From Chloroflexota bacterium (GTDB taxonomy: Bacteria; Chloroflexota; UBA11872; VXOZ01), in NCBI GenBank assembly GCA_965221905.1, contig OZ244922.1, forward strand, positions 3,296,001 to 3,360,000: DNA of 64,000 nt. The letters run 5' to 3'. Below are positions 1 through 64,000 of this stretch, in pieces; position 1 is the first letter of the stretch, and every line of letters starts with the position of its first letter. The notes under the pieces were generated by a model. The model saw only the letters and a program-made list of their open reading frames with translations. It was not told the DNA's origin and made no database searches. Both the position numbers and the translations under genes were made by a program.

Positions 1-73
1 GCGAGCCACACCGAACCAGCGCTTGCGGCTGCCGATCCCAAAGCAGGGAGCGACGCGATAGTGTCTTTGCCAT
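1..73 (-). CDS. 5' end of a probable Tat-signal lipoprotein (runs off window; apparent frameshift near 37-40)
   Basis: GGAGGG RBS, ATG at 73, MAKTLSRRSLLW. The hydrophobic continuation GSAAASAGSVWLA is in a shifted frame. Confidence 0.5.
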   Translation of the reverse strand, partial: MAKTLSRRSLLWDRQPQALVRCGS

Positions 74-202
74 AGCTAAGCCTCCATAAGTTCCGCACTT
101 CGTATGCTCTGACTATTGAGACGACGCTATCTAACTCTCACTCGAGACTGGCTGGCGAATCCTCCCTTCCGTCAAGCGGGGTAGGCATCTACACTTAGGA
201 GG

Positions 203-231
203 AACATACATCACGTCTCTACAAAAGTCAA
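203..231 (-). promoter_or_regulatory. sigma70-type promoter TTGACT-17-TATGTT
   Basis: Near-consensus hexamers with 17-bp spacing upstream of the gene starting at 73. Confidence 0.45.
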
Positions 232-388
232 CCCCCCCCCCCGAACGTTTGGAGCCCTCTTGACCTAACGGCGACGCGTAAGAAACTAGACCCAATTTCC
301 TCTTCGGCACGTTCGGGGTAGGCTCTTTCGAAGAAAACACAGAGCGAAGCGAGCCGAATATCGGCTATGCCACCACCAAGGCTGTTCA

Positions 389-618
389 CCCTTCGACAAG
401 CTCAGGACAGGCACGTTTAGGGCGTACGTTTGCGCTCCGCATAGGTAGCGATATCGTAGGTTTGCGCTTCGACAGGCTCAGCGCGAACGGACATAGGCCG
501 AAGAGGAGACCTTTGCGTAACTTGAGCCGGCGGGTTTGGTCGTAATGACGAGGTTTCCCCCCTCACCCCCGTATCAAGTACGGGGCAGGCTCTAGCCCTC
601 TCCCTCAATGGCGAGGGG
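389..618. repeat. cluster of intergenic palindromic repeats (CTTCGACAAGCTCAG and CCCCTCACC...CCCTCTCCC families)
   Basis: The same motifs recur near 6470-6630, 7881, 9857, 35368, 38128, 40922 and 49038. Confidence 0.7.
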
Positions 619-676
619 ATTCTGAACCTCCGGGCCCGGTTATGCAATGGTCTTCAAAAGGGAGAAAACCCAAGTC

Positions 677-1807
677 TTAGCCCGCGGCGGCGCCGACAGG
701 CTGCAGGACCTCCTGCAAACGGGTAATCACCGTCGGCACGTCTTCGGGTCGCAGCGTAATCGGATCGATGAAGAGAAATCCCTCCTCGGCGTAGTGGTCG
801 CGTGTGTAGATAGGCGGGCTGCCGTCTATGAGCGCCTCGCACACGGCCACGGCATCCATGCCCGCGACTACCGGATCAACCACGATCTTGGTGCGGGTCT
901 GCGGATTGCCGGTGACGTCCCGCTCGGCAAAGACGTTGACGCCGGGAATGCCTTGCAGCGCCGCCACCATCACGTCCACCTTGGCGTTTTGCCCGGATTC
1001 CCACGCGGCGTAGTCGAGGTCCGCGAGCCACTCCATGCGCTCGATGACGCTCACCACGCCTTCCTTAGAGGGTTTCATAGCGCGCCCGATGCCGGTGCCT
1101 TGCAAGGCCGCGGCGGCGACCAGGTCGCGCTTTCCGGCGATCACGCCTGACGTGAAGCCGCAGAGGTGCTTGTGGCCGCTGAAGCAGACGGCGTCCGCGC
1201 CCTCCGCCAGCAGGCGGTGAGCAAAGAATGCCCCGGCAGCGGCGTCAACAATCACCGGAATATTGTGGCGGTGGGCAATCTCGGCAAATGCCGGCAGCGA
1301 GAGTTGCCCGCTGGTGGCGGTCATGTGGGAGATTACGTACAGCGCCGCCGCGGTCTCTTCTGTGATCGCATACTCCATTTGTTCGGGCAGCGCGCGGTTG
1401 GCCTCGCCAAATTCCACGGCGCGAGCCCCGCTGAGGCGGATCATCTGCGTCACCGGCGCGCCAAACCCCACCGTGTGCCGCTTCTGAATGATCACTTCGT
1501 TCTTCATGCGGCTGGTATCGGGCAGGGCCAGCACTTTACCGAGATGCGTGCCGGTCATGGCCCCTGCGCACAGCACCGCGATCGCCGAAGCCGCGCAATG
1601 GGTCACCGTGCCGGCCTCCGCGCCGGTAGCATGCGCGATTGCCGCGTCGGCGGCCGCCAGCAACTCCGTCATGCGCGCAAACTCCGGCGCCGCCTCAACA
1701 ACCCGTTCAACCACTTCCGGGGGTATCGAAGATGCGCCGAGCGTCGTCTGTGTCCCTGCGGTGTTGATGATTGGCGTCAAACCATATCGCTCGTGATATC
1801 TGGACAT
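677..1807 (-). CDS. SelA/DgaE-like PLP-dependent enzyme
   Basis: INTAGTQTTLGAS, VIVDAAA, FSGHK (PLP lysine), IGRAMKPSKE. GAGGAG RBS before ATG 1807. Confidence 0.8.
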   Translation of the reverse strand: MSRYHERYGLTPIINTAGTQTTLGASSIPPEVVERVVEAAPEFARMTELLAAADAAIAHATGAEAGTVTHCAASAIAVLCAGAMTGTHLGKVLALPDTSRMKNEVIIQKRHTVGFGAPVTQMIRLSGARAVEFGEANRALPEQMEYAITEETAAALYVISHMTATSGQLSLPAFAEIAHRHNIPVIVDAAAGAFFAHRLLAEGADAVCFSGHKHLCGFTSGVIAGKRDLVAAAALQGTGIGRAMKPSKEGVVSVIERMEWLADLDYAAWESGQNAKVDVMVAALQGIPGVNVFAERDVTGNPQTRTKIVVDPVVAGMDAVAVCEALIDGSPPIYTRDHYAEEGFLFIDPITLRPEDVPTVITRLQEVLQPVGAAAG

Positions 1808-1880
1808 AAGGGGCAATCTCCTCTCACTTGGCACCCAAACTGTTATAGGTTCTTCAATGTACTTCGGTTTCCTAAAGTGC

Positions 1881-1908
1881 GTAGGGGCACGGCATGCCGT
1901 GCCCCTAC
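1881..1908. repeat. GTAG REP class A (GTAGGGGCACGGCATGCCGTGCCCCTAC)
   Basis: Perfect palindrome; variants at 7625, 13593 and 29136. Confidence 0.85.
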
Positions 1909-2070
1909 ATTGGATAGCGCTTTTTGCGGTAAGTTACCGCTAGGGCTCGCACCTAAACACTATCTGCGACCGCAATTCATCAACGAAGAGATTCACTCTT
2001 GCCAAGTGCTAATCCCTCGTCCATACATCCGCAAGATGTCGCGTAAGGCGCATTTGCTATGCCGTCAACC

Positions 2071-3498
2071 CTAACCCTTGTATTTTTCCTCCGTATCATC
2101 GAGGATGGCCTGAATTTGCGGCTTCAGCGCCAGCAGGCCTTCATCCACGCCAGCGGTACCGGCGTAGACCGCCTTGAGCCAGTCCTTCACCTCGGCAGAA
2201 CCACTGAAAGCGAAATTGGGAACAACCCAGCCTGGGTCGTAGCCGCCGGGGTAATCGAGAACGTCGATTATTACGTTCAGCCGGACCTTGTCCTTCAGGT
2301 CGGGGAAGGTCTCGTTGGCCCAGGTCTCCATCAGGTCGGCGCGCGGCGGAATCGTGCCCTTACCCGAAGCCCAGTTTAGGGTGCTGCCTTGCCACGCCAC
2401 ATACTGCCAGGCTTCCTCGGGGTGCTTCGCATTCGTCACGACCCCGTTGGCATCCGTCCATTGGAATGAGGCCACGTTCTTCACAGTCGGCAAGGGCGCG
2501 AAATCGATTGGCAAGTCTTCGTCGCGAATACGCTGCATCATATCGCCAAACGTGCCGCTGGAAAGCGTATTCAAGAAAGCCAGCTTGCCCTGATAGAAGA
2601 GTTTGACGATGCTGCCCTCGCCGAACAGGTCCGCTCCCTGGCCGGGTTTGAGCATGGCGCCATGCTCGTGCACCATCGAGAAATATGCCTTGTAGCACGC
2701 CATCGTCTCCGGGCTATCGCAGACGGCACTCCGGCGGTCATCGGAAACCCACTGGCCGCCCCAGAGGAAAGGAAGATTGCCCACGAGCGCGCCGGTACCC
2801 ATGTTGGAAGCGCCGACAGTCGCAACAGTACCGCCCTCGGTAACGGTGGTCTTCTTTGCCATGTCAATATAGGCATCCCAGTTCCACTCCGGGTCGCCCC
2901 ACGTGGCGGACGGCTCATTGAGACCGGCCTTCTCCAGGATTTCCCGGTTATACGGCAACGCCATCATGTTGCCGCCGGTCTGGTTGGGCAGACTGTTGAT
3001 CTCGTTGCGGATGCGACTAATCGAGTTGAAGATGTTTTGCGGATAGTGGCTCAGATCGAAGTTGTCGCGCTTGATATAATCGGCGAGATCGACAAAGTAA
3101 CCGAGCAGATAGGTAGCGTTATCCGCTTCCCAGGCAGCATCGGGTTGCTCTCCGGCCGCAAATGCCGTCCGGAATGATTCCTGGTAGGCGTGCATGTTGT
3201 GGATGACTTCCACCGTAACGCCGGGGTGCGACTCTTCGAACGGCGCTACGAGGGTGTCTGGGTAGTTCTCTAGCTGACGGGCATTGAGCCATGTGCCGTA
3301 GCGGATGTGTACCGGCTCCTTCTCGGGAGCGGGCTCTTCCGCTTTCGGCTTGGCTTCCTCTTTCATTTCCTCTTTGGCAGCTTCGGGCGCCGCCATAGGC
3401 GCCTGCCCACAGGCGGCAAGGAGCACGCCAACGCCGGTAAAACCAGCGCCGACCAGTATGCCACGTCGGGTAAAATGCAACTTATCACGCTCAGACAT
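2071..3498 (-). CDS. ABC transporter solute-binding lipoprotein (sugar-binding family 1), Tat signal
   Basis: TRRGIL twin-arginine, LAAC lipobox, FEESHPGVTVE, YNREILEKAGL. Confidence 0.85.
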   Translation of the reverse strand: MSERDKLHFTRRGILVGAGFTGVGVLLAACGQAPMAAPEAAKEEMKEEAKPKAEEPAPEKEPVHIRYGTWLNARQLENYPDTLVAPFEESHPGVTVEVIHNMHAYQESFRTAFAAGEQPDAAWEADNATYLLGYFVDLADYIKRDNFDLSHYPQNIFNSISRIRNEINSLPNQTGGNMMALPYNREILEKAGLNEPSATWGDPEWNWDAYIDMAKKTTVTEGGTVATVGASNMGTGALVGNLPFLWGGQWVSDDRRSAVCDSPETMACYKAYFSMVHEHGAMLKPGQGADLFGEGSIVKLFYQGKLAFLNTLSSGTFGDMMQRIRDEDLPIDFAPLPTVKNVASFQWTDANGVVTNAKHPEEAWQYVAWQGSTLNWASGKGTIPPRADLMETWANETFPDLKDKVRLNVIIDVLDYPGGYDPGWVVPNFAFSGSAEVKDWLKAVYAGTAGVDEGLLALKPQIQAILDDTEEKYKG

Positions 3499-3951
3499 TC
3501 CTCTGCCTCCTGTAACTATTGTCGATACAACACCTGATATCTCTACACTGTCGCGGCCAAAGCTCCGCCGGCGAACGCCGATGGGTACACACTTCGCGTC
3601 AGGCCGCACCGTTCAGTGCACGCTGCTTATACTCTAAGCCCTATCGCAAAGTGCAGTCAAGATTATCAGCAGGAAAGATACTGCCGTGGAATGGTGCAAG
3701 CCGTTGCTGCACCTGCGGCACACTCGACGCGGGACTTGCCGCATCACCAGATACACACCGAGCGATCTGCAAGGGTGTTCGGGGGAATCGCCGGGGTTGC
3801 GCTTATCGAGAGAAGACGATTGCGGGACCGTAATCGCCGCTGAATTAGGTACTCTTCGGGTACCTCTACACACGCAGACACGCCTGGGCAAAGTGCGCCC
3901 AAGCGTGCTTCACATGTAACGTGGAAAATACCGAGGTGTCGTTCGCGAGGT

Positions 3952-4245
3952 TCAGCCGCCTAGCGGCAGCAGTTCAGCAAGGCTAGTCAGCGCAACGACG
4001 GCAGCGCCGACTGAAAGGATCCACCACTTTATGCCGCGAATCTCGCCGCGAAGCGCATCAATCTCACCACGCAATCCACCAATGTCGCCGTGCGCTCCAG
4101 CAATGTCACCATGCAGTCCGCCAATGTCGGACTGCAATTCAGCTTTCAACTGGGCAAGATCAGCCTTCGTCGCCAAATGTTCGTAGCCGCCTTCAATCCG
4201 GCTTACCCGTTCGCCGAGTGAAGTCGTTTGCTCTGCCGTCGCCAC
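3952..4245 (-). CDS. small coiled-coil protein with C-terminal TM helix (DUF1640/CCDC90-like), copy 1
   Basis: LATKADL motif, heptad repeats, hydrophobic C-terminus. AGGAG RBS and GTG start. Confidence 0.7.
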   Translation of the reverse strand: MATAEQTTSLGERVSRIEGGYEHLATKADLAQLKAELQSDIGGLHGDIAGAHGDIGGLRGEIDALRGEIRGIKWWILSVGAAVVALTSLAELLPLGG

Positions 4246-4319
4246 CGTGCGATCTCCTGAATGCAGGCCCTTCATGTCCCCATTGGCCACATTCGCGTTT
4301 TCTCAAATATTTCGGGGAT

Positions 4320-4550
4320 TCAGCCGCCAAGCGGGAGCAGTTCAGCGAGGCTAGATAACGCAACGACAGCGGCGCCGACTGAAAGGATCCACCACTTTAT
4401 GCCGCGGATTTCACCGTCCTGCCTAGCAATGTCAGCCTTCAATTCGGCTTTCATCTGCGCAAGGTCGGCCTTCGTCGCCAAGTGTTCATAGCCGCCTTCA
4501 ATCCGGCTTACCCGTTCACCGAGTGAAGTTGTTTGCTCCGCCGTCGCCAC
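4320..4550 (-). CDS. small coiled-coil TM protein (DUF1640-like), copy 2
   Basis: N- and C-termini nearly identical to 3952-4245. AGGAG RBS and GTG start. Confidence 0.7.
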   Translation of the reverse strand: MATAEQTTSLGERVSRIEGGYEHLATKADLAQMKAELKADIARQDGEIRGIKWWILSVGAAVVALSSLAELLPLGG

Positions 4551-4715
4551 GTGCGATCTCCTTCTATGCACGATCCCAACATTCTTTATACTACATTTGT
4601 GCCATATGCACAAGTATTAAACATTTCTATAGCGCGAAGGAGTCTTGTGCTTTAGAAAGCTCTTCGTCCTAGTGTTGTGATTTAATTCCAGCGTGACACA
4701 AATTAGCGCTACTGG

Positions 4716-5696
4716 CTAGCTCACCTGGTAGCCGCGGTTGACATCCGGCAATCCGACCGGTTTGCCCAGCGCTTCCGCCATGGCGCGCACGTGGTAGGGG
4801 AGCGCGCCGCAACACGCGCCGATGAATTCAATGCCGATGCCCTCCGCTTCCTTGGCATACTCCGCCATGACAAAGCGGGTAACTACACGCGGCTCGACGC
4901 GCGGGTAGAGACCGGCGCGGCTAATGGCTTGGTTGAAGACCTCGCCCGGCTCCAGTTGGTACGCCGTCGGCTGGACGCACACAGGTACCGAGACCGCATC
5001 CCGAATGCGCCGCGCCATGTCGTTCATGGTCTGCCAGGGGCGCATACAGTTCAGCCCCACCACATCTGCTCCGTTGTCCACCAGGCGTTGCGCCGCCTCC
5101 ACCGGATCGTAACCGTCGCGCGTAAACTCGCTGTCGCGGAAGGTGAGCGTAACCACGGCAGGGACGCCCGCCTCCTTGACGAAGGGGATGACCAAGCTCG
5201 CCTCTTCTACCGAGTAGAAGGTCTCAATGATAAATACGTCCACACCGGGCTCCATCTGCTCTGCAACTCGCCGCGCAAAGAACTCCTGTGCCCGCTTGCG
5301 GTCGTCTGCGTCTAACCGCTCCCACTTGGATGAACCCGAATAGATGAACTGGCTAACGGTGCCGGCCACGTAGCGGTCCGGCCCGGCGGCCTCGCGGGCC
5401 AGCTCCACCGCTACTCTATGCAACTCCTCCTCGCGCCCAAAGGGTCGCACACCCCAGGACATGGCCTGCAAGAGCTCCGCGCCCGCGCGGGCGAACTCAT
5501 GGTGCATTTCCAACACGGCTTCAGGGTAGTCCAGCACGGCCATAGGGATGTGCGAGGCATAGCTGCCCACTACCCGGCGTTCCAGTTCAAGGTAATACGC
5601 GCCGTCGCCAAGCAGCGGCCCTTGCGCGAGACGCTCGAGAAAATCCGCTTTCACCAGCTTACTCCTCGTGGTTACAATTGCTTGCATGCCTATCAT
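4716..5696 (-). CDS. homocysteine S-methyltransferase family protein (BHMT-like)
   Basis: LLGDGA, HHEFARAGA, IIETF; Zn ligands in GLNC and GACCG. Confidence 0.85.
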   Translation of the reverse strand: MIGMQAIVTTRSKLVKADFLERLAQGPLLGDGAYYLELERRVVGSYASHIPMAVLDYPEAVLEMHHEFARAGAELLQAMSWGVRPFGREEELHRVAVELAREAAGPDRYVAGTVSQFIYSGSSKWERLDADDRKRAQEFFARRVAEQMEPGVDVFIIETFYSVEEASLVIPFVKEAGVPAVVTLTFRDSEFTRDGYDPVEAAQRLVDNGADVVGLNCMRPWQTMNDMARRIRDAVSVPVCVQPTAYQLEPGEVFNQAISRAGLYPRVEPRVVTRFVMAEYAKEAEGIGIEFIGACCGALPYHVRAMAEALGKPVGLPDVNRGYQVS

Positions 5697-5891
5697 ACTG
5701 GAATAATGGCAGAGTACCTATTCTGATTCTGCAGCGAAACCGCAGTCTTGCCCCGCCACAGCCCCGCCGACCGGCCCTTCAATGGTCGCCGCAGTAAACG
5801 GAGGAAATAGCTGATAGCACGTGTGCCGGAAGGTGCCCGACCACCCAACTATTGAGGAGAGTAGACAAACATGCTAGAATGACCTCGTAAG

Positions 5892-5968
5892 CGGGGCGTG
5901 GCTCAGCCTGGTAGAGCGCAGCGTTCGGGACGCTGAGGCCGGCGGTTCAAATCCGCCCGCCCCGACCA
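5892..5968 (+). tRNA. tRNA-Pro(CGG)
   Basis: Acceptor stem CGGGGCG/CGCCCCG, anticodon arm CAGCG-TTCGGGA-CGCTG, GGTTCAAATCC T-loop, ACCA end. Confidence 0.97.
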
Positions 5969-6120
5969 AGCAGTGAGACAAAGGCATCGTTTTGCCGTGT
6001 CGTCTACCATTGCTTACCCCTACCGTCCGCATAGCGGTCATGTAATATGCGCTCGCAGTTGCGCGCGCTCAGCGAGTGACAGTGTAGCCGTTGCCGCTAA
6101 TCAGCAACGGGAGGTTTGGA

Positions 6121-6432
6121 ATGCAGCAGCAACCGCAACAACCTGCAGTAGATAAACTCGTCATTGCCGTGGTGCGCAACGATGACGCCAACACTATCGT
6201 GGACGAACTCGTGAAGCGGCGCATCGGCAATACGCGCATCAATACGGCCGGAGGCGTCCTGCGCCGGGGCAACGTGACCCTGCTCGTCGGAGTGCCGGCC
6301 AGCCAGGTCGATGAGACGCTTGACGTGATTCGCGAGAACGTGAGCGGCCAACCCCTCACCGGCCGCGGCCAAACCGACAACAATCGCGGCGTGGCCTTTG
6401 TCGTCGATGCCGGCCGCTATGTGCGGTTGTAA
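6121..6432 (+). CDS. darA: cyclic-di-AMP receptor, PII-like (DarA/PstA family)
   Basis: KLVIAVVRNDD, GGVLRRGNVTLLVGV, C-terminal AFVVD. GGAGG RBS. Confidence 0.75.
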   Translation: MQQQPQQPAVDKLVIAVVRNDDANTIVDELVKRRIGNTRINTAGGVLRRGNVTLLVGVPASQVDETLDVIRENVSGQPLTGRGQTDNNRGVAFVVDAGRYVRL

Positions 6433-6733
6433 GCGGGCGTGAAATAAGAGTATTCGTTCATCCCTCGGCCCTTTGCCAAGCTCAGGACAGGTTCAGGACG
6501 AACGGATGCTTTTTTCTTTAAGGATTCTTGCCAGCTAAACCCTTGCGGCTCGTTAGCGTGAGAGTTCCGTTAATCCGTTCAAGGTGAGCACTTCGACGAG
6601 CTCAGCACAGGCTTGTCGAACCATGAACGGAGATCGGCGAAGGCTATTCCGCACATTGGTTCAGTTGCGGACCCACTGGCCCGCCCCTCCGTTTAAGGTC
6701 GCCCCAAGACACGCCACCGGTGCCTAGAAATCC

Positions 6734-7525
6734 TCACACGCCTTTTGACGTCAGGAACTCCAAACTTGACCGCAGGCAGTCGAAGGCATCGCGCCGGCAA
6801 GTGTCTTGCTCTACGGCATACCACTCAACGCCCGCCTTATTTCCGGCCTCAATTATGCCGTCCCAGTCCAAATTGCCCTCACCTACCGGGCACATGACCG
6901 GTCCCTCGTCGGCGTCTACTTCCTTATCTTTCGCGTGAATTACGGGCACCCGGCCGGACGCCTGTGCAAGCAGCCGCGCTGGATTGGCTCCGGCGTGCGC
7001 GACCCAATAGACGTCAAATTCAAGCGTAAAGTCCGGCCCGCCTTCTTCAAGGAAGATGTCAATCAGAGTCTTCGGCCCGGGGGCAATGCGCTCAAATTCG
7101 TGGGAATGGTTATGGTAACCGAAGGTCAGGCCGCCGGCCTTGAGCTTCTGGATAACCGGCCGTGCCGCCTCGACAAAATCACGGTAGCCCTGCTCGCCCT
7201 GGCTGCGATAGGGTTGCGGAATGCCGCCGATCGCCACATAGTTGCAATCCAACACGCCGTGAAAGTCGATTTCGGCCTGGGTATTCTGCGCCAAGTCTTC
7301 CCAACTGCGATGCGTGGCAATACAGCGAATGCCAACGTCGTCCAGCATCTGTTTCGCCTCCTGCACAGTGATCTCCGGGTTTGCGCTTTCAAGAGCTCCT
7401 ACCGCGGAAAACTGGGCAGCCTCATAGCCCATCCGGCTGATCTTCTTTAGCGACTCCTCCAGACCTTGCCGGGTCTGCGTAAAGTCCCGCACGGTGTACA
7501 TCTGCGCCGCCACTTTGCTCGGCAT
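6734..7525 (-). CDS. sugar phosphate isomerase/epimerase (xylose isomerase-like TIM barrel)
   Basis: AQMYTVRD, YHNHSHEF, EFDVYW, HAKD, VGEGNLDW, VEQD. Confidence 0.9.
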   Translation of the reverse strand: MPSKVAAQMYTVRDFTQTRQGLEESLKKISRMGYEAAQFSAVGALESANPEITVQEAKQMLDDVGIRCIATHRSWEDLAQNTQAEIDFHGVLDCNYVAIGGIPQPYRSQGEQGYRDFVEAARPVIQKLKAGGLTFGYHNHSHEFERIAPGPKTLIDIFLEEGGPDFTLEFDVYWVAHAGANPARLLAQASGRVPVIHAKDKEVDADEGPVMCPVGEGNLDWDGIIEAGNKAGVEWYAVEQDTCRRDAFDCLRSSLEFLTSKGV

Positions 7526-7793
7526 CGTTATCTCCTTGTGCTCGGAATGTCTCAAGCGAAAGGGTTGTTCTCACGTGATTATATACTCTTTGTCGCTGCC
7601 TCCAAAGCCTAAGCCCAAGACTACGTAGGTGCACGGCATGCCGTGCACCTGCTATGTTCAGGTGACCACAGGGATAAGAAAGCAGCAGTTGCCACTTCCT
7701 AGCACAAGTTCTGTAGGCAGGGCAATTGTCCTCAATGCTGACGTGATATCTCCTCGCGGCCGACAAAAGGTAAAATCAGCATCATTTGGCTTG

Positions 7794-7816
7794 GTAGCGC
7801 AGGTTTGCAACCTGCG
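7794..7816 (+). repeat. GTAG REP class B (GTAGCGCAGGTTTGYAACCTGCG), single copy
   Basis: Also at 25513 and 38266, and in arrays at 27750-28115 and 45337-46030. Confidence 0.85.
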
Positions 7817-8132
7817 TCTGTCTGCCGCAGGCCGATGATCCAGTTTGCCCCTTTCATTTCGTGCCGCAAAGCAGAGGCACACCCTCACCCCAACCCTCTC
7901 CCTCGATGGAGAGGGAGCATCGCACAGAGAATATGGATTCCCCGCTGGCGCGGCAACGACGATCGCATCCATAGCGCGGGGGCTTGTCCCTCGCGCTGCG
8001 CCCAGCGAAAGCCACTCCACTCAAACTTTGAGCAGGACAAACCACCCGTTAAGAGCAACAGCGGCGCGCAACACCTCGTCACACGCCGCCCAAAAGCTCA
8101 AAGAACCTAGAATACACCCGTCTGGGAAGTCT

Positions 8133-8417
8133 TCAGGCCGCTCCGCCGGAAACGGCGGGCACGATGGAGACCTCGTCGCCATCGCTGAGCGCAGTTTCGA
8201 GGCCGTCCATGAAACGGATGTCCTCGCCGCGCACGTAGATGTTGATGAAGCGCCGCAGATCGCCGTCTTCATCGCACATGCGCGCCTTGAACCCTTCGTG
8301 GGCCTCGTCCAACTTCGTAATCAGGTCTTCGATAGTGCTCGCGTCTTCCACAGTGACCTCGGCCTTGCCGCCGGCCAGGGGACGGAGCGGGGTGGGAATC
8401 TTCACAGCATTTGCCAT
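8133..8417 (-). CDS. MoaD/ThiS/CysO-family ubiquitin-like sulfur carrier
   Basis: VKIPTPLR, LRRFINIYV, VSIVPAVSGG followed by AA. Confidence 0.9.
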   Translation of the reverse strand: MANAVKIPTPLRPLAGGKAEVTVEDASTIEDLITKLDEAHEGFKARMCDEDGDLRRFINIYVRGEDIRFMDGLETALSDGDEVSIVPAVSGGAA

Positions 8418-8443
8418 TGTTTTGTCTTATCCTTCCTAGAAAC

Positions 8444-9706
8444 TCACACCGTTACGGGGGCGCGTTCCAGTCCGCGCACCGCCTCTTCGAACGATTCTAC
8501 GTGGGGCGTAATCTGGATCGTCAAATCAAGGGTATCGGAGACCGCCTCTTGCGCCTTGAGCCCATTGCCCGTGACGTAGGCAACCGTGACCTCGTCGGGC
8601 GCGATCTGCCCGCTTTCGGCCAGCTTCTTGAGGGTGGCAATCGTCACGCCGCCCGCGGGCTCGGTGAATACGCCCTCTGTCGACGCCAGTAGCTTGATCG
8701 CTTCCACCACCTCATCGTCGGTGACGGACTCGATGATACCGCCGGTATCCTGCGCAATCTTCACGGCGTGGTAGCCATCGGCGGGATTGCCGATAGCCAA
8801 CGAATGGGCAATCGTGGTCGGCATCTTCACCGGCCTGATAGCGGTGGTATTGGCGGCGAAGGCTTCCGCCACCGGGCTACATCCCTCGCCTTGTGCGCCG
8901 GAAATGCGCGTGTGCGGCGTGCCCGACAGCAACCCCACTTTGTACAGTTCGTTCAGCCCCTTGTACACCTTGGTGTACAACGAGCCGGAGGCAATGGGCG
9001 CCACAATGTGGTCCGGCGCGCGCCAGCCCAACTGCTCCACCACCTCGAACGCCAGCGTCTTCGATCCCTCCGAGTAGAAGGGGCGGATATTGATGTTGAC
9101 GAAGGCCCAAGCGTAGCGGTCGGCAAGCTCGCTGCAAAGGCGGTTCAGCTCGTCGTAGGTGCCTTCCACCGAGACCAACGTAGCGCCATACACCGCCGCG
9201 TTCACCACCTTGCCGTGCTCCACGGTGTGGGGCAGGAAAACGAAGGTGCGCAGGCCGTTGCGCACACCGGCGGCGGCCGTTGCGCTCGCCAGGTTGCCGG
9301 TGGAAGCGCACGCGAACGTATCGAACCCAAACTCCTTGGCCTTGGCTACCGCCACCGAGACCACCCGGTCTTTGAAGGAGAACGTTGGATTCACGCTATC
9401 GTTCTTGACGTAGAGTTCCTTCAGACCCAGTGCCTTGCCCAGGTTGTGGGCGCGCTGCAAAGGCGTAAAGCCGACCCGCCAGTCCAGGTCTTCGCCGTGC
9501 TCCACGGGGAGCAGGTCCTTATAGCGCCAAAGCGAAATCGGCCCCTGCGCGATCTTCTCGCGGCTGGTTATCTCGCGAATGGCGTCGTAATCGTATTCGA
9601 CCTCCAGAGGGCCGAAACAGAAGGAACAGACATGCGTCGGTTGCACAGGATAGCGCTCCCCGCACTCCCGACACTTCAGTCCTCGTATTCGTTCCACATT
9701 GTTCAT
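8444..9706 (-). CDS. threonine synthase-like PLP enzyme (possible O-phosphohomoserine sulfhydrylase)
   Basis: N-terminal CxxC..CxxC, NPTFSFKDR, CASTGNLA, EGSKTL, VTGNGLK. Confidence 0.85.
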   Translation of the reverse strand: MNNVERIRGLKCRECGERYPVQPTHVCSFCFGPLEVEYDYDAIREITSREKIAQGPISLWRYKDLLPVEHGEDLDWRVGFTPLQRAHNLGKALGLKELYVKNDSVNPTFSFKDRVVSVAVAKAKEFGFDTFACASTGNLASATAAAGVRNGLRTFVFLPHTVEHGKVVNAAVYGATLVSVEGTYDELNRLCSELADRYAWAFVNINIRPFYSEGSKTLAFEVVEQLGWRAPDHIVAPIASGSLYTKVYKGLNELYKVGLLSGTPHTRISGAQGEGCSPVAEAFAANTTAIRPVKMPTTIAHSLAIGNPADGYHAVKIAQDTGGIIESVTDDEVVEAIKLLASTEGVFTEPAGGVTIATLKKLAESGQIAPDEVTVAYVTGNGLKAQEAVSDTLDLTIQITPHVESFEEAVRGLERAPVTV

Positions 9707-10125
9707 AGTTCGGCGTCTCACTTGCTTCGACTAGCTCAGAACTAACATTTTCCACTCGTGCACCGTCTCATGGACTAGCCCGGCGCCATCTCCGGTATGT
9801 CGTTTACCTAGCTCCCTCTCCCATCGTCTCTCACTCCCTCTCCTAACATCTCTTAACTCCCTCTCCCCGTGGGAGAGGGTTGGGGTGAGGGTCTTGCGCT
9901 CATCTGCGTTCCGACACCGGACGCAGCTTTTCAAGAATTATGTTCGCTAAGATATTGCCCGCAGCGGGGCATGCACGGCAACCCACCAACGTCCGTCGAC
10001 GTCACGCTTCTGCCGTACGTGTGAGTCCCGCCGCGCCTGACAGCGTGCCCATAGAATAGGCGAGTGCCGTCCAACGTGTCAGGTACGAACAGCCGTTCGC
10101 ATTCATCCGAAATCAGAATTCCCAT

Positions 10126-10170
10126 TAAATAAGAACAACCCCTTTCTCTTTCCTTATAGAGAGGGGTCGT
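10126..10170 (-). terminator. intrinsic terminator (expression platform of the SAM riboswitch)
   Basis: ACGACCCCT..AGGGGTTGT hairpin followed by TCTTATTT, just 3' of the aptamer. Confidence 0.65.
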
Positions 10171-10185
10171 ATGTCGCAATATTTC

Positions 10186-10303
10186 CCCTTATCTTGCCCC
10201 AATGCGCATGGGGCCGGAATTGGCACCCTGTCGTGGACTAAAATAGCGTCCACCGGGATGCCGGGCTTCACAGGGCCGTTTCCCTCCACCTCTCTTGATA
10301 AGG
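10186..10303 (-). promoter_or_regulatory. SAM-I (S-box) riboswitch
   Basis: Minus strand reads CTTATCAAGAGAGGTGGAGGGAAACGGCCCTGTGAAGCCCGGCA...GGTGCCAATTCC...AAGATAAG, matching the SAM-I consensus with P1 CTTATC/GATAAG. Confidence 0.95.
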
Positions 10304-10618
10304 CACCGGTTATTCAATTGTTAACGAGCGCAGACGTTCGGCTCACTCGCCACCTGCCTGCATCTCAGTCACGGGATATATTAACACAGCCCCGCAAGCT
10401 CGTCAAACGATACGGTTAGAGCACCCAACATAGGCAACATCCGATAGACAAGCTGTACAGTTAACTTAACCCATGCCTGCTCGCCAGTGATGACTTTGGT
10501 GGAGCGACGATATGGTTGCCTTGTAGGTAGCCACTGAGCCCGCGAAGGTCATTGGCTTGCGCATTGCCCCCAATAGACATGATAGCGTGGCGCATTTCAA
10601 AGGAGAAAGAAACCCTCG

Positions 10619-11329
10619 ATGGCAACCGAGAAACTCCCGGAAGGACTGGTTCCCAGCGGCAGTTCACTCACGTTCACGGAAGATACCATCCCCGAAGCCC
10701 TCCAAAAGGAACACACGTTGGCGGCAGGACGTTGGGGCGTCCTCCACGTGTTTGCAGGCAGCGTGCGGTTTGTGAACCTCGAGACCAGTGAAGAGAGCGA
10801 CGTTTCTGCGCCCGATCACGTGATCATTCACCCGGAGGCACCGCACAGAGTACATCTCACCGGGCCGGTACAATGCCGCGTGGATTTCTTTCGAGAGTTG
10901 GACCACGACTCCACCATGCGCACGCCGGGCAGCTTTGCCGGCGATGAGGTGCGGCAAAGTTTCGATCGCTGCGAGGCCGCCGGCGACTTCGCTGAGACCT
11001 TCTACACTGCCTTTATGAATGCCTCTCCCGCGATTGCCCCGTTCTTTGCCAAAACGGAGTTCGCTCGCCAACGCACGCTGCTCCGGGATTCGGTATACCT
11101 GATGGTGACCCAGGACGTCTCGGACCCGGAGATGCGAGCATTGCTGAAAAAACTTGGCGAACTCCACAGCCGCGCCGGCCGCAACATCGCGCCAATGCTC
11201 TACGAACTGTGGCTGGACAGCATCTGCAAGACGGTAAAAGCCCTCGATCCCGAATGGACCCAATCACTCGAAGACCACTGGCGGGTACGCCTGCGCGCCG
11301 GGATGCAGATCATCACGGCGGCGTATTAG
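10619..11329 (+). CDS. DUF1971 (YeaR/TehB-N-like cupin) fused to a globin domain
   Basis: N-terminus FTEDTIPEALQKEH..GRWGVLHV..HRV; C-terminus SFDRC..FAETFY..PFF..RQ..LGELH..YELW (globin pattern). Confidence 0.75.
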   Translation: MATEKLPEGLVPSGSSLTFTEDTIPEALQKEHTLAAGRWGVLHVFAGSVRFVNLETSEESDVSAPDHVIIHPEAPHRVHLTGPVQCRVDFFRELDHDSTMRTPGSFAGDEVRQSFDRCEAAGDFAETFYTAFMNASPAIAPFFAKTEFARQRTLLRDSVYLMVTQDVSDPEMRALLKKLGELHSRAGRNIAPMLYELWLDSICKTVKALDPEWTQSLEDHWRVRLRAGMQIITAAY

Positions 11330-11428
11330 AGGGTCTGCGGAGACTCCTTTCACCGCGGAAAACGTGCTTCCCTAAACCGATGGACAAAGAAACTGCACAA
11401 GATGAATGTCCACTCGAACGTTGGAAAA

Positions 11429-12190
11429 TCACAGGTGTTTTTCAAAGCTTAGGTACTTCGACAGAACATCGTATTCAAGGATTATGCTCGTATCAGTCGC
11501 CTGATTTAGTCTTCTGGCTCTTCCTGGGTGTAACTTGCCGCTACGCTCCCTAAAGGCAACATTTACCACTCTCTTGCCATAATCCTTGATTAGCTCAACT
11601 GCGGGAACATAATCCTGATCACCCGAAACAACAACCGCCACGTCGTACACGTCTTTCAAGAATGCCATGTCACAAGCCAGTTTTACGTCGACTGACTTTT
11701 CTCCCCTAAACTTCCTCTCAAACAAATCGTATCTGACTATTCCCGATCGCCGGAATTCGACTGCGTCATGGTGTGTGGCGATATCTCCTTGTATGCGTAT
11801 CCACCCCTCAAATCGCCGCTGTATGCCTTCTTGGCGCTCCTCGAGGTCGTCCACAATCGCTAACATTCGCTCCATCCGAGATTCCACATCGACGAATTTG
11901 TCTAGCTGCGCCTGAAAGCAGGGATGCTTTGAAAGAATCGAGTTGAGGTTTTTGGGCTGTCTAGCTAGCTTTCTTAGACTATATGGATAAAACTCTATGT
12001 CTTGAACCACATACCAATAGGTGCGAATCCGCAATCCCAGATGGCTAGATTCGGAGGCGATGTAGTCAAATAACTTAGTCCAGTCGGCTCCCTTCGGCAA
12101 GTAGTCTGTTTTTTGGAACTCATCCTTGAAAAGACCACCAATGGAATGCCGAAAGTTTTCACCATCAACGAAGATGCACACTCTGTTCAT
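11429..12190 (-). CDS. NYN domain (LabA/DUF88, PIN-like) ribonuclease
   Basis: IFVDGEN, EKSVDVKLACDM and VVSGDQDYVPAV: catalytic acidic motifs intact. Confidence 0.9.
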   Translation of the reverse strand: MNRVCIFVDGENFRHSIGGLFKDEFQKTDYLPKGADWTKLFDYIASESSHLGLRIRTYWYVVQDIEFYPYSLRKLARQPKNLNSILSKHPCFQAQLDKFVDVESRMERMLAIVDDLEERQEGIQRRFEGWIRIQGDIATHHDAVEFRRSGIVRYDLFERKFRGEKSVDVKLACDMAFLKDVYDVAVVVSGDQDYVPAVELIKDYGKRVVNVAFRERSGKLHPGRARRLNQATDTSIILEYDVLSKYLSFEKHL

Positions 12191-12202
12191 GTTTCCCGCC
12201 TT

Positions 12203-12273
12203 AAACAAAAGCGGCGAACACGCAGTTCGCCGCATCGCCAATAAGCGTCTAGGACGCACCTAGACGAAGCCTC
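12203..12273 (-). ncRNA. putative ~70-nt structured leader RNA: two hairpins with identical UGCGU loop, the second being a terminator
   Basis: CGTCTAGG-TGCGT-CCTAGACG (12266-12246) and GCGGCGAAC-TGCGT-GTTCGCCGC (12233-12211) followed by TTTTGTTT. Confidence 0.65.
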
Positions 12274-12279
12274 ACTTCG

Positions 12280-12308
12280 ATTCTATCTCAACCGGCAACT
12301 TGAGTCAA
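12280..12308 (-). promoter_or_regulatory. sigma70 promoter TTGACT-17-TAGAAT
   Basis: Both hexamers 5/6 consensus with exact 17-bp spacer, immediately upstream of the twin hairpins. Confidence 0.8.
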
Positions 12309-12432
12309 TCGTCTCACGTTCGAGTTCATCGTCTGGTCTGCCAATAGGCAAGTACCTAGCCTGCATGTCACCGCTTGTCTATGCTAGTATACGGTATCCG
12401 TATTCGCGCAGCGTAAGAGGCAATGGTATCCC

Positions 12433-13506
12433 ATGCAGGTGCAAATTACCGCGCCGATTCATGGCGCGATCCTCAATCGGCACGACGGGCGGCAGGACGA
12501 CGCGGGCTTGCACATCACCGTGCAGGGCGTGGTGAGCGAAGCCGATACCGTGACCGTGAACGGCGTGACGGCCACGATAATCGGCGCCACGTTCACGGCG
12601 GACTACACCCTGGACGTCCACGAGACGGTGCTTACGGCCGTGGCGGAACGCGGCGGTGAGACGCTAACCCATGCCGTGACGGTGCTCTGGGACCAGCGTT
12701 CGTTCCCGCGCTACCGCTTCTCGCTGGACGACGACGTGTTGTTTCTGCGCGATATCGCCTTGGAACGGCCGCGCTCGCTCTTCGATAACTTCTACCTGGG
12801 GTTCATGCGCGACCTCCGCGACCGCTACGGCACCAAGACCCACATCAACATCTACTACGCTTACGAGGACTTCGACCTGCGGCAGATGCCGGATACGTAT
12901 AAGTCCGAGTGGCGCGACAACGCCGACTGGCTGCAACTTTCGTTCCACGCCCGCACCGACCATCCGCGCGATCCGTATAAGGAAGCGTCGGCAGAGAAAC
13001 TCATAACCGACTACCGGCAGGTGCGCGACGAGACGCTGCGCTTTGCGGGCGAGCAGAGTTGGTCGCACTTCACTACGATTCACTGGGGCGAGGGCACCCG
13101 CCTGGGCTGCCGCGCGTTGCGCCAGGAGGGTATCTGGGGCCTGGCGGGCTACTTCATTCCGGCCCCGGACCTGCGCGTAAACTACTACCTGGACCACGCC
13201 ACCACCGCTTACCTGCATACCCACGACTACTGGATGGACTACAGCGAGGATATTCTCTTCGTTACCCACGATCAGGTCATTAACTCGCACAAGACGCCGG
13301 AGGAAGTGACGGCCCATCTGGACTCCGTGGGGCAAGACCCCCACCGCAGTGAGATCATGGAGCTAATGGTCCACGAACAGTACTTCCGCAAAGAGCTGCG
13401 GCATTACCAGCCCAACGTGCCTGCAAAGACCGAGGCGGCCATCCGCTGGGCGACCGAACACGGCTACAAGTCGGTCTTGTACAACGAGGGCTTCCTGGGC
13501 GCGTAG
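12433..13506 (+). CDS. hypothetical protein: N-terminal Ig-like domain plus polysaccharide deacetylase-like barrel
   Basis: Beta-rich N-terminus; FSLDDD, SFHARTDH and MVHEQY motifs; strong GC3 bias. Confidence 0.6.
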   Translation: MQVQITAPIHGAILNRHDGRQDDAGLHITVQGVVSEADTVTVNGVTATIIGATFTADYTLDVHETVLTAVAERGGETLTHAVTVLWDQRSFPRYRFSLDDDVLFLRDIALERPRSLFDNFYLGFMRDLRDRYGTKTHINIYYAYEDFDLRQMPDTYKSEWRDNADWLQLSFHARTDHPRDPYKEASAEKLITDYRQVRDETLRFAGEQSWSHFTTIHWGEGTRLGCRALRQEGIWGLAGYFIPAPDLRVNYYLDHATTAYLHTHDYWMDYSEDILFVTHDQVINSHKTPEEVTAHLDSVGQDPHRSEIMELMVHEQYFRKELRHYQPNVPAKTEAAIRWATEHGYKSVLYNEGFLGA

Positions 13507-13815
13507 GGGGACCTCCGCACAGTGCTGCGAGTCTATCGTGGGTGTTGAACCCGGGATTTTCTTGGATTCTCACCTTTTAGGAACAAAACTGTGTAGGGGC
13601 ACGACATGTCGTGCCCCTACGGGTCAATCGCACTTTTCAAGGGGTCAAGCACAGAGAGAAAGCGAACGCCAAACAGTGTAGCCGCGCCCTACCCATCCAA
13701 CTTAGACAGAATAATGTCTCCCAGGAAGGAAGGGATTAGCGCTGTACCCAGGGCTATGGTGACCGTCGTGTTCTTCGGTCAAAGCAACGGAATGGCCTCT
13801 TGGTAGGGGCCTTGC

Positions 13816-13925
13816 TTAGTCTCTATCGAGATCCTCTTCGCCGATTAGGGCGCTGAGCGAGGTATCGAGGGCTGCCGCGATTCTCGCCGCCGCGCCGTGA
13901 TATTCTGCCTGCCTCTTTCCACCGT
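13816..13925 (-). pseudogene. possible remnant of an XRE-family HTH regulator
   Basis: ARIAAALDTSLSALIGE resembles an XRE C-terminus; the preceding RQNIT is in another frame. Confidence 0.3.
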
Positions 13926-14332
13926 GCTGGTTCCGCCTCAGAACTAAGGAGCAGTCAGGGCACAAGCAGTGCCGGTCATCTAGCCGACCGGCCGTTTGGC
14001 CGGCTACTTTGCACGCGCAGATTAGGGCAGCTTCAAGTATTCGTTCCACACTCCTCTAGTCTGAGCGCGCTGTCGTGCACGTTTCCAGCATTGACTTGAC
14101 TCCGGTGTCAATAGCCCTTAGTCTACTCAGAGAGGATAGCATATGCTATTGCTCAGATTGTCTAGCAGTATGGAGGATACGCCCCTTGCCAACAGGGAAT
14201 CCACTGCGCTTACAGGGAGCGATTGGATAGCACGCTGGCAGTGGGCAGCCTTCACGAGCCGACCGCGTCGGCAAAAGGAGGAAGAGAGGGTCTTAGAGAT
14301 ACGCGTTGCGCGCAGACAGAAGGAGTAAAATA

Positions 14333-14548
14333 GTGGAAACTCTGCAATTGGCAGCCCTCGTCGTAGCGGCTATTGGCGCCATAAACTGGGGCCTGGTCGG
14401 CATCGCCAAGATCGATCTCGTAGCTCTCATCGCGGGCGGCCTCAAGTTTGGTGAAGTCAACAGCATATCCCGCGTTCTGTATATCGTCGTCGGCATCGCC
14501 GGAATTCTCGCCATTGTCTTGGAATTCACCGGTGGAATCGGCGCATAG
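14333..14548 (+). CDS. DUF378 small membrane protein
   Basis: IGAINWGLVG..DLVA..SRVLYIVVGIAG. AAGGAG RBS and GTG start. Confidence 0.85.
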   Translation: METLQLAALVVAAIGAINWGLVGIAKIDLVALIAGGLKFGEVNSISRVLYIVVGIAGILAIVLEFTGGIGA

Positions 14549-14852
14549 TCTTGCCGCGGGGTATGCGGAGCCGCAGGAGTTGCAATGGCTATGCTTGTAG
14601 CTTCTCACTGCGCTCGTCTTCTGCTCGTCGATCGAACGAAGTCAATGAAGAAGCGAGGACACACTTTATTGTGTGTCCTCGCTTTCGTCTGCGCAAAAAT
14701 GGGACGCAGTGCTCTTTAATTTACACCCGCCGTCTGCCGGTCCGTTCACGACCCTGAGCGCCTATGCCGCAAAGACCGGCTCTGTACTAGCCCGTGAGGC
14801 GCGCCGCTACGGGGAGTATGGATTTGCGTACACCCGTAGTCGAATCAGCGCA

Positions 14853-15578
14853 CTACGTACACTGCCAGGCCGGATCGATATTCACCGCGCCAATACTCCA
14901 GTCCTGCATCCGCCAGCCATCGCCTTCGCGTGCAAACGTATATTGCTGACCGGGATAGGTCACGACTTCTCGCGACGTTTGTTCTTCATCGCTGGCCGTA
15001 CAGTTCAAGACAGCTTCGTAGGTCCACACCTCTTGGGTCTCGACCACCACTTCACTCTCGTCTTCTGAGACACTTTGCACAATGCATGTATTCAACTGCA
15101 GGACGATGGCGGTGATTCGATTTACGCTATAGGTATCGGTAATTTTGCCCACCAGATATGCAGCAGAGGCTTGGGCGCGTGCCGTCACCTCTCCCCACGT
15201 GGCACTGAGTTGTGCCGCATCCAGCTCACCGCGCATGACCGCGGCTTGGCTCTCGTTTGCCGCAACAATCGCGCCGCTGAGATCAGATGTACAGGGATCG
15301 CCTACCGCAATTGCCGTTGCCGGCGTCCCTTCCGGTTCCGGCGTTGGCGCAGGCGGCGGTGTTGGTATTGGAAGAGGCGTCGGAGTCCCAAGCGTAGGAA
15401 AGGGAGCAACTGAGGGCGTCGGCTCCAACTCCATAGCCTCCGTCGTTGGCGTGGCTTCTACCACCTCATCGGCGCCGGGGTCTGTCAGCCGCAAAGCCAC
15501 AGCCGTTCCGGCAACCACCACCAATACAACAATCAAAATGATGAGCATTCGAATGACCCACGTCCAACTCATGTTCAC
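14853..15578 (-). CDS. membrane-anchored protein with Pro/Thr linker and IMS(DUF4101)-like C-terminal domain
   Basis: N-terminal TM, PTPTP linker, VVETQEVWTY..YTFAREGDGWRM. Confidence 0.55.
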   Translation of the reverse strand: MNMSWTWVIRMLIILIVVLVVVAGTAVALRLTDPGADEVVEATPTTEAMELEPTPSVAPFPTLGTPTPLPIPTPPPAPTPEPEGTPATAIAVGDPCTSDLSGAIVAANESQAAVMRGELDAAQLSATWGEVTARAQASAAYLVGKITDTYSVNRITAIVLQLNTCIVQSVSEDESEVVVETQEVWTYEAVLNCTASDEEQTSREVVTYPGQQYTFAREGDGWRMQDWSIGAVNIDPAWQCT

Positions 15579-15663
15579 CCTCCTATACTCTACTACCTGA
15601 TACCATACTACTCTGAATCACTACACAATGCACAAGACGCCAACACCGCTGATGAATGCAAGG

Positions 15664-15710
15664 TGCTATAATGAGTGTGTTTGCGGAAGTGGGGAAAGCC
15701 CACTTTTCTT
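15664..15710 (+). promoter_or_regulatory. extended -10 promoter and leader terminator hairpin of the nusA operon
   Basis: TGcTATAAT at 15664-15672; AAGTGGG-GAAAG-CCCACTT followed by TTCTT. Confidence 0.6.
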
Positions 15711-15763
15711 AATTCTTGGCAGTAGCCCAAGGAAATTGTCGGCAGACGGGGAAGGTATCGCGA

Positions 15764-16948
15764 ATGAAGAACGACTTTGGATCCGCGATCGCGCAGATTG
15801 CCAGTGAAAAAGGCTTGAATCAAGAGGACGTGATCAGCGCGTTGGAGACTGCGATTCTTTCTGCATATCGGAAAGTCACCGGCGACCCGGTACCGAATGC
15901 CGTAGCGTATTTCGACCTGCAATCCGGTGAATCGAAGATATACGTGCCCAAACTGGTTGTAGAAGACGTAGAGGACCCCGAAGCCGAGGTCAGCCTGGCT
16001 GAAGCGCAAGTAATTGACTCCGAGGCAGAAACCGGCGACGAAATTGAAGTGGAGATAACGCCTCCCAACGTGGGACGCATTGCCGCCCAGGCCGCACGCC
16101 AGGTATTGTTGCAATCGTTGCGGGAGAAGGAACGCGACCACGTCTACGATGAGTTTATCGACCGCGTGGGCGAGGTTGTGAGCGGAAGGGTGCAGCGGGT
16201 AGACAATCGCGGCGTGGTGCTCGACTTCGGCCGGGCAGAAGCGCTGATGTCGTCCGCAGACATGGTACCGGGTGAGCGTGATCGCTACCGCTTGGGCCAG
16301 CGGCTGCGCGCTTATATAGCTGAAGTGCGGAAGGACCTGAAGGGACCCGTGGTTCGCGTTTCGCGCGCCCACAAGGACTTCATCCGGCGCCTCATCGAAC
16401 AGGAAGTCCCCGAAGTGCAATCCGGCACTGTAGAAATCAAGGAGATTGCCCGCGACCCGGGATCGCGCACAAAGGTGGCTGTATTCGCTAAACAGGAGGG
16501 GCTTGACCCGGTTGGGTCATGCGTCGGCATGCGGGGAACGCGCATCCAGAACGTGCTGCGGGAACTTGGCAATGAAAAGGTGGAAATCATCGAGTGGAGC
16601 GCGGATACCGCCACATTCATCAAGAATGCGCTCTCCCCCGCTGAGATTCAACTGGTGGAACTCATCGAGGTTGACGATCAGCAGGTAGCCTCCGTACAGG
16701 TCAGGGCGGACATGGTGTCGCTGGCTATTGGCCGCGACGGCCAGAACACACGGCTCGCCAATAGACTCACCGGGTGGAAGATCAACATTCGTTCACTAGA
16801 GGAAGAGCAAGCCGCCGCCGATGCACCGGCCGCGGTCTCAGCGGAGGCGTCAGCCGAGGTGGAAGACGCGCCGGCGCAAGCAGCGGCCGCACAGCAGGAC
16901 GCTGCGGAATCTCTTGAGACAGAGGAGTCAGCAAGTAGCACTAGTTAG
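15764..16948 (+). CDS. nusA: transcription termination factor NusA
   Basis: GRIAAQAARQV, S1 and KH domains, ARDPGSRTKVAV, AIGRDGQNTRLA. Confidence 0.97.
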   Translation: MKNDFGSAIAQIASEKGLNQEDVISALETAILSAYRKVTGDPVPNAVAYFDLQSGESKIYVPKLVVEDVEDPEAEVSLAEAQVIDSEAETGDEIEVEITPPNVGRIAAQAARQVLLQSLREKERDHVYDEFIDRVGEVVSGRVQRVDNRGVVLDFGRAEALMSSADMVPGERDRYRLGQRLRAYIAEVRKDLKGPVVRVSRAHKDFIRRLIEQEVPEVQSGTVEIKEIARDPGSRTKVAVFAKQEGLDPVGSCVGMRGTRIQNVLRELGNEKVEIIEWSADTATFIKNALSPAEIQLVELIEVDDQQVASVQVRADMVSLAIGRDGQNTRLANRLTGWKINIRSLEEEQAAADAPAAVSAEASAEVEDAPAQAAAAQQDAAESLETEESASSTS

Positions 16949-17076
16949 ACACTGTGCATGACACGCAGTGAGGAAGTTCCTTGAGCGCGCCTTGCACAGC
17001 AGCCGTGGCCGGCAGCATGGTGACGGCCACTTGCACGAGACCAAAAAGGGAAATGAAGTCTTTGAGGGTGGGTGCG

Positions 17077-17367
17077 GTGAATCTGACAGCGACGTCACAG
17101 CAAAAGCACATACCCCAGCGTACGTGCCTCGGCTGCCGGGCAACGAAACCTAAGAGAGCTCTGGCGCGAATTGTGCGCACGCAGGAAGGGCGCGTAACAA
17201 TTGACACCACAGGAAAAGAGCGTGGTCGCGGCGCCTACCTATGTCCCGATTCTGACTGTGCAAGAAAAGCGCTCAAAGCAAGCACCCTTAACCGGGCGTT
17301 GCGAACCAGCATTGATGATGCGGCGCTGGCAGAACTGCTGGCGTGGGCCGAGCAGTTAGTAGAATAG
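17077..17367 (+). CDS. ylxR: YlxR/RnpM family RNA-binding protein
   Basis: HIPQRTCLGCR, GRGAYLC; located between nusA and infB. Start uncertain. Confidence 0.9.
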   Translation: MNLTATSQQKHIPQRTCLGCRATKPKRALARIVRTQEGRVTIDTTGKERGRGAYLCPDSDCARKALKASTLNRALRTSIDDAALAELLAWAEQLVE

Positions 17368-17455
17368 GTCGACGCACCCTCTAAACCGTCCAAATCCTGG
17401 AACGCTCCCTCCGTCCACTGCAGTGAGAGAGCATTCCGCGAGAGGAGGAACAACA

Positions 17456-19348
17456 ATGAGAACAGGTTCTAGATATAGAGGCGGCCCGCGCAGGCGATCT
17501 TCCGGCCGTAAATCGTCGGAGCAGCAAGACCGCACCGCAGGCTCCTTACATGGGACAGCCGTCAGCGAAGCCCCGCCGGCACGCAAGATTAAGCTCCCGC
17601 AAGACATTACGGTCGCCCAACTCGCAGAGCGGCTTGAATTGAGCCCTACAGCCATAATCAAGGAGCTCTTCACACGCGGTACTGCCGTCACCATTAATCA
17701 AACACTCGACTACACCACCGCCTCACTTGTCGTTGAGTCGTTGGGTCATAGCGTAGTAAAAGAAGAGGTGAAACCGGCAGCGGCCAAGCCAAGAGAAGAC
17801 GTGTTGCTTGAAATTGCCAAGCAAACGGGTACAACCGAGCGGCGGCGGCGGCGTTTTGAAAAGCGCTCTCCGGTCGTCACCGTGATGGGCCACGTCGACC
17901 ACGGCAAGACTTCACTCCTGGACGCGTTGCGTGAGACCAGCGTGGCGGAAGGCGAGTCGGGCGGTATTACCCAGCGCATCGGTGCTTACCAGGTAACCAA
18001 CAACGGCGACACCGTTACTTTTATCGACACGCCCGGTCATAAGGCATTTACGGCCATGCGCGCACGGGGCGCAAAGGTAACGGACCTGGCCGTGATCGTG
18101 GTCGCGGCTGACGACGGGATAATGCCACAGACCATTGAGGCCATCAATCATGCACGGGCGGCAAAGGTCCCATTCCTCATCGCTCTCAACAAGATCGACC
18201 TACCGAACGCCAACCCTGATCGCGTGAAGCAACAGCTTACGGAACACGAAATCGTCATTGAAGAGTATGGCGGCGAAGCGGTGCTGGTAGAGGTCTCCGC
18301 CCAGACGAAAGAAGGCTTGGACGACCTCTTGGAGATGATTGCGCTCCTCTCAGAACTTGAGGGTGTACGCGCTGATCCCCGTATTCCGGCGCGGGGCGTT
18401 GTGATCGAGAGCAACATGGACAAGAGCCGCGGCCCTGTGGCAACCGTGCTTGTGCAGGAGGGCACACTCCACGTGGGCGATACGGTGGTCTGTGGCAAGA
18501 CTTCCGGTCGTGTGCGCGCGCTCTTCGGCGAAAGTGGCGTGTCAGTATCCGAAGCCGGCCCTTCCGTGCCGGCCGAGATACTTGGACTCAGCGCGCTGCC
18601 CGCTCCCGGAGATACGATCATCGTCGTGGTCGACGAAAAGGCCGCGAAGACTCTGCTGCAAGAACTCACGGAGCGCGAGCGGGATGATACGGAGCGGATG
18701 TCGCTGGATACGCTCAGTGCGACTGCCGGTGAGGGCGTGGAAGAGTTGGATATTGTCCTTAAGGCCGATATCCGCGGCTCAGTTGAAGCCATCCAACAAG
18801 CCTTGGAGCAACTCTCAAACGAAGAAACTCGCGTACGAGTCATTTACAGCGGCGTCGGCCCTGTGAGTGAGTCAGACGTGCAACTGGCCATCGCCGGCAA
18901 CGCATTGATTGCCGCATTCAACGTGCGCCCAGACGCCGCTGCTCGTTCGCTGGCGGACTCGGAGACTATTGAAATCCGCTACTACAACGTGATTTACACC
19001 CTCATCGAAGAAATGCAGAAAGCCTTGCTCGGACTACTTGATCCTTTGATCATTGAAGTGATAGATGGGCAGGCAGAGGTGCGGGCAGTCTTCAATCAAG
19101 TGCGTGGGCAGACGGTGCTTGGCGCAATCGTCCGTGAGGGCACAATGCGCCGCGGAGCCCAGGTGCGTGTGCTGCGCAATAAACGGCAATTGCTCAAGAA
19201 CACTGTCACAAGCCTGCGCCGGTTCAAAGATACCGTGCGCGAGGTGACAAGCGGTTACGAGTGCGGTATCGGCATTGGCGAAATCTATGACGTGCACGAA
19301 GGCGATGTGCTCGAGACGTTCCATATCGAAGAGAAGGCACGCGTCTAG
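17456..19348 (+). CDS. infB: translation initiation factor IF-2
   Basis: [35 protein letters not shown]. Confidence 0.98.
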
Positions 19349-19387
19349 CGTCATTGGAAAGGGGCTTGCTCTTCTTCGCATGGAGCA

Positions 19388-19427
19388 AGCGGAAAGCTGC
19401 GGGTCTCGAGGCCCGCAGCTTTCCGCT
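19388..19427 (+). terminator. strong hairpin after infB
   Basis: AGCGGAAAGCTGCGGG / CCCGCAGCTTTCCGCT perfect 16-bp stem, then ACTTTGT. Confidence 0.6.
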
Positions 19428-19733
19428 ACTTTGTGGGTGACACTTGCAACAAGAAATCTAAGAAATAGACTGCAGTATTAGTAGGGGTGGGCCTAGAGTC
19501 GGCACATATTCAGAAGAAGGTGAATTCGACAGGACATGCCACCTGCTACTTAGCCCATCACTCTAACATTGTGTACCCCCTACGGAGACCGCTCATCTTG
19601 ATTTTAGCTAGTGGAGAAAGATCTGCCTGGCCTCTACTTCACACGCAAATCATCGAGTTTCAGGCATAGTGGTAGGGCTTTAGGCATGTGGGAAGCAAGG
19701 TAGACTCCTTGGATCCTTCGAAAAGGAGAGCTC

Positions 19734-20918
19734 ATGGATCAAGAACTAGAACTATTGCAGCGAGACCCATCTGAGGAAGATGAGAGCGATCTCGGCTCGT
19801 TTAGGACGGAAGCAGTAGTCACATCGACTGATTGGACTACCGAGACTATCTTGTCTCAGCTACGACGTGGGAATATCGAATTATCACCTCGGTTTCAGAG
19901 GCGAGAAGCATGGACAAATAGTAGAAAAAGCGCCTTCATTGAATCACTCTTTCTTGGCCTGCCTGTGCCTCAACTCGTACTAGCAGAACGACCGGATCAA
20001 AGGGGGTCATATATTGTTATTGATGGTAAGCAGCGGCTTCTTTCCATTCGTCGATTTGGGGTTGAATTGTCCTGTGAGGAATTTGACCCTTTGAAGTTAG
20101 CTGGCTTGAAAGTCAGATCCGATCTCAATGGACAAACATGGGCAAGACTAAAGGATCATCCCGATTTCCAAGGCGACAAGATTGCTTACGAGAACCAAAC
20201 CATTCGAACAGTGGTTGTCAGGAATTGGAGTGAGGAAGCGTTTCTCTATTTGGTCTTCCATCGACTTAACACTGGCAGCGTCCCTTTATCGCCTCAAGAG
20301 CTACGCCAAGCCTTACATCCCGGCCCGTTTACTGATTTTGTAGAGCAGTACTCATCCGACAGCCAATCCATCAGAAAGGCTCTTAATCTCCGCAAACCAG
20401 ACTTCCGAATGCGTGATGTTGAGTTATTGATACGTTTCTTTGCTTTTGCAGAGTCGATTGACAGCTATAACGGCAATCTAAAGGAATTCCTTGACAATAC
20501 ATCTGAGCATTTCAATAAGAGCTGGGATTCGCGACAGTTGGAAGTCGAACAGATAGCCAATCGATGCGATCAAGCGATAGACATTACGTTCCGAGTCTTC
20601 GGAAATGATGCATTCAGGCGATGGCAGGCCCCGAACGGATATGAGCGCCGATTCAACCGAGCAGTCTTCGACATCATGACGTACTACTTTAGCCATGACC
20701 AAACAGGAGAGCTCGCTGTCAGTAAGAAAGATGATGTAAAGGCGGCATTTTCAGAGCTATCCAAGAATGATGAGCAATTCACAGAGGCACTTCAAACAAC
20801 TACAAAGAGCGTTCAAGCAACTTTCAACCGACTAGGAAAGTGGGGACACAAGCTACAGGCAGTGCTTGGGTGCCCTTTAGAGATTCCCGAGATCCTTTCG
20901 ATTAGTCGCTCAAAGTAA
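19734..20918 (+). CDS. DUF262 (GmrS/ParB-like) domain protein
   Basis: PRFQRREAW, FIESLFLGLPVP, VIDGKQRL, FHRLNTGSVPLSPQELR. Confidence 0.9.
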   Translation: MDQELELLQRDPSEEDESDLGSFRTEAVVTSTDWTTETILSQLRRGNIELSPRFQRREAWTNSRKSAFIESLFLGLPVPQLVLAERPDQRGSYIVIDGKQRLLSIRRFGVELSCEEFDPLKLAGLKVRSDLNGQTWARLKDHPDFQGDKIAYENQTIRTVVVRNWSEEAFLYLVFHRLNTGSVPLSPQELRQALHPGPFTDFVEQYSSDSQSIRKALNLRKPDFRMRDVELLIRFFAFAESIDSYNGNLKEFLDNTSEHFNKSWDSRQLEVEQIANRCDQAIDITFRVFGNDAFRRWQAPNGYERRFNRAVFDIMTYYFSHDQTGELAVSKKDDVKAAFSELSKNDEQFTEALQTTTKSVQATFNRLGKWGHKLQAVLGCPLEIPEILSISRSK

Positions 20919-20926
20919 ATAACGCA

Positions 20927-21541
20927 ATGGCGAATTCCACTAGGTTTCGAAAGCTACGGACGAGAATTGGTGAATTGCGCAGGCACTTTCTACCAAGAGA
21001 CTTTGATGCGACTGGGGCTTACACAACACGGCAGTTCGACCACGCGCGGGCCTTTAGACTTCTGGCACATGCAGAGATCGAAAGCTTTCTTGAGGATGTG
21101 GCATTCGACACTGTAAATATGGCATTCCAGGCTTGGGTAGACAACGGAATCATTACGCTACCACTAGTAGCAATGGTTGCATATGCAGAACAGAACCTTG
21201 GAATAGTTCCTGACAGAAAGACTAAGATAGAGAAAGATTTAGTTGATCGCTTAGAGCGTTCACTGAGCAAATTCAATGGATATGCCAAGGCAGGGAATCA
21301 CGGCATAAAAGAAAAGGATGTATTGAAACTGCTTCTTCCCGTTGGAATGAGCGAACGGGACATCGATTCAACGTGGTTGGCAACGACAAGCTCATTCGGC
21401 CGCGCCCGTGGTGAAACGGCTCACCGGTCGAATCAAGTAGACCGCCCACCTGACCCTCGGACCGAGTTTGATATTGTGATCCAGATCCTTGAAGGGCTAG
21501 CGGACATTGACGAAAGGTTACTGAAATTACGCTCTACCTAG
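20927..21541 (+). CDS. HEPN-domain protein (RiboL-PSP/MAE_28990-like), putative RNase
   Basis: LLAHAEIESFLE N-terminal motif and RGETAH (Rx4H); starts 8 bp after the DUF262 stop. Confidence 0.75.
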   Translation: MANSTRFRKLRTRIGELRRHFLPRDFDATGAYTTRQFDHARAFRLLAHAEIESFLEDVAFDTVNMAFQAWVDNGIITLPLVAMVAYAEQNLGIVPDRKTKIEKDLVDRLERSLSKFNGYAKAGNHGIKEKDVLKLLLPVGMSERDIDSTWLATTSSFGRARGETAHRSNQVDRPPDPRTEFDIVIQILEGLADIDERLLKLRST

Positions 21542-21928
21542 TTTGAACATGACTGCCCTGCAGTGATTGATCCAGGGCGTTAGTTGCTTAAGCTTCCAGA
21601 CATCCTCAAGCCAGTCAGCAGCGTTCATCTACACACTGGTACGCTGCACATTCTAGGGAAACTACAAGGTCATCCTCTTAAATGTAGAGGGCCGGAGTGA
21701 CTGAACCCCAGAAGCACAGTTCAAACCCGAATAATCTATCAACCGATCCTTTGCATCCAACCGAGCTTTAATTTCGAACAGTTGGCAGCCTTACTAGAAA
21801 GAGAACCCGTACTACCTTGCAGGGAGTATTCATAGCAAGCAAGAGTTGTCACCTAGAAGTCTTGGACTTTGCCACAGCGATATTGCGACCTGGGGAAGTG
21901 CACGCGGCGAACACGAAGGGAGTATCGT

Positions 21929-22354
21929 ATGGACTTGCGAAAGTTGGAGCGGTCAACCGCTTTGTTGCGCGAGGAATTAACCGATATCTTGCGCTCGGAA
22001 GTGCGCGATCCCCGTCTTAACGAAGTAACGGTCTCGGCAGTGCGCCTCTCCCGCGACCGGCGACACGCCCGCGTGTTTGTGATCGCGGCGCAACAAGGAC
22101 AGGAAGAAGAACAGGCCGTACTCGCCGCCCTGAGCCGCGCTGCGGGCTATGTGCGTCGCTGCTTGGCGCAACGACTCTCGTGGTACAAGGCCCCGGAGAT
22201 AACATTTCAGCTTGACGAGGGTATGAAGCAGGGCGATCGCGTTCTCGCTTTGTTCAATGACCTTGAATCAGAGGAACCTGCACAAGCAGAAGGTTCGGAA
22301 TCTGTTGCCGGCGAATCCGGTAACGAGCGCCCGGAGAAGCATTCTCCCCAGTGA
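21929..22354 (+). CDS. rbfA: ribosome-binding factor A
   Basis: EVRDPRL..VTVSAVRLSRDRRHARVF, PEITFQLD. Confidence 0.95.
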   Translation: MDLRKLERSTALLREELTDILRSEVRDPRLNEVTVSAVRLSRDRRHARVFVIAAQQGQEEEQAVLAALSRAAGYVRRCLAQRLSWYKAPEITFQLDEGMKQGDRVLALFNDLESEEPAQAEGSESVAGESGNERPEKHSPQ

Positions 22355-23442
22355 AGGATACACTTACGGCACCTACTATAAAGTCAGCGTCTGCGACTAA
22401 ATCGCAGGCTGCAGATATTCCTGCGACCCTGCAAGAGCAGCGGGACACGGCATTTTCACCCCTGGAGTGGGAAAGGGCCTGCGCGCTGGTGCTGGAGGCG
22501 CAATGCATCCTTTTTACCACCCACGCCGGCCCTGACGGCGACGCCATCGGCAGTATGGTCGGGCTCTCTATCGCGCTGCGTGCAATGGGCAAGACGGTGG
22601 CAATGGTCTGCAGCGATCCGGTACCGCAAGATCTCACCTTCGTGCCGCATTCGGACCAAGTCCGGCCTTTACACGATCTCGCCAAACTGCCCTTTGCCCC
22701 CGACCTTATCATCGTATGCGATGCTGCCAGCCTGGCACGCCTCGGCGCAGTGTATACCGAGAGTCAGTCATGCTTTGAAGCATTGCCGATTCTCAACCTG
22801 GACCACCACCAGACGAATTCGCGGTTCGGTCGGGTCAATCTTGTTGATTCGACCGCAGCCGCAACGGCCGAGATCGCCCACGAACTGTTGGAGCGGTTGC
22901 ACGTAACGATTACGCAGGAAATCGCCACGGCGCTGATGACCGGCCTGGTTACCGATACGTTGGGGTTTCGTACGGGTAACGTTACGCCGCGTACGCTAAC
23001 ACTTGCCGCGCACCTACTGGAACACGGCGCGCCGCTCAACGAGATCGGCTATCGCGTATTTCGCGCCACGCGGTACGAGAAACTAAAGCTCTGGGGATAC
23101 GGCCTCTCCAACCTGCAACGCACGGAAGATGGGCGCATCGTGTGGGCCGAACTGCCTCGCGCAATGCGCACGGAATTAGGCGCCAAAGAGAGCGACTTGG
23201 TAGGACTGGCTTCGTTTATCGAAGATATGGAGGGTGTGGATGTTGTCATCCTGGCGTGGGATAGCAAGAAAGACCCCACACGTACACGGCTCTCCCTGCG
23301 TTCGCGCACCGTAAACGTGGCCGCCATTGCACAGACGCTTGGCGGCGGCGGCCACTCCGGCGCCGCCGGTGCACTGCTTGCCGAACCGCTCGCCGTGGGT
23401 CTGCGCAAAGCTGTTGAAGCAGCAAAGGCACACCTCGCCTGA
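22351..23442 (+). CDS. nrnA: DHH/DHHA1 phosphoesterase (NrnA-like)
   Basis: HAGPDGDAIGS, LDHH, TDT, GGGGHSGAAG. Confidence 0.9.
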   Translation: MKDTLTAPTIKSASATKSQAADIPATLQEQRDTAFSPLEWERACALVLEAQCILFTTHAGPDGDAIGSMVGLSIALRAMGKTVAMVCSDPVPQDLTFVPHSDQVRPLHDLAKLPFAPDLIIVCDAASLARLGAVYTESQSCFEALPILNLDHHQTNSRFGRVNLVDSTAAATAEIAHELLERLHVTITQEIATALMTGLVTDTLGFRTGNVTPRTLTLAAHLLEHGAPLNEIGYRVFRATRYEKLKLWGYGLSNLQRTEDGRIVWAELPRAMRTELGAKESDLVGLASFIEDMEGVDVVILAWDSKKDPTRTRLSLRSRTVNVAAIAQTLGGGGHSGAAGALLAEPLAVGLRKAVEAAKAHLA

Positions 23443-23571
23443 CCTGTGCGATGCGAAGCCCGGCCTCGCTAAGGTGACCGCCGGCTTGCCTGGGACCAAC
23501 TCTGACTTGCTTGGAACGAGCACTGTCTGGTTCCGAGGGAACACTGACGTGCTCCGCAGGAGCGCAGGATC

Positions 23572-24465
23572 GTGCGTCACGGCTTTCTAAACATCGCCAA
23601 GCCTCCCGCTTGCACTTCCCACGACGTTGTAGACGCCATCCGCCGTCTCTTAGGGCAACGACGCGTGGGCCACGCGGGTACGCTTGACCCGCTCGCCTGC
23701 GGTGTGCTCGTCATCGGCGCTGGGCATGGAACGCGTCTCATCGAATATCTCGCCGACACGCGCAAGACGTACCACGCCCGTATCCTGCTCGGCAGCACAA
23801 CGACCACCGACGACAGCGCCGGCGACCTGCTGGAGGAACGACCAGTAAACGTCGACGCAGCGGCAGTCTGCGCTGCTCTGGAGCAATTTAGCGGCACCAT
23901 CGCACAGGTGCCGCCCGCGTATGCTGCCGTGCACGTACAAGGAACGCGCGCCTACGTGCGGGCGCGACGCGGCGAGGCCGTAACGCTCACGCCGCGACAC
24001 GTGACGATCTTTGGTCTGGAACTCCTAGAGCTGCGGCTACCACGGCTCAGCCTCGAGGTGGAGTGCTCGACGGGAACCTATGTGCGTGCCCTGGCCCGTG
24101 ATCTGGGAGAAGCGCTTGGCTGCGGCGCCCACTTGGAAGCGCTCACGCGCACCCACGTTGGTGCATTCGCGTTGGAAGAAGCCGTGCCCCTCCACGCGCT
24201 GGCAGACCGTGCGGCCGATCAAGGCTGGGACACGGTCATGCTGCCTTTGGATCGGCCCTTGAGGCACTGGCCCGCCTGCCTCCTAAGCGCTGAGGAAGCT
24301 ACACAGGTGATGAACGGCATGCGCGTCGCAGTCTCCAGCGCAGTATGCCCGGGACAATTCGCGCGCGCCTACGATCCGCAAGGACGCCTGCTTGCGGTGC
24401 TGCAAGCAGTGGACTCCCCTACGCCGCTCTGGCAGCCGGTCAAAGTCTTTCGCTATAATCCATGA
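23572..24465 (+). CDS. truB: tRNA pseudouridine(55) synthase
   Basis: TSHDVV, GHAGTLDPLA, GTYVRALARDLG. Confidence 0.96.
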   Translation: MRHGFLNIAKPPACTSHDVVDAIRRLLGQRRVGHAGTLDPLACGVLVIGAGHGTRLIEYLADTRKTYHARILLGSTTTTDDSAGDLLEERPVNVDAAAVCAALEQFSGTIAQVPPAYAAVHVQGTRAYVRARRGEAVTLTPRHVTIFGLELLELRLPRLSLEVECSTGTYVRALARDLGEALGCGAHLEALTRTHVGAFALEEAVPLHALADRAADQGWDTVMLPLDRPLRHWPACLLSAEEATQVMNGMRVAVSSAVCPGQFARAYDPQGRLLAVLQAVDSPTPLWQPVKVFRYNP

Positions 24466-24528
24466 AGATGCACGCCACATTGGCCCGCGACGCCAGGACG
24501 TTGGCAAGCGTAAGGATAGGCAAACGCA

Positions 24529-25488
24529 GTGGAGGTTTTTCGCCGAGACCCGGAGACTCTTGAGTCTGATCGTCCCACTGTGCTCACCATCGGCAAATTC
24601 GACGGTATACACCGGGGACACCGGCACGTATTGGAAGCCGTTGCGGCGCGGGCGCGCGCCAATGACTGGCAATCCGCCGTCATCATCCTCTGGCCGCCGC
24701 CGCCGGAGGTGCTGCGGCCCGGCGCGCAGATACCCCGCCTCTCCACTCTGGCCGAACGGGAGGCGGCCATCGCCGCCAGCGGCATCGACCTGCTGATTCT
24801 CTGGCCCTTCACGCTCGAGCTCTCTCGCCTGACACCGCGTGACTTCATGCAGGTCTTGCGCGACCGTCTCGATCTGCGCGTGCTCGTTATCGGCAGCGAT
24901 TTTGCCCTGGGCCACCAGCGCAGCGGTACACCCGACGTGCTGCGGGAGTTAGGCAGAGAACTCGGTTTCGACGTGGAAGTTTCGCCACCCTACGTGCATG
25001 AGGGTCAGGCTGTTAGTAGTTCGCGTATTCGCGGGCACTTGTCCGCAGGCGACCCGGCGCAGGCGGCGCGACTGCTCGGCCGCTGGCCGACGCTCACCGG
25101 CACGATAGTTCGCGGCGCCGGACGCGGCAAAGACCTCGGCTTTCCAACGGCCAATCTGCACCTCGCCGAGCCGCTCGCCGTGCCCGCCCACGGCATCTAC
25201 GCTACCTTCGCGACGCTCGCGCCGGAAGCCGAGGCCGTGGTGCACCGGTCGGTTACCAGCATCGGCGTGCGCCCCACGTTCGGCGACGCAAACGCGCAGA
25301 CCATCGAGACGTACCTGCTGGACTTTGGTGGCGACCTCTACGGCCGGACGCTCCGCCTGCACCTAGTGGCAAAACTCCGCGACGAACTGAAGTTTACTTC
25401 CGTCGCGGCCCTGATCGCGCAAATGGAGCAAGACGTCATCCATGCTCGCGCCGCCCTCGCTCCACACCCGCTGCCGGAACAATCCTAG
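24529..25488 (+). CDS. ribF: bifunctional riboflavin kinase/FAD synthetase
   Basis: IGKFDGIHRGH, SSSRIR, GFPTAN, GVRPTF. Confidence 0.96.
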   Translation: MEVFRRDPETLESDRPTVLTIGKFDGIHRGHRHVLEAVAARARANDWQSAVIILWPPPPEVLRPGAQIPRLSTLAEREAAIAASGIDLLILWPFTLELSRLTPRDFMQVLRDRLDLRVLVIGSDFALGHQRSGTPDVLRELGRELGFDVEVSPPYVHEGQAVSSSRIRGHLSAGDPAQAARLLGRWPTLTGTIVRGAGRGKDLGFPTANLHLAEPLAVPAHGIYATFATLAPEAEAVVHRSVTSIGVRPTFGDANAQTIETYLLDFGGDLYGRTLRLHLVAKLRDELKFTSVAALIAQMEQDVIHARAALAPHPLPEQS

Positions 25489-25676
25489 CGCTCACATGTT
25501 CCGCCATTCCCGGTAGCGCAGGTTTGAAACCTGTGCCGTCGTGGTGTGGTGTAGTCCCTGTGATCGACCCTTGTTACATGCGATGACATTGGGGCATCTA
25601 TCCCGCTTCATGGCGCAATCTGGGAAACATTGCATTGATCGGCACCAAGCGCATCGAGCATACAGCCGCCCACACT

Positions 25677-27617
25677 CTATTCCGGCTCTCCGCCCGTGAA
25701 CGGCCCGGAGCCTTGAAAGCCGGGCATTCTCCCGCCACCCGGTTTGCGGCGGCCGAACGGCGGCATGGGCGGGCCGGTATCGGATTCGTCTGCCTGTGCC
25801 GCTTCCGGCTCGGTGCGGAACTGAATGCTGTGCAGTTTGGCGTAGAGGCCGCCTTGCGCCTGCAACTCCTCATGCGTGCCGGACTCGACCGCGCGGCCTT
25901 GGTCTATCACCAGGATGCGGTTGGCCGCCCGCACGGTAGAAAGCCGGTGGGCGATAACGAAGCTCGTACGACCTTGCCGCAGGGTGTTGAGCGCCGCCTG
26001 GATCAGCTCTTCAGACTGCGAATCGAGCGAGGACGTGGCTTCATCCAAGATGATGATGCGCGGGTTCTTCAGGAAGACGCGAGCAATGGCCACGCGTTGC
26101 TTTTCGCCGCCGGAAAGCCGGAAACCCCGCTCACCCACCACCGTCTCGTACTTTTCCGGCAACCCCACAATAAAATCATGGATCTGCGCCGCCTTGCAGG
26201 CATCAATCATATCCTCTTCGCTGGCCTCCGGGTTCGCGTAGAGCAAGTTCTCCCGCAGCGAGGTGTGGAACAAGAAGGGCTCCTGCGTCACCACACCAAC
26301 GTGCTGCATGAGAGACAGATACTGAAGGTCACGCAGATCGGCGTCGTCCAACTGCACCTGGCCGTTCACCGGATCGTAGAGCCGCGGGATAAGGTAGGTC
26401 AGGGTCGTCTTGCCCGCGCCGCTCGGGCCGACAAGGGCGATCATCTCGCCCGGCTCGGCTGTAAACGAAATGCCCTGGAGTGCCCAGGCTGCTTCATCGT
26501 TGTAGCGGAACCAGACATCGTTGAAGGAGATGCGCCCCTGAACGTCAGCGACTTCACGCGCGTCAGGTGTATCGAATATCTCCGGCTCCATGTCCAAGTA
26601 TCCAAAGATACGGTCGAACAACGCCATCGCACCCTGCACGTCCACGTAGACATTGGCCAGTTGCGACGAGGGGCCGTAAAGGTTTCTGAGGAAGGCGACG
26701 AAGGCGATGATGGTGCCGAGGGTCAGATCCCCTGCCATCACCTGGCGACCCCCAAACCAGTAGATTGCCGCCGGCCCGATGGAGGCGAAGAGCCCTAAGA
26801 ACATGAAGAACCAACGGCCGACCATAGCTTGCTTGATGTTCAAGCGCAGCAGGTCCCGTCCGATGCCGCGAAAACGCGAGTCCGCGCGCTGCTCACCGGA
26901 GAACGTGCGCATGAGCAGGTAGCCGCTGATATTCATCATCTCGTGCAAGAAGGCGCTGAGATCGGCCTGCTTTTCCTGGGTCTCTCGCGAGACTTGACGC
27001 CGGTACCGTCCCACACGGCGCGTCGGCAGCACAAACGCCGGTGTGACGATGAGGGCGATGAGCGCCAGTTGCCAGTTCATTAAGAAGAGCACGATGATCG
27101 TGAACACCACGGTAAAGATGTTCGTAATGATCGAGATGAGGGTGCCGGCTATGACGCTCTGCACACCGGCGACGTCGTTGTTGATCCGGGAGATGATCTC
27201 ACCGCTGCGGGTCTTGGTGAAAAAACGCAGCGACATGCGCTGCATGTGCCGAAAGAGATGCTTGCGCAGGTCGTAGACGATTCCCTGGCCGACCAGGGCG
27301 TTCAGATAGCTCTGCAACACGCTGATCAAGCCAGAGAAGAACGGCAGCGCGACCATGCCGAAGACGAGCAGGTTGAGCAGTCCGTAGTCTCTATGCGGTA
27401 TGGCGGTGTCAATGACGCTGCGCATCAGCAGCGGCGGGACCAAGCCAAGGCCGGTGACTGCCAGTACGCAGATGAGAATGACGATTTCATGCGGCCAATA
27501 CGGCGCCAGGTAGCTCAAGACGCGGCGTACGCCGGCAGCAGTCAGCGGCACTTTGGGCTGACCCTCGTTATCACGATATGATCGATGCATTCCCCATCCG
27601 CCGCCACCGTACATCAT
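25677..27617 (-). CDS. ABC exporter, fused permease/ATP-binding protein
   Basis: TM domain, GPSGAGKT, LSGGEKQR, LDEATS, IAHRLST. Confidence 0.95.
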   Translation of the reverse strand: MMYGGGGWGMHRSYRDNEGQPKVPLTAAGVRRVLSYLAPYWPHEIVILICVLAVTGLGLVPPLLMRSVIDTAIPHRDYGLLNLLVFGMVALPFFSGLISVLQSYLNALVGQGIVYDLRKHLFRHMQRMSLRFFTKTRSGEIISRINNDVAGVQSVIAGTLISIITNIFTVVFTIIVLFLMNWQLALIALIVTPAFVLPTRRVGRYRRQVSRETQEKQADLSAFLHEMMNISGYLLMRTFSGEQRADSRFRGIGRDLLRLNIKQAMVGRWFFMFLGLFASIGPAAIYWFGGRQVMAGDLTLGTIIAFVAFLRNLYGPSSQLANVYVDVQGAMALFDRIFGYLDMEPEIFDTPDAREVADVQGRISFNDVWFRYNDEAAWALQGISFTAEPGEMIALVGPSGAGKTTLTYLIPRLYDPVNGQVQLDDADLRDLQYLSLMQHVGVVTQEPFLFHTSLRENLLYANPEASEEDMIDACKAAQIHDFIVGLPEKYETVVGERGFRLSGGEKQRVAIARVFLKNPRIIILDEATSSLDSQSEELIQAALNTLRQGRTSFVIAHRLSTVRAANRILVIDQGRAVESGTHEELQAQGGLYAKLHSIQFRTEPEAAQADESDTGPPMPPFGRRKPGGGRMPGFQGSGPFTGGEPE

Positions 27618-27689
27618 GCGCTTTGCTCCGTATTCGTCTTGCTTCTACACAAAACCATTCGCAGCCCTAGACATCTCGCCACGAAACAC

Positions 27690-28118
27690 ATGCAGTCCAA
27701 TACTTTTCGCCACAGATTGTGTGACCGCACACACAATCTACATTCTCCGGTAGCGCAGGTTTGTAACCTGCGTCTGCGAGGCCGCTTTCCTTCGCGGAAC
27801 CATTTGCAGTCCTATGCTTTTAACCGTGGATTATATGCACGTCCGCACAGTCCGCACCCTCCGGTAGCGCAGGTTTGTAACCTGCGTCTGCATGGCCGAT
27901 TTCCTTCGCGGTTTCGCTTGCAGTCCCTTGCCTTTCGCCGTAAATTGTATGCCCGTCCGCACAAATCACATTCTCCGGTAGCGCAGGTTTGTAACCTGCG
28001 TCTGCGAGGCCGCTTTCCTTCGCGGTTTAGCTTGCAGCCCTAGGCATCTTGCCGTAAATTGTATGCCCGTCCGCAACCGTCCACATTCTCCGGTAGCGCA
28101 GGTTTGTAACCTGCGTCT
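27690..28118 (+). repeat. head-to-tail array of 114-115-bp units, each with a class B REP
   Basis: GTAGCGCAGGTTTGTAACCTGCG at 27750, 27864, 27978 and 28093 with homologous linkers. Confidence 0.9.
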
Positions 28119-28706
28119 TCTCCACTTAGCGTCTGTCCAAAGGAGCAAGGAAAAGCACATATGTAGCGATTAACAGATTGTCGGACACGGCGCCGCGATT
28201 CTCCGTTTCCCTCGCAACCCTCTATCCCCGCAAATTCTCCCGCCTCTAACCGTGCAGGCGAGAGGCGGCCTATTGGCTACTACATCTATATTAACCATTA
28301 CGTGAACGTTGTACAACGACAAGACGACGGTAAAGGCGCACGCATGACGTGACTGTGCAATCGCAAGCAGTTTGGCGTTGCACGGCATAAGCAAGCGAGG
28401 AGAGGGAGGCGTGTGGTAAGCCAATCGCCCGTCACTCCGGCGGATGCCGGAGTCCAGTGGCTTGGCGAAGAAAGATTCCCGGGCACGCTGGAATGACGGT
28501 CAGGTTTTGCGGCAATAGGTGAATAGCGAAATGTGTCAACGAAAGAACTAGCGCTTACAGGAGTGACAAGACAAGGTGACTCGCGAATCCCATGGTGATA
28601 ATGGTGATAGCGGTGCTGAAAATTCCATCACCAAATGCTTGGGCCTCTCGTGCTATGTCGCGAAGCACAAGATGAGGTACATATGACCCAGGAACCACAG
28701 TTACCG

Positions 28707-29069
28707 CTAGAAGATTTCGCTAATCTTCTTGCCCGAATAAAGGATATTGATGACAACCAACGCGGCCCAAACGATAGCAACGCCCATTAATCCGACCATG
28801 TCGGCCGCGATCGGAGTCAAGGGCACTGCGAAAACAAACGAGCATATCGGCACGGCTGGGGAGAGAGAGCTTTTGGGGGCACTCTGAAGGCGCGCTTCAA
28901 CGCGGCTGTCGATCACGGCGTCGAGACGCTCCATCAGCATGTCGGCCAGTTCGTCGTTGTACTCAGTGCCGAGTTCCTGCCGCGCCGAGAGGATTGCCCG
29001 CAACTCTTCGCGGGTGCCATCGGCTTCCTGGCGCTCTGCTTTGTTTTGGTCTGCCCCGCTACTGCTCAT
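28707..29069 (-). CDS. small membrane protein, paralog 1 of 3
   Basis: ARQELGTEYNDELADMLMERLD plus two C-terminal hydrophobic segments. Confidence 0.75.
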   Translation of the reverse strand: MSSSGADQNKAERQEADGTREELRAILSARQELGTEYNDELADMLMERLDAVIDSRVEARLQSAPKSSLSPAVPICSFVFAVPLTPIAADMVGLMGVAIVWAALVVINILYSGKKISEIF

Positions 29070-29191
29070 GCTCACCTTCCCTCTCGCCTGGATCAATTGT
29101 GTTTGCGCCGGCACATTTCCTGCTAATCGCCTATTGTAGGAGCACGGCATGCCGTGCCCCTACCCTAATTTCAAAGCAATCCGACCACTAT

Positions 29192-29231
29192 TCTTCGAGC
29201 TAAGGCTCCAGTCTTCGAGCTAAGGCTCCAG
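29192..29231. repeat. perfect 20-bp tandem duplication
   Basis: TCTTCGAGCTAAGGCTCCAG x2. Confidence 0.9.
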
Positions 29232-29302
29232 ATATTTCGCTCCGCTTGCGAGGAAAAGACCACGATGCAGGAGATCGGCTTCATCGGCATTATGCAGCGA
29301 GA

Positions 29303-29665
29303 CTAGAAAATGTCGCTGATCTTCTTGCCGGAGTAAAGAATATTTACGACGATCAACGCGGCCCAGACGATAGCTACACCTCTGAAACCGACCGTACTGG
29401 CCGCAACCGCGGTCAAGGGAATCGCGAAAACTATCGAGATGATCGGCACGGCTGGGGAGAGAGAACTCTTCGGGACATTCTGCAGGCGCGCTTCAACGCG
29501 CCGGTCAATGACGGCATCGAGACGCTCCATCAGCATGTCGGCCAGTTCGTCGTTGTACTCCGTGCCGAGATCCTGCCGCGCCGAGAGGATGGCGTCCAAC
29601 TCCTCGCGGGCGCGCTTGGCCTCTTCGCGCTTTGCTTTGCTCCGGTCTGCCTCGCTATTGCTCAT
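29303..29665 (-). CDS. small membrane protein, paralog 2 of 3
   Basis: Core nearly identical to 28707-29069. Confidence 0.75.
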   Translation of the reverse strand: MSNSEADRSKAKREEAKRAREELDAILSARQDLGTEYNDELADMLMERLDAVIDRRVEARLQNVPKSSLSPAVPIISIVFAIPLTAVAASTVGFRGVAIVWAALIVVNILYSGKKISDIF

Positions 29666-29804
29666 GCTCTATTTTCCTTCAATTTTCTAACGATGGTTGT
29701 TGCATGCTATGCTGCACTTGCCCTTTGCCGCATACGAGACTCTTGGCACTTTCACCCCGTCAGCGACAGCAGAAGCCTGCTTGCCCATCCAACGAGAGTC
29801 AGCC

Positions 29805-30164
29805 TCAGTCTCTTCTGCTTGCCGCGTAGATGATGTTGATCACAATGATGGCAATCCAGGGAGACCAAATGGTAAAGCCGGAGGCAAGAGGGCCCATAAT
29901 GGCACCGGCGATAGCCATCGCAGGCAGACCGGCAATGAGAGAGACAATTGGCAGCACCAATGGGGATGCGCTGCCTCTTCGTTTCTTAAGCTGCGCCTCG
30001 ACACGCTGGTCAATGGTGGCATGCAAGCGCTCGACAAACGAGTCAGCTAGCTCGGTGCCGAATCGCTCACCCAACTCTTGATGGGCCGCAACCATGGCCT
30101 GCACTTCCCGGCGCAACTGCGCGTCGCTCGGCGGCTCTGCCTTCTCTTGCTTATCCGCAACCAT
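29805..30164 (-). CDS. small membrane protein, paralog 3 of 3 (divergent)
   Basis: AHQELGERFGTELADSFVERL..IDQRVEAQL..IIVINIIY. Confidence 0.7.
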   Translation of the reverse strand: MVADKQEKAEPPSDAQLRREVQAMVAAHQELGERFGTELADSFVERLHATIDQRVEAQLKKRRGSASPLVLPIVSLIAGLPAMAIAGAIMGPLASGFTIWSPWIAIIVINIIYAASRRD

Positions 30165-30541
30165 AGAGCACCCTTCGATTTCTTTAACCGTATCGCCTCA
30201 TTCTTGCAGTTTATACAGTTAGCATATCAGAAAGTTAGAAGGGAACTGCAATCCTCTTAAGTTAAGGGGTATACCATACACCATCGAACCGTGCAACTCT
30301 TTGGAAGGTACTATGTCTCTCGGCAGTCCAAACCCAGTCCCATGCTTCTATCACGCAAGGCTACGGCCCGGCGGGGTCTCAAGAGTGAGGCGGCAATGTA
30401 GTTCTCAAGGACAAGCGAAGACGCACATGGCGAGGCCCGCACCATATATGAATTGCGTTTGGTCTTCAACCGGCCCTATCGGCAAACCAGCCGTTTCCAA
30501 GGACGCCGTCGGCATGGCCAACCGCTAATTGCCTCAGCGCA

Positions 30542-31552
30542 CTAGAGCGTAACCACGCTGCCCGTGCGGCTGGCCTCATAGGCGGCCAGAATGATGCGCA
30601 GGTTCATCAGACCGTCCTCGGCCGGGGTCGGCACTGGCCCTTTGCCATCCAACGCGTCGCAGAATGCGGTGAAGACGCGGGCAAAGGCATCAGGCGCAGC
30701 GGGCCTGGGCTCCGGGTACTCGCAATGGTCGCCCTTCCAAAGTTCGATTGGGCGATCTGTGCCGCCGCCGCCAAGCAAGATCGACCCCTCCGTGCCTTGG
30801 ATTTCACGGCTCGAAGTGCTCCTGTCCGCGCCCCAGCCGTTTTGAATCGAGGTGATGGCGCCGTTTTCGTGACGCAATATGGCAAGAGCGGTGTCTTCCA
30901 CCTCGAAATCGCGCGCAAAGGTGCCGACTGCGCCGAAGACTTCCCGGACCTCGGACTGCATAAGATACCGCGCCAGGTAGATGCTGTGGTAGCCGTTATC
31001 GAGCAAGGCCCCGCCACCGCCGCGCCCGGCCTTGGCGCGCCAGCCCGGGTCATAGGCCGCCGTGCCCTGGTAGTGATAGTTGCCGAACCCTTCGAATCGC
31101 ACCAGATAGGGCGTGCCGATTGCGCCTGCGTGCACCAGTTCCAACACGCGGCTCGGCACGCGCTGGCGCGAGTAGTTGTGGATCAGGGAAAAGACGACAC
31201 CGGCCTTCTCAATGACGGCAATCATCGCCAAGGCCTCGTTCTCGTTTGCGGCGATGGGCTTCTCCAAGAGAATGTTGTGTCCCGCCTCAGCGGCCGCAAT
31301 TGTAGCCGTATGGTGCAAGTGGTGGGGGAGGCAAATGTCTACGTAATCAATGTCGTCACGGGCAAGCAGATCGTGGTAGTCGATATAGCGCGCCTCGGAC
31401 GGGATCTGAAAACGGTCACCCAGCAGGTCGCGCCGCTCCGCCGCCGGATCCGCCACCGCCACCACGGAAATACGGCCCGCCAGCTCCACATAGCCCGGCA
31501 GGTGTCCTTGTTCCGCAATCCGACCGCAGCCGATGATGCCAACTCGCTTCAT
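30542..31552 (-). CDS. Gfo/Idh/MocA oxidoreductase
   Basis: GIIGCGRIA, LLEKP, GGGALLDNGYH. Confidence 0.92.
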   Translation of the reverse strand: MKRVGIIGCGRIAEQGHLPGYVELAGRISVVAVADPAAERRDLLGDRFQIPSEARYIDYHDLLARDDIDYVDICLPHHLHHTATIAAAEAGHNILLEKPIAANENEALAMIAVIEKAGVVFSLIHNYSRQRVPSRVLELVHAGAIGTPYLVRFEGFGNYHYQGTAAYDPGWRAKAGRGGGGALLDNGYHSIYLARYLMQSEVREVFGAVGTFARDFEVEDTALAILRHENGAITSIQNGWGADRSTSSREIQGTEGSILLGGGGTDRPIELWKGDHCEYPEPRPAAPDAFARVFTAFCDALDGKGPVPTPAEDGLMNLRIILAAYEASRTGSVVTL

Positions 31553-31694
31553 TGATCAATTTCCTTCATGATGTCATTAGTTTCGTCAACTATGACGCAG
31601 ATTGCGATTGCGCCTGTAAGACGATGCAAACACTCCAACTTCACTCTCTGTATCTCCCAAACTGCGACTCTCGTGATTCAGATAGCCATCCTCA

Positions 31695-31790
31695 GTAGCG
31701 CGGGGGCTTGTCCCCCGCCTCTTCCCTCTAACTGGGTCAGTTCAAACAGTCTCCTCATTCCTGCCGTAGCGCGGGGGCTTGTTCCCCGCC
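31695..31790 (+). repeat. two class C REPs (GTAGCGCGGGGGCTTGTCCCCCGC) flanking RAYT
   Basis: Copies at 31695 and 31766; distal copies at ~7971 and ~46114 (degenerate). Confidence 0.85.
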
Positions 31791-31811
31791 CCTTCGCACG
31801 AACGACTGATC

Positions 31812-32309
31812 TCAGAACTCTCCTTCCAGATCGTATACCAGCGAGCCGGAGAAGTGATAATCTTGCCACCTCTCGACGAGGCCCTTTCGCACCGGATTGT
31901 TTAGAACGTATTCTGCTACTTCCTCAAGGCTCTCCTCATCCCGCAAGATACGATCCCAGAAGCTCTCCTGCCAGATTCGACCGGTCACACCTAATTTCCA
32001 AACTTGTCGCTGTGCAAGGTTCTTGAGCTGACCAACAAAGGTCACGATGTCACAAGACGAAGACGGCCCGAGCACAAGATGAACGTGGTTCGGCATCAGA
32101 CAATATGCAAAAACCTGCACGCCGGTCCTACAGGCATGTCCATGTAGCACGTCATTCGCAGCTTGAGCAATCCCTGGCTCTGCAAAGACCGAGCGCCGCG
32201 CACGCGTGCCAATGGTCACAGAACAGATGATTCCCATTTGACCGTAGAGTCTTCGGTCAAGGCGGATACGTTTGTGGTGGCGTGCATTTGGGAGAGTGTT
32301 GGAAACCAC
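31812..32309 (-). mobile_element. REP-associated tyrosine transposase (RAYT/TnpA-REP, HUH Y1)
   Basis: YCLMPNHVHL (HUH), IWQESFWDRILRD, YVLNNPVRKGL; flanked by inverted GTAG REPs. Confidence 0.9.
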
Positions 32310-32330
32310 GTTCCTCTTTCAGCAAAGACT

Positions 32331-32595
32331 ACGGGGAACAAACCCCCCGCACTACGGCGGTGAGCAAATACGATGCGGCTCCCGGAGTCTCCACTTTACG
32401 TCAAGCAAAGAGCGGGGGACAAGCCCCCGCGCTACGGCGGAGTACAAATACGATGCGACTTCGGGAGTCTCCACTTTACGTCAAGCAACAAACGGGGAAC
32501 AAGCCCCCGCGCTACGGCGGAGTACAAATACGATGCGGCTTCGGGAGTCGCCACTTTACGTCAGGCAAAAAACGGGGGACAAGCCCCCGCGCTAC
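32331..32595 (-). repeat. head-to-tail array of 80-bp units with class C REP
   Basis: CTAC ends at 32352, 32432, 32512 and 32592; conserved linkers. Confidence 0.9.
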
Positions 32596-32651
32596 ATAAG
32601 AGTTAGGGCGCACTGTCTTGGTGCAAGACAGTGCGCCCTGCTCACACCCTC

Positions 32652-33500
32652 TTACCCCACTGCGATACCCAACTCCTGTTCCACGTAAGCCTTATTCGTC
32701 GCCGCGCTGGCTTTGGGCGTGGAGCGGGAGCGGTCGAGCTCGATCATGAGCCACCCTGCGTAGCCGCTCTCCTGCAGCGCCTGAACGCATTCTTTCACCT
32801 GCACCACGCCGGCGCCGAGTTCTACGAAGTCGGGCAAGATGGCTGTCGCCGCATCCGCGCCCTGCGCTTGTTCTGTTTGGGCGTCGGAGAAGGCTTGCGG
32901 GTCCCAGTCTTTCAAGTGGACGTACTTCACGCGGTCGGCGTAGGTGCGTACTACTGCCAACTCGTCGCCGCCGCCTTTGCGCACGTGCGCTGTGTCCGGG
33001 CAGAGAAAGACGTAGCGTGGGTCGGTGTAGTGCATCATGATCTCGATCTCTTCGTCAGTCTCCACCGTGGTGGCGTAATGCGGGTGGTAGCACGCGAGCA
33101 CGCCGAAGTCGAGACAGCGGCGGCCGATCTCGTTCATGCAGTGCGCCTGGTTGTGGAGATCGTCGCTAGTAGGGCCGCCCGGCGCGCGCGAACCGCCGCC
33201 AAGCACCAGCCGATCAGCGCCATGGGCGGCCAGGAACTTGGCAAAGCCCACGTTGCGCGCGATCATCTCATCCATGCGGTGGGCCTCATTCATGGGGCCG
33301 CCGCCATAGACGGTGACGAGCTCCAAACCCCGCTGTGCAATGAGGTCCTGAAACTCGCTGACCTTATCGCCGTACGTGTCCACCACCGCCGCGAACGTCT
33401 CGAATCCCTTGAATCCCAGCGCGGCAATCTCGTCCAACGCCTGCTCGAAGCCATCCATGCCCCACGTGATCGTGTGGTATCCAACGCGAATGTCTGCCAC
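32652..33500 (-). CDS. sugar phosphate isomerase/epimerase (IolE-like)
   Basis: GYHTITWG, YHPH, CPDTAH, HLKD, MIELD. Confidence 0.85.
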   Translation of the reverse strand: MADIRVGYHTITWGMDGFEQALDEIAALGFKGFETFAAVVDTYGDKVSEFQDLIAQRGLELVTVYGGGPMNEAHRMDEMIARNVGFAKFLAAHGADRLVLGGGSRAPGGPTSDDLHNQAHCMNEIGRRCLDFGVLACYHPHYATTVETDEEIEIMMHYTDPRYVFLCPDTAHVRKGGGDELAVVRTYADRVKYVHLKDWDPQAFSDAQTEQAQGADAATAILPDFVELGAGVVQVKECVQALQESGYAGWLMIELDRSRSTPKASAATNKAYVEQELGIAVG

Positions 33501-33765
33501 GGTTGCTCTCCCCCTCGGTTGCTTTCCTGCCAAGCGACGGCAAGATTCTGTTCAATTCCCGCATGTCCATTGATGATTGAGCACCTCTATAGTAGCAGAG
33601 GGCTTGCAGGGGTACGCGCGCGTTCTGCCATTAGTGAATCAGCGGAATGCGCCCTGCCATCACTTGGCCTCCCTGGCGCGAATCGCCACACGCTCTACCG
33701 GTACCGGATGAACCGCCACGCTCAGGCCGGCCGGCATTCTCAGCCGGGCAAACGTCTTCAACCGG

Positions 33766-35199
33766 CTAGGATTTCGCTACCGTATACGCATCCTCTATGG
33801 AGTAGGCGTCTTCCAGCTTCACGCGGAAAGGTTCTTGGGAGCGGGACACGGTGGCGCTTTGGTAGGCGTGGTTCTGCAGATTGTGCTCGCAGAGTAAGCC
33901 GCGCATGTGGGCGATAACGTCCGCGTGCTCCCCGCTCTGCGCTAGGTTCTGGATTTCGTCGGAGTCGGTCTCCAGATCGTAGAGTTCGCTCTCGCCGGTG
34001 GCGTAGTGGGCGTACTTGAAGCGCGCATCCCGCACCATCTGGCTGCCCATGTTTTCGCTGAAGACAATGTCGCGGTGCGGAAGCGTGGGATCTGTCAGCA
34101 ATGGCGCAAGGCTTGTGCCTTGCAGCGTGTCCGGCGGCTCCACGCCGCAGGTATTGTAGAAGAGCGGCACGTAATCGAGAGAACTCACAAGCGATGCGCA
34201 CCGCGTCCCACCGGCCACCGCCGGCCCGCGGATGATGAGCGGCACGTGGGCCATCGACTCGTAGTAGAAGCCCTTGTACGGCAGGCCGTGATCGCCGAGC
34301 GCGTCCCCATGGTCGGCGGTATAAATGATGAGCGTCTCGTCGAGCACGCCGTTGGCATCCAGCGCGGCCAGTATCTTGCCGACTTCCTCGTCGATCAGGG
34401 AGATGTTGGCGTAGTAGTGAGCGCGCCACTTGCGATGCTGTTCCGGCGTGGCCTGCGAGGGATCCATGCGGTACATGGAGTTCTTGACATTCTCTTTCCC
34501 TGCCTGTCCCTGCGCGCGCGGCTTGTTTGCAAGGTCCGCGCGGGAACCGACGGGCGCGGGAATGGGCGCGCTATAGTACATGTCCGCCATCTCTTCCGGC
34601 GGGTCGTAGGGATCGTGCGGCCCGGCAAAGCTCACCCACGCGGCAAAAGGTTCTTTGCCGTTGCGCGCCAGCCAGTCGGCTGCCTGGTCTCCAATGAAAC
34701 CATCTACGTGGAAACACTTCGGCAGCGGCGTTACCGAGGCGTTCAGCGTATCGAAGTAGCCGGGGTTCTGGGTGGGGTGCGCGCGCTGGTGGCCGTGGGC
34801 GCGGAGAAACTTGCTATAGTCGTCGGGCAAGTACGTATGCCGCTTGTCTTCGGCGCTAATGCGCTCCTGGAAGCCGTTGCGCGCATCCCACGGAAAGAAG
34901 TGCATCTTGCCGATCGCGGCAGTGTTATACCCCGCGTCGGAGAGCACTTGGGGCCAGACGGGAACCTTGCCCTCGTCAAGCCAGTGCGCGTTGCCCAGCA
35001 CGCCGGTAGTGGTGGGCCACTGCCCGCCCAGCAACGCCGCGCGCGTGGGTACACAGAGCGGCGCGGGCACGTAGCAGCGCTCGAACACCATCCCCTCCCG
35101 CGCCAGCCGGTCGAGATTGGGCGTCTGCATGAAGTCCAGACCGTAGCACGGCAGGCTATCCCAGCGCTGCTGGTCTGCGGTGATGAAGAGAAGATTCAT
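33766..35199 (-). CDS. sulfatase (formylglycine-dependent, choline-sulfatase-like)
   Basis: ADQQR, CVPTR (CxPxR), GKMH, PHDP, ADHG. Confidence 0.92.
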   Translation of the reverse strand: MNLLFITADQQRWDSLPCYGLDFMQTPNLDRLAREGMVFERCYVPAPLCVPTRAALLGGQWPTTTGVLGNAHWLDEGKVPVWPQVLSDAGYNTAAIGKMHFFPWDARNGFQERISAEDKRHTYLPDDYSKFLRAHGHQRAHPTQNPGYFDTLNASVTPLPKCFHVDGFIGDQAADWLARNGKEPFAAWVSFAGPHDPYDPPEEMADMYYSAPIPAPVGSRADLANKPRAQGQAGKENVKNSMYRMDPSQATPEQHRKWRAHYYANISLIDEEVGKILAALDANGVLDETLIIYTADHGDALGDHGLPYKGFYYESMAHVPLIIRGPAVAGGTRCASLVSSLDYVPLFYNTCGVEPPDTLQGTSLAPLLTDPTLPHRDIVFSENMGSQMVRDARFKYAHYATGESELYDLETDSDEIQNLAQSGEHADVIAHMRGLLCEHNLQNHAYQSATVSRSQEPFRVKLEDAYSIEDAYTVAKS

Positions 35200-35682
35200 G
35201 AGTGCTCCTCGGTGCTATCCTTACACTTCTATCAGTGTGGGTTTTCTTGAGAATTAGTCCCGGATTGGTATCGAATTGGGCGGCAGCCATTGTGATTGTT
35301 GTCGCACAAGAGATTCCATGGTGCACAGTTGCAAGGGCGGTGCGACCGAGCTGAGTTATGAAGATTCCCCCTCACCCCCGATCAAGTACGGGGCAGGCTC
35401 TAACCCTCTCCCGCCGGGAGATGGGACTTTCTCGCCTCGGCAAGGGTTATGCACGGGTCTCCGCTGGGAGAGGGTGCAATCGCTCCTAAACAGTGTCATG
35501 CGCGTCTTTCTACAAGGAACAGTTGATGGCGAACTCCCAGTCGCGACCATAAATGAATCTCCACATCCGGGAATGCCACGGCTAATAGTTACTTCAACTA
35601 TTATAGAGATGAATTCCCGCGATCGCAGAGATGGGATGTGAACTGGCCGTCTCGCTGGATAGCAATCTAGGCGGAGAATGCC

Positions 35683-36468
35683 GTGGCTACCGACACACCG
35701 CAAGTGCTCTTAGAGGTCGACAACGTTGCCAAGTCGTTTGGGGGCTTGCAGGCCGTGCGCAACTGCTCGCTGCAGGTGCGCCCAGGTACGATTACGGGTC
35801 TGATTGGGCCGAATGGCGCCGGCAAGACGACGATGTTCAATCTCATTTCCGGCTTCTATGCCCCGGACTCGGGCAGCATCGTCTTCCAAGGCAACCGCAT
35901 CGACGGGCTGCCGCCGCACCGGGTCTTCCGCCACGGACTCTGCCGCACCTTCCAAGTGCCCAAAGAGCTTAAGCAGATGACCGTGCTCGAGAACCTGATG
36001 CTTGTGCCGTCCGGTCAAGTAGGTGAACGGCTGGGGGCCGCGTGGGTTATGCCCTGGCGCGTGCGTCAGCAGGAGCAGGAAGCCTTCGACAAAGCGCTCA
36101 ACGTGCTGGAGTTTGTAAGTCTGGCGCATCTGCGCGACGAATACGCGGCAAATCTCTCTACCGGCCAGAAGAAGCTGCTGGAACTCGCCCGGGCGATGAT
36201 GACCGATCCCCAACTCATCATGCTGGACGAACCGGGCGCAGGTGTGAATCCAACCCTCCTGCGCAGCCTGATGGAGCAAATCGAGCGCCTGGTGGCCGAG
36301 CGGGGCATTACCGTGCTGCTCATCGAACACAACATGGCGGTGGTAATGGGCCTCTGCAACCCGGTGATTGTGATGAGCAACGGCGAGAAGCTCGCAGAGG
36401 GCACGCCCGCTGAAATCCAGCAGAACGAGCAGGTGCTTGCTGCGTACCTGGGAGGACAGAACCGGTGA
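35683..36468 (+). CDS. livG: branched-chain amino acid ABC transporter ATP-binding protein (LivG-like)
   Basis: GPNGAGKTT, LDEPGAGVNP, IEHNM. Confidence 0.88.
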   Translation: MATDTPQVLLEVDNVAKSFGGLQAVRNCSLQVRPGTITGLIGPNGAGKTTMFNLISGFYAPDSGSIVFQGNRIDGLPPHRVFRHGLCRTFQVPKELKQMTVLENLMLVPSGQVGERLGAAWVMPWRVRQQEQEAFDKALNVLEFVSLAHLRDEYAANLSTGQKKLLELARAMMTDPQLIMLDEPGAGVNPTLLRSLMEQIERLVAERGITVLLIEHNMAVVMGLCNPVIVMSNGEKLAEGTPAEIQQNEQVLAAYLGGQNR

Positions 36469-37175
36469 ATCTCCTCGATGCTTCCGGGATAGTCTCCGGC
36501 TATGGCGAAATTGAGATCCTCCACGGCGTCTCTCTTGCCGTTGGTGTCAGAGAGGTGGTCGCCGTCATCGGTCCCAACGGCTGCGGCAAGTCCACGCTGA
36601 TGAAGACGATATTCGGCCTTCTGAAACCCACCAAGGGTACGGTCACTTTCAGCGACACCGACATTACCGGCATGCCGCCCCATGAAATCGTCCGCCGGGG
36701 ATTGAGCTACGTGCCGCAGGCGGACAATACGTTCTTGAGCTTGACGGTGCAAGAGAACCTCGCCATGGGGGCTTTCCTCCGGCCCGACATTTATGCAGGC
36801 CAGGCGGCGATGGCCTATGATCTCTTTCCCGATCTCAAAGAGCGCCGTAACGCCAAGGTCTCGTCGCTAAGCGGCGGCCAGCGCCAGATGGTAGCTATGG
36901 CGCGCGCGCTCATGCTCGAACCGCAACTCCTCCTGCTCGACGAACCCACGGCGGGCCTCGCGCCGGTATTTGTAGATACAGTGTTCGCCCAGATAGCGCA
37001 CGTCAACGCGCAGGGCATTGCCGTGCTCATGGTGGAGCAGAACGCGCGCATGGCGCTGGAGCACACACACCGCGGCTATGTTTTGGCCGGCGGGGAGAAC
37101 CGCTTCACCGACGAAAGCAGCGCGCTACTGGCGAACGAGGAAGTAGCCCGGCTTTATTTAGGAGGGGCAGCATGA
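36465..37175 (+). CDS. livF: branched-chain amino acid ABC transporter ATP-binding protein (LivF-like)
   Basis: GPNGCGKST, LSGGQRQM, LDEPTAGLAP, VEQNA. Confidence 0.88.
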   Translation: MNLLDASGIVSGYGEIEILHGVSLAVGVREVVAVIGPNGCGKSTLMKTIFGLLKPTKGTVTFSDTDITGMPPHEIVRRGLSYVPQADNTFLSLTVQENLAMGAFLRPDIYAGQAAMAYDLFPDLKERRNAKVSSLSGGQRQMVAMARALMLEPQLLLLDEPTAGLAPVFVDTVFAQIAHVNAQGIAVLMVEQNARMALEHTHRGYVLAGGENRFTDESSALLANEEVARLYLGGAA

Positions 37176-38089
37176 TTGCGTTGATCGTTGACGGGATCAT
37201 CCTCGGCAGCATTCTCTCCCTCGGCGCGGTGAGCCTCACCTTGGTGTACGGCATTGTCCGCTTTGCCAACTTTGCGCACGGGGACTTGATGGCCGTTGGC
37301 GCGTACGTAGCATTCTTTCTCGTGAATACGGCCTTCGCCGCGTTGGGCATACCGACATTCACGTTTGGGCCGCTTTCATTCGGGTTGCCGATGCTGCTCG
37401 CGCTCCCGTTGGCTATGATCGCTACGGCCGGCGTCGCCGTGATTGTCGATCGGCTTGTGTTCCGTCCAATGCGCCAACGCCGGTACGCGACGGTGATGTT
37501 CGTCATCGGCTCTCTCGCCGTAGCCTTTGCGCTCCGCGCCTTGCTCTTCATCATCTGGGGACCGGAGTTTCACTTCTTCACCCAGGCCCTGCGTCCGGCT
37601 CTCCAGCTTCCGTTCGAGGTTCGCGTGAAGCCTGATCAGATCTTCATCCTGATTGCCTGCCTCGCCATGGTGGTGGGACTATACCTCTTCCTAAAACACT
37701 CGAAGATCGGCCAGGCGCTGCGCGCTACGGCGGATAACCCGGACTTGGCGCGCATCAGCGGGATAAATACTGAGCGGATGATGGTCTGGACGTGGGCAAT
37801 CGGGGCAGCGATGGCGGCAACGGCTGGCATCTTGCTCGGCATCGACTCGCAGTTGCGTCCTGAGATGGGATGGAACTTGCTGCTGCCGCTCTTTGCCGCC
37901 GCCATTCTCGGCGGCATCGGTAACCCGTACGGCGCATTGATCGGCGGTATGGTGATAGGTATCGTGCAGCAAGTGTCGACGGCATTCCTCCTGCCCACCT
38001 ACAAGCCCGCCGTTGCGTTTGTGATTCTGATATTGGTGCTGCTCATCCGCCCGCGGGGTATTCTTGGCAGCGAGCAGCGGGGGTTTTGA
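37172..38089 (+). CDS. livH: branched-chain amino acid ABC transporter permease (LivH-like)
   Basis: NFAHGD, ILGGIGNPYGA, RPRGILG. Confidence 0.88.
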   Translation: MIALIVDGIILGSILSLGAVSLTLVYGIVRFANFAHGDLMAVGAYVAFFLVNTAFAALGIPTFTFGPLSFGLPMLLALPLAMIATAGVAVIVDRLVFRPMRQRRYATVMFVIGSLAVAFALRALLFIIWGPEFHFFTQALRPALQLPFEVRVKPDQIFILIACLAMVVGLYLFLKHSKIGQALRATADNPDLARISGINTERMMVWTWAIGAAMAATAGILLGIDSQLRPEMGWNLLLPLFAAAILGGIGNPYGALIGGMVIGIVQQVSTAFLLPTYKPAVAFVILILVLLIRPRGILGSEQRGF

Positions 38090-38360
38090 AGACTCTTGAT
38101 CATTCGTTTTGACGTACCAAATTGTGCTTCGACAAGCTCAGCACGAACGGCTAAATCCCTTATTCGTTCGGCCCCGTATTGAGTGCGGGCAGGCTGTTAG
38201 CCTGTCGAATGGCGGACTATATGGTGCAATGTCCCATTGAGACGAGTTCTAGCCTGAACAGGACGGTAGCGCAGGTTTGTAACCTGCGTCCGCAACAATC
38301 GCACGTTCGCTGCGGCGTGGCTTCACTATCGCCGAGCACAAGGGGAGCGCAAGAAGCAGA

Positions 38361-39350
38361 ATGACACTCGAGACGGTCTTGAGCTCCGGCATACTCAACT
38401 ACCTGGTGGGGTTTCTGATAGTCGCCGGCATTTACGCTCTGTTCACGCTGGGACTCAACGTGCACTTCGGCGAAACCGGTCTAATCAATTTCGGCATAGC
38501 CGGCTTCTTCGCCATCGGCGCATACACGGCGGCCTTGGTCACGAAGCCGCTGCCTACCGGCGAACTGGCCCGCTATACTCAGCAGGCGCTCGGCCTCAAC
38601 CAGCCGTTTCTCGTGGGTGTCATCGCCGCGGCGGTAGTCTGCGGCATAGTCGCCGTGCTGATAGGCATTCCCACGCTGCGCCTACGCGAGGACTACCTGG
38701 CAATTGCGACCATTGGCATCGCCGAGAGCATTCGGCTCGTATTCAACAACGAGCAATGGCTGGCAAATGGTTCGAAAGGACTGGTCGGCATCCCCCGTCC
38801 GCTCTACGACCTGGTGCCGCCCGCTTACTACAACTACGTTTACCTCGGCATCGTCGTGCTCGTGCTTGCGTTTGTTGCGGTGCTGCTGGAGCGCATGATC
38901 CGTTCGCCCTGGGGACGCGTGTTGCGGGCGATTCGGGAAGATGAGGTGGTGGCCGCCGCCTACGGCAAGAACGTGTTCGGCTTCAAGCTGCAGGCGCTCG
39001 TGCTCGGCGCGATGGTGATGGGCGTTGGCGGCGCGCTCTATGCCCACAACGCCGGCACTATCAGCCCCACGGTATTCGAGCCGGTCTTCGGCACCTTCAT
39101 CGTCTGGGTGATGCTGATCCTAGGAGGCAGCGGCAACACGAAAGGCGTGATCCTCGGCGCTTTCGTATTCTGGGCGATCTGGGCGGGGACGCAGTTTGCT
39201 ACCGATGCGCTCGTGCCGCCTGCCTTCAGCGCCCGCGCGCCTTACTTCAGGTTTCTCCTCATGGAGACGTTGCTCGTGCTGATGCTGCTCTTCCGTCCCA
39301 AAGGCATCCTGGGCGAGGAGCGCTTCGTCTCTACACTGCGCCCGCAGTAA
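38361..39350 (+). CDS. livM: branched-chain amino acid ABC transporter permease (LivM-like)
   Basis: LRLREDYLAIATIG, SPWGRVLRAIREDE. Confidence 0.88.
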   Translation: MTLETVLSSGILNYLVGFLIVAGIYALFTLGLNVHFGETGLINFGIAGFFAIGAYTAALVTKPLPTGELARYTQQALGLNQPFLVGVIAAAVVCGIVAVLIGIPTLRLREDYLAIATIGIAESIRLVFNNEQWLANGSKGLVGIPRPLYDLVPPAYYNYVYLGIVVLVLAFVAVLLERMIRSPWGRVLRAIREDEVVAAAYGKNVFGFKLQALVLGAMVMGVGGALYAHNAGTISPTVFEPVFGTFIVWVMLILGGSGNTKGVILGAFVFWAIWAGTQFATDALVPPAFSARAPYFRFLLMETLLVLMLLFRPKGILGEERFVSTLRPQ

Positions 39351-39540
39351 AGAGAGAGTGGCAGGGAGTACTGACAGCACCTGTCACACCTGAAAGTGTC
39401 AGGTAATTCGTTGACAGAATGGGAGCATGTAACGGCAGGAAGTATTGGCTACCAATCTGCTGCCTTACCCTATAGGTCTTTCATGCACGAGCAGTGACAG
39501 CTCGTGCATGAAAGACGAACATGGTAGGCGGCACCAAAAC

Positions 39541-39634
39541 CGTCACTCCGGCGCAAAGCCTGCCCCATACTTGATACGGGGCAGGAGTCTAGGGGGTGCA
39601 GTGAAGATGGATTCCGGCGAAAGCCGGAATGACG
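39541..39634. repeat. GTCAYTCCGGC...GCCGGAATGAC palindromic element with nested CCCGTATCAAGTA-type insert
   Basis: Related element at 28430-28498; insert also at 567 and 35377. Confidence 0.65.
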
Positions 39635-39902
39635 GAACTGACCGTCCTCAACTTTCCAGGACATCAACTGGATTGACAAATCTGTCAACGAATTAGTCAA
39701 CACATGTCATTCCGAGCGCAGCGAGGAATCTAGAATACGAGGAAATCTGTCGGAAATTCCGAGGCGCCGAACTTCCAGAGAAAGCTCCTCGCCTCTTTCG
39801 TTCGAGATTCGACCCTGCGTCGCACTCAGGACAGGCACGTTTAGCACGAACGGAGGACCGTTCTGAGGTTTTCAATGCCATCGAGCTCTCAGGAAGTCAG
39901 TT

Positions 39903-40832
39903 CTATGGCGACTTGCAACCGGGTTCGCCACGAATATTGAGAGTGACCACATAATTGCGCTCGACCTCAATGCCGGGCTCCGGGTTTTGGCTGGCGATGG
40001 TTCCACAGGTCCCGGAATCATCGGTTAGCGTGATTCCCGGCTGACCGCGCAAGCCAATGACACCGAGTTCTTGTGCCGCTATTGCGAATTGCTTTCCGCG
40101 AACGTCCGGCACGGTTACGCGGTCCACTCCATTGCTGACAATCAAGCGCACGGTACTCCCCGACTCTACCTGGGTGCCGGCGGGCGGCTCTTGGGCCAGC
40201 ACGATTCCTGCGTCGACCGTAGCACTCCCTTGCTCATCCACATTCACGGTTACACTCAGCAGCACCAACTGTTCACGGGCGTTATCCACCGTTATGCCTA
40301 CCACGTCGGGCATCGTGGGGTTTTCGGGTCCCTTGCTTATCCGTATGGTGACGGCGGTGCCTGCATCTACTTCGGTATTTCGCTCCGGCAGTTGGCTGAC
40401 AACCCGACCCGGCGCAACATTTTCATTGAAAACCTGCACAATATTCGCAGTAAGCCGATGCTGCCCGAGCAAGGTAACCGCCCGCTCCTCGGAAAGTTGG
40501 GTAAGGTCCGGCGCAGCCGAGCGCGGCGCAGGTGAAGCCTGTGCACCTTGGCCGCTGGATGTAGGGGGTACATTTGCAGGGGTAGGCGTGACTTTGGATA
40601 CGGGGCCAATCGTCAAAGTTGGAGTGGCACGCGGGGAGAAGAACGGGATGTCGCCCAAGAGCCCTTGTGTGTCCGGCACCAGGCGAAAACCGAGCCACAG
40701 CGCGAAGATTACTGCAAGAAAGATGAGCGGAATACCCCAGCGGGAAGCCGGTTCCGGCGACCGCCCGCCCGGCCTATCGCTCTTCCCCGAACCTCCCGCT
40801 CCCAATGAGTCCGACATTCGTCGATCGGCCAT
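39903..40832 (-). CDS. membrane-anchored PASTA-repeat protein (no kinase domain)
   Basis: TM helix followed by three PASTA-like repeats (PDLT, MPDVVG, VPDVRG; SQxP). Confidence 0.85.
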   Translation of the reverse strand: MADRRMSDSLGAGGSGKSDRPGGRSPEPASRWGIPLIFLAVIFALWLGFRLVPDTQGLLGDIPFFSPRATPTLTIGPVSKVTPTPANVPPTSSGQGAQASPAPRSAAPDLTQLSEERAVTLLGQHRLTANIVQVFNENVAPGRVVSQLPERNTEVDAGTAVTIRISKGPENPTMPDVVGITVDNAREQLVLLSVTVNVDEQGSATVDAGIVLAQEPPAGTQVESGSTVRLIVSNGVDRVTVPDVRGKQFAIAAQELGVIGLRGQPGITLTDDSGTCGTIASQNPEPGIEVERNYVVTLNIRGEPGCKSP

Positions 40833-40986
40833 CGTGCCTTGTAATATCCACTTTCCATCATTCCCGCGAAAACGGGAACCTACTGCCTATGCCGTCTTCC
40901 TGTTTGTCCCTCAGCGCCCGTCTTTCGACAGGCTCAAGACAAACGGCAAAGGATTGCCTATCGCGCTCGTAGCGCAAGGGGCGCTC

Positions 40987-43900
40987 TCATCCCGCAGGCG
41001 AAAGCACTTGCTCGCGCAGCTCCTCCAAATGGAGGGAAATCATCTGCGACACACCCTCTTCTGCCATGCTAACACCAAAGAGGGCATCCGCCATCTCCAT
41101 AGTGCCACGATTGTGCGTGATGATCAGGAATTGGGTATCCCGACCGTACTCGCGAAGCAGCTTACAGAAGCGGCCCACATTCGTCTCATCGAGCATGGCG
41201 TCCGCCTCGTCGAGTAGGCAGACCGGCGTGGCGCGTGCACTGAGGAGCGCAAACAACAATGCCAATGCCACGAGCGCGCGTTCACCGCCCGAGAGGAGCG
41301 AAAGCGCCTGCCGCCGCTTGCCCGGGAGCTGCACGGTAATCTCAATACCGGTTTGATCGGGGTTTTGGGGATCAGTCAGGCTCAACTCGGCATCACCGCC
41401 GTCGAAGAGCACTCGTACCATCGTGCGAAAATCCGCCGCAACCTGCTGGAAAGTCGCATTAAAGTCTTGGCGAATAGTGCGACGGAGCTGCCGTTTGACT
41501 TCGTCGAGGTCTTGTCCGGCAGCTTCCAAATCGGCAATCTGCTCGCGAAGGAAGGTCGCGCGTTGCTCAAGTAGCGAAAATTCCTCCACCGCGAGGGGGT
41601 TGACCGGCCCAATCCGACGCAAGCGATTCCGCAAAGTCGCAACCTTGCGTTGCAACTCCTCCGGAGGCTCAGCAGAGGCCTGCGGAACCGGCTCAGCTTC
41701 CGGCTCATCGCTCAACCAACGCACCACCGTATCTTCGCGCCGCTGCCGCACGCCTGCCAGCGCCTGCTCAGCCCGGATGAAGTCCCGTTCGCGCGCAGCC
41801 CGCTGATTTTCCAAATCGGTTCGAGTCTGAGCGAGCACGCCGTGCTGCACGCGCAATTGCTCCAGAACGGCACGCTGCTTCTTGCTTTCGGCATCGGCTT
41901 CCTGCACCTGGAAGGTAGTCTGCCGGGAAGCCTCTTCGGTTGCCGATAGTTCCTTCTGCAGCGCGCGGAGCGCCTCTTCTCGCTCGGAGCGGGTGGCTGC
42001 GATCTTGCTGCGCTCGTCCAAGAGCCCTTGCCGCTCAGTGCGCAACTGGGCGATAGCGCGCGACAGATGCTCCTTCCGCTGCTGCTGGACCGCAAGTTGC
42101 GTCTGCATTGAGCCAATTGCGGCCCGCTGTGTTTCTACTGCCTGTTGCAGCGCGCTGGCTGTCTGCTCCCGTTCGCCAATCTCCCGGGTCAGTCGCTCCT
42201 TGGCGGCGACGGCCAGCGGCGCTTCCCGCTCGCGCGCCGCGAAGGTGTCTTCAATTTCCTCCCGTTGGACGCGTGCTTCCTCCTCAACCTGCTCCCACCA
42301 CGCGCATTGCCGCGCTAGTTCATCATACTCGTGAGTCTGTTGCTGCAAGGCCGCATTGGCAGTACGCGCCGTGTCAGCGCACTGCGTATGGGCCTCGGCT
42401 GCTTCACGGGCCTCGGCGCGCAATTGACCTTGTTGGGCGCGCAGCGCGGACTCTTCCCGCTCCAACTCCTCGCACTGACGGCGCACGTCGGCCAAGCGTG
42501 CGGTAAGATTCCGATATTGCACGTGCTGTTGCCCGCGCTGCACAGACGCTTGCGTATAGCGGAATACGCCGTTGCTGTACACCACGCCGTCCGCACTCAC
42601 GATCAGCGGCCAAGAGTACCGCCCAGCTACGGCGAGGATAGCGCCGACGTCCTTGACCACAAGAATTGCTTGCAGCAACGGCCCGAGGGCGGCGCTCTGC
42701 GGAGGCAGCGCAACAAGGTCGGCGGCACATCCGACAACGCCGGGCAGAGAGGGCACCGCGCGCTTTTCCGTAGCCACGAGTTCGGCCGCCAGCACGGTTG
42801 CGTTTGCGGCGGCCGCGCCTACCAAGTGCGCAATGAGTTTCTCCGCATCCTGCGCACGGTCAGCGAGAAATGCTTCACTAGGCAACGCCGCCTCCAACGC
42901 GGTTGCAATGCCCTCGGGCAGGTCTGCCTCCGCGACAGGCGGCAGCAACGTTACACCTAGTTTCGCCGCGATCGCCTCAGGCTTGGCCTCCTCACCTGCC
43001 GCTGCGCCTGTCAGGAGTGCGCGCAGGGCTTCCGTGCGTCCTTCCAGATCGGCGCGCTGACGCAGCGGCTCTTGCCGTGCTGTTTCAAGCTGGTGTACGG
43101 CTTGCTCAACCGTCGTTAACGCAGATTCGGCTTGATTCCTGGCGGCTTGCCGGGTAGTTACCTCTGCTTGGAGCGTGTCCGCACTTTCCTGCAACGTCGC
43201 CAGGGAAGCGGCGCGGTCACGCTGCTGCTTGCGTGCGTGTTGCAGTTGCTCGGCGGCTTCGGCGGCGCGCGTCAGCACCGCTTCACGTTGACGCTTTGCG
43301 TCATTAATCGCAGCAGTCAGGCTGCTCAGTCGCGTGCTAACCGTTACCCCTTCTTGCCGCAACTGCTGCAAGGCTGCTTCTGCTTCCCGGCGCGCCTCTT
43401 CTTTGCGGGTGATGCCGCTCTTCGCGGACTGCCACTGTGCTTGCAGCGCGGTGAGCGCCTCTGACGCTTCCGCTAGGGCGGCTTCCTGCTCGGGTAGGCG
43501 TGCGGCGACAGCTTCCTGCCGTTCAGCAAGCTCCGCTTCCCGCGATTCCGCCTCCTCCACGTTTCGACCTAGGTGTGTTTGTCGCTCCTGCTGCACTGCA
43601 TGCCGCTGCGCGAGGTCGTTCTGGCGGTTGCGCAATCCCCGGAGGCGTGCTTCCAGGCGGTTCATGCCCTGTTCCTGTTCCTGCATTGCCTGCTCTAAAC
43701 GCTCGCGCTCATGCGCCTGGCCCGCGATCTGCGTATCTAGCGTGGCAAGCGTCGTCTGTACCTGCGCAAGCTCCTGGGTAGCAGTTCGTTCCTCTGCGAC
43801 AAGTTCTGCCAGTTGCGCCGCATACCAGGCATGCATCGCCTGAGCCAGTTCCTGCTGCAGCGTCTCCGCTTTCCGGGCCTCTCCAGCCTGCGTTTCGAGC

Positions 43901-44505
43901 ACGGTGAGGCGCGGCTCCAATTCCAGCAGAATGTCGCGCACCCGGTCCATATTGTCGTGCACACGTCCGAGCTTATTCTGCGCCTCGTGCTCCTGCATGT
44001 AGAGCGAACGCACGCCGGCGGCTTCCTCCAGCAAGACGCGGCGATCCTCCGGCCGCTGCGCAAGCACTTGATCGACAAGACCTTGCCCGATCATCATGCC
44101 CTGGCCGATGCCGGCTTCCGCCAGGAGTTGCTGGATATCGCGCAGACGCACCCGATTGCCGTTGAGGAGGTATTCATTCTCGCCGGAACGATACGCCCGC
44201 CGCGCAATGCTGACTTCGGCCAGTTCCAAGGGGAACGTGCCGTCCTCGTTGTCGAACGTGAGCACGACCTCAGTCATACTGCCGCGCGTGCGCCGGGGCG
44301 TGCCCGCAAAGACGACGTCCTCGCTCTTGCGGCCCCGCAATGCCAGCATGCTCTGCTCGCCGAGCGCCCAGCGAATGGCGTCTGCCAGGTTGCTCTTGCC
44401 GCTGCCGTTCGGACCGACAATCGCGGTAATGCCCCGGGGGAAAGCCAGCTTGGCCCGGGTAGGGAATGTCTTGAAGCCGTGTATCTCGAGCTGTGTGAGG
44501 TACAT
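40987..44505 (-). CDS. smc: chromosome segregation protein SMC
   Basis: GFKTF, GPNGSGKSN, long coiled coils, LSGGE, LDEAD. Confidence 0.97.
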   Translation of the reverse strand: MYLTQLEIHGFKTFPTRAKLAFPRGITAIVGPNGSGKSNLADAIRWALGEQSMLALRGRKSEDVVFAGTPRRTRGSMTEVVLTFDNEDGTFPLELAEVSIARRAYRSGENEYLLNGNRVRLRDIQQLLAEAGIGQGMMIGQGLVDQVLAQRPEDRRVLLEEAAGVRSLYMQEHEAQNKLGRVHDNMDRVRDILLELEPRLTVLETQAGEARKAETLQQELAQAMHAWYAAQLAELVAEERTATQELAQVQTTLATLDTQIAGQAHERERLEQAMQEQEQGMNRLEARLRGLRNRQNDLAQRHAVQQERQTHLGRNVEEAESREAELAERQEAVAARLPEQEAALAEASEALTALQAQWQSAKSGITRKEEARREAEAALQQLRQEGVTVSTRLSSLTAAINDAKRQREAVLTRAAEAAEQLQHARKQQRDRAASLATLQESADTLQAEVTTRQAARNQAESALTTVEQAVHQLETARQEPLRQRADLEGRTEALRALLTGAAAGEEAKPEAIAAKLGVTLLPPVAEADLPEGIATALEAALPSEAFLADRAQDAEKLIAHLVGAAAANATVLAAELVATEKRAVPSLPGVVGCAADLVALPPQSAALGPLLQAILVVKDVGAILAVAGRYSWPLIVSADGVVYSNGVFRYTQASVQRGQQHVQYRNLTARLADVRRQCEELEREESALRAQQGQLRAEAREAAEAHTQCADTARTANAALQQQTHEYDELARQCAWWEQVEEEARVQREEIEDTFAAREREAPLAVAAKERLTREIGEREQTASALQQAVETQRAAIGSMQTQLAVQQQRKEHLSRAIAQLRTERQGLLDERSKIAATRSEREEALRALQKELSATEEASRQTTFQVQEADAESKKQRAVLEQLRVQHGVLAQTRTDLENQRAARERDFIRAEQALAGVRQRREDTVVRWLSDEPEAEPVPQASAEPPEELQRKVATLRNRLRRIGPVNPLAVEEFSLLEQRATFLREQIADLEAAGQDLDEVKRQLRRTIRQDFNATFQQVAADFRTMVRVLFDGGDAELSLTDPQNPDQTGIEITVQLPGKRRQALSLLSGGERALVALALLFALLSARATPVCLLDEADAMLDETNVGRFCKLLREYGRDTQFLIITHNRGTMEMADALFGVSMAEEGVSQMISLHLEELREQVLSPAG

Positions 44506-44510
44506 AGGGG

Positions 44511-45266
44511 CTAAGAGGGGGACGAGTGACTTGCGGTAACCGGGTGTTTAGATTCGATTTGTGCCAGGGCCCGCGCCGCGGCCGCTTGCTCCGCTTTTTG
44601 GGTGTTGGAGCCTTCACCGATGGCTAACAGGGAATCCTCTTGATAGACGCCGACAACAAAGTGCCGCGCGTGGTCGGCGCCGCTTGCGCCAAGCACCCGA
44701 TACGTCGGCGTGGTGTTGCATTCCGCCTGCAGATACTCTTGAAGCTGCGTCTTAGCGTTGAGGTCGCCGGCAGTGCTCAGGATGTGCGCGATCGCTGCTT
44801 CGAGTTGAGGAATTAGGAATGCCTTCACGTGCAAGTATGACGTATTGAGGAACAGCGCGCCAATGACAGCTTCGAAGCCGCTAGCCAAGATAGAGTCGCG
44901 CTCTCTGCCGCGATTTGCTTCTTCTCCCTTGCCGAGGCGGAGAAGCTCACCCAAGCATGCAGCCTGCGCAAATTGGCACAACTGTTCTTTTCTCACCAGC
45001 GCCGCCCGCAACCGCGATAATTCTCCTTCGGTCTTGTCGGGAAAGCGCCGGTAGAGATACTCCGCGGCAATTGCGCCAATGATTGCGTCTCCCAGAAACT
45101 CGAGCCGTTCATTGCTGTCAAGATTTGATAGCCCGTGCTCGTGCGCATACGACCGGTGCGTCAGAGCTTGCGTTAGGAGCGGCGAATCCGCGCCGTGAAC
45201 GCCGAGATTCGTCCCAAGTGCGTCAATGTCATAGCTGTCATGGTCTTCCGGCACAGTGCAATCCAT
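44511..45266 (-). CDS. rnc: ribonuclease III
   Basis: ALTHRS, NERLEFLGDA, C-terminal dsRBD. Confidence 0.97.
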   Translation of the reverse strand: MDCTVPEDHDSYDIDALGTNLGVHGADSPLLTQALTHRSYAHEHGLSNLDSNERLEFLGDAIIGAIAAEYLYRRFPDKTEGELSRLRAALVRKEQLCQFAQAACLGELLRLGKGEEANRGRERDSILASGFEAVIGALFLNTSYLHVKAFLIPQLEAAIAHILSTAGDLNAKTQLQEYLQAECNTTPTYRVLGASGADHARHFVVGVYQEDSLLAIGEGSNTQKAEQAAAARALAQIESKHPVTASHSSPS

Positions 45267-45330
45267 TGCTGTCTATTCGACGATTAGTGTTCGTATGAAT
45301 ACCTTGCGCAGGTCATCTCACACGTCTCGT

Positions 45331-46090
45331 TCCCCGGTAGCGCAGGTTTGCAACCTGCGACCGTCGTGTGTTGCAGGGCAGTTCCGGTGACGACATTCAA
45401 ATCCACTACAAGAACGTTGTGCCCATTCCCCGGTAGCGCAGGTTACAAACCTGCGACCGCCGTGTGTTGCAGGGCAGTTCCGGTGACGACTTTCAAATCC
45501 ACTACAAGAGCGTTGTGCCCATTCCCCGGTAGCGCAGGTTTGTAACCTGTGACCGCCGTGTGTTGCAGGGCAGTTCCGGTGACGACTTTCGAATCCACTA
45601 CAAGAGCGTCGTGCCCATTCCCCTGTAACGCAGGTTTGTAACCTGCGGCCGCCGTGCGTTGCAGGGCAGTTCCGGTGACGACTTTCGAATCCACCACAAG
45701 AGTGTCGGGCCCATTCCCCGGTAGCGCAGGTTTGTAACCTGCGACCGCCGTGCGTTGCGGGGCAGTTCCGGTGACGACTTTCGAATCCACTACAAGAGCG
45801 TCGGGCCCGTTCCACGATAGCGCAGGTTTGTAACCTGCGACCACCGTGTGGTGCAGGGCAGTTCCGGTGACGATATTCAAATCCTACAAGAGCGTTGGGC
45901 CCATTCCCCGGTAGCGCAGGTTTATAACCTGCGACCACCGTGTGGTGCAGGGCAGTTCCGGTGACGACATTCAAATCCTACAAGAGCGTTGGGCCCATTC
46001 CCCGGTAGCGCAGGTTTGCAACCTGCGACCGCCGTGCGTTGCAGGGCAGTTCCTGTCACGACTTTCAAATCCACTACAAGAGTGCGGGCG
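45331..46090 (+). repeat. head-to-tail array of eight 94-96-bp units, each with a class B REP
   Basis: REP starts at 45337, 45433, 45529, 45625, 45721, 45817, 45911 and 46005. Confidence 0.95.
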
Positions 46091-46271
46091 GCGGGCCTTG
46101 CCACAGTTCGGAAGCGGGAGACAAGCCCCTGCGCTGAGATTGCCGGCGTTGTTCGTGGCTGGTGTTTGCTATCTTTCGGAGAGCACGCCACCTTGCCGCA
46201 TTATCTAGTCCAAGCACGAGAACTCACCCCAAGCGCCGCTTTTGCTGTTCTATCCGCGCGGCGCCGTTTGT

Positions 46272-47042
46272 CTAGATGAGAGAGCGGGACTGGCACCCGT
46301 CAACGGGGATACAGGTGCCGTTTACCCAACTGGCACGCGGCGAAGCTAGGAAGGCGACCACGTTTGCGACTTCCTCTACCGTCCCAAAGCGACCGCCGGG
46401 GATCTCACGTTCCACGAACTCGGCCATGCCATCGGGGTCGGTTTGCACGCGCCGGTCCCAACTGCCGCCAGGGAAGCGAATTGAGCCGGGCGCAACACTA
46501 TTCACACGTATACCTTGCGGCGCGAGTTCGCGGGCAAGACTGGAGGCCAAGCCGATGACGGCTGCCTTAGTGCTGACGTACACGGCGGGACCGCCGACCT
46601 CGCGGCCCCAAATCGAGGAGACAAATACAACCGATCCACCGCTCGCCGCTGCCAGATGCGGAGTTGCAGACCGGGTCATCCGAACGCCTGAGAGCAAGTT
46701 TAAGCCGATGACTTCCTCCCATTCTTCATCACTCTGCTGTGGGAAAGGGGTGCGGTTGTTGCCGCCGACGTTGTTCACAAGAACGTTGAGCTGGCCGTAA
46801 GCTTCGATGGTGGCCGCGACAATTTCTGCCGCTGCATTGGGTTCCGTCACGTCGCGCGCAATGGCGCACACCTCTGCGCCGCTATTGCGCAGCGATGCTG
46901 CCGTCTCTTCAAGCTTCTCTTGACCGCGGGCGCAAATGGCCAGCTTGCAGCCCTCGCGTGCAAGCGCAGTAGCAATACCTTTGCCAATGCCGCGACTGGC
47001 GCCGGTGATGAGGGCAACGTGTCCGCCTAGTGCGAGTTCCAT
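46272..47042 (-). CDS. SDR family oxidoreductase (FabG-like)
   Basis: TGASRGIG, NNVG, YVSTK. Confidence 0.9.
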   Translation of the reverse strand: MELALGGHVALITGASRGIGKGIATALAREGCKLAICARGQEKLEETAASLRNSGAEVCAIARDVTEPNAAAEIVAATIEAYGQLNVLVNNVGGNNRTPFPQQSDEEWEEVIGLNLLSGVRMTRSATPHLAAASGGSVVFVSSIWGREVGGPAVYVSTKAAVIGLASSLARELAPQGIRVNSVAPGSIRFPGGSWDRRVQTDPDGMAEFVEREIPGGRFGTVEEVANVVAFLASPRASWVNGTCIPVDGCQSRSLI

Positions 47043-47058
47043 CTTAAGGGCAAGGGCG

Positions 47059-47298
47059 TTAGCCGGCCGCCTGCTTCTCGATGTACGCTACCGCATCCTT
47101 GATGCTTCGGATCTCCTGTGCCTCTTCATCCGAAATCTGGATGCTGTATTCGTCCTCTAGCGCCATGATGAGCTCGACAAGATCAAGGGAATCTGCTTCC
47201 AAGTCCTCTTGAAAGCGGGTATCCTCTGTGATCTCGCCGATCTCGGCACCGAGTTTATCCGCTACTACCGCCTTAATCTGCTCTAGCGTATCGCTCAT
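47059..47298 (-). CDS. acpP: acyl carrier protein
   Basis: DLEADSLDLVELIMALE. Confidence 0.97.
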   Translation of the reverse strand: MSDTLEQIKAVVADKLGAEIGEITEDTRFQEDLEADSLDLVELIMALEDEYSIQISDEEAQEIRSIKDAVAYIEKQAAG

Positions 47299-47819
47299 TT
47301 CTCGCTCCTATACGATTTACAATACGATACTACGCAAGTGAAAAATACTAAGACGCATTACTGCCACGGTTACGCTCACTACGGAGGAGGTGGAGTACTC
47401 CAAAAGACCTCGTCTCTAGACACCGTGGGCTGGCAAACGCGGATGTGACACTGCGTCACACTGACCGGATTGGGATAGCAGTGCACTTCAGGAATATGGC
47501 TGCACTTTGCGCTGACAATCGGGGCTGCTCACTGACTGCAATAAGACACATCCGGTGCTTCTCTATGCCTCGGCAAACTGTGCCTAATGGTGATGCGCCT
47601 CCATCGAGTCTCAGTGTGCATTACCCGCGTCACGCATTGCTTCCCATTGCTGCTCCTTCCGCCTCTATCAAGTATATAACCACTGCTATTCATTTAGAAA
47701 GTGTGAAGGCGCGCGCTTGCGCCATTCGGCCGCACCGCCAAGGCTTGACCCGCCCCTCACCCGGGCATCGGCTATCCCTTGCTGAGACTTTCCAAGCGGG
47801 CCTCAACTCGAGCCATCTA

Positions 47820-48416
47820 TCACTTCTTTGCGCCGGGTAAGCTCAGACCCAAGCGCGTACCGCCGTACACCAAAATAACAGCAACGACTGCCTTAGCGAT
47901 GTCTATCAGGACAAACGGTTCGACACCATTGCGGTAGGCCAGCATCCAGGGGCTTTGCTCGTCCCTCACCAAGAAGTACCACTGCGACAAGTGGTACCAA
48001 CCAAGGACGTAGATGACGGCGATGCCTGCCAGTGCTGCCACGATAGTCCAACGCTGCCCCAGCCAGAGCGCGAGAATTCCGACGAGCGGGGCGGCAAAGA
48101 GAAAGCCCCAAATGTATCCGCCGGTCGGCCCAAGCAACCAGGCGATGCCGGAACCGCCGCCGGAGAAGACCGGCAAACCCACGATCCCGGCGCCAATGTA
48201 TTCGGCTAGTGCCAGGAAAGACTGGCGCGGGGTCAGGCTCAAACCGATGAGAAGTACTACCAATACTTGCAGCGTGATGGGCACCGGCGTAAACCACAGG
48301 TGTATCTCCGCCCGCGCCGACAGGGCTATCAGCACCGCCGCGAACGTCGCTAGGGCGACTGCCATGAGCGCACTGCGGGCGCGCTCGCCGGATAGAATTG
48401 TCTCTCGTGCCGTCAT
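47820..48416 (-). CDS. bioY: biotin transporter BioY
   Basis: PVPITLQ, GLPVFSGG, GPTGGY. Confidence 0.93.
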   Translation of the reverse strand: MTARETILSGERARSALMAVALATFAAVLIALSARAEIHLWFTPVPITLQVLVVLLIGLSLTPRQSFLALAEYIGAGIVGLPVFSGGGSGIAWLLGPTGGYIWGFLFAAPLVGILALWLGQRWTIVAALAGIAVIYVLGWYHLSQWYFLVRDEQSPWMLAYRNGVEPFVLIDIAKAVVAVILVYGGTRLGLSLPGAKK

Positions 48417-48537
48417 CCACCCTTCTCCTTGTTTACAAACTTACCTCGGCTTGTAAGAGCGTTCCCAGCTAAATGTCATCCCAAGAACCGTCTTACTATT
48501 GTCCTCTCTACGCCTGGCTGCTGCTTGGCTTGGCCGC

Positions 48538-48990
48538 CTACCCGTCGAGGGCAATGAGGTCTTGACCGCCCTGCACCACGTCACCTGATTCTACCAGCAC
48601 GGCCGTAACCCGGCCGGACAGTTCCGCGTGTATCTCGTTGAAGACTTTCATGGCCTCAATCATCGCGACCACCTGGCCTGCCTCCACCCGGTCTCCCACC
48701 TGCACGAAAGGCTCAGCTTGAGGGCTTGACCGGTCGTAGAAGATGCCGTTGAGAGGCGCCTTAATCGCGGTGCGACGTGCCGGTTCCTCGCTGGGTGCAC
48801 GGGCATCTCGCGCCAGCGGCTGGAGAACGACGCCCGGTCGGCGGCGCAGAAACACTGCCGTATCGCCAAAGCGAATCTCTACCTCACTCACCACCGTGTC
48901 TTGCAGGGCGGCGATGAGGTCGTGCACGCCCTCTAGCCACGCGGTGCTCTCTTCGCTCCTCACGTCATCGGATTGCTGTTCGGACGCCAC
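48538..48990 (-). CDS. accB: biotin carboxyl carrier protein
   Basis: IEAMKVFNEI biotinylation motif. Confidence 0.92.
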   Translation of the reverse strand: MASEQQSDDVRSEESTAWLEGVHDLIAALQDTVVSEVEIRFGDTAVFLRRRPGVVLQPLARDARAPSEEPARRTAIKAPLNGIFYDRSSPQAEPFVQVGDRVEAGQVVAMIEAMKVFNEIHAELSGRVTAVLVESGDVVQGGQDLIALDG

Positions 48991-49118
48991 CGTATCCGTT
49001 CCTTACACCCATTTTTCGCTATCTGTTCTCAAGATTCGCCCTCACCCTTACCCTCTCCCTCATGGAGAGGGAACAGCGCCGCAGCCTAGCTTTCTTCCAA
49101 AACTAACTGGAACTTGCC

Positions 49119-50363
49119 TTACGCCTCGTATCGTCTAAAGATAAGACTCGCGTTGTGACCGCCAAAGCCGAAGCTATTGTTCATGGCCGCGTGAATAATT
49201 GCCCTGCGCGCGCTATTGGGCACGTAGTCCAGATCGCAGTCAGGATCGGGTTCTTCATAGTTGATCGTTGGCGGGATCACGTTGTCCGCAATTGCTTTCA
49301 AGCAGAATACCGATTCCACGCCGCCGGCGCCGCCGAGTAGATGGCCGGTCATGGACTTCGTAGAACTCACGGCGAGCGTTCCGGCATGTTTGCCGAACGT
49401 TGCCTTGATGGCCTGGGTTTCCGCCTGGTCATTCAGCGGCGTGGAGGTACCGTGGGCATTGATGTACTGCACGTCTTCCGGCTTGAGCTGCGCTCGCTCC
49501 AGCGCAATCCGCATGGCGCGGGCAGCGCCTTCACCGTCTTCCGGCGGGGCGGTAATGTGACTGGCGTCCCCGGTCGCGCCGTAACCCGCTACCTCGCCAT
49601 AAATGTGCGCGCCGCGGTCCAGCGCATGCTCCAAACGCTCCAGCACCAACACGCCCGCACCCTCACCGACTATAAAACCGTCCCGCTGATTCTCGAAAGG
49701 GCGCGAGGCCGCCGCCGGAGCATCGTTCCGTCGGGAGAGCGCGCGCATAGCGGCGAAACCGGCGATGGTCATTGGGGTCACCGCGGCCTCGCTGCTGCCG
49801 CAGATCATCACGTCGGCGTCGCCGCGCCGAATTGCCGCCGCGCCCTCGCCGACAGCATGCGCGCCGGTGGCGCAGGCGGAGACGACCGCCAGATTTGGAC
49901 CCCGCAGTCCGAAGCGAATTGAGATTGCTCCCGCTGCGGTATCCGTGAGCAGCATGGGAATGAGAAAGGGGCTCAAGCGACTGGGCCCGCGCGCGGCCAT
50001 CACCGCAAACTGCGACTCCAACGACTCGATGCCGCCAATGCCGGAACCGACAAACACGCCGATGCGATTTGTGTTTTCTGCGGTTATATCGAGACTCGAG
50101 TCGTCCATGGCCTCTTGCGCCGCCGCGACGGCGTATTGCGTGAAGCGGTCCATCCGCCTCGCCTCGCGCGCATCCATGTACTGCCGCGCGTCGAAGTCCC
50201 TTACCTCACCGGCAATCTGCACCGCGAAGCCCATGGTATCAAACCGGCTAATGCGCTTGATTCCTGATGTGCCGACACAGACGGCATGCCACGAGTCCGC
50301 GGCGGTATTACCCACCGGGGTAACCGCGCCCATGCCGGTGACAACAATGCGCGTACGCGCCAT
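49119..50363 (-). CDS. fabF: beta-ketoacyl-ACP synthase II
   Basis: SACATG, NAHGTST, GHLLG, NSFGFGGHN. Confidence 0.97.
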   Translation of the reverse strand: MARTRIVVTGMGAVTPVGNTAADSWHAVCVGTSGIKRISRFDTMGFAVQIAGEVRDFDARQYMDAREARRMDRFTQYAVAAAQEAMDDSSLDITAENTNRIGVFVGSGIGGIESLESQFAVMAARGPSRLSPFLIPMLLTDTAAGAISIRFGLRGPNLAVVSACATGAHAVGEGAAAIRRGDADVMICGSSEAAVTPMTIAGFAAMRALSRRNDAPAAASRPFENQRDGFIVGEGAGVLVLERLEHALDRGAHIYGEVAGYGATGDASHITAPPEDGEGAARAMRIALERAQLKPEDVQYINAHGTSTPLNDQAETQAIKATFGKHAGTLAVSSTKSMTGHLLGGAGGVESVFCLKAIADNVIPPTINYEEPDPDCDLDYVPNSARRAIIHAAMNNSFGFGGHNASLIFRRYEA

Positions 50364-50595
50364 GTACCCTTTCCTTAGATCTGAGATCGGCGCTGCATCT
50401 AAAAGACAACGGCCCTGATAGCAGCCCTTTTTTCCTTCGCTAGCGAGACTACACTACCCTGACAGCGAAGACAAAGCAACGCGTTCCGTTCGCCTTGAGC
50501 CTACATATCCTGAGTTTGTCAAAGGGCCGAGAGGTGAACAGACTCGCTTGCAACCTACTCCGAGTCTTCGCAGCGGATTAGTCAACTGAAACAGG

Positions 50596-51714
50596 TCATG
50601 CGCCCAAGAAGCGACTAGCCAGCCACGGCGCAAGATCGAGTTCGGTTTTGCCTTCCATAATCCACTTGGCGTTATATTCACCGAGGGCCACGGAGAATTT
50701 GAAGCCGCGGCCGCTCCACCCGCAATCGAGGAACAGGTTATTGTAACCTGCAACGTAGCCCAAGAGGGGTTTCAAGTCGGGAGTATCATCATAGCAGGTC
50801 TGGTATGCGCCCTGAAAGCGGCCGCGCTTCATCTTGGGGAGCCGCTTCTGTATAACCTCGGTCGTCCAGTCCACCATCCACTGAGGGGGAACGGCGTTCG
50901 TGGGGTCCGGTTCTATCTTCACCAGCGGGTTGCGGCGGTCGCACAAGACGCGAAAGTGCTTATTGTGCCAGGGAATAATGGCAAGCTCCACGCTGAACAC
51001 CGGCGGACGGTCGTAGAAATCGGGCGGTTGACGGTAGAACGACACGCCGACTTGCGAGGGTTGAATGGGGAGGCGCAAACCAGCGGAGCGCGCTACTTTG
51101 TGACTCCACGGCCCGCAGGCGAGCACGACCTTGCCCGGCACAATAGCGCCGCCGGGGGTTTCCAGCCGTTCGATGCGCCCGTTCTTGGCGTGGATATGCG
51201 TAACCGGGGTGAATTCGCGAATCTCCGCGCCGTAGGCCCGCGCGCCGGCCACGAACGACTGCATCGTACGGTAGGCGTCCACATTCCCGGTCTCGCCATA
51301 GAGGAGCGCAGCGCCTGCGCCCTCCAGGTTGGCTTCCGGATAGTAATCCTTCGCCTCGTCGAGTGTAATCGCGCGGGCGGCAGAGCCGTTCTTCCTGGCC
51401 GCTGCGGCAGCCTTTTCGGCTGATTCCATCGAATCGCTGAGGTTTAAGATGCCATATTTAAAGAAACCGCAGTCGCCGCCCACGACGTCTGAGAAGTTGT
51501 CGTAGATGTCGCGCGCACGTACCGCCAGCTTGGCGATGGTGTCCGTCATCTCTGCCTGTTGGCCGCACATGGCGCCGGACATGGAACTCGTGCCGGAGCC
51601 AATTGTGTTCCGCTCGCAAAGTACGACCTTGCCGGCACCGGCTTTCGCGAGATGGTAGGTGATTGTGGTGCCAACGATTCCACCACCAATGACGACAACG
51701 TCTGCAGTTTCCAT
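50596..51714 (-). CDS. FAD-dependent oxidoreductase (DadA/sarcosine oxidase beta family)
   Basis: VIGGGIVG, YDDTPD, GWSGRGFK. Confidence 0.88.
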   Translation of the reverse strand: METADVVVIGGGIVGTTITYHLAKAGAGKVVLCERNTIGSGTSSMSGAMCGQQAEMTDTIAKLAVRARDIYDNFSDVVGGDCGFFKYGILNLSDSMESAEKAAAAARKNGSAARAITLDEAKDYYPEANLEGAGAALLYGETGNVDAYRTMQSFVAGARAYGAEIREFTPVTHIHAKNGRIERLETPGGAIVPGKVVLACGPWSHKVARSAGLRLPIQPSQVGVSFYRQPPDFYDRPPVFSVELAIIPWHNKHFRVLCDRRNPLVKIEPDPTNAVPPQWMVDWTTEVIQKRLPKMKRGRFQGAYQTCYDDTPDLKPLLGYVAGYNNLFLDCGWSGRGFKFSVALGEYNAKWIMEGKTELDLAPWLASRFLGA

Positions 51715-51767
51715 ATTATCTCCGCTCCGGTACTCCGTAAGGTTACATCTATCTCGTAAGATTGCAG

Positions 51768-51808
51768 CTACTTCACAAGAAGACGTCTACTTCACAAGAA
51801 GACGTCTA
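51768..51808. repeat. perfect 19-bp tandem duplication
   Basis: CTACTTCACAAGAAGACGT x2. Confidence 0.9.
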
Positions 51809-52016
51809 ATGCGTAGAGTTGTGCCTATTCCCTGAAATTCGTTGCAATTCGGCCCACCCGAGAGCAACTCCGCTCACGCGGCGGTGGCCTGTGCCCCGTT
51901 CGCAACTGTATCGAGCGCGATTCTGCCCGTCCATTCAGCGATCTGCACTGGAGTTTGCCGCATTCGCGCAGATAGCGCTCATTGAACGCGCAACGTAATG
52001 CACGCCCTTGCAAACG

Positions 52017-52925
52017 TCAGTTATTATAAAAGTCCGCAATCTCGCGATTGGTCGTCGCCCAGCAACCGCCGGGCTTATCCAGCGCGTGGCGCAGCACGGC
52101 ATCTACCATGTCGCAATGGGGATCGCGCGCAGCAATATCCGATGGATGACAGCACAAGCTGAAAATCTGCTTGTTCGCGTGGGCGTGGTCCACGCCGGCC
52201 TTGATGAGATCGATGAATTCCCAGCGGTCCAGATCCATGTGCCGGAATGCCCAGATGGAGGTGATCCCCATGAGGGGGATTTCCAGCAGTCCGTTGGGAT
52301 AGCGGTACGGTTGCAGTTTATCCAGACTGGCGCGGAATGCCGCCTCAAGCACCTCCGTGGGCTGGTGCCGCACGAGTCTGTCTACGGGGTAGTGGTAATT
52401 GGCGGAGGCAAACCGAAAACCCTCGTCCTTTAGCACGTCCTGCACGTCCGGCACGTCGTCGAGTCCGCCCTCGAAGCCGCCCGGCGTGCGGAAGCCCTGT
52501 GCCTTGACGCCCAGCTTCTCTTCGATTGCGGCATTGGTCTGCCGGATTTCCTGTCGGATGACTTCCAACGGGGATAGGCCCTCAGCCCGCCAGGGAGCGG
52601 CGGCGTAGATTTCCTGCAACCCGGCGATATCCTTGGCCTTCACGTTCACATGGGTGTAGGTGTGGTTGTCGATGGCGTGACCGTCGTCGACGAGTTGCTT
52701 TAGGTAATCGATGTTCGGGTCTTCCAGCGCGCTGCCCACCAAGAAGAACTGGAGTTTGACCCCATAGCTCTTTGCGATCTCGCTCATCCTCCGCAGGTAG
52801 AGCTTGGTGTCTTCGTCGATGGCGCCCTTGCGGTGGTTCCACTTCGACGTCCAATAGGGAAAGTTGGGGGTCATCTCAATGTCGAACGTCAGACTGAGAG
52901 AGAATTCCGCGCCGTTTGGAAACAT
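52017..52925 (-). CDS. polysaccharide deacetylase family protein, copy 1
   Basis: LTFDIE, NHTYTH, FRTPGG, HP. Confidence 0.8.
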   Translation of the reverse strand: MFPNGAEFSLSLTFDIEMTPNFPYWTSKWNHRKGAIDEDTKLYLRRMSEIAKSYGVKLQFFLVGSALEDPNIDYLKQLVDDGHAIDNHTYTHVNVKAKDIAGLQEIYAAAPWRAEGLSPLEVIRQEIRQTNAAIEEKLGVKAQGFRTPGGFEGGLDDVPDVQDVLKDEGFRFASANYHYPVDRLVRHQPTEVLEAAFRASLDKLQPYRYPNGLLEIPLMGITSIWAFRHMDLDRWEFIDLIKAGVDHAHANKQIFSLCCHPSDIAARDPHCDMVDAVLRHALDKPGGCWATTNREIADFYNN

Positions 52926-53002
52926 GTGTACGTCCTTTTATGTTGGATTACTTAGCGCGTAGGACAAGCGGCTATCGTTATAGGTTCTTGATCGGCCATG
53001 CG

Positions 53003-53911
53003 TTAGTTAAGCGAATGCGCTACTATCTCCCGGTTTGTCGTAATCCAGCAGCCGCCGGGCTTTTCCAAGGCGTAGCGCAGCACGCCGTCGAGCATGTCGC
53101 AGTGCGGATCGCGGACGGCGAGCACCGGCGGATGGAAGCAAAGGCTCAATACTTGCTGGTTGGCGTGGGCATGGTCGATGCCGCGCTTGAGCACGTCGAT
53201 GAACTCCCATCGGTCAAGGTCCAGCACGCGAAACGCCCAAATATCCGTAATGCCCGCCAGCGCCAGCTCCGGCAGTCCATTGGGATAGCGGTACGGCTGC
53301 AGGGTGTCGATACTCGTCTCCATCGCCTGACGCAACGTCTCCGCCGAAGGACGCTTCTTCTCAATGTCTACGGGAAAGTAGTACCGCGCCGAGGCATACT
53401 GCATGCCCTCGTCGCTCAGCAGCTCTTGCACTGCCGGCACATCCTCCAACCCGTTGTTGAACCCGCCGGGAGTGCGAAAGCCGGTGGGCGCAACGCCGAG
53501 CTTTTCGGTAATCGCCGACGACGTCTGCTGCACCTCGCGTCGGATGCAATCCAAAGCATTGAGACCGGCGGCTCGCCACGGCGCATCGGCGTACACTGGC
53601 TGTAGCTGCGGTATGTCTTGCGCCTTCACGTTCACGTGGTGGTAGGTGTGGTTGTCCACCGCGTGGCCTTCCGCCGCCATGCGCTTGAGATAGTCGATGT
53701 TTGGGTCTTCTAAAGCGCTGCCCACCAGGAAGAACTGGAGCTTCACCCCGTACTTCTCCGCCACGTCCAGCATTTTGCCCATATAGAGCTTGCTGTCCTC
53801 ATCGATGGCCCCTTTCCGATGGTTCCATTGGGAAGTCCAATACGGAAAGTTGGTGCACATCTCGACGTCGAACGTCAGACTAAGGGCGAAATCCGCGCCA
53901 TTCGGGTACAT
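53003..53911 (-). CDS. polysaccharide deacetylase family protein, copy 2
   Basis: Same motifs and same 302-aa length as copy 1. Confidence 0.8.
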   Translation of the reverse strand: MYPNGADFALSLTFDVEMCTNFPYWTSQWNHRKGAIDEDSKLYMGKMLDVAEKYGVKLQFFLVGSALEDPNIDYLKRMAAEGHAVDNHTYHHVNVKAQDIPQLQPVYADAPWRAAGLNALDCIRREVQQTSSAITEKLGVAPTGFRTPGGFNNGLEDVPAVQELLSDEGMQYASARYYFPVDIEKKRPSAETLRQAMETSIDTLQPYRYPNGLPELALAGITDIWAFRVLDLDRWEFIDVLKRGIDHAHANQQVLSLCFHPPVLAVRDPHCDMLDGVLRYALEKPGGCWITTNREIVAHSLN

Positions 53912-54074
53912 ACGTCCTCTCCTATGCTACGGAATATAAGCTGGGTGCAGGCTGTTATGCAAACTATTCAGCTAAGTCCGGCCGTGGTGTTTAGGCATCT
54001 ACGCGGGTATAGGCGCTATCAATGCGGGGCAAGGAATAGTGAAGAACGGAAAAACTGTTCGCAAGGCCTGTCTG

Positions 54075-54407
54075 TTACGGGAATAGCTTCAGAATCACAA
54101 TTATCAAGCCGGATGCAGCAATAATCATCGTGCCCAGCCGAATCGTCATGCGTAGTTCTAATTCACGCAACTTGGCTTCGGTTGACTGCTCAAGGGCTTG
54201 CAGATCCGCTTTGGTCGCCAGTTCGTTGATTGCATGCTCAAGGGCTAGAAAACCTGCACTGGTCTGCTGTCCAAGAGCTTCCAGGTCCCCCTTGCTCGCG
54301 ACGGCGTCGTGGGCCTCGCCAACCGTCTCAATCAGGGTCTCGGCTTGCGCTTCGTCAAACCCCACACCCATCAATGCCTTTACGGCCTTGTGCGTGTCAA
54401 CGCTCAT
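54075..54407 (-). CDS. DUF1640/CCDC90-like coiled-coil TM protein
   Basis: DTHKAVKAL..GF..AQAE, LATKADL, LELRMTIRLG followed by TM. Confidence 0.8.
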   Translation of the reverse strand: MSVDTHKAVKALMGVGFDEAQAETLIETVGEAHDAVASKGDLEALGQQTSAGFLALEHAINELATKADLQALEQSTEAKLRELELRMTIRLGTMIIAASGLIIVILKLFP

Positions 54408-54561
54408 GCCTATTCACTTTCAACGCTTGTCCGAACCTTACCGAATCGCCTGCCAAAGACCGAATTGCGGCAGACACTTTGCGCTGCAACCGTGTGTGTC
54501 CATTATACTCACCAATCTGGAAACACGTGAGTCCTCTGGGTGCGCTACATCAGAATGAACA

Positions 54562-54822
54562 CTATCGCGACTCAAGGATAAACTTGATGGCGGTGCGCTC
54601 GCCGTTCGCCACGGTGACCTCGATGAATGCCGGGATGCAGACGAGGTCAATTCCGCTGGGCGCCAGATAGCCACGCGCAATGACGACTGACTTAACGGCC
54701 TGATTCACAGCTCCCGCCCCGATAGCTTGGACCTCGGCCCGTCCGGATTCCCGCACGACTCCTGCTATTGCGCCGGCCACGGCTGTCGGCTTGGATTGTG
54801 AAGCTACTTTTAGAATCTCCAT
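54562..54822 (-). CDS. spoVS: SpoVS family protein
   Basis: MEILKV..VAGAIAG..AIGAGAVNQAVK..IPAF. Confidence 0.95.
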   Translation of the reverse strand: MEILKVASQSKPTAVAGAIAGVVRESGRAEVQAIGAGAVNQAVKSVVIARGYLAPSGIDLVCIPAFIEVTVANGERTAIKFILESR

Positions 54823-55002
54823 CTGCTCCCCTCCAGCTCCGTTGTTGAGTGCAACGATAGTCGTTCAGGTGGGCCACAGCAAGCATTCTATAAACGCCTA
54901 GCCTCTTCTCGCTCTCCCAGAGCACTGCATCTGCAACTCGATATATGGCACGCATCGGGCCGGATTGCCTCCTCACCGGCAAAATGCGCCGTTCCCCCCA
55001 TG

Positions 55003-56532
55003 TTACTTTGCAAAGCCGACGACACGTGTCTCCCGAATCAGCGTGACCTTGACTTGGCCTGGGTAGTCGAGTGTTTCCTCGATTTGCTTACAGATGTCAC
55101 GCGAGAGGCGTACGGCGCCTAGCTCGTCAATCTCATCGGGACGCACCATGATGCGAACTTCACGTCCCGCCTGGATCGCATATGACTTCTCAACACCGGA
55201 GAATGAATTGGCCACGGACTCAAGAGCACGCAGGCGCTGCATATAGCGCTCGATCGAATCCCGGCGCGCGCCCGGTCGCGAGGCAGAGATGGCGTCTGCC
55301 GCGGAAACGATGAACGCCTCCACCGTGCGCGGTTCTTCATCATTGTGGTGGGCGGCGATGGCATGAATGACTTTGGGTGACTGGCTATACCGGCGCACCA
55401 TTTCCGCTCCCACGAGCGCGTGGGGGCCTTCCATGTCGGCGTCAACCGCCTTACCCACGTCGTGCAGCAAGCCGGCGCGCCGGGCGACATTCACGTCGGC
55501 GCCGATTTCAGAAGCCATGCTGGCTGCCAATTGCGCCACCTCGACACTGTGCGACAGCACGTTCTGGCCGTAGCTGGAACGGTAGCGGAGCCGTCCGATA
55601 AGGCGGATCAGCTCAGCGGGCAAGCCGCGAACCTGCGCCATGTCTGCCGCCTGCTCGCCCTCCTCCCAGATAGTATCTTCGACCTCCTTATCGGCCTTGC
55701 CCACCATCTCTTCGATGCGCGCAGGGTGGATACGCCCATCCTGGATGAGCCGGGTCAGGGCCAGGCGCGCCACTTCTCGCCGCACCGGGTCATGGGCGGA
55801 GAGCACCACCGCCTCCGGGGTATCGTCGATGATAAGGTCCACGCCGGTGAGAAGCTCCAAAGCGCGGATATTGCGCCCTTCACGGCCGATGATGCGGCCC
55901 TTCATCTCCTCATTTGGCAAGGTGACGACGGAGACCGTCGTCTCGACGGTATGGTCGGCGGCCAGCCGCTGGATTGCCGTCGCGATCACCCGGCGCGCGC
56001 TGCGCTCCGACTCCTCGCGCGCCGACGCTTCGAGCTGCTTGATCATACGGGTGCACTCTTTGCGCACCTCCTCTTCAATGCTCTTCGTGAGCACCACTTT
56101 GGCCTCATCGGCCGTCATCTGAGCGATGCGCTCAAGTTCGCTGATCTGCTTCTGGCGCAGTTCGCTCACTACGTCTCGCTCGCGCTCTACCCGCTTTTCG
56201 AAATCACCAAGTTTCTTTTCGCGGCGCTCGGCCTGCGTCGTGCGTTGCTCTAGCGTCTCCTCGCGTTGCTGCAGGCGGCGCTCCGAGCGGGTGAGATCGC
56301 CGCGCCAACGGCCAATCTCTTCTTCCGCTTTGGTCTTAAGCTTGAGCGATTCATCCTTTGCCTCTACTACCAGTCGTTTACGTGTTGTCTCTGCATCCTC
56401 CATGAGCCTCTGTGCTTCAGCCGCCGCCGCCTGAGTATTCCGATGTTGGATCAACCGTTGTGACCAATAACCGACAACAAAAGCTCCAGGGATTAGGATA
56501 AGCAGAGGCACACCAAGCATCCATAGCTCCAT
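55003..56532 (-). CDS. rny: ribonuclease Y
   Basis: N-terminal TM, coiled coil, KH (KGRIIGREGRNIR), HD (LLHDVGK). Confidence 0.97.
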   Translation of the reverse strand: MELWMLGVPLLILIPGAFVVGYWSQRLIQHRNTQAAAAEAQRLMEDAETTRKRLVVEAKDESLKLKTKAEEEIGRWRGDLTRSERRLQQREETLEQRTTQAERREKKLGDFEKRVERERDVVSELRQKQISELERIAQMTADEAKVVLTKSIEEEVRKECTRMIKQLEASAREESERSARRVIATAIQRLAADHTVETTVSVVTLPNEEMKGRIIGREGRNIRALELLTGVDLIIDDTPEAVVLSAHDPVRREVARLALTRLIQDGRIHPARIEEMVGKADKEVEDTIWEEGEQAADMAQVRGLPAELIRLIGRLRYRSSYGQNVLSHSVEVAQLAASMASEIGADVNVARRAGLLHDVGKAVDADMEGPHALVGAEMVRRYSQSPKVIHAIAAHHNDEEPRTVEAFIVSAADAISASRPGARRDSIERYMQRLRALESVANSFSGVEKSYAIQAGREVRIMVRPDEIDELGAVRLSRDICKQIEETLDYPGQVKVTLIRETRVVGFAK

Positions 56533-56656
56533 GCCTTTTGCCTTCCATTCCGCGATTACATGCAATCAAGTGAAACATCTCTATCACCAAACTGGCACTT
56601 ATGCCTTAATTTCGGATGAGTGCGTACCGCTAGAGTACGTCCACTCGTCCACACTA

Positions 56657-56685
56657 ACGGTACTAATTTGCCGTTCCGCTGTCAA
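56657..56685 (-). promoter_or_regulatory. promoter TTGACA-17-TACCGT upstream of rny; homologous copies at 58292-58320, 59929-59957 and 61574-61602
   Basis: Perfect -35, 17-bp spacer, conserved surrounding sequence in four intergenic regions. Confidence 0.65.
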
Positions 56686-56768
56686 CGCGCTGACAGCAGA
56701 TCGAACGACGAATACACGTGGAAGGCAACGGGCGGGGAAGGGTCGCAGCGCAGGAAGACACCTTAAGC

Positions 56769-56805
56769 AAAAGGACTGGGCGAATTGTGTAACCCGCCCA
56801 GTCCT
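56769..56805 (-). terminator. intrinsic terminator after SBP copy 1
   Basis: AGGACTGGGCG/CGCCCAGTCCT stem with T-tract on the minus strand. Confidence 0.8.
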
Positions 56806-56837
56806 GTCGCTTTAACTTGAAGCAAATTGAGGAGGCG

Positions 56838-58217
56838 TTAGGTGCCCAAATCCTCCAAAACGCCGTTGAGCAGTTTCGCGGCCTCAGGAAGGGCCTCCTG
56901 CACGGTGAGTTCCTGCTTGTTCAGGGCTTCCCACACCGGCTTGGTCGCCTCGTTGCCCGCGAACGTGTGGACCCAGGGGTACGGACCGGAATTGTCGGCG
57001 ATTATCTCCAGGTCCTTCAGCACCGGCCGCTCGTCAGTGCGCGCCTTCCAGGCTTCGCTCTGGTAGAACTCCTTGCGCCCGGCGTTGCGGGACAGGATGC
57101 CGGCGAAGTACTTCTCCAAGGTGGCCTCGCTATTGACCCAACTCATCCAGCTCCACGCCAATTCGGGGTCCGGGGAGACACTGAAGAGGCTCCACTGGTT
57201 CGTCCAGGTCATGCTACCCGGCGTCGCGCCGTCGGGACCCTTGGGTAAGGGCGCAAAGTCAAACTCAAGGGTTTCATTTTTGCCGAAGATGATGCCGACA
57301 TTATAGGAACCCTGTTGGGAAATGACGACTTGCTCGTTGACGAAGGTCGCGCCTTCCGGCAAGGGGTCGAACTTGTGCTTTATTTTCAAGTCTTCCTTGA
57401 ACTGTCCTGCGGCAATGCCCTGTGGGGAATCGAAGGCCGCTGCCGAATTGTCCTCAGTATACAGGGTACCGCCGTTGGGATAGATCCACCGCCCAATGCC
57501 AGTCAGGCTGAAGCCGGTGGTGCGATAGCCCATGCGCGTAATATTCTCTCCATCCACCTCGTGCACCTTCTGCGCATATTCCAGGAACTGGTCCCAGTCC
57601 CAATTCCAGGTAACTTCGCGCGATGTATCGAGGCCCGCGTCCGTCAGCAGGCGCGTGTTGAGCCCAAGCAAGGTGGTTGAGGGGCCGTCGTACGGGATGC
57701 CATAGGTCATGCCGTTGTGCTGGTTGAAGAAGCGGCCGGAATCCACGAACTTGTCCGGCGCTGTATCAGGATCCTTGGCCTGGAACGGGTCGAGCGGCTG
57801 CAGAAAGTCTTTCAGCAACCAGTTGAGGATAAAGGCTACCGAAACCTGCGAAGAGTCTACCTGTTCGCCGGCAGCAATTATCGCAGTGACTCTATCCTGC
57901 ACATTCGTGCCTTTTACGAAGACGTACTCAATGGTCGTGCCGGGATTGAGATCCTCGAAATCGGCCTTGATGCCAGTGAAGTACTCATCCAACGTCGGCG
58001 AGCCGCCAGGAACCCACCAGTCGGTGTGCACGAGCTTGCGTGCCTCCACCGGCTGATCCTTCATTTCGGCCTTGGGGGCTTCTTCCTTGGCCTCCATCTC
58101 GCCTTCGCCCTCCATGGCGCCGGTCTGCGCGCCGCAGGCTGCCAGCAATACGCCGCCGCCTGCTATGCCTCCCCAGCCGAGGAGAGAGCGTCGACTTAGT
58201 CGTCCTGTGCTTCTCAT
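56838..58217 (-). CDS. ABC solute-binding Tat lipoprotein, tandem copy 1
   Basis: LSRRSLL, LAAC lipobox, family 1 SBP motifs. AGGAGG RBS. Confidence 0.88.
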   Translation of the reverse strand: MRSTGRLSRRSLLGWGGIAGGGVLLAACGAQTGAMEGEGEMEAKEEAPKAEMKDQPVEARKLVHTDWWVPGGSPTLDEYFTGIKADFEDLNPGTTIEYVFVKGTNVQDRVTAIIAAGEQVDSSQVSVAFILNWLLKDFLQPLDPFQAKDPDTAPDKFVDSGRFFNQHNGMTYGIPYDGPSTTLLGLNTRLLTDAGLDTSREVTWNWDWDQFLEYAQKVHEVDGENITRMGYRTTGFSLTGIGRWIYPNGGTLYTEDNSAAAFDSPQGIAAGQFKEDLKIKHKFDPLPEGATFVNEQVVISQQGSYNVGIIFGKNETLEFDFAPLPKGPDGATPGSMTWTNQWSLFSVSPDPELAWSWMSWVNSEATLEKYFAGILSRNAGRKEFYQSEAWKARTDERPVLKDLEIIADNSGPYPWVHTFAGNEATKPVWEALNKQELTVQEALPEAAKLLNGVLEDLGT

Positions 58218-58410
58218 GGTATGAACCCTCCTGAGCACTACCAATCCACCTTCTCTCGGCACGTTCAATACAGAACGAAACCGCTGCCCTAACGGTACTA
58301 AGTTGCCGTATTGCTGTCAACAAGCTGACAAGACTCTGCTTTGCGATGGTTCTTAACATGAAGTACCACTCTCCCCTTCGAGAGCATGTAGGGCGCGGTC
58401 GTAGCAAAAG

Positions 58411-58444
58411 AAAACTGGGCGGGTTTTGCAACCCGCCCAGTTTT
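58411..58444 (-). terminator. intrinsic terminator after SBP copy 2
   Basis: AAAACTGGGCGGGTT/AACCCGCCCAGTTTT. Confidence 0.85.
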
Positions 58445-58479
58445 TATCGCTGTACTAAAGAGCAGAGGAATGAGCTTGC

Positions 58480-59853
58480 TTAGGTGCCCAACTCCTCCAA
58501 AACGCCATTGAGCAGCTCCGCGGCCTGCGGGAAGGCCTCTTGCACGGTGAGTTCCTGGTTATTCAGGGCATCCCACACCGGCTTGGTGGCTTCGTTGCCT
58601 GCGGATGTGTGGAGCCACGGGTACGGGCCGGAATTGTCAGCGATCACCTCCAGGTCCTTCAGCACCGGCCGCTCGTCAGTGCGCGCCTTCCAAGCTTCGC
58701 TCTCGTAGAATTCCTTGCGCCCGGCATTGCGGGAGAGGATACCGGCGAAGTACTTCTCCAAGGTGGCCTCGCTATTGACCCAACTCATCCAGCTCCACGC
58801 CAGTTCGGGGTCCGGGGAGACACTGAAGAGGCACCACTGGTTCGTCCAGGTCATGCTACCCGGCGTCGCGCCGTCGGGACCCTTGGGTAAGGGCGCAAAG
58901 TCAAACTCAAGGGTCTCATTGTTGCCGAAGATGTAGCCGACACTCCAGGAACCCTGTTGGGACATGACGACTTGCTCGTTGACGAAGGTCGCGCCTTCCG
59001 GCAAGGGGTCGAACTTGTGCTTTATTTTCAAGTCTTCCTTGAACTGTCCTGCGGCAATGCCCTGTGGGGAATCGAAGGCCGCTGCCGAATTGTCCGCAGT
59101 ATACAGGGTAGCGCCGTTGGGATAGAGCCACCGCCCAATGCCAGACAGGCTGAAGCCGCTGGTGCGATAGCCCATGCGCGTAATATTCTCTCCATCCGTC
59201 TCGTGCACCTTCTGCGCATATTCCAGGAACTGGTCCCATTCCCAATTCCAGGTGACTTCGCGATCGGTGTCGAGGCCGGCGTCCGTCAATATGCGCGTGT
59301 TAAGCCCCATCACAACGGTTGAGGGGCCGTCGTACGGGATGCCATAGGTCATGCCGTTGTGCTGGTTGAAGAAGCGACCGGAGTCCACGAACTTATCGGG
59401 CGCTGTATCGGGGTCCCTGGCCTGATACGGGTCCAGCGGCTGCAGGAAGTCTTTCAGTAGCCAGTCAAGGATGAACGCCACCGAGACCTGTGAAGTGTCA
59501 ACCTGTTCGCCAGCAGCAATCATCACGGTAACGTGTTCTCGTAACCCTCCCGTGCCTCGCACGTGGACCGTCTCGACGGTCACGCCGGGAGTGAGCTCCG
59601 CGAAGTCGCTCTTGATGCCGTCGAAGTATTCCTGCAATGTCGGCGCGTTGCCCGGACCCCACCAGTCGGTGTGCACGATGGTGCGCTCTTCGACCATCGC
59701 TTCCTTCGTCTCTGCCTTGGGCGCTTCCGCCTCGGCCTCGCCCTCGGTCATGGCGGCAGGCTGCGCGCCACAAGCCGCCAGCAGTACGCCGCCGCCTACT
59801 ACGCCTCCCCAGCCGAGGAGAGAGCGTCGACTTAGCCGTCCAGTACCTATCAT
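58480..59853 (-). CDS. ABC solute-binding Tat lipoprotein, tandem copy 2
   Basis: Paralog of copy 1. Confidence 0.88.
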   Translation of the reverse strand: MIGTGRLSRRSLLGWGGVVGGGVLLAACGAQPAAMTEGEAEAEAPKAETKEAMVEERTIVHTDWWGPGNAPTLQEYFDGIKSDFAELTPGVTVETVHVRGTGGLREHVTVMIAAGEQVDTSQVSVAFILDWLLKDFLQPLDPYQARDPDTAPDKFVDSGRFFNQHNGMTYGIPYDGPSTVVMGLNTRILTDAGLDTDREVTWNWEWDQFLEYAQKVHETDGENITRMGYRTSGFSLSGIGRWLYPNGATLYTADNSAAAFDSPQGIAAGQFKEDLKIKHKFDPLPEGATFVNEQVVMSQQGSWSVGYIFGNNETLEFDFAPLPKGPDGATPGSMTWTNQWCLFSVSPDPELAWSWMSWVNSEATLEKYFAGILSRNAGRKEFYESEAWKARTDERPVLKDLEVIADNSGPYPWLHTSAGNEATKPVWDALNNQELTVQEAFPQAAELLNGVLEELGT

Positions 59854-60047
59854 CGTATGAAACCTCCTGAGCACTACCTATCTACCTAACTCTCGGCACG
59901 TTCAAAGCAGAACAGAACCGTTGCCCTAACGGTACTAAGTTGCCGCTTTGCTGTCAATGGGCTGACCGTAGTTGTGCGGCAAGAGCTTCACTTGCTCGTT
60001 GATTGTCCTTCTTGAGAACGGTTCGTCGAGGAAGGCCGTGACACAAT

Positions 60048-60087
60048 AAAGAGACTGGGCGGGTTGTGCAACCCGCCCAGTCTCTTT
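60048..60087 (-). terminator. intrinsic terminator after SBP copy 3
   Basis: AAAGAGACTGGGCGGGTTG/CAACCCGCCCAGTCTCTTT. Confidence 0.85.
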
Positions 60088-60118
60088 TGCTTTGTTTGAA
60101 AGCAATATGGAAAAGAAG

Positions 60119-61498
60119 CTAGATGCCCAAATCCTCCAATACGCCGTTGAGCAGTTTCACGGCCTGCGGGAACGCCTCCTGCACGGTGAGTTCCTGGTTA
60201 TTCAGGGCGTCCCACACCGGCTTGGTGACTTCGTTGCCCTTGGCCGTGTGCACCCACGGGTACGGACCGGAATTGTCGGCGATCACCTCCAGGTCCTTCA
60301 GCACCGGGCGTTCTGCCACGCGTGCCAGCCAGGCCTCGCTCTGGTAGAACTCCTTGCGCCCGGCATTCCGGGAGAGGATTCCGGCGAAGTACTTCTCCAA
60401 GGTGGCCTCGCTATTGACCCAGCTCATCCAGCTCCACGCCAATTCGGGATCTGGAGAGACACTGAAGAGGCACCACTGGTTCGTCCAGGTCATGCTACCC
60501 GGCGTCGCGCCGTCGGGACCCTTGGGTAAGGGCGCAAAGTCAAACTCAAGGGTTTCATTGTTGCCGAAGATGTACCCGACTGCCCAGGAACCCTGTTGGG
60601 AAATGACGACTTGCTCGTTGACGAAGGTCGCGCCTTCCGGCAAGGGGTCGAACTTGTGCTTTATTTTCAAGTCTTCCTTGAACTGTCCTGCGGCAATGCC
60701 CTGTGGGGAATCGAAGGCCGCTGCCGAATTGTCCGCAGTATACAGGGTAGCGCCGTTGGGATAGAGCCACCGCCCAATGCCAGACAGGCTGAAGCCGCTG
60801 GTGCGATAGCCCATGCGCGTAATATTCTCTCCATCCGTCTCGTGCACCTTCTGCGCATATTCCAGGAACTGGTCCCATTCCCAATTCCAGGTGACTTCGC
60901 GATCGGTGTCGAGGCCGGCGTCCGTCAGCAGGCGCGTGTTAAGCCCCATCAAAACGGTTGCGGGGCCGTCGTACGGTATGCCGTAGGTCATGCCGTTGTG
61001 CTGGTTGAAGAAGCGGCCGGAGTCCACGAACTTATCGGGCGCTGTATCGGGGTCCCTGGCCTGATACGGGTCGAGCGGCTGCAGAAAGTCTTTCAGCAAC
61101 CAGTCGAGGATGAAGGCTACCGAGACCTGTGAAGAGTCTACTTGCTCGCCGGCGGCAATCATCACGGTAACATGCTCGCGCAACCCACCCGTGCCTCGCA
61201 CGTGGACCGAATCGACGGTCACGCCGGGGTTGAGCTCCATAAAGTCGCCCTTGATGCCGTCGAAGTACTCCTGAATGGTGGGCGCGCCACCGGGCCGCCA
61301 CCAGTCGGTGTGCACGATCTTGCGTGCCTCCACTGGTTGATCCTTCATCTCCGCCTTGGGGGCTGCCTCTTTCGCCTCCATCTCGCCTTCGCCGTCCATG
61401 GCGGGCGCCGCGCCGCAGGCTGCCAGCAACACGCCGCCGCCGACTACTCCTCCCCAGCCGAGGAGAGAGCGTCGACTTAGTTGTCCCTTGGTCTTCAT
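60119..61498 (-). CDS. ABC solute-binding Tat lipoprotein, tandem copy 3
   Basis: Paralog of copies 1 and 2. Confidence 0.88.
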   Translation of the reverse strand: MKTKGQLSRRSLLGWGGVVGGGVLLAACGAAPAMDGEGEMEAKEAAPKAEMKDQPVEARKIVHTDWWRPGGAPTIQEYFDGIKGDFMELNPGVTVDSVHVRGTGGLREHVTVMIAAGEQVDSSQVSVAFILDWLLKDFLQPLDPYQARDPDTAPDKFVDSGRFFNQHNGMTYGIPYDGPATVLMGLNTRLLTDAGLDTDREVTWNWEWDQFLEYAQKVHETDGENITRMGYRTSGFSLSGIGRWLYPNGATLYTADNSAAAFDSPQGIAAGQFKEDLKIKHKFDPLPEGATFVNEQVVISQQGSWAVGYIFGNNETLEFDFAPLPKGPDGATPGSMTWTNQWCLFSVSPDPELAWSWMSWVNSEATLEKYFAGILSRNAGRKEFYQSEAWLARVAERPVLKDLEVIADNSGPYPWVHTAKGNEVTKPVWDALNNQELTVQEAFPQAVKLLNGVLEDLGI

Positions 61499-61701
61499 CG
61501 CATGAAACCTCCTGAGCACTACCTATCTACCTAACTCTCGGCACGTTCAAAGTAGAACAGAACCGTTGCCCTAACGGTACTAAGTTGCCGCTTTGCTGTC
61601 AATGGGCTGACCGTAGTTTTAGGAACTATTGTTCACTTGCGCATTGATCGTCTTTCTTGAGAACGGTTCGTCGAGGAAGGCCGTGACACAATGAAGAGCC
61701 G

Positions 61702-63072
61702 TTAGCCACCTTCCGCCAATACGCCGTTAAGCAGCTTCACGGCCTCGGAGAACGCCTCCGGCACGGTGAGTTCCTGCACATTCAGGGCGTCCCACACCGG
61801 TTTGGTAGCTTCGTTGCCCTTGGACGTGTGCACCCACGGGTACGGCCCGGAATTGTCGGCGATGATCTCCAGGTCCTTCAGCACCGGACGTTCTGCCACG
61901 CGCGCCAGCCATGCGTCGCTCTGGTAGAACTCCTTGCGACCGGCATTCCGAGAGAGGATACCGGCGAAGTACTTCTCCAGAGTGGGTTCGCTGTTCACCC
62001 AGGACATCCAATCCCAGGCGAGGTCCGGATCCGGCGAGACGCTGAAGAGGCACCACTGATTCGTCCAGGTTACGCTGCCCGGCGTCGTGCCGCTGGGACC
62101 CTTGGGGAAGGGCGCAAAGTCGAATTCCAACTCCGCATTGCGGCCGAAGATGTACCCCACCCTCCACGAACCTTGGGCGTCCATGACGATCTGCTCGTTG
62201 TCGAAGGTCGCGCCTTCCGGCTTGGGGCCGAACTTGTGCTTCTGGCGCAGGTCTTCCTTGAACTGGCCCGCGGCTATGCCTTCCGGAGAATCGAAAGCTG
62301 CTGCCGACCAATCGCTGGCATAGAGCCGGGCGCCATTGGGGTAGATCCACCGCGCTATACCATAGATGCTAAAGCCGTCCGCGTCATAGCCCAAGCGCGT
62401 GATATTTTCGCCATCCACTTCGTGCACCTTCTGAGTATATTCCAAGAACTGGTCCCAATCCCAATTCCAGGTAACTTCGCGCGAGGGGTCGAGACCCGCG
62501 TCGGTCAGCAGGCGCGTGTTGAGCCCCAAAACGGTGGTTGAGGGGCCGTCATACGGAATGCCGTAGGTCATGCCGTTGTGCACGTTGAAGAAGCGACCGG
62601 AGTCCACGAACTTGTCGGGCGCCATGTCGGGATTCCTAGCTTGGAACGGGTCGAGCGGCTGCAGAAAGTCTTTCAGCAACCAGTTCAAGATGAAGGCTAC
62701 CGAGACCTGCGAAGAGTCAACTTGCTCGCCGGCGGCAATCATCGTGGTCACATGATCCTGCACGCCTATCGTGCCTTTTACGAACACGTACTCAACGGTC
62801 GTGCCGGGATTGAGATCCTGGAAGTCGGCCTTGATGCCGCTAAAGTACTCGTCCAACGTCGGCGAGCCGCCAGGAACCCACCAGTCAGTGTGCACGACTT
62901 TGCGCGCTTCGGGCGCCTTTGCGGCCGTCTCAGCCTTGGGCGCTTCGGCCTCTGCCTCGGTCTCCGTCATAGCGCCGGTCTGCGCGCCGCAGGCCGCCAG
63001 CAGCACGCCGCCGCCTACCACGCCACTCCAGCCAAGGAGAGAGCGTCGACTAAGTCGTCCATTGGTCCTCAT
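61702..63072 (-). CDS. ABC solute-binding Tat lipoprotein, tandem copy 4
   Basis: Paralog; most divergent central part. Confidence 0.88.
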   Translation of the reverse strand: MRTNGRLSRRSLLGWSGVVGGGVLLAACGAQTGAMTETEAEAEAPKAETAAKAPEARKVVHTDWWVPGGSPTLDEYFSGIKADFQDLNPGTTVEYVFVKGTIGVQDHVTTMIAAGEQVDSSQVSVAFILNWLLKDFLQPLDPFQARNPDMAPDKFVDSGRFFNVHNGMTYGIPYDGPSTTVLGLNTRLLTDAGLDPSREVTWNWDWDQFLEYTQKVHEVDGENITRLGYDADGFSIYGIARWIYPNGARLYASDWSAAAFDSPEGIAAGQFKEDLRQKHKFGPKPEGATFDNEQIVMDAQGSWRVGYIFGRNAELEFDFAPFPKGPSGTTPGSVTWTNQWCLFSVSPDPDLAWDWMSWVNSEPTLEKYFAGILSRNAGRKEFYQSDAWLARVAERPVLKDLEIIADNSGPYPWVHTSKGNEATKPVWDALNVQELTVPEAFSEAVKLLNGVLAEGG

Positions 63073-63321
63073 CGAGTGAAACCTCCTGAGCACTACCTAA
63101 CTACCTATTTTCGGCCACGCTAAAAATAGAGCATAGCACCTACCGTGTCAAGTAACTGTGTGCCAAGCCTCTCTCGAGTGCGCATTTCTTGGAGGACGGC
63201 GTTTAGACTAGACAGCCTGTCTCTATAAGCTATGCCGGTACGCAGGCACTCTACGGACCGCCTCCCTGCCGTGCGATCGTCCCTGCCGATCGTGCTCTGC
63301 CAAAGAGACCGATTAACGTCC

Positions 63322-64000
63322 TTACCACGCAAAAGCCACGCCCAGCCAGTCCGAACCGCCGCGCGCAATCATCTCGTAGGTCTCCGGCGCTTCTTCCGGC
63401 GCCATGCGGTGGGTGATGAGGTGATCGACGCGCAATGCGTCTCTAGCGAGCAACTGTAGAATTTCGTCTCGGTTGCGCTCCTGCGTCCACGGGTAGTAGG
63501 GATGCGCGATCATTGGCGAGCGCGGCTGGAGCACACCGATGATGCTGAGTTCCTTCGTCTGCATGGGATCGAAGAGCGGTATTTCCACGATGCGCGGGAT
63601 GCTCCCCACCAGTAGTATCTTGCCGCTCTGCGCCGCCATATCCATAAGCGTGCGGATGGCAGTCCCGCTGCGCGTGGCGTCGTAGCCACAGGTGACGCCC
63701 GCGCTGTCCGTCTCCTCCATTACACGCTGCACTACGTCTTCTTCAGAGGCGTTGATCAGGACAGGGGTGCCGCTCTGCACACCCGCTTCTAAACGCTCGG
63801 GGAAAACATCGATGCCGATCACCGGATGGACGCCGTTCAATCGCAAAAGCTGGCAGAGGAGTTGTCCCACCACTCCTTGCCCCACCACGGCAGCAGTCTG
63901 CCCCAACTTTGGCTCCGCTTTGCGAATGCCGTGCATCGCCACTGCCCCCAAGGTTGTGAACGTCGCGTCAGCCGGATCGACTCCCGTTGGCACGCGGAGC
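63322..64000 (-). CDS. MDR (zinc-type alcohol dehydrogenase-like) oxidoreductase, 5'-truncated by window edge
   Basis: AVVGQGVVG Rossmann motif, LITHR. Confidence 0.8.
   Translation of the reverse strand, partial: LRVPTGVDPADATFTTLGAVAMHGIRKAEPKLGQTAAVVGQGVVGQLLCQLLRLNGVHPVIGIDVFPERLEAGVQSGTPVLINASEEDVVQRVMEETDSAGVTCGYDATRSGTAIRTLMDMAAQSGKILLVGSIPRIVEIPLFDPMQTKELSIIGVLQPRSPMIAHPYYPWTQERNRDEILQLLARDALRVDHLITHRMAPEEAPETYEMIARGGSDWLGVAFAW

Follow-up and report, generated by a model that had tools for sequence, protein, structure and literature searches.

Results

A predicted small RNA unit precedes an NYN gene

The window analysed here, a stretch of 64,000 nucleotides from a Chloroflexota genome, carries on its minus strand a compact module in which a promoter, two hairpins and a terminator-like site precede a gene for a 253-aa NYN protein (PF01936, LabA-like by Pfam; 11429-12190, ATG at 12190). 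All features of the module are on this strand, and their coordinates follow the numbering of the window. The sigma-70-like promoter (12280-12308) reads TTGACT-17-TAGAAT and matches at 10/12 positions, with the -35 element TTGACT at 12308-12303, a 17-nt spacer and the -10 element TAGAAT at 12285-12280; it lies where the original prediction had placed it. From it, a small RNA is predicted to start near 12273. Hairpin 1, CGTCTAGG-TGCGT-CCTAGACG (12246-12266), has a stem of 8 bp, and a single-stranded spacer of 12 nt (12234-12245) separates it from hairpin 2, GCGGCGAAC-TGCGT-GTTCGCCGC (12211-12233), with a stem of 9 bp. Both stems are perfect and both loops read UGCGU, in agreement with what had been claimed for them. 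Hairpin 2 is followed by a U-run, TTTTGTTT (also given as UUUUGUUU; 12203-12210), a terminator-like site, and the two together (12203-12233) appear to end the small RNA in the manner of an intrinsic terminator.

Between the U-run and the ATG there are 12 nt, AAGGCGGGAAAC (12191-12202), the distance that had been read from the sequence before (12203 to 12190). This gap is likely the ribosome-binding region, and it is so short that a separate NYN promoter has no room there. The gene upstream of the module is divergent. The NYN gene had also been described as AT-richer than its surroundings, and its GC content is indeed 0.46-0.49 (about 0.47) vs 0.57-0.63 in the flanks. One detail of the original prediction, that GGC precedes and CUU follows both hairpins, did not hold up: these flanks are not conserved in a 50-sequence alignment, and in the window itself GGC stands 2-3 nt ahead of each stem, while the CUU after hairpin 2 makes use of the last stem base.

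Two other reading frames were considered and rejected. An ORF of 276 aa starting from GTG 12259 crosses the hairpins, and homologs align from ATG 12190. A leader peptide could begin at an in-frame ATG in the spacer (12239), from where the frame continues across hairpin 2, and this start is used in one database protein, P0005; the stems differ among loci, however, so that no leader peptide is conserved.

The twin hairpins are unique in the genome

For the 101-nt leader the predicted folding energy is -41.6 kcal/mol (z -3.5), and 0/200 shuffled sequences were as stable. Across the whole 3.52-Mb genome, these two were the only perfect Watson-Crick hairpins with the loop TGCGT and a stem ≥6; with G-U pairs allowed, there were 156 hairpins with this loop and a stem ≥4. 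The observation of the twin hairpins is real and far beyond chance. Searching with a model of the RNA (R1), we found one true copy in the genome, and none of its four other NYN paralogs had an R1 match. A second match in this genome (1818034-1818113, 27.9 bits) lacks UGCGU loops and was rejected as an ordinary terminator, that of an ABC ATPase gene. R1 matches of 24-28 bits, a score range like that of the rejected terminator, were found in 9/150 genomes of the phylum.

We also considered that the RNA might mimic a substrate of the nuclease. No UGCGU-loop hairpin was found in the 50 tRNA genes of the genome (stem ≥4) or in its 16S or 23S genes (stem ≥3), and there is thus no sign of substrate mimicry.

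Covariation supports a sense-strand RNA with conserved loops

The check proposed along with the original prediction was carried out on homologs of the NYN gene, and the covarying twin stems, conserved loops and terminator that it anticipated were found. In alignment A2, which holds 50 leaders aligned by sequence, 15/17 pairs change on both sides and 96.5% of cells are paired (93.3% in helix 1, the stem of hairpin 1, and 99.3% in helix 2, that of hairpin 2); because a hairpin finder was used to choose this 50-sequence seed, the paired percentage is inflated, though the covariation is not. All eight pairs of helix 1 (8/8) and 7/9 pairs of helix 2 vary on both sides. None of the shuffled controls (0/500) reached the observed pairing, and controls that were slid against the alignment were 38-50% paired. 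The RNAalifold consensus consists of the same two hairpins. There were 87 G-U cells vs 4 A-C cells, from which it follows that the fold belongs to a sense-strand RNA.

Conservation is limited to the loops (84-98% in the loop columns of hairpin 1), and the stem sequences vary freely. The spacer between the hairpins has a median of 11 nt in the family (12 nt in the window). Several relatives carry (G)AUAC in it, with ATAC in 11/50 spacers and also in the class B leaders described below; the motif is absent from the window copy. The sequence of hairpin 2 and the U-run is identical in G000, G159 and G156, and the -35 element TTGACT is retained in genus relatives.

In several lineages both loops have switched alike: to UGCGG in L016/L020 and in L056/58/62, to UGCG in four Binatia loci, and to UGUGU in L046. 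A further locus, L006, has three hairpins, two of them with UGCGG. The appearance of the same new sequence in both loops suggests one reader for both, but many loci have a single deviant loop (L021, L022, L049, L070), and the change of loops is therefore not strictly concerted.

The motif is absent from Rfam 15, and no described family matches it: there was no Rfam match over positions 11000-13000 of the window (E≤1) and none on the leaders of 7 loci (E≤0.1). In the main texts of the open literature we found no description of this RNA, nor a study that brings NYN together with an RNA motif, covariation and intergenic regions.

The layout recurs across the family and the RNA is linked to the NYN gene

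In 51/64 sequences, the 45 nt ahead of hairpin 1 contain a promoter with ≥9/12 matches, compared to a mean of 5.0 and a maximum of 10 after shuffling. The 8 nt that follow the stem of hairpin 2 include at least four T in 57/64 sequences, and hairpin 2 is separated from the ATG by a median of 22.5 nt (range 9-38, 64 sequences). The order claimed for the window, of promoter, structured RNA, terminator and nuclease gene, is also the usual prediction in the family.

The R1 model matched 70/80 homolog loci, which come from >10 phyla; 49 of the matched loci were in the seed and 21 outside it. In 67 of them the RNA lies directly upstream on the NYN strand. In the other three (L056, L058, L062) the whole unit, including the U-run, lies upstream of NYN on the opposite strand, so that the association is independent of orientation and action in trans is plausible. 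The remaining 10/80 loci comprise eight termed class B, which have a related hairpin and a terminator and show the special loop only in hairpin 1, and others with GC-rich hairpins and a terminator.

A pattern scan of metagenomes returned 40 exact matches, 37 genuine and three that were GC-rich chance matches. Of the 37 genuine copies, 32 had an NYN start within ≤80 nt, two a frameshifted NYN and one a stub; the last two, identical to each other, had no NYN coding sequence downstream. The next protein cluster after NYN was present in ≤5/77 loci. No other protein gene is conserved beside the RNA, and the RNA is linked exclusively to this NYN subfamily.

A riboswitch or ligand-sensing attenuator was considered as well and set aside, as the leader consists of two plain hairpins only, with conservation confined to the loops and no alternative pairing in the folds; the three loci that bear the RNA unit on the other strand also disfavour it.

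The NYN protein is a putative PIN-like ribonuclease

Bacterial PF01936 NYN proteins are very common, and at least 765 homologs of the present one were found. It matches Pfam NYN (PF01936) with 57 bits vs a cut-off of 24.2 (E 4.1e-15). The match spans residues 144-236, and a helical insert of ~70 residues splits off the N-terminal half of the profile. NYN was the sole family that Pfam reported, with no Abi_2 match at E≤0.01; NCBIfam has no family for the protein, and PADLOC gave partial matches to the NYN core only. The catalytic motifs, which had been called intact, are borne out by an alignment of 28 sequences, in which five acidic residues (D168, D174, D183, D191, D193) are invariant and two more (D9, E11) almost invariant. 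The predicted structure (pLDDT 92.9) had its best Foldseek matches to 2qip (E 1.6e-5), T5 flap endonuclease and the NYN domain of MARF1, and suggests a PIN-like fold and a putative ribonuclease. Prediction of a homodimer scored 0.12 vs a mark of 0.42.

The catalytic fold and its acidic residues are common to LabA-like NYN, MARF1 NYN, CRISPR-associated NYN and HEC-09. What sets this subfamily apart from other NYN proteins is the insert together with a dedicated RNA. With the HEC-09 profile, residues 163-213 match positions 102-155/203 (E 4e-8), that is, ~50 core residues and not the full length, and locus L032 has, as a gene of its own, a true HEC-09 homolog of full length. Among published NYN proteins, that of B. 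fragilis is an RNase that depends on Mn and acts on single strands, and a CRISPR-associated NYN trims RNA (PMC11346440); the function of bacterial PF01936 was listed as unknown in the 2017 classification of PIN-like domains (PMC5499597), and the authors who tested the NYN candidate HEC-09 saw no defence against phage (bioRxiv 10.1101/2024.01.29.577857). In the main texts of the open literature we found no RNA partner of a bacterial NYN, nor the terms 'type III toxin-antitoxin' and 'NYN' together.

The module is patchily distributed and its nuclease gene is often broken

NYN homologs occur in >10 phyla, candidate-phyla-radiation lineages included, at 44-61% identity, and a full-length copy was present in only 1/16 other genomes of the genus. 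This spread and the low GC content of the gene were taken as signs of mobility. In sister genomes the site of the module is occupied by CBASS, methylase, helicase or restriction-type genes. In three relatives (G159, G155, G156) the NYN gene is reduced to a stub of 27-50 codons and the RNA next to it is retained (62.5, 49 and 67.8 bits, respectively). Elsewhere the NYN gene is broken by a stop codon (L039), a frameshift (L083) or an insertion of ~240 nt (L084), with leaders that score 73-78 bits. Such RNAs beside broken genes could be young remnants; we counted the breakage as toxin-like decay.

Defence genes are not general neighbours of the module: in a sample of 132 neighbour ORFs from 46 loci (PADLOC, E≤1e-15; 4 ORFs left out), 8/132 ORFs in 7/46 loci had a match, one of them an oxidoreductase, and no enrichment is claimed. 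Plasmids gave no match to the NYN family at E≤1e-20, and viral contigs a single distant, partial match (L120). No flanking direct repeats were found in the leader region (12150-12450).

Discussion

Comparison with known RNA-antitoxin systems

In known type III systems the antitoxin RNA consists of direct repeats in tandem, which the toxin processes. The original prediction called the module type III-like, and the likeness holds for the layout; it fails for the tandem repeats and for the putative toxin, which is not of the ToxN/AbiQ, CptN or TenpN kind. As in ToxIN, CptIN and TenpIN, an RNA gene, a terminator and a nuclease gene stand under one promoter (here predicted from sequence), and the pair is an accessory, mobile, stand-alone module of two parts. 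Unlike in these systems, Tandem Repeats Finder gave 0 rows, no direct repeat lies within the RNA, where only the loops are common, and the family of the putative toxin is NYN only, according to Pfam. The three systems are described as an RNA gene, a terminator and an endoribonuclease gene, with one promoter giving RNA in excess (PMC10511110, PMC12373285).

The order of parts is the same in the AbiF/RCd22 pair (RF03085). There, RCd22 of C. difficile has two hairpin motifs, a Rho-independent terminator and a ribosome-binding site before abiF; the short RNA is the main transcript and the toxin comes from read-through; RCd22 neutralises AbiF in cis and in trans through direct binding; and the structure of the stems counts while their sequence does not (PMC12373285). 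Here this order is predicted from the sequence of the locus. The differences are an NYN/PIN-like nuclease in place of Abi_2, an RNA without a match to RF03085, and shorter hairpins (21 and 23 nt), of which hairpin 2 is itself the terminator. Since the toxin fold differs and tandem direct repeats are lacking, the module falls outside the ToxIN, CptIN, TenpIN and AbiF families. That the type III class also includes toxins that are not ToxN-like is illustrated by AvcID, a deaminase toxin with a small-RNA antitoxin, where the trigger can be a labile RNA that is lost after transcription shut-off (PMC10511110). AvcID differs from the present module in its deaminase (here NYN) and in its RNA, as AvcI has ~170-300 nt and no terminator is predicted between its genes (PMC10511110).

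Possible modes of action

The best explanation of the locus would be a self-contained, horizontally mobile pair, in which the ~70-nt RNA has the NYN ribonuclease as its dedicated partner. A strong constitutive promoter would drive transcription across two hairpins that present the same UGCGU loop; hairpin 2 and the U-run would halt most transcripts and yield the short RNA in excess, and only read-through transcripts would carry the NYN frame, which starts ~20 nt further on. The NYN protein may read both loops, and the RNA may act both in cis, by attenuation, and in trans, where it would sequester the nuclease and inhibit it. Once transcription ceases or the RNA disappears, for example because a phage takes over or the element is lost, NYN would be free to cut cellular or invader RNA. 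Such a mechanism is at work in type III toxin-antitoxin pairs and in the AbiF/RCd22 pair. The analysis shows the structure and conservation of the RNA, its exclusive tie to this NYN subfamily, the layout of promoter and terminator, the independence of orientation and the persistence of the RNA beside broken NYN genes, whereas binding of NYN by the RNA, its inhibition, its toxicity and a role in defence are inferred. The opposite-strand loci, the RNAs that outlast broken NYN genes and the defence genes found at the insertion site in sister genomes point in the same direction as the comparative test. We see the chances as evenly balanced that the module resembles type III systems or AbiF/RCd22, with an RNA that both attenuates the expression of NYN and binds the protein. 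We lean slightly away from the broader reading, that this is an undescribed RNA-antitoxin (type III-like) or abortive-infection family spanning >10 phyla, candidate-phyla-radiation lineages among them, in which a minimal RNA of 70 nt restrains an NYN ribonuclease. The nuclease would then read two identical pentaloops on freely varying stems, hairpin 2 would double as an attenuator, and RNA-only remnants that stay behind after nuclease loss would protect the cell as resident antidotes when a copy invades again. Several observations were counted against the best explanation, namely the absence of tandem repeats, unlike in type III antitoxins, the single deviant loops and the special loop that class B leaders have on hairpin 1 alone, the few defence neighbours, the lack of plasmid matches and the failure of HEC-09 to give phage defence.

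Some ribonucleases control their own messages via leader hairpins, and the RNA might be a purely cis-acting autoregulatory leader, with NYN or a host factor binding or cutting the hairpins of the nascent NYN mRNA and thereby setting termination, stability or translation, with no toxin-antitoxin relation and no role for a free short RNA. The position of the unit fits this well, as it lies in the 5' leader on the strand of the gene in 67/70 R1-positive loci, with the terminator-like hairpin 9-38 nt upstream of the ATG and conserved loops that suggest a protein site. In L056, L058 and L062, however, the unit is encoded on the other strand, which keeps it out of the NYN mRNA; in addition, neither single-sequence nor consensus folds contain an antiterminator pairing, and the unit persists at full score beside stubs and broken genes, all of which makes a leader of this kind rather unlikely in our judgment. 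The orientation independence would also suit a small RNA that is a working partner of the nuclease (scaffold, specificity subunit or natural substrate) with a housekeeping or regulatory role and not an inhibitory one, whether in a ribonucleoprotein enzyme or as an RNA matured by NYN. Such a role agrees with the finding that RNA and NYN strictly occur together and have no further conserved partner, with the listing of bacterial PF01936 function as unknown (PMC5499597) and with the trimming of RNA by a CRISPR-associated NYN (PMC11346440). We nevertheless hold a working partner to be improbable: a patchy, low-GC and often broken gene suits an accessory or costly function better than housekeeping, loops of 5 nt are too short for guiding via base pairing, and no UGCGU-loop hairpin exists in the tRNA (stem ≥4) or rRNA (stem ≥3) genes of the genome.

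Hairpins acting at the level of DNA, as a recombination or transposition site or an operator, or ordinary terminators that merely look alike, would be in keeping with a gene that moves between phyla and occupies a variable site, with the score of hairpin 2 as a plain terminator and with the weak R1 matches of 24-28 bits to terminators elsewhere. Other observations speak against them, and we give them very little credence: the 87 G-U vs 4 A-C cells mark a strand-specific fold, as expected for RNA; free stems with kept loops are unlike any double-stranded DNA operator; the promoter keeps a fixed upstream position; no direct repeats flank the unit within 12150-12450; and with the upstream gene divergent there is nothing there to terminate.

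Implications

A strongly covarying, dedicated RNA partner gives this NYN subfamily a concrete and testable function. Should the RNA prove to inhibit the nuclease, a new toxin fold would be added to the RNA-antitoxin systems along with a very small RNA architecture, in which loops are read and stems are free. Such systems would then be present in little-studied phyla (Dehalococcoidia, Planctomycetota, Binatia, Patescibacteria). Recognition of a pentaloop would in addition make the nuclease attractive as a tool for work with RNA. The RNA motif is usable already, as it marks these loci precisely, and it could become a new Rfam family.

Organization of the module and its NYN protein

The original prediction placed a promoter, twin UGCGU hairpins, a U-run and a NYN gene in close succession on the minus strand, and all of them were present at the coordinates it had claimed. 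The sigma-70-like promoter TTGACT-17-TAGAAT (12308-12280, 10 of 12 positions matched) was the top one of three promoter-like sites in the 3.1 kb scanned. It is followed by hairpin 1, CGUCUAGG-UGCGU-CCUAGACG (12266-12246), a 12-nt spacer, and hairpin 2, GCGGCGAAC-UGCGU-GUUCGCCGC (12233-12211), which runs into UUUUGUUU and which site scoring marked as terminator-like. The 253-aa NYN ORF starts with an ATG at 12190, 12 nt after UUUUGUUU, and ends at 11429. The predicted fold of the 101-nt leader consists of exactly these two hairpins (-41.6 kcal/mol, z -3.5), and since they are the sole perfect TGCGT-loop hairpins with a stem of at least 6 in the 3.52-Mb genome, the initial observation stands. 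The NYN gene is indeed AT-richer, as had been noted (GC 0.46-0.49 vs 0.57-0.63 in the region); the 'GGC ... CUU' flanks ascribed to both hairpins proved weak and are not conserved in the 50-sequence leader alignment.

The upstream neighbour (12433-13506, plus strand) is divergent from the module, and the hairpins therefore terminate nothing upstream. It encodes 357 aa without a Pfam family above threshold (weak Glucodextran_B match, E 0.004), and every one of the 16 other genus genomes keeps it at 83-94% DNA identity. Elsewhere in the window, 7845-8110 and 9731-10024, about 1.9 kb apart, hold ORF shadows on both strands with 'GEGWGEG' and 'TLTPTLS' in common, which suggests a short repeated element on either side of a threonine-synthase-like gene.

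The ORF matched Pfam NYN (PF01936, E 4e-15) and had 765 homologs at E<=0.001, the best 120 of which were 49-84% identical over almost the full length. An alignment of 28 sequences fixed the start at ATG 12190 and fits the claim of intact catalytic motifs: five residues (D168, D174, D183, D191 and D193) are invariant, and two more, D9 and E11, almost invariant. The confident AlphaFold model (pLDDT 92.9) predicts a PIN-like core that carries a helical insert (about residues 70-140), and its Foldseek matches included the LabA-like NYN protein 2qip (E 1.6e-5), T5 flap endonuclease and the NYN domain of MARF1. NCBIfam held no family for this protein, and PADLOC matched no more than a stretch of some 50 residues in the NYN core (HEC-09 and a 'NYN' accessory model).

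Conservation and structure of the leader RNA

Scanning a single genome for each species yielded 113 relatives, of which the best 80 loci, at 44-61% identity, were retained. They come from Chloroflexota/Dehalococcoidia, Planctomycetota, Desulfobacterota, Nitrospirota, Binatia and Acidobacteriota, and also from Patescibacteria, WOR-3, Omnitrophota, Gammaproteobacteria and Actinomycetes. When the 100 nt 5' of each NYN start were folded, the same twin hairpins appeared in almost all loci. We built a purely sequence-based alignment from the leaders of the window and 49 loci; 96.5% of the 850 cells were paired, a percentage inflated by the hairpin finder with which the sequences were picked (63 of 77 loci passed), a choice that does not create covariation. 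Both sides had changed at 15 of the 17 pairs (144 cells), none of 500 shuffles attained any of five measures, and pairing dropped to 38-50% once the 3' partner was shifted by 1-3 columns. RNAalifold on its own gave the identical two helices, and loop columns were conserved at 84-98%. The cells held 87 G-U against 4 A-C, and the opposite strand would pair only 86.7%, which identifies the fold as that of a sense-strand RNA. No Rfam 15 family matched the RNA of the window or of seven loci.

The two loops tend to change in concert. UGCGG occupies both loops in L016/L020 and in L056/58/62, UGCG both in four Binatia loci and UGUGU both in L046, and a three-hairpin leader (L006) has UGCGG on two; the lineages with paired changes are separate on the NYN tree. 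Seven rows had identical non-consensus loops, which 0 of 5000 permutations matched (kinship ignored). The rule is loose because many loci carry one deviant loop only. The three-hairpin leader (L006:3867-3991 and G157:C1:2062110-2062171) belongs to the closest full-length relative (61% identity), and its stem GCGGCGAAC nearly equals the window's hairpin 2. The source genome also holds two identical hairpins, ACACCGCC-TGCGT-GGTGGTGT, at 1147804 and 1156371. Its perfect hairpins with a stem of at least 8 and a 5-nt loop number 213; the TGCAA loop, found 12 times among them, may mark a repeated element.

Association of the RNA with NYN

A covariance model of the twin-hairpin unit matched 70 of the 80 loci (49 seed members and 21 non-seed). 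The other ten comprise eight, mostly from Patescibacteria, whose leaders combine a related form of hairpin 1 (CCUCGG-AAUUGU-CCGAG) with an AUAC spacer and a generic terminator, and two, L080 and L082, whose leaders have GC-rich hairpins and a terminator. In the source genome the model found a single true copy; a second match was rejected as the ordinary terminator of an ABC ATPase gene. The four further NYN paralogs of this genome had no copy of the unit, and 150 other genomes of the phylum gave nothing above 28 bits. An exact degenerate motif pattern retrieved 40 metagenome stretches, of which three were discarded as GC-rich chance matches that form no hairpins. A same-strand NYN start lay within 80 nt in 32 of the 37 genuine copies, a count that includes duplicates of one sequence recovered in different metagenomes. 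NYN was frameshifted in L122 and L149 and a short stub in L157, and L123 and L146, identical in sequence, had no NYN downstream. NYN and its antisense shadows aside, no protein cluster occurred in more than 5 of 77 loci.

Promoter, terminator and orientation

Among 64 sequences with both hairpins located, 51 had a promoter of at least 9/12 matches within 45 nt 5' of hairpin 1, often with a perfect TTGACA; when the upstream sequence was shuffled, the count averaged 5.0 and never exceeded 10. At least four T among the 8 nt 3' of hairpin 2 were found in 57. Homologs carry the covarying twin stems, conserved loops and terminator-like U-run that the original prediction had anticipated. The ATG follows hairpin 2 at a median of 22.5 nt, so that a second promoter has no room; with the terminator in between, NYN would be produced only from transcripts reading through it. 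In a Planctomycetota clade (L056, L058 and L062; 99% support on the NYN tree) the entire unit with its U-run lies on the opposite strand, 110-210 nt 5' of NYN, and must therefore be a separate small-RNA gene there. The Pirellulales contig of L058 also encodes an Acido-Lenti-1 small RNA (8192-8237; Rfam RF01687, 54 bits) about 3.4 kb past the NYN end.

Possible roles of the RNA

The predicted anatomy, in which a strong promoter precedes a structured RNA and its terminator and the nuclease is made by read-through, matches that of RNA-antitoxin modules. AbiF/RCd22 is the nearest characterised case: RCd22, 98-132 nt long, has a terminator and two conserved hairpin motifs and lies 5' of the toxin gene, whose expression it lowers in cis. 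RCd22 forms the main transcript and also acts in trans, where it binds the toxin directly and neutralises it; its stem structure counts while the stem sequence does not (PMC12373285). ToxIN-type systems share the layout, but their RNAs are tandem repeats, of which repeat searches found none in the NYN-module RNA. AvcID shows that the RNA-antitoxin class already includes unrelated toxins, and that the trigger can be the disappearance of a labile RNA once transcription is shut off (PMC10511110). Given this anatomy and these parallels, we favour the reading, at about an even chance, that the RNA attenuates NYN expression and also binds the protein, a putative toxin, and inhibits it. A leader that is purely cis-acting and autoregulatory seems unlikely, and the opposite-strand units make such a role untenable in the Planctomycetota clade. 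That the RNA is a cofactor or substrate of NYN appears quite improbable, and that the hairpins are DNA-level or chance features, against the covariation and the sense-strand signal, is very hard to credit.

The RNA family is a new one, absent from Rfam; if the RNA does attenuate and inhibit NYN, the known type III/AbiF logic would extend to a new toxin fold. In the openly available articles searched, no paper joins NYN to a type III system, nor to any RNA motif that is conserved; an earlier description elsewhere is possible. A PIN-like classification gives bacterial PF01936 function as unknown (PMC5499597), and HEC-09, the sole NYN defence candidate found, is described as negative in the authors' own tests (bioRxiv 10.1101/2024.01.29.577857).

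Gene decay and genomic site

Only one of the 16 other genus genomes, G157, has a full NYN homolog (61% identity, at a different site, with a three-hairpin UGCGG leader). Two others, G159 and G155, retain the unit at the window's site (62.5 and 49 bits) with about 50 NYN codons containing stops, and G156 has it elsewhere (67.8 bits) with a 27-codon stub. Hairpin 2 is identical in the source genome, G159 and G156; in hairpin 1 their stems diverge through compensatory changes. Leaders of 73-78 bits also accompany NYN genes broken by a stop codon (L039), a frameshift (L083) or a ~240-nt insertion (L084). In these truncated and broken loci the nuclease gene has decayed and the RNA persists. The L084 interruption (3760-4001, Candidatus Magnetobacterium casense) follows NYN codon 17, comes with a short duplicated piece of coding sequence and could be a small insertion element.

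Across the genus the NYN islet (11330-12432), which a DUF1971/globin gene and the 357-aa gene flank, is variable. At this site G160 carries a CBASS operon (L163, C1:3243300-3248900; cyclase E 5e-100, E1-E2 E 2e-165, TIR-SAVED E 2e-133). The site is occupied in G159 by a 902-aa methylase-like gene, in G161 by a DNA methylase and in G134 by a ResIII/helicase gene (L164-L166). Defence context across phyla is weaker than at the genus site: of 132 neighbour ORFs sampled, PADLOC at E<=1e-15 matched 8, spread over 7 of the 46 loci (raw count), namely three methylases, a restriction enzyme, HEC-09, PDC-S27, a DpdF-like protein and an oxidoreductase. The NYN family was not found in the plasmids searched and was nearly absent from viral contigs. 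In a Dehalococcoidia genome the module is followed, about 2.7 kb downstream, by a full-length homolog of HEC-09 (L032:7482-8102, E 6e-88), itself a NYN protein. In the source genome, the 23S rRNA match (C1:2460797-2464524) spans 3728 nt against a 2925-position model, which suggests insertions; it is the single 23S found, and as the 16S genes (1927659-1929189 and 2436217-2437747) lie far from it, 16S and 23S are unlinked.
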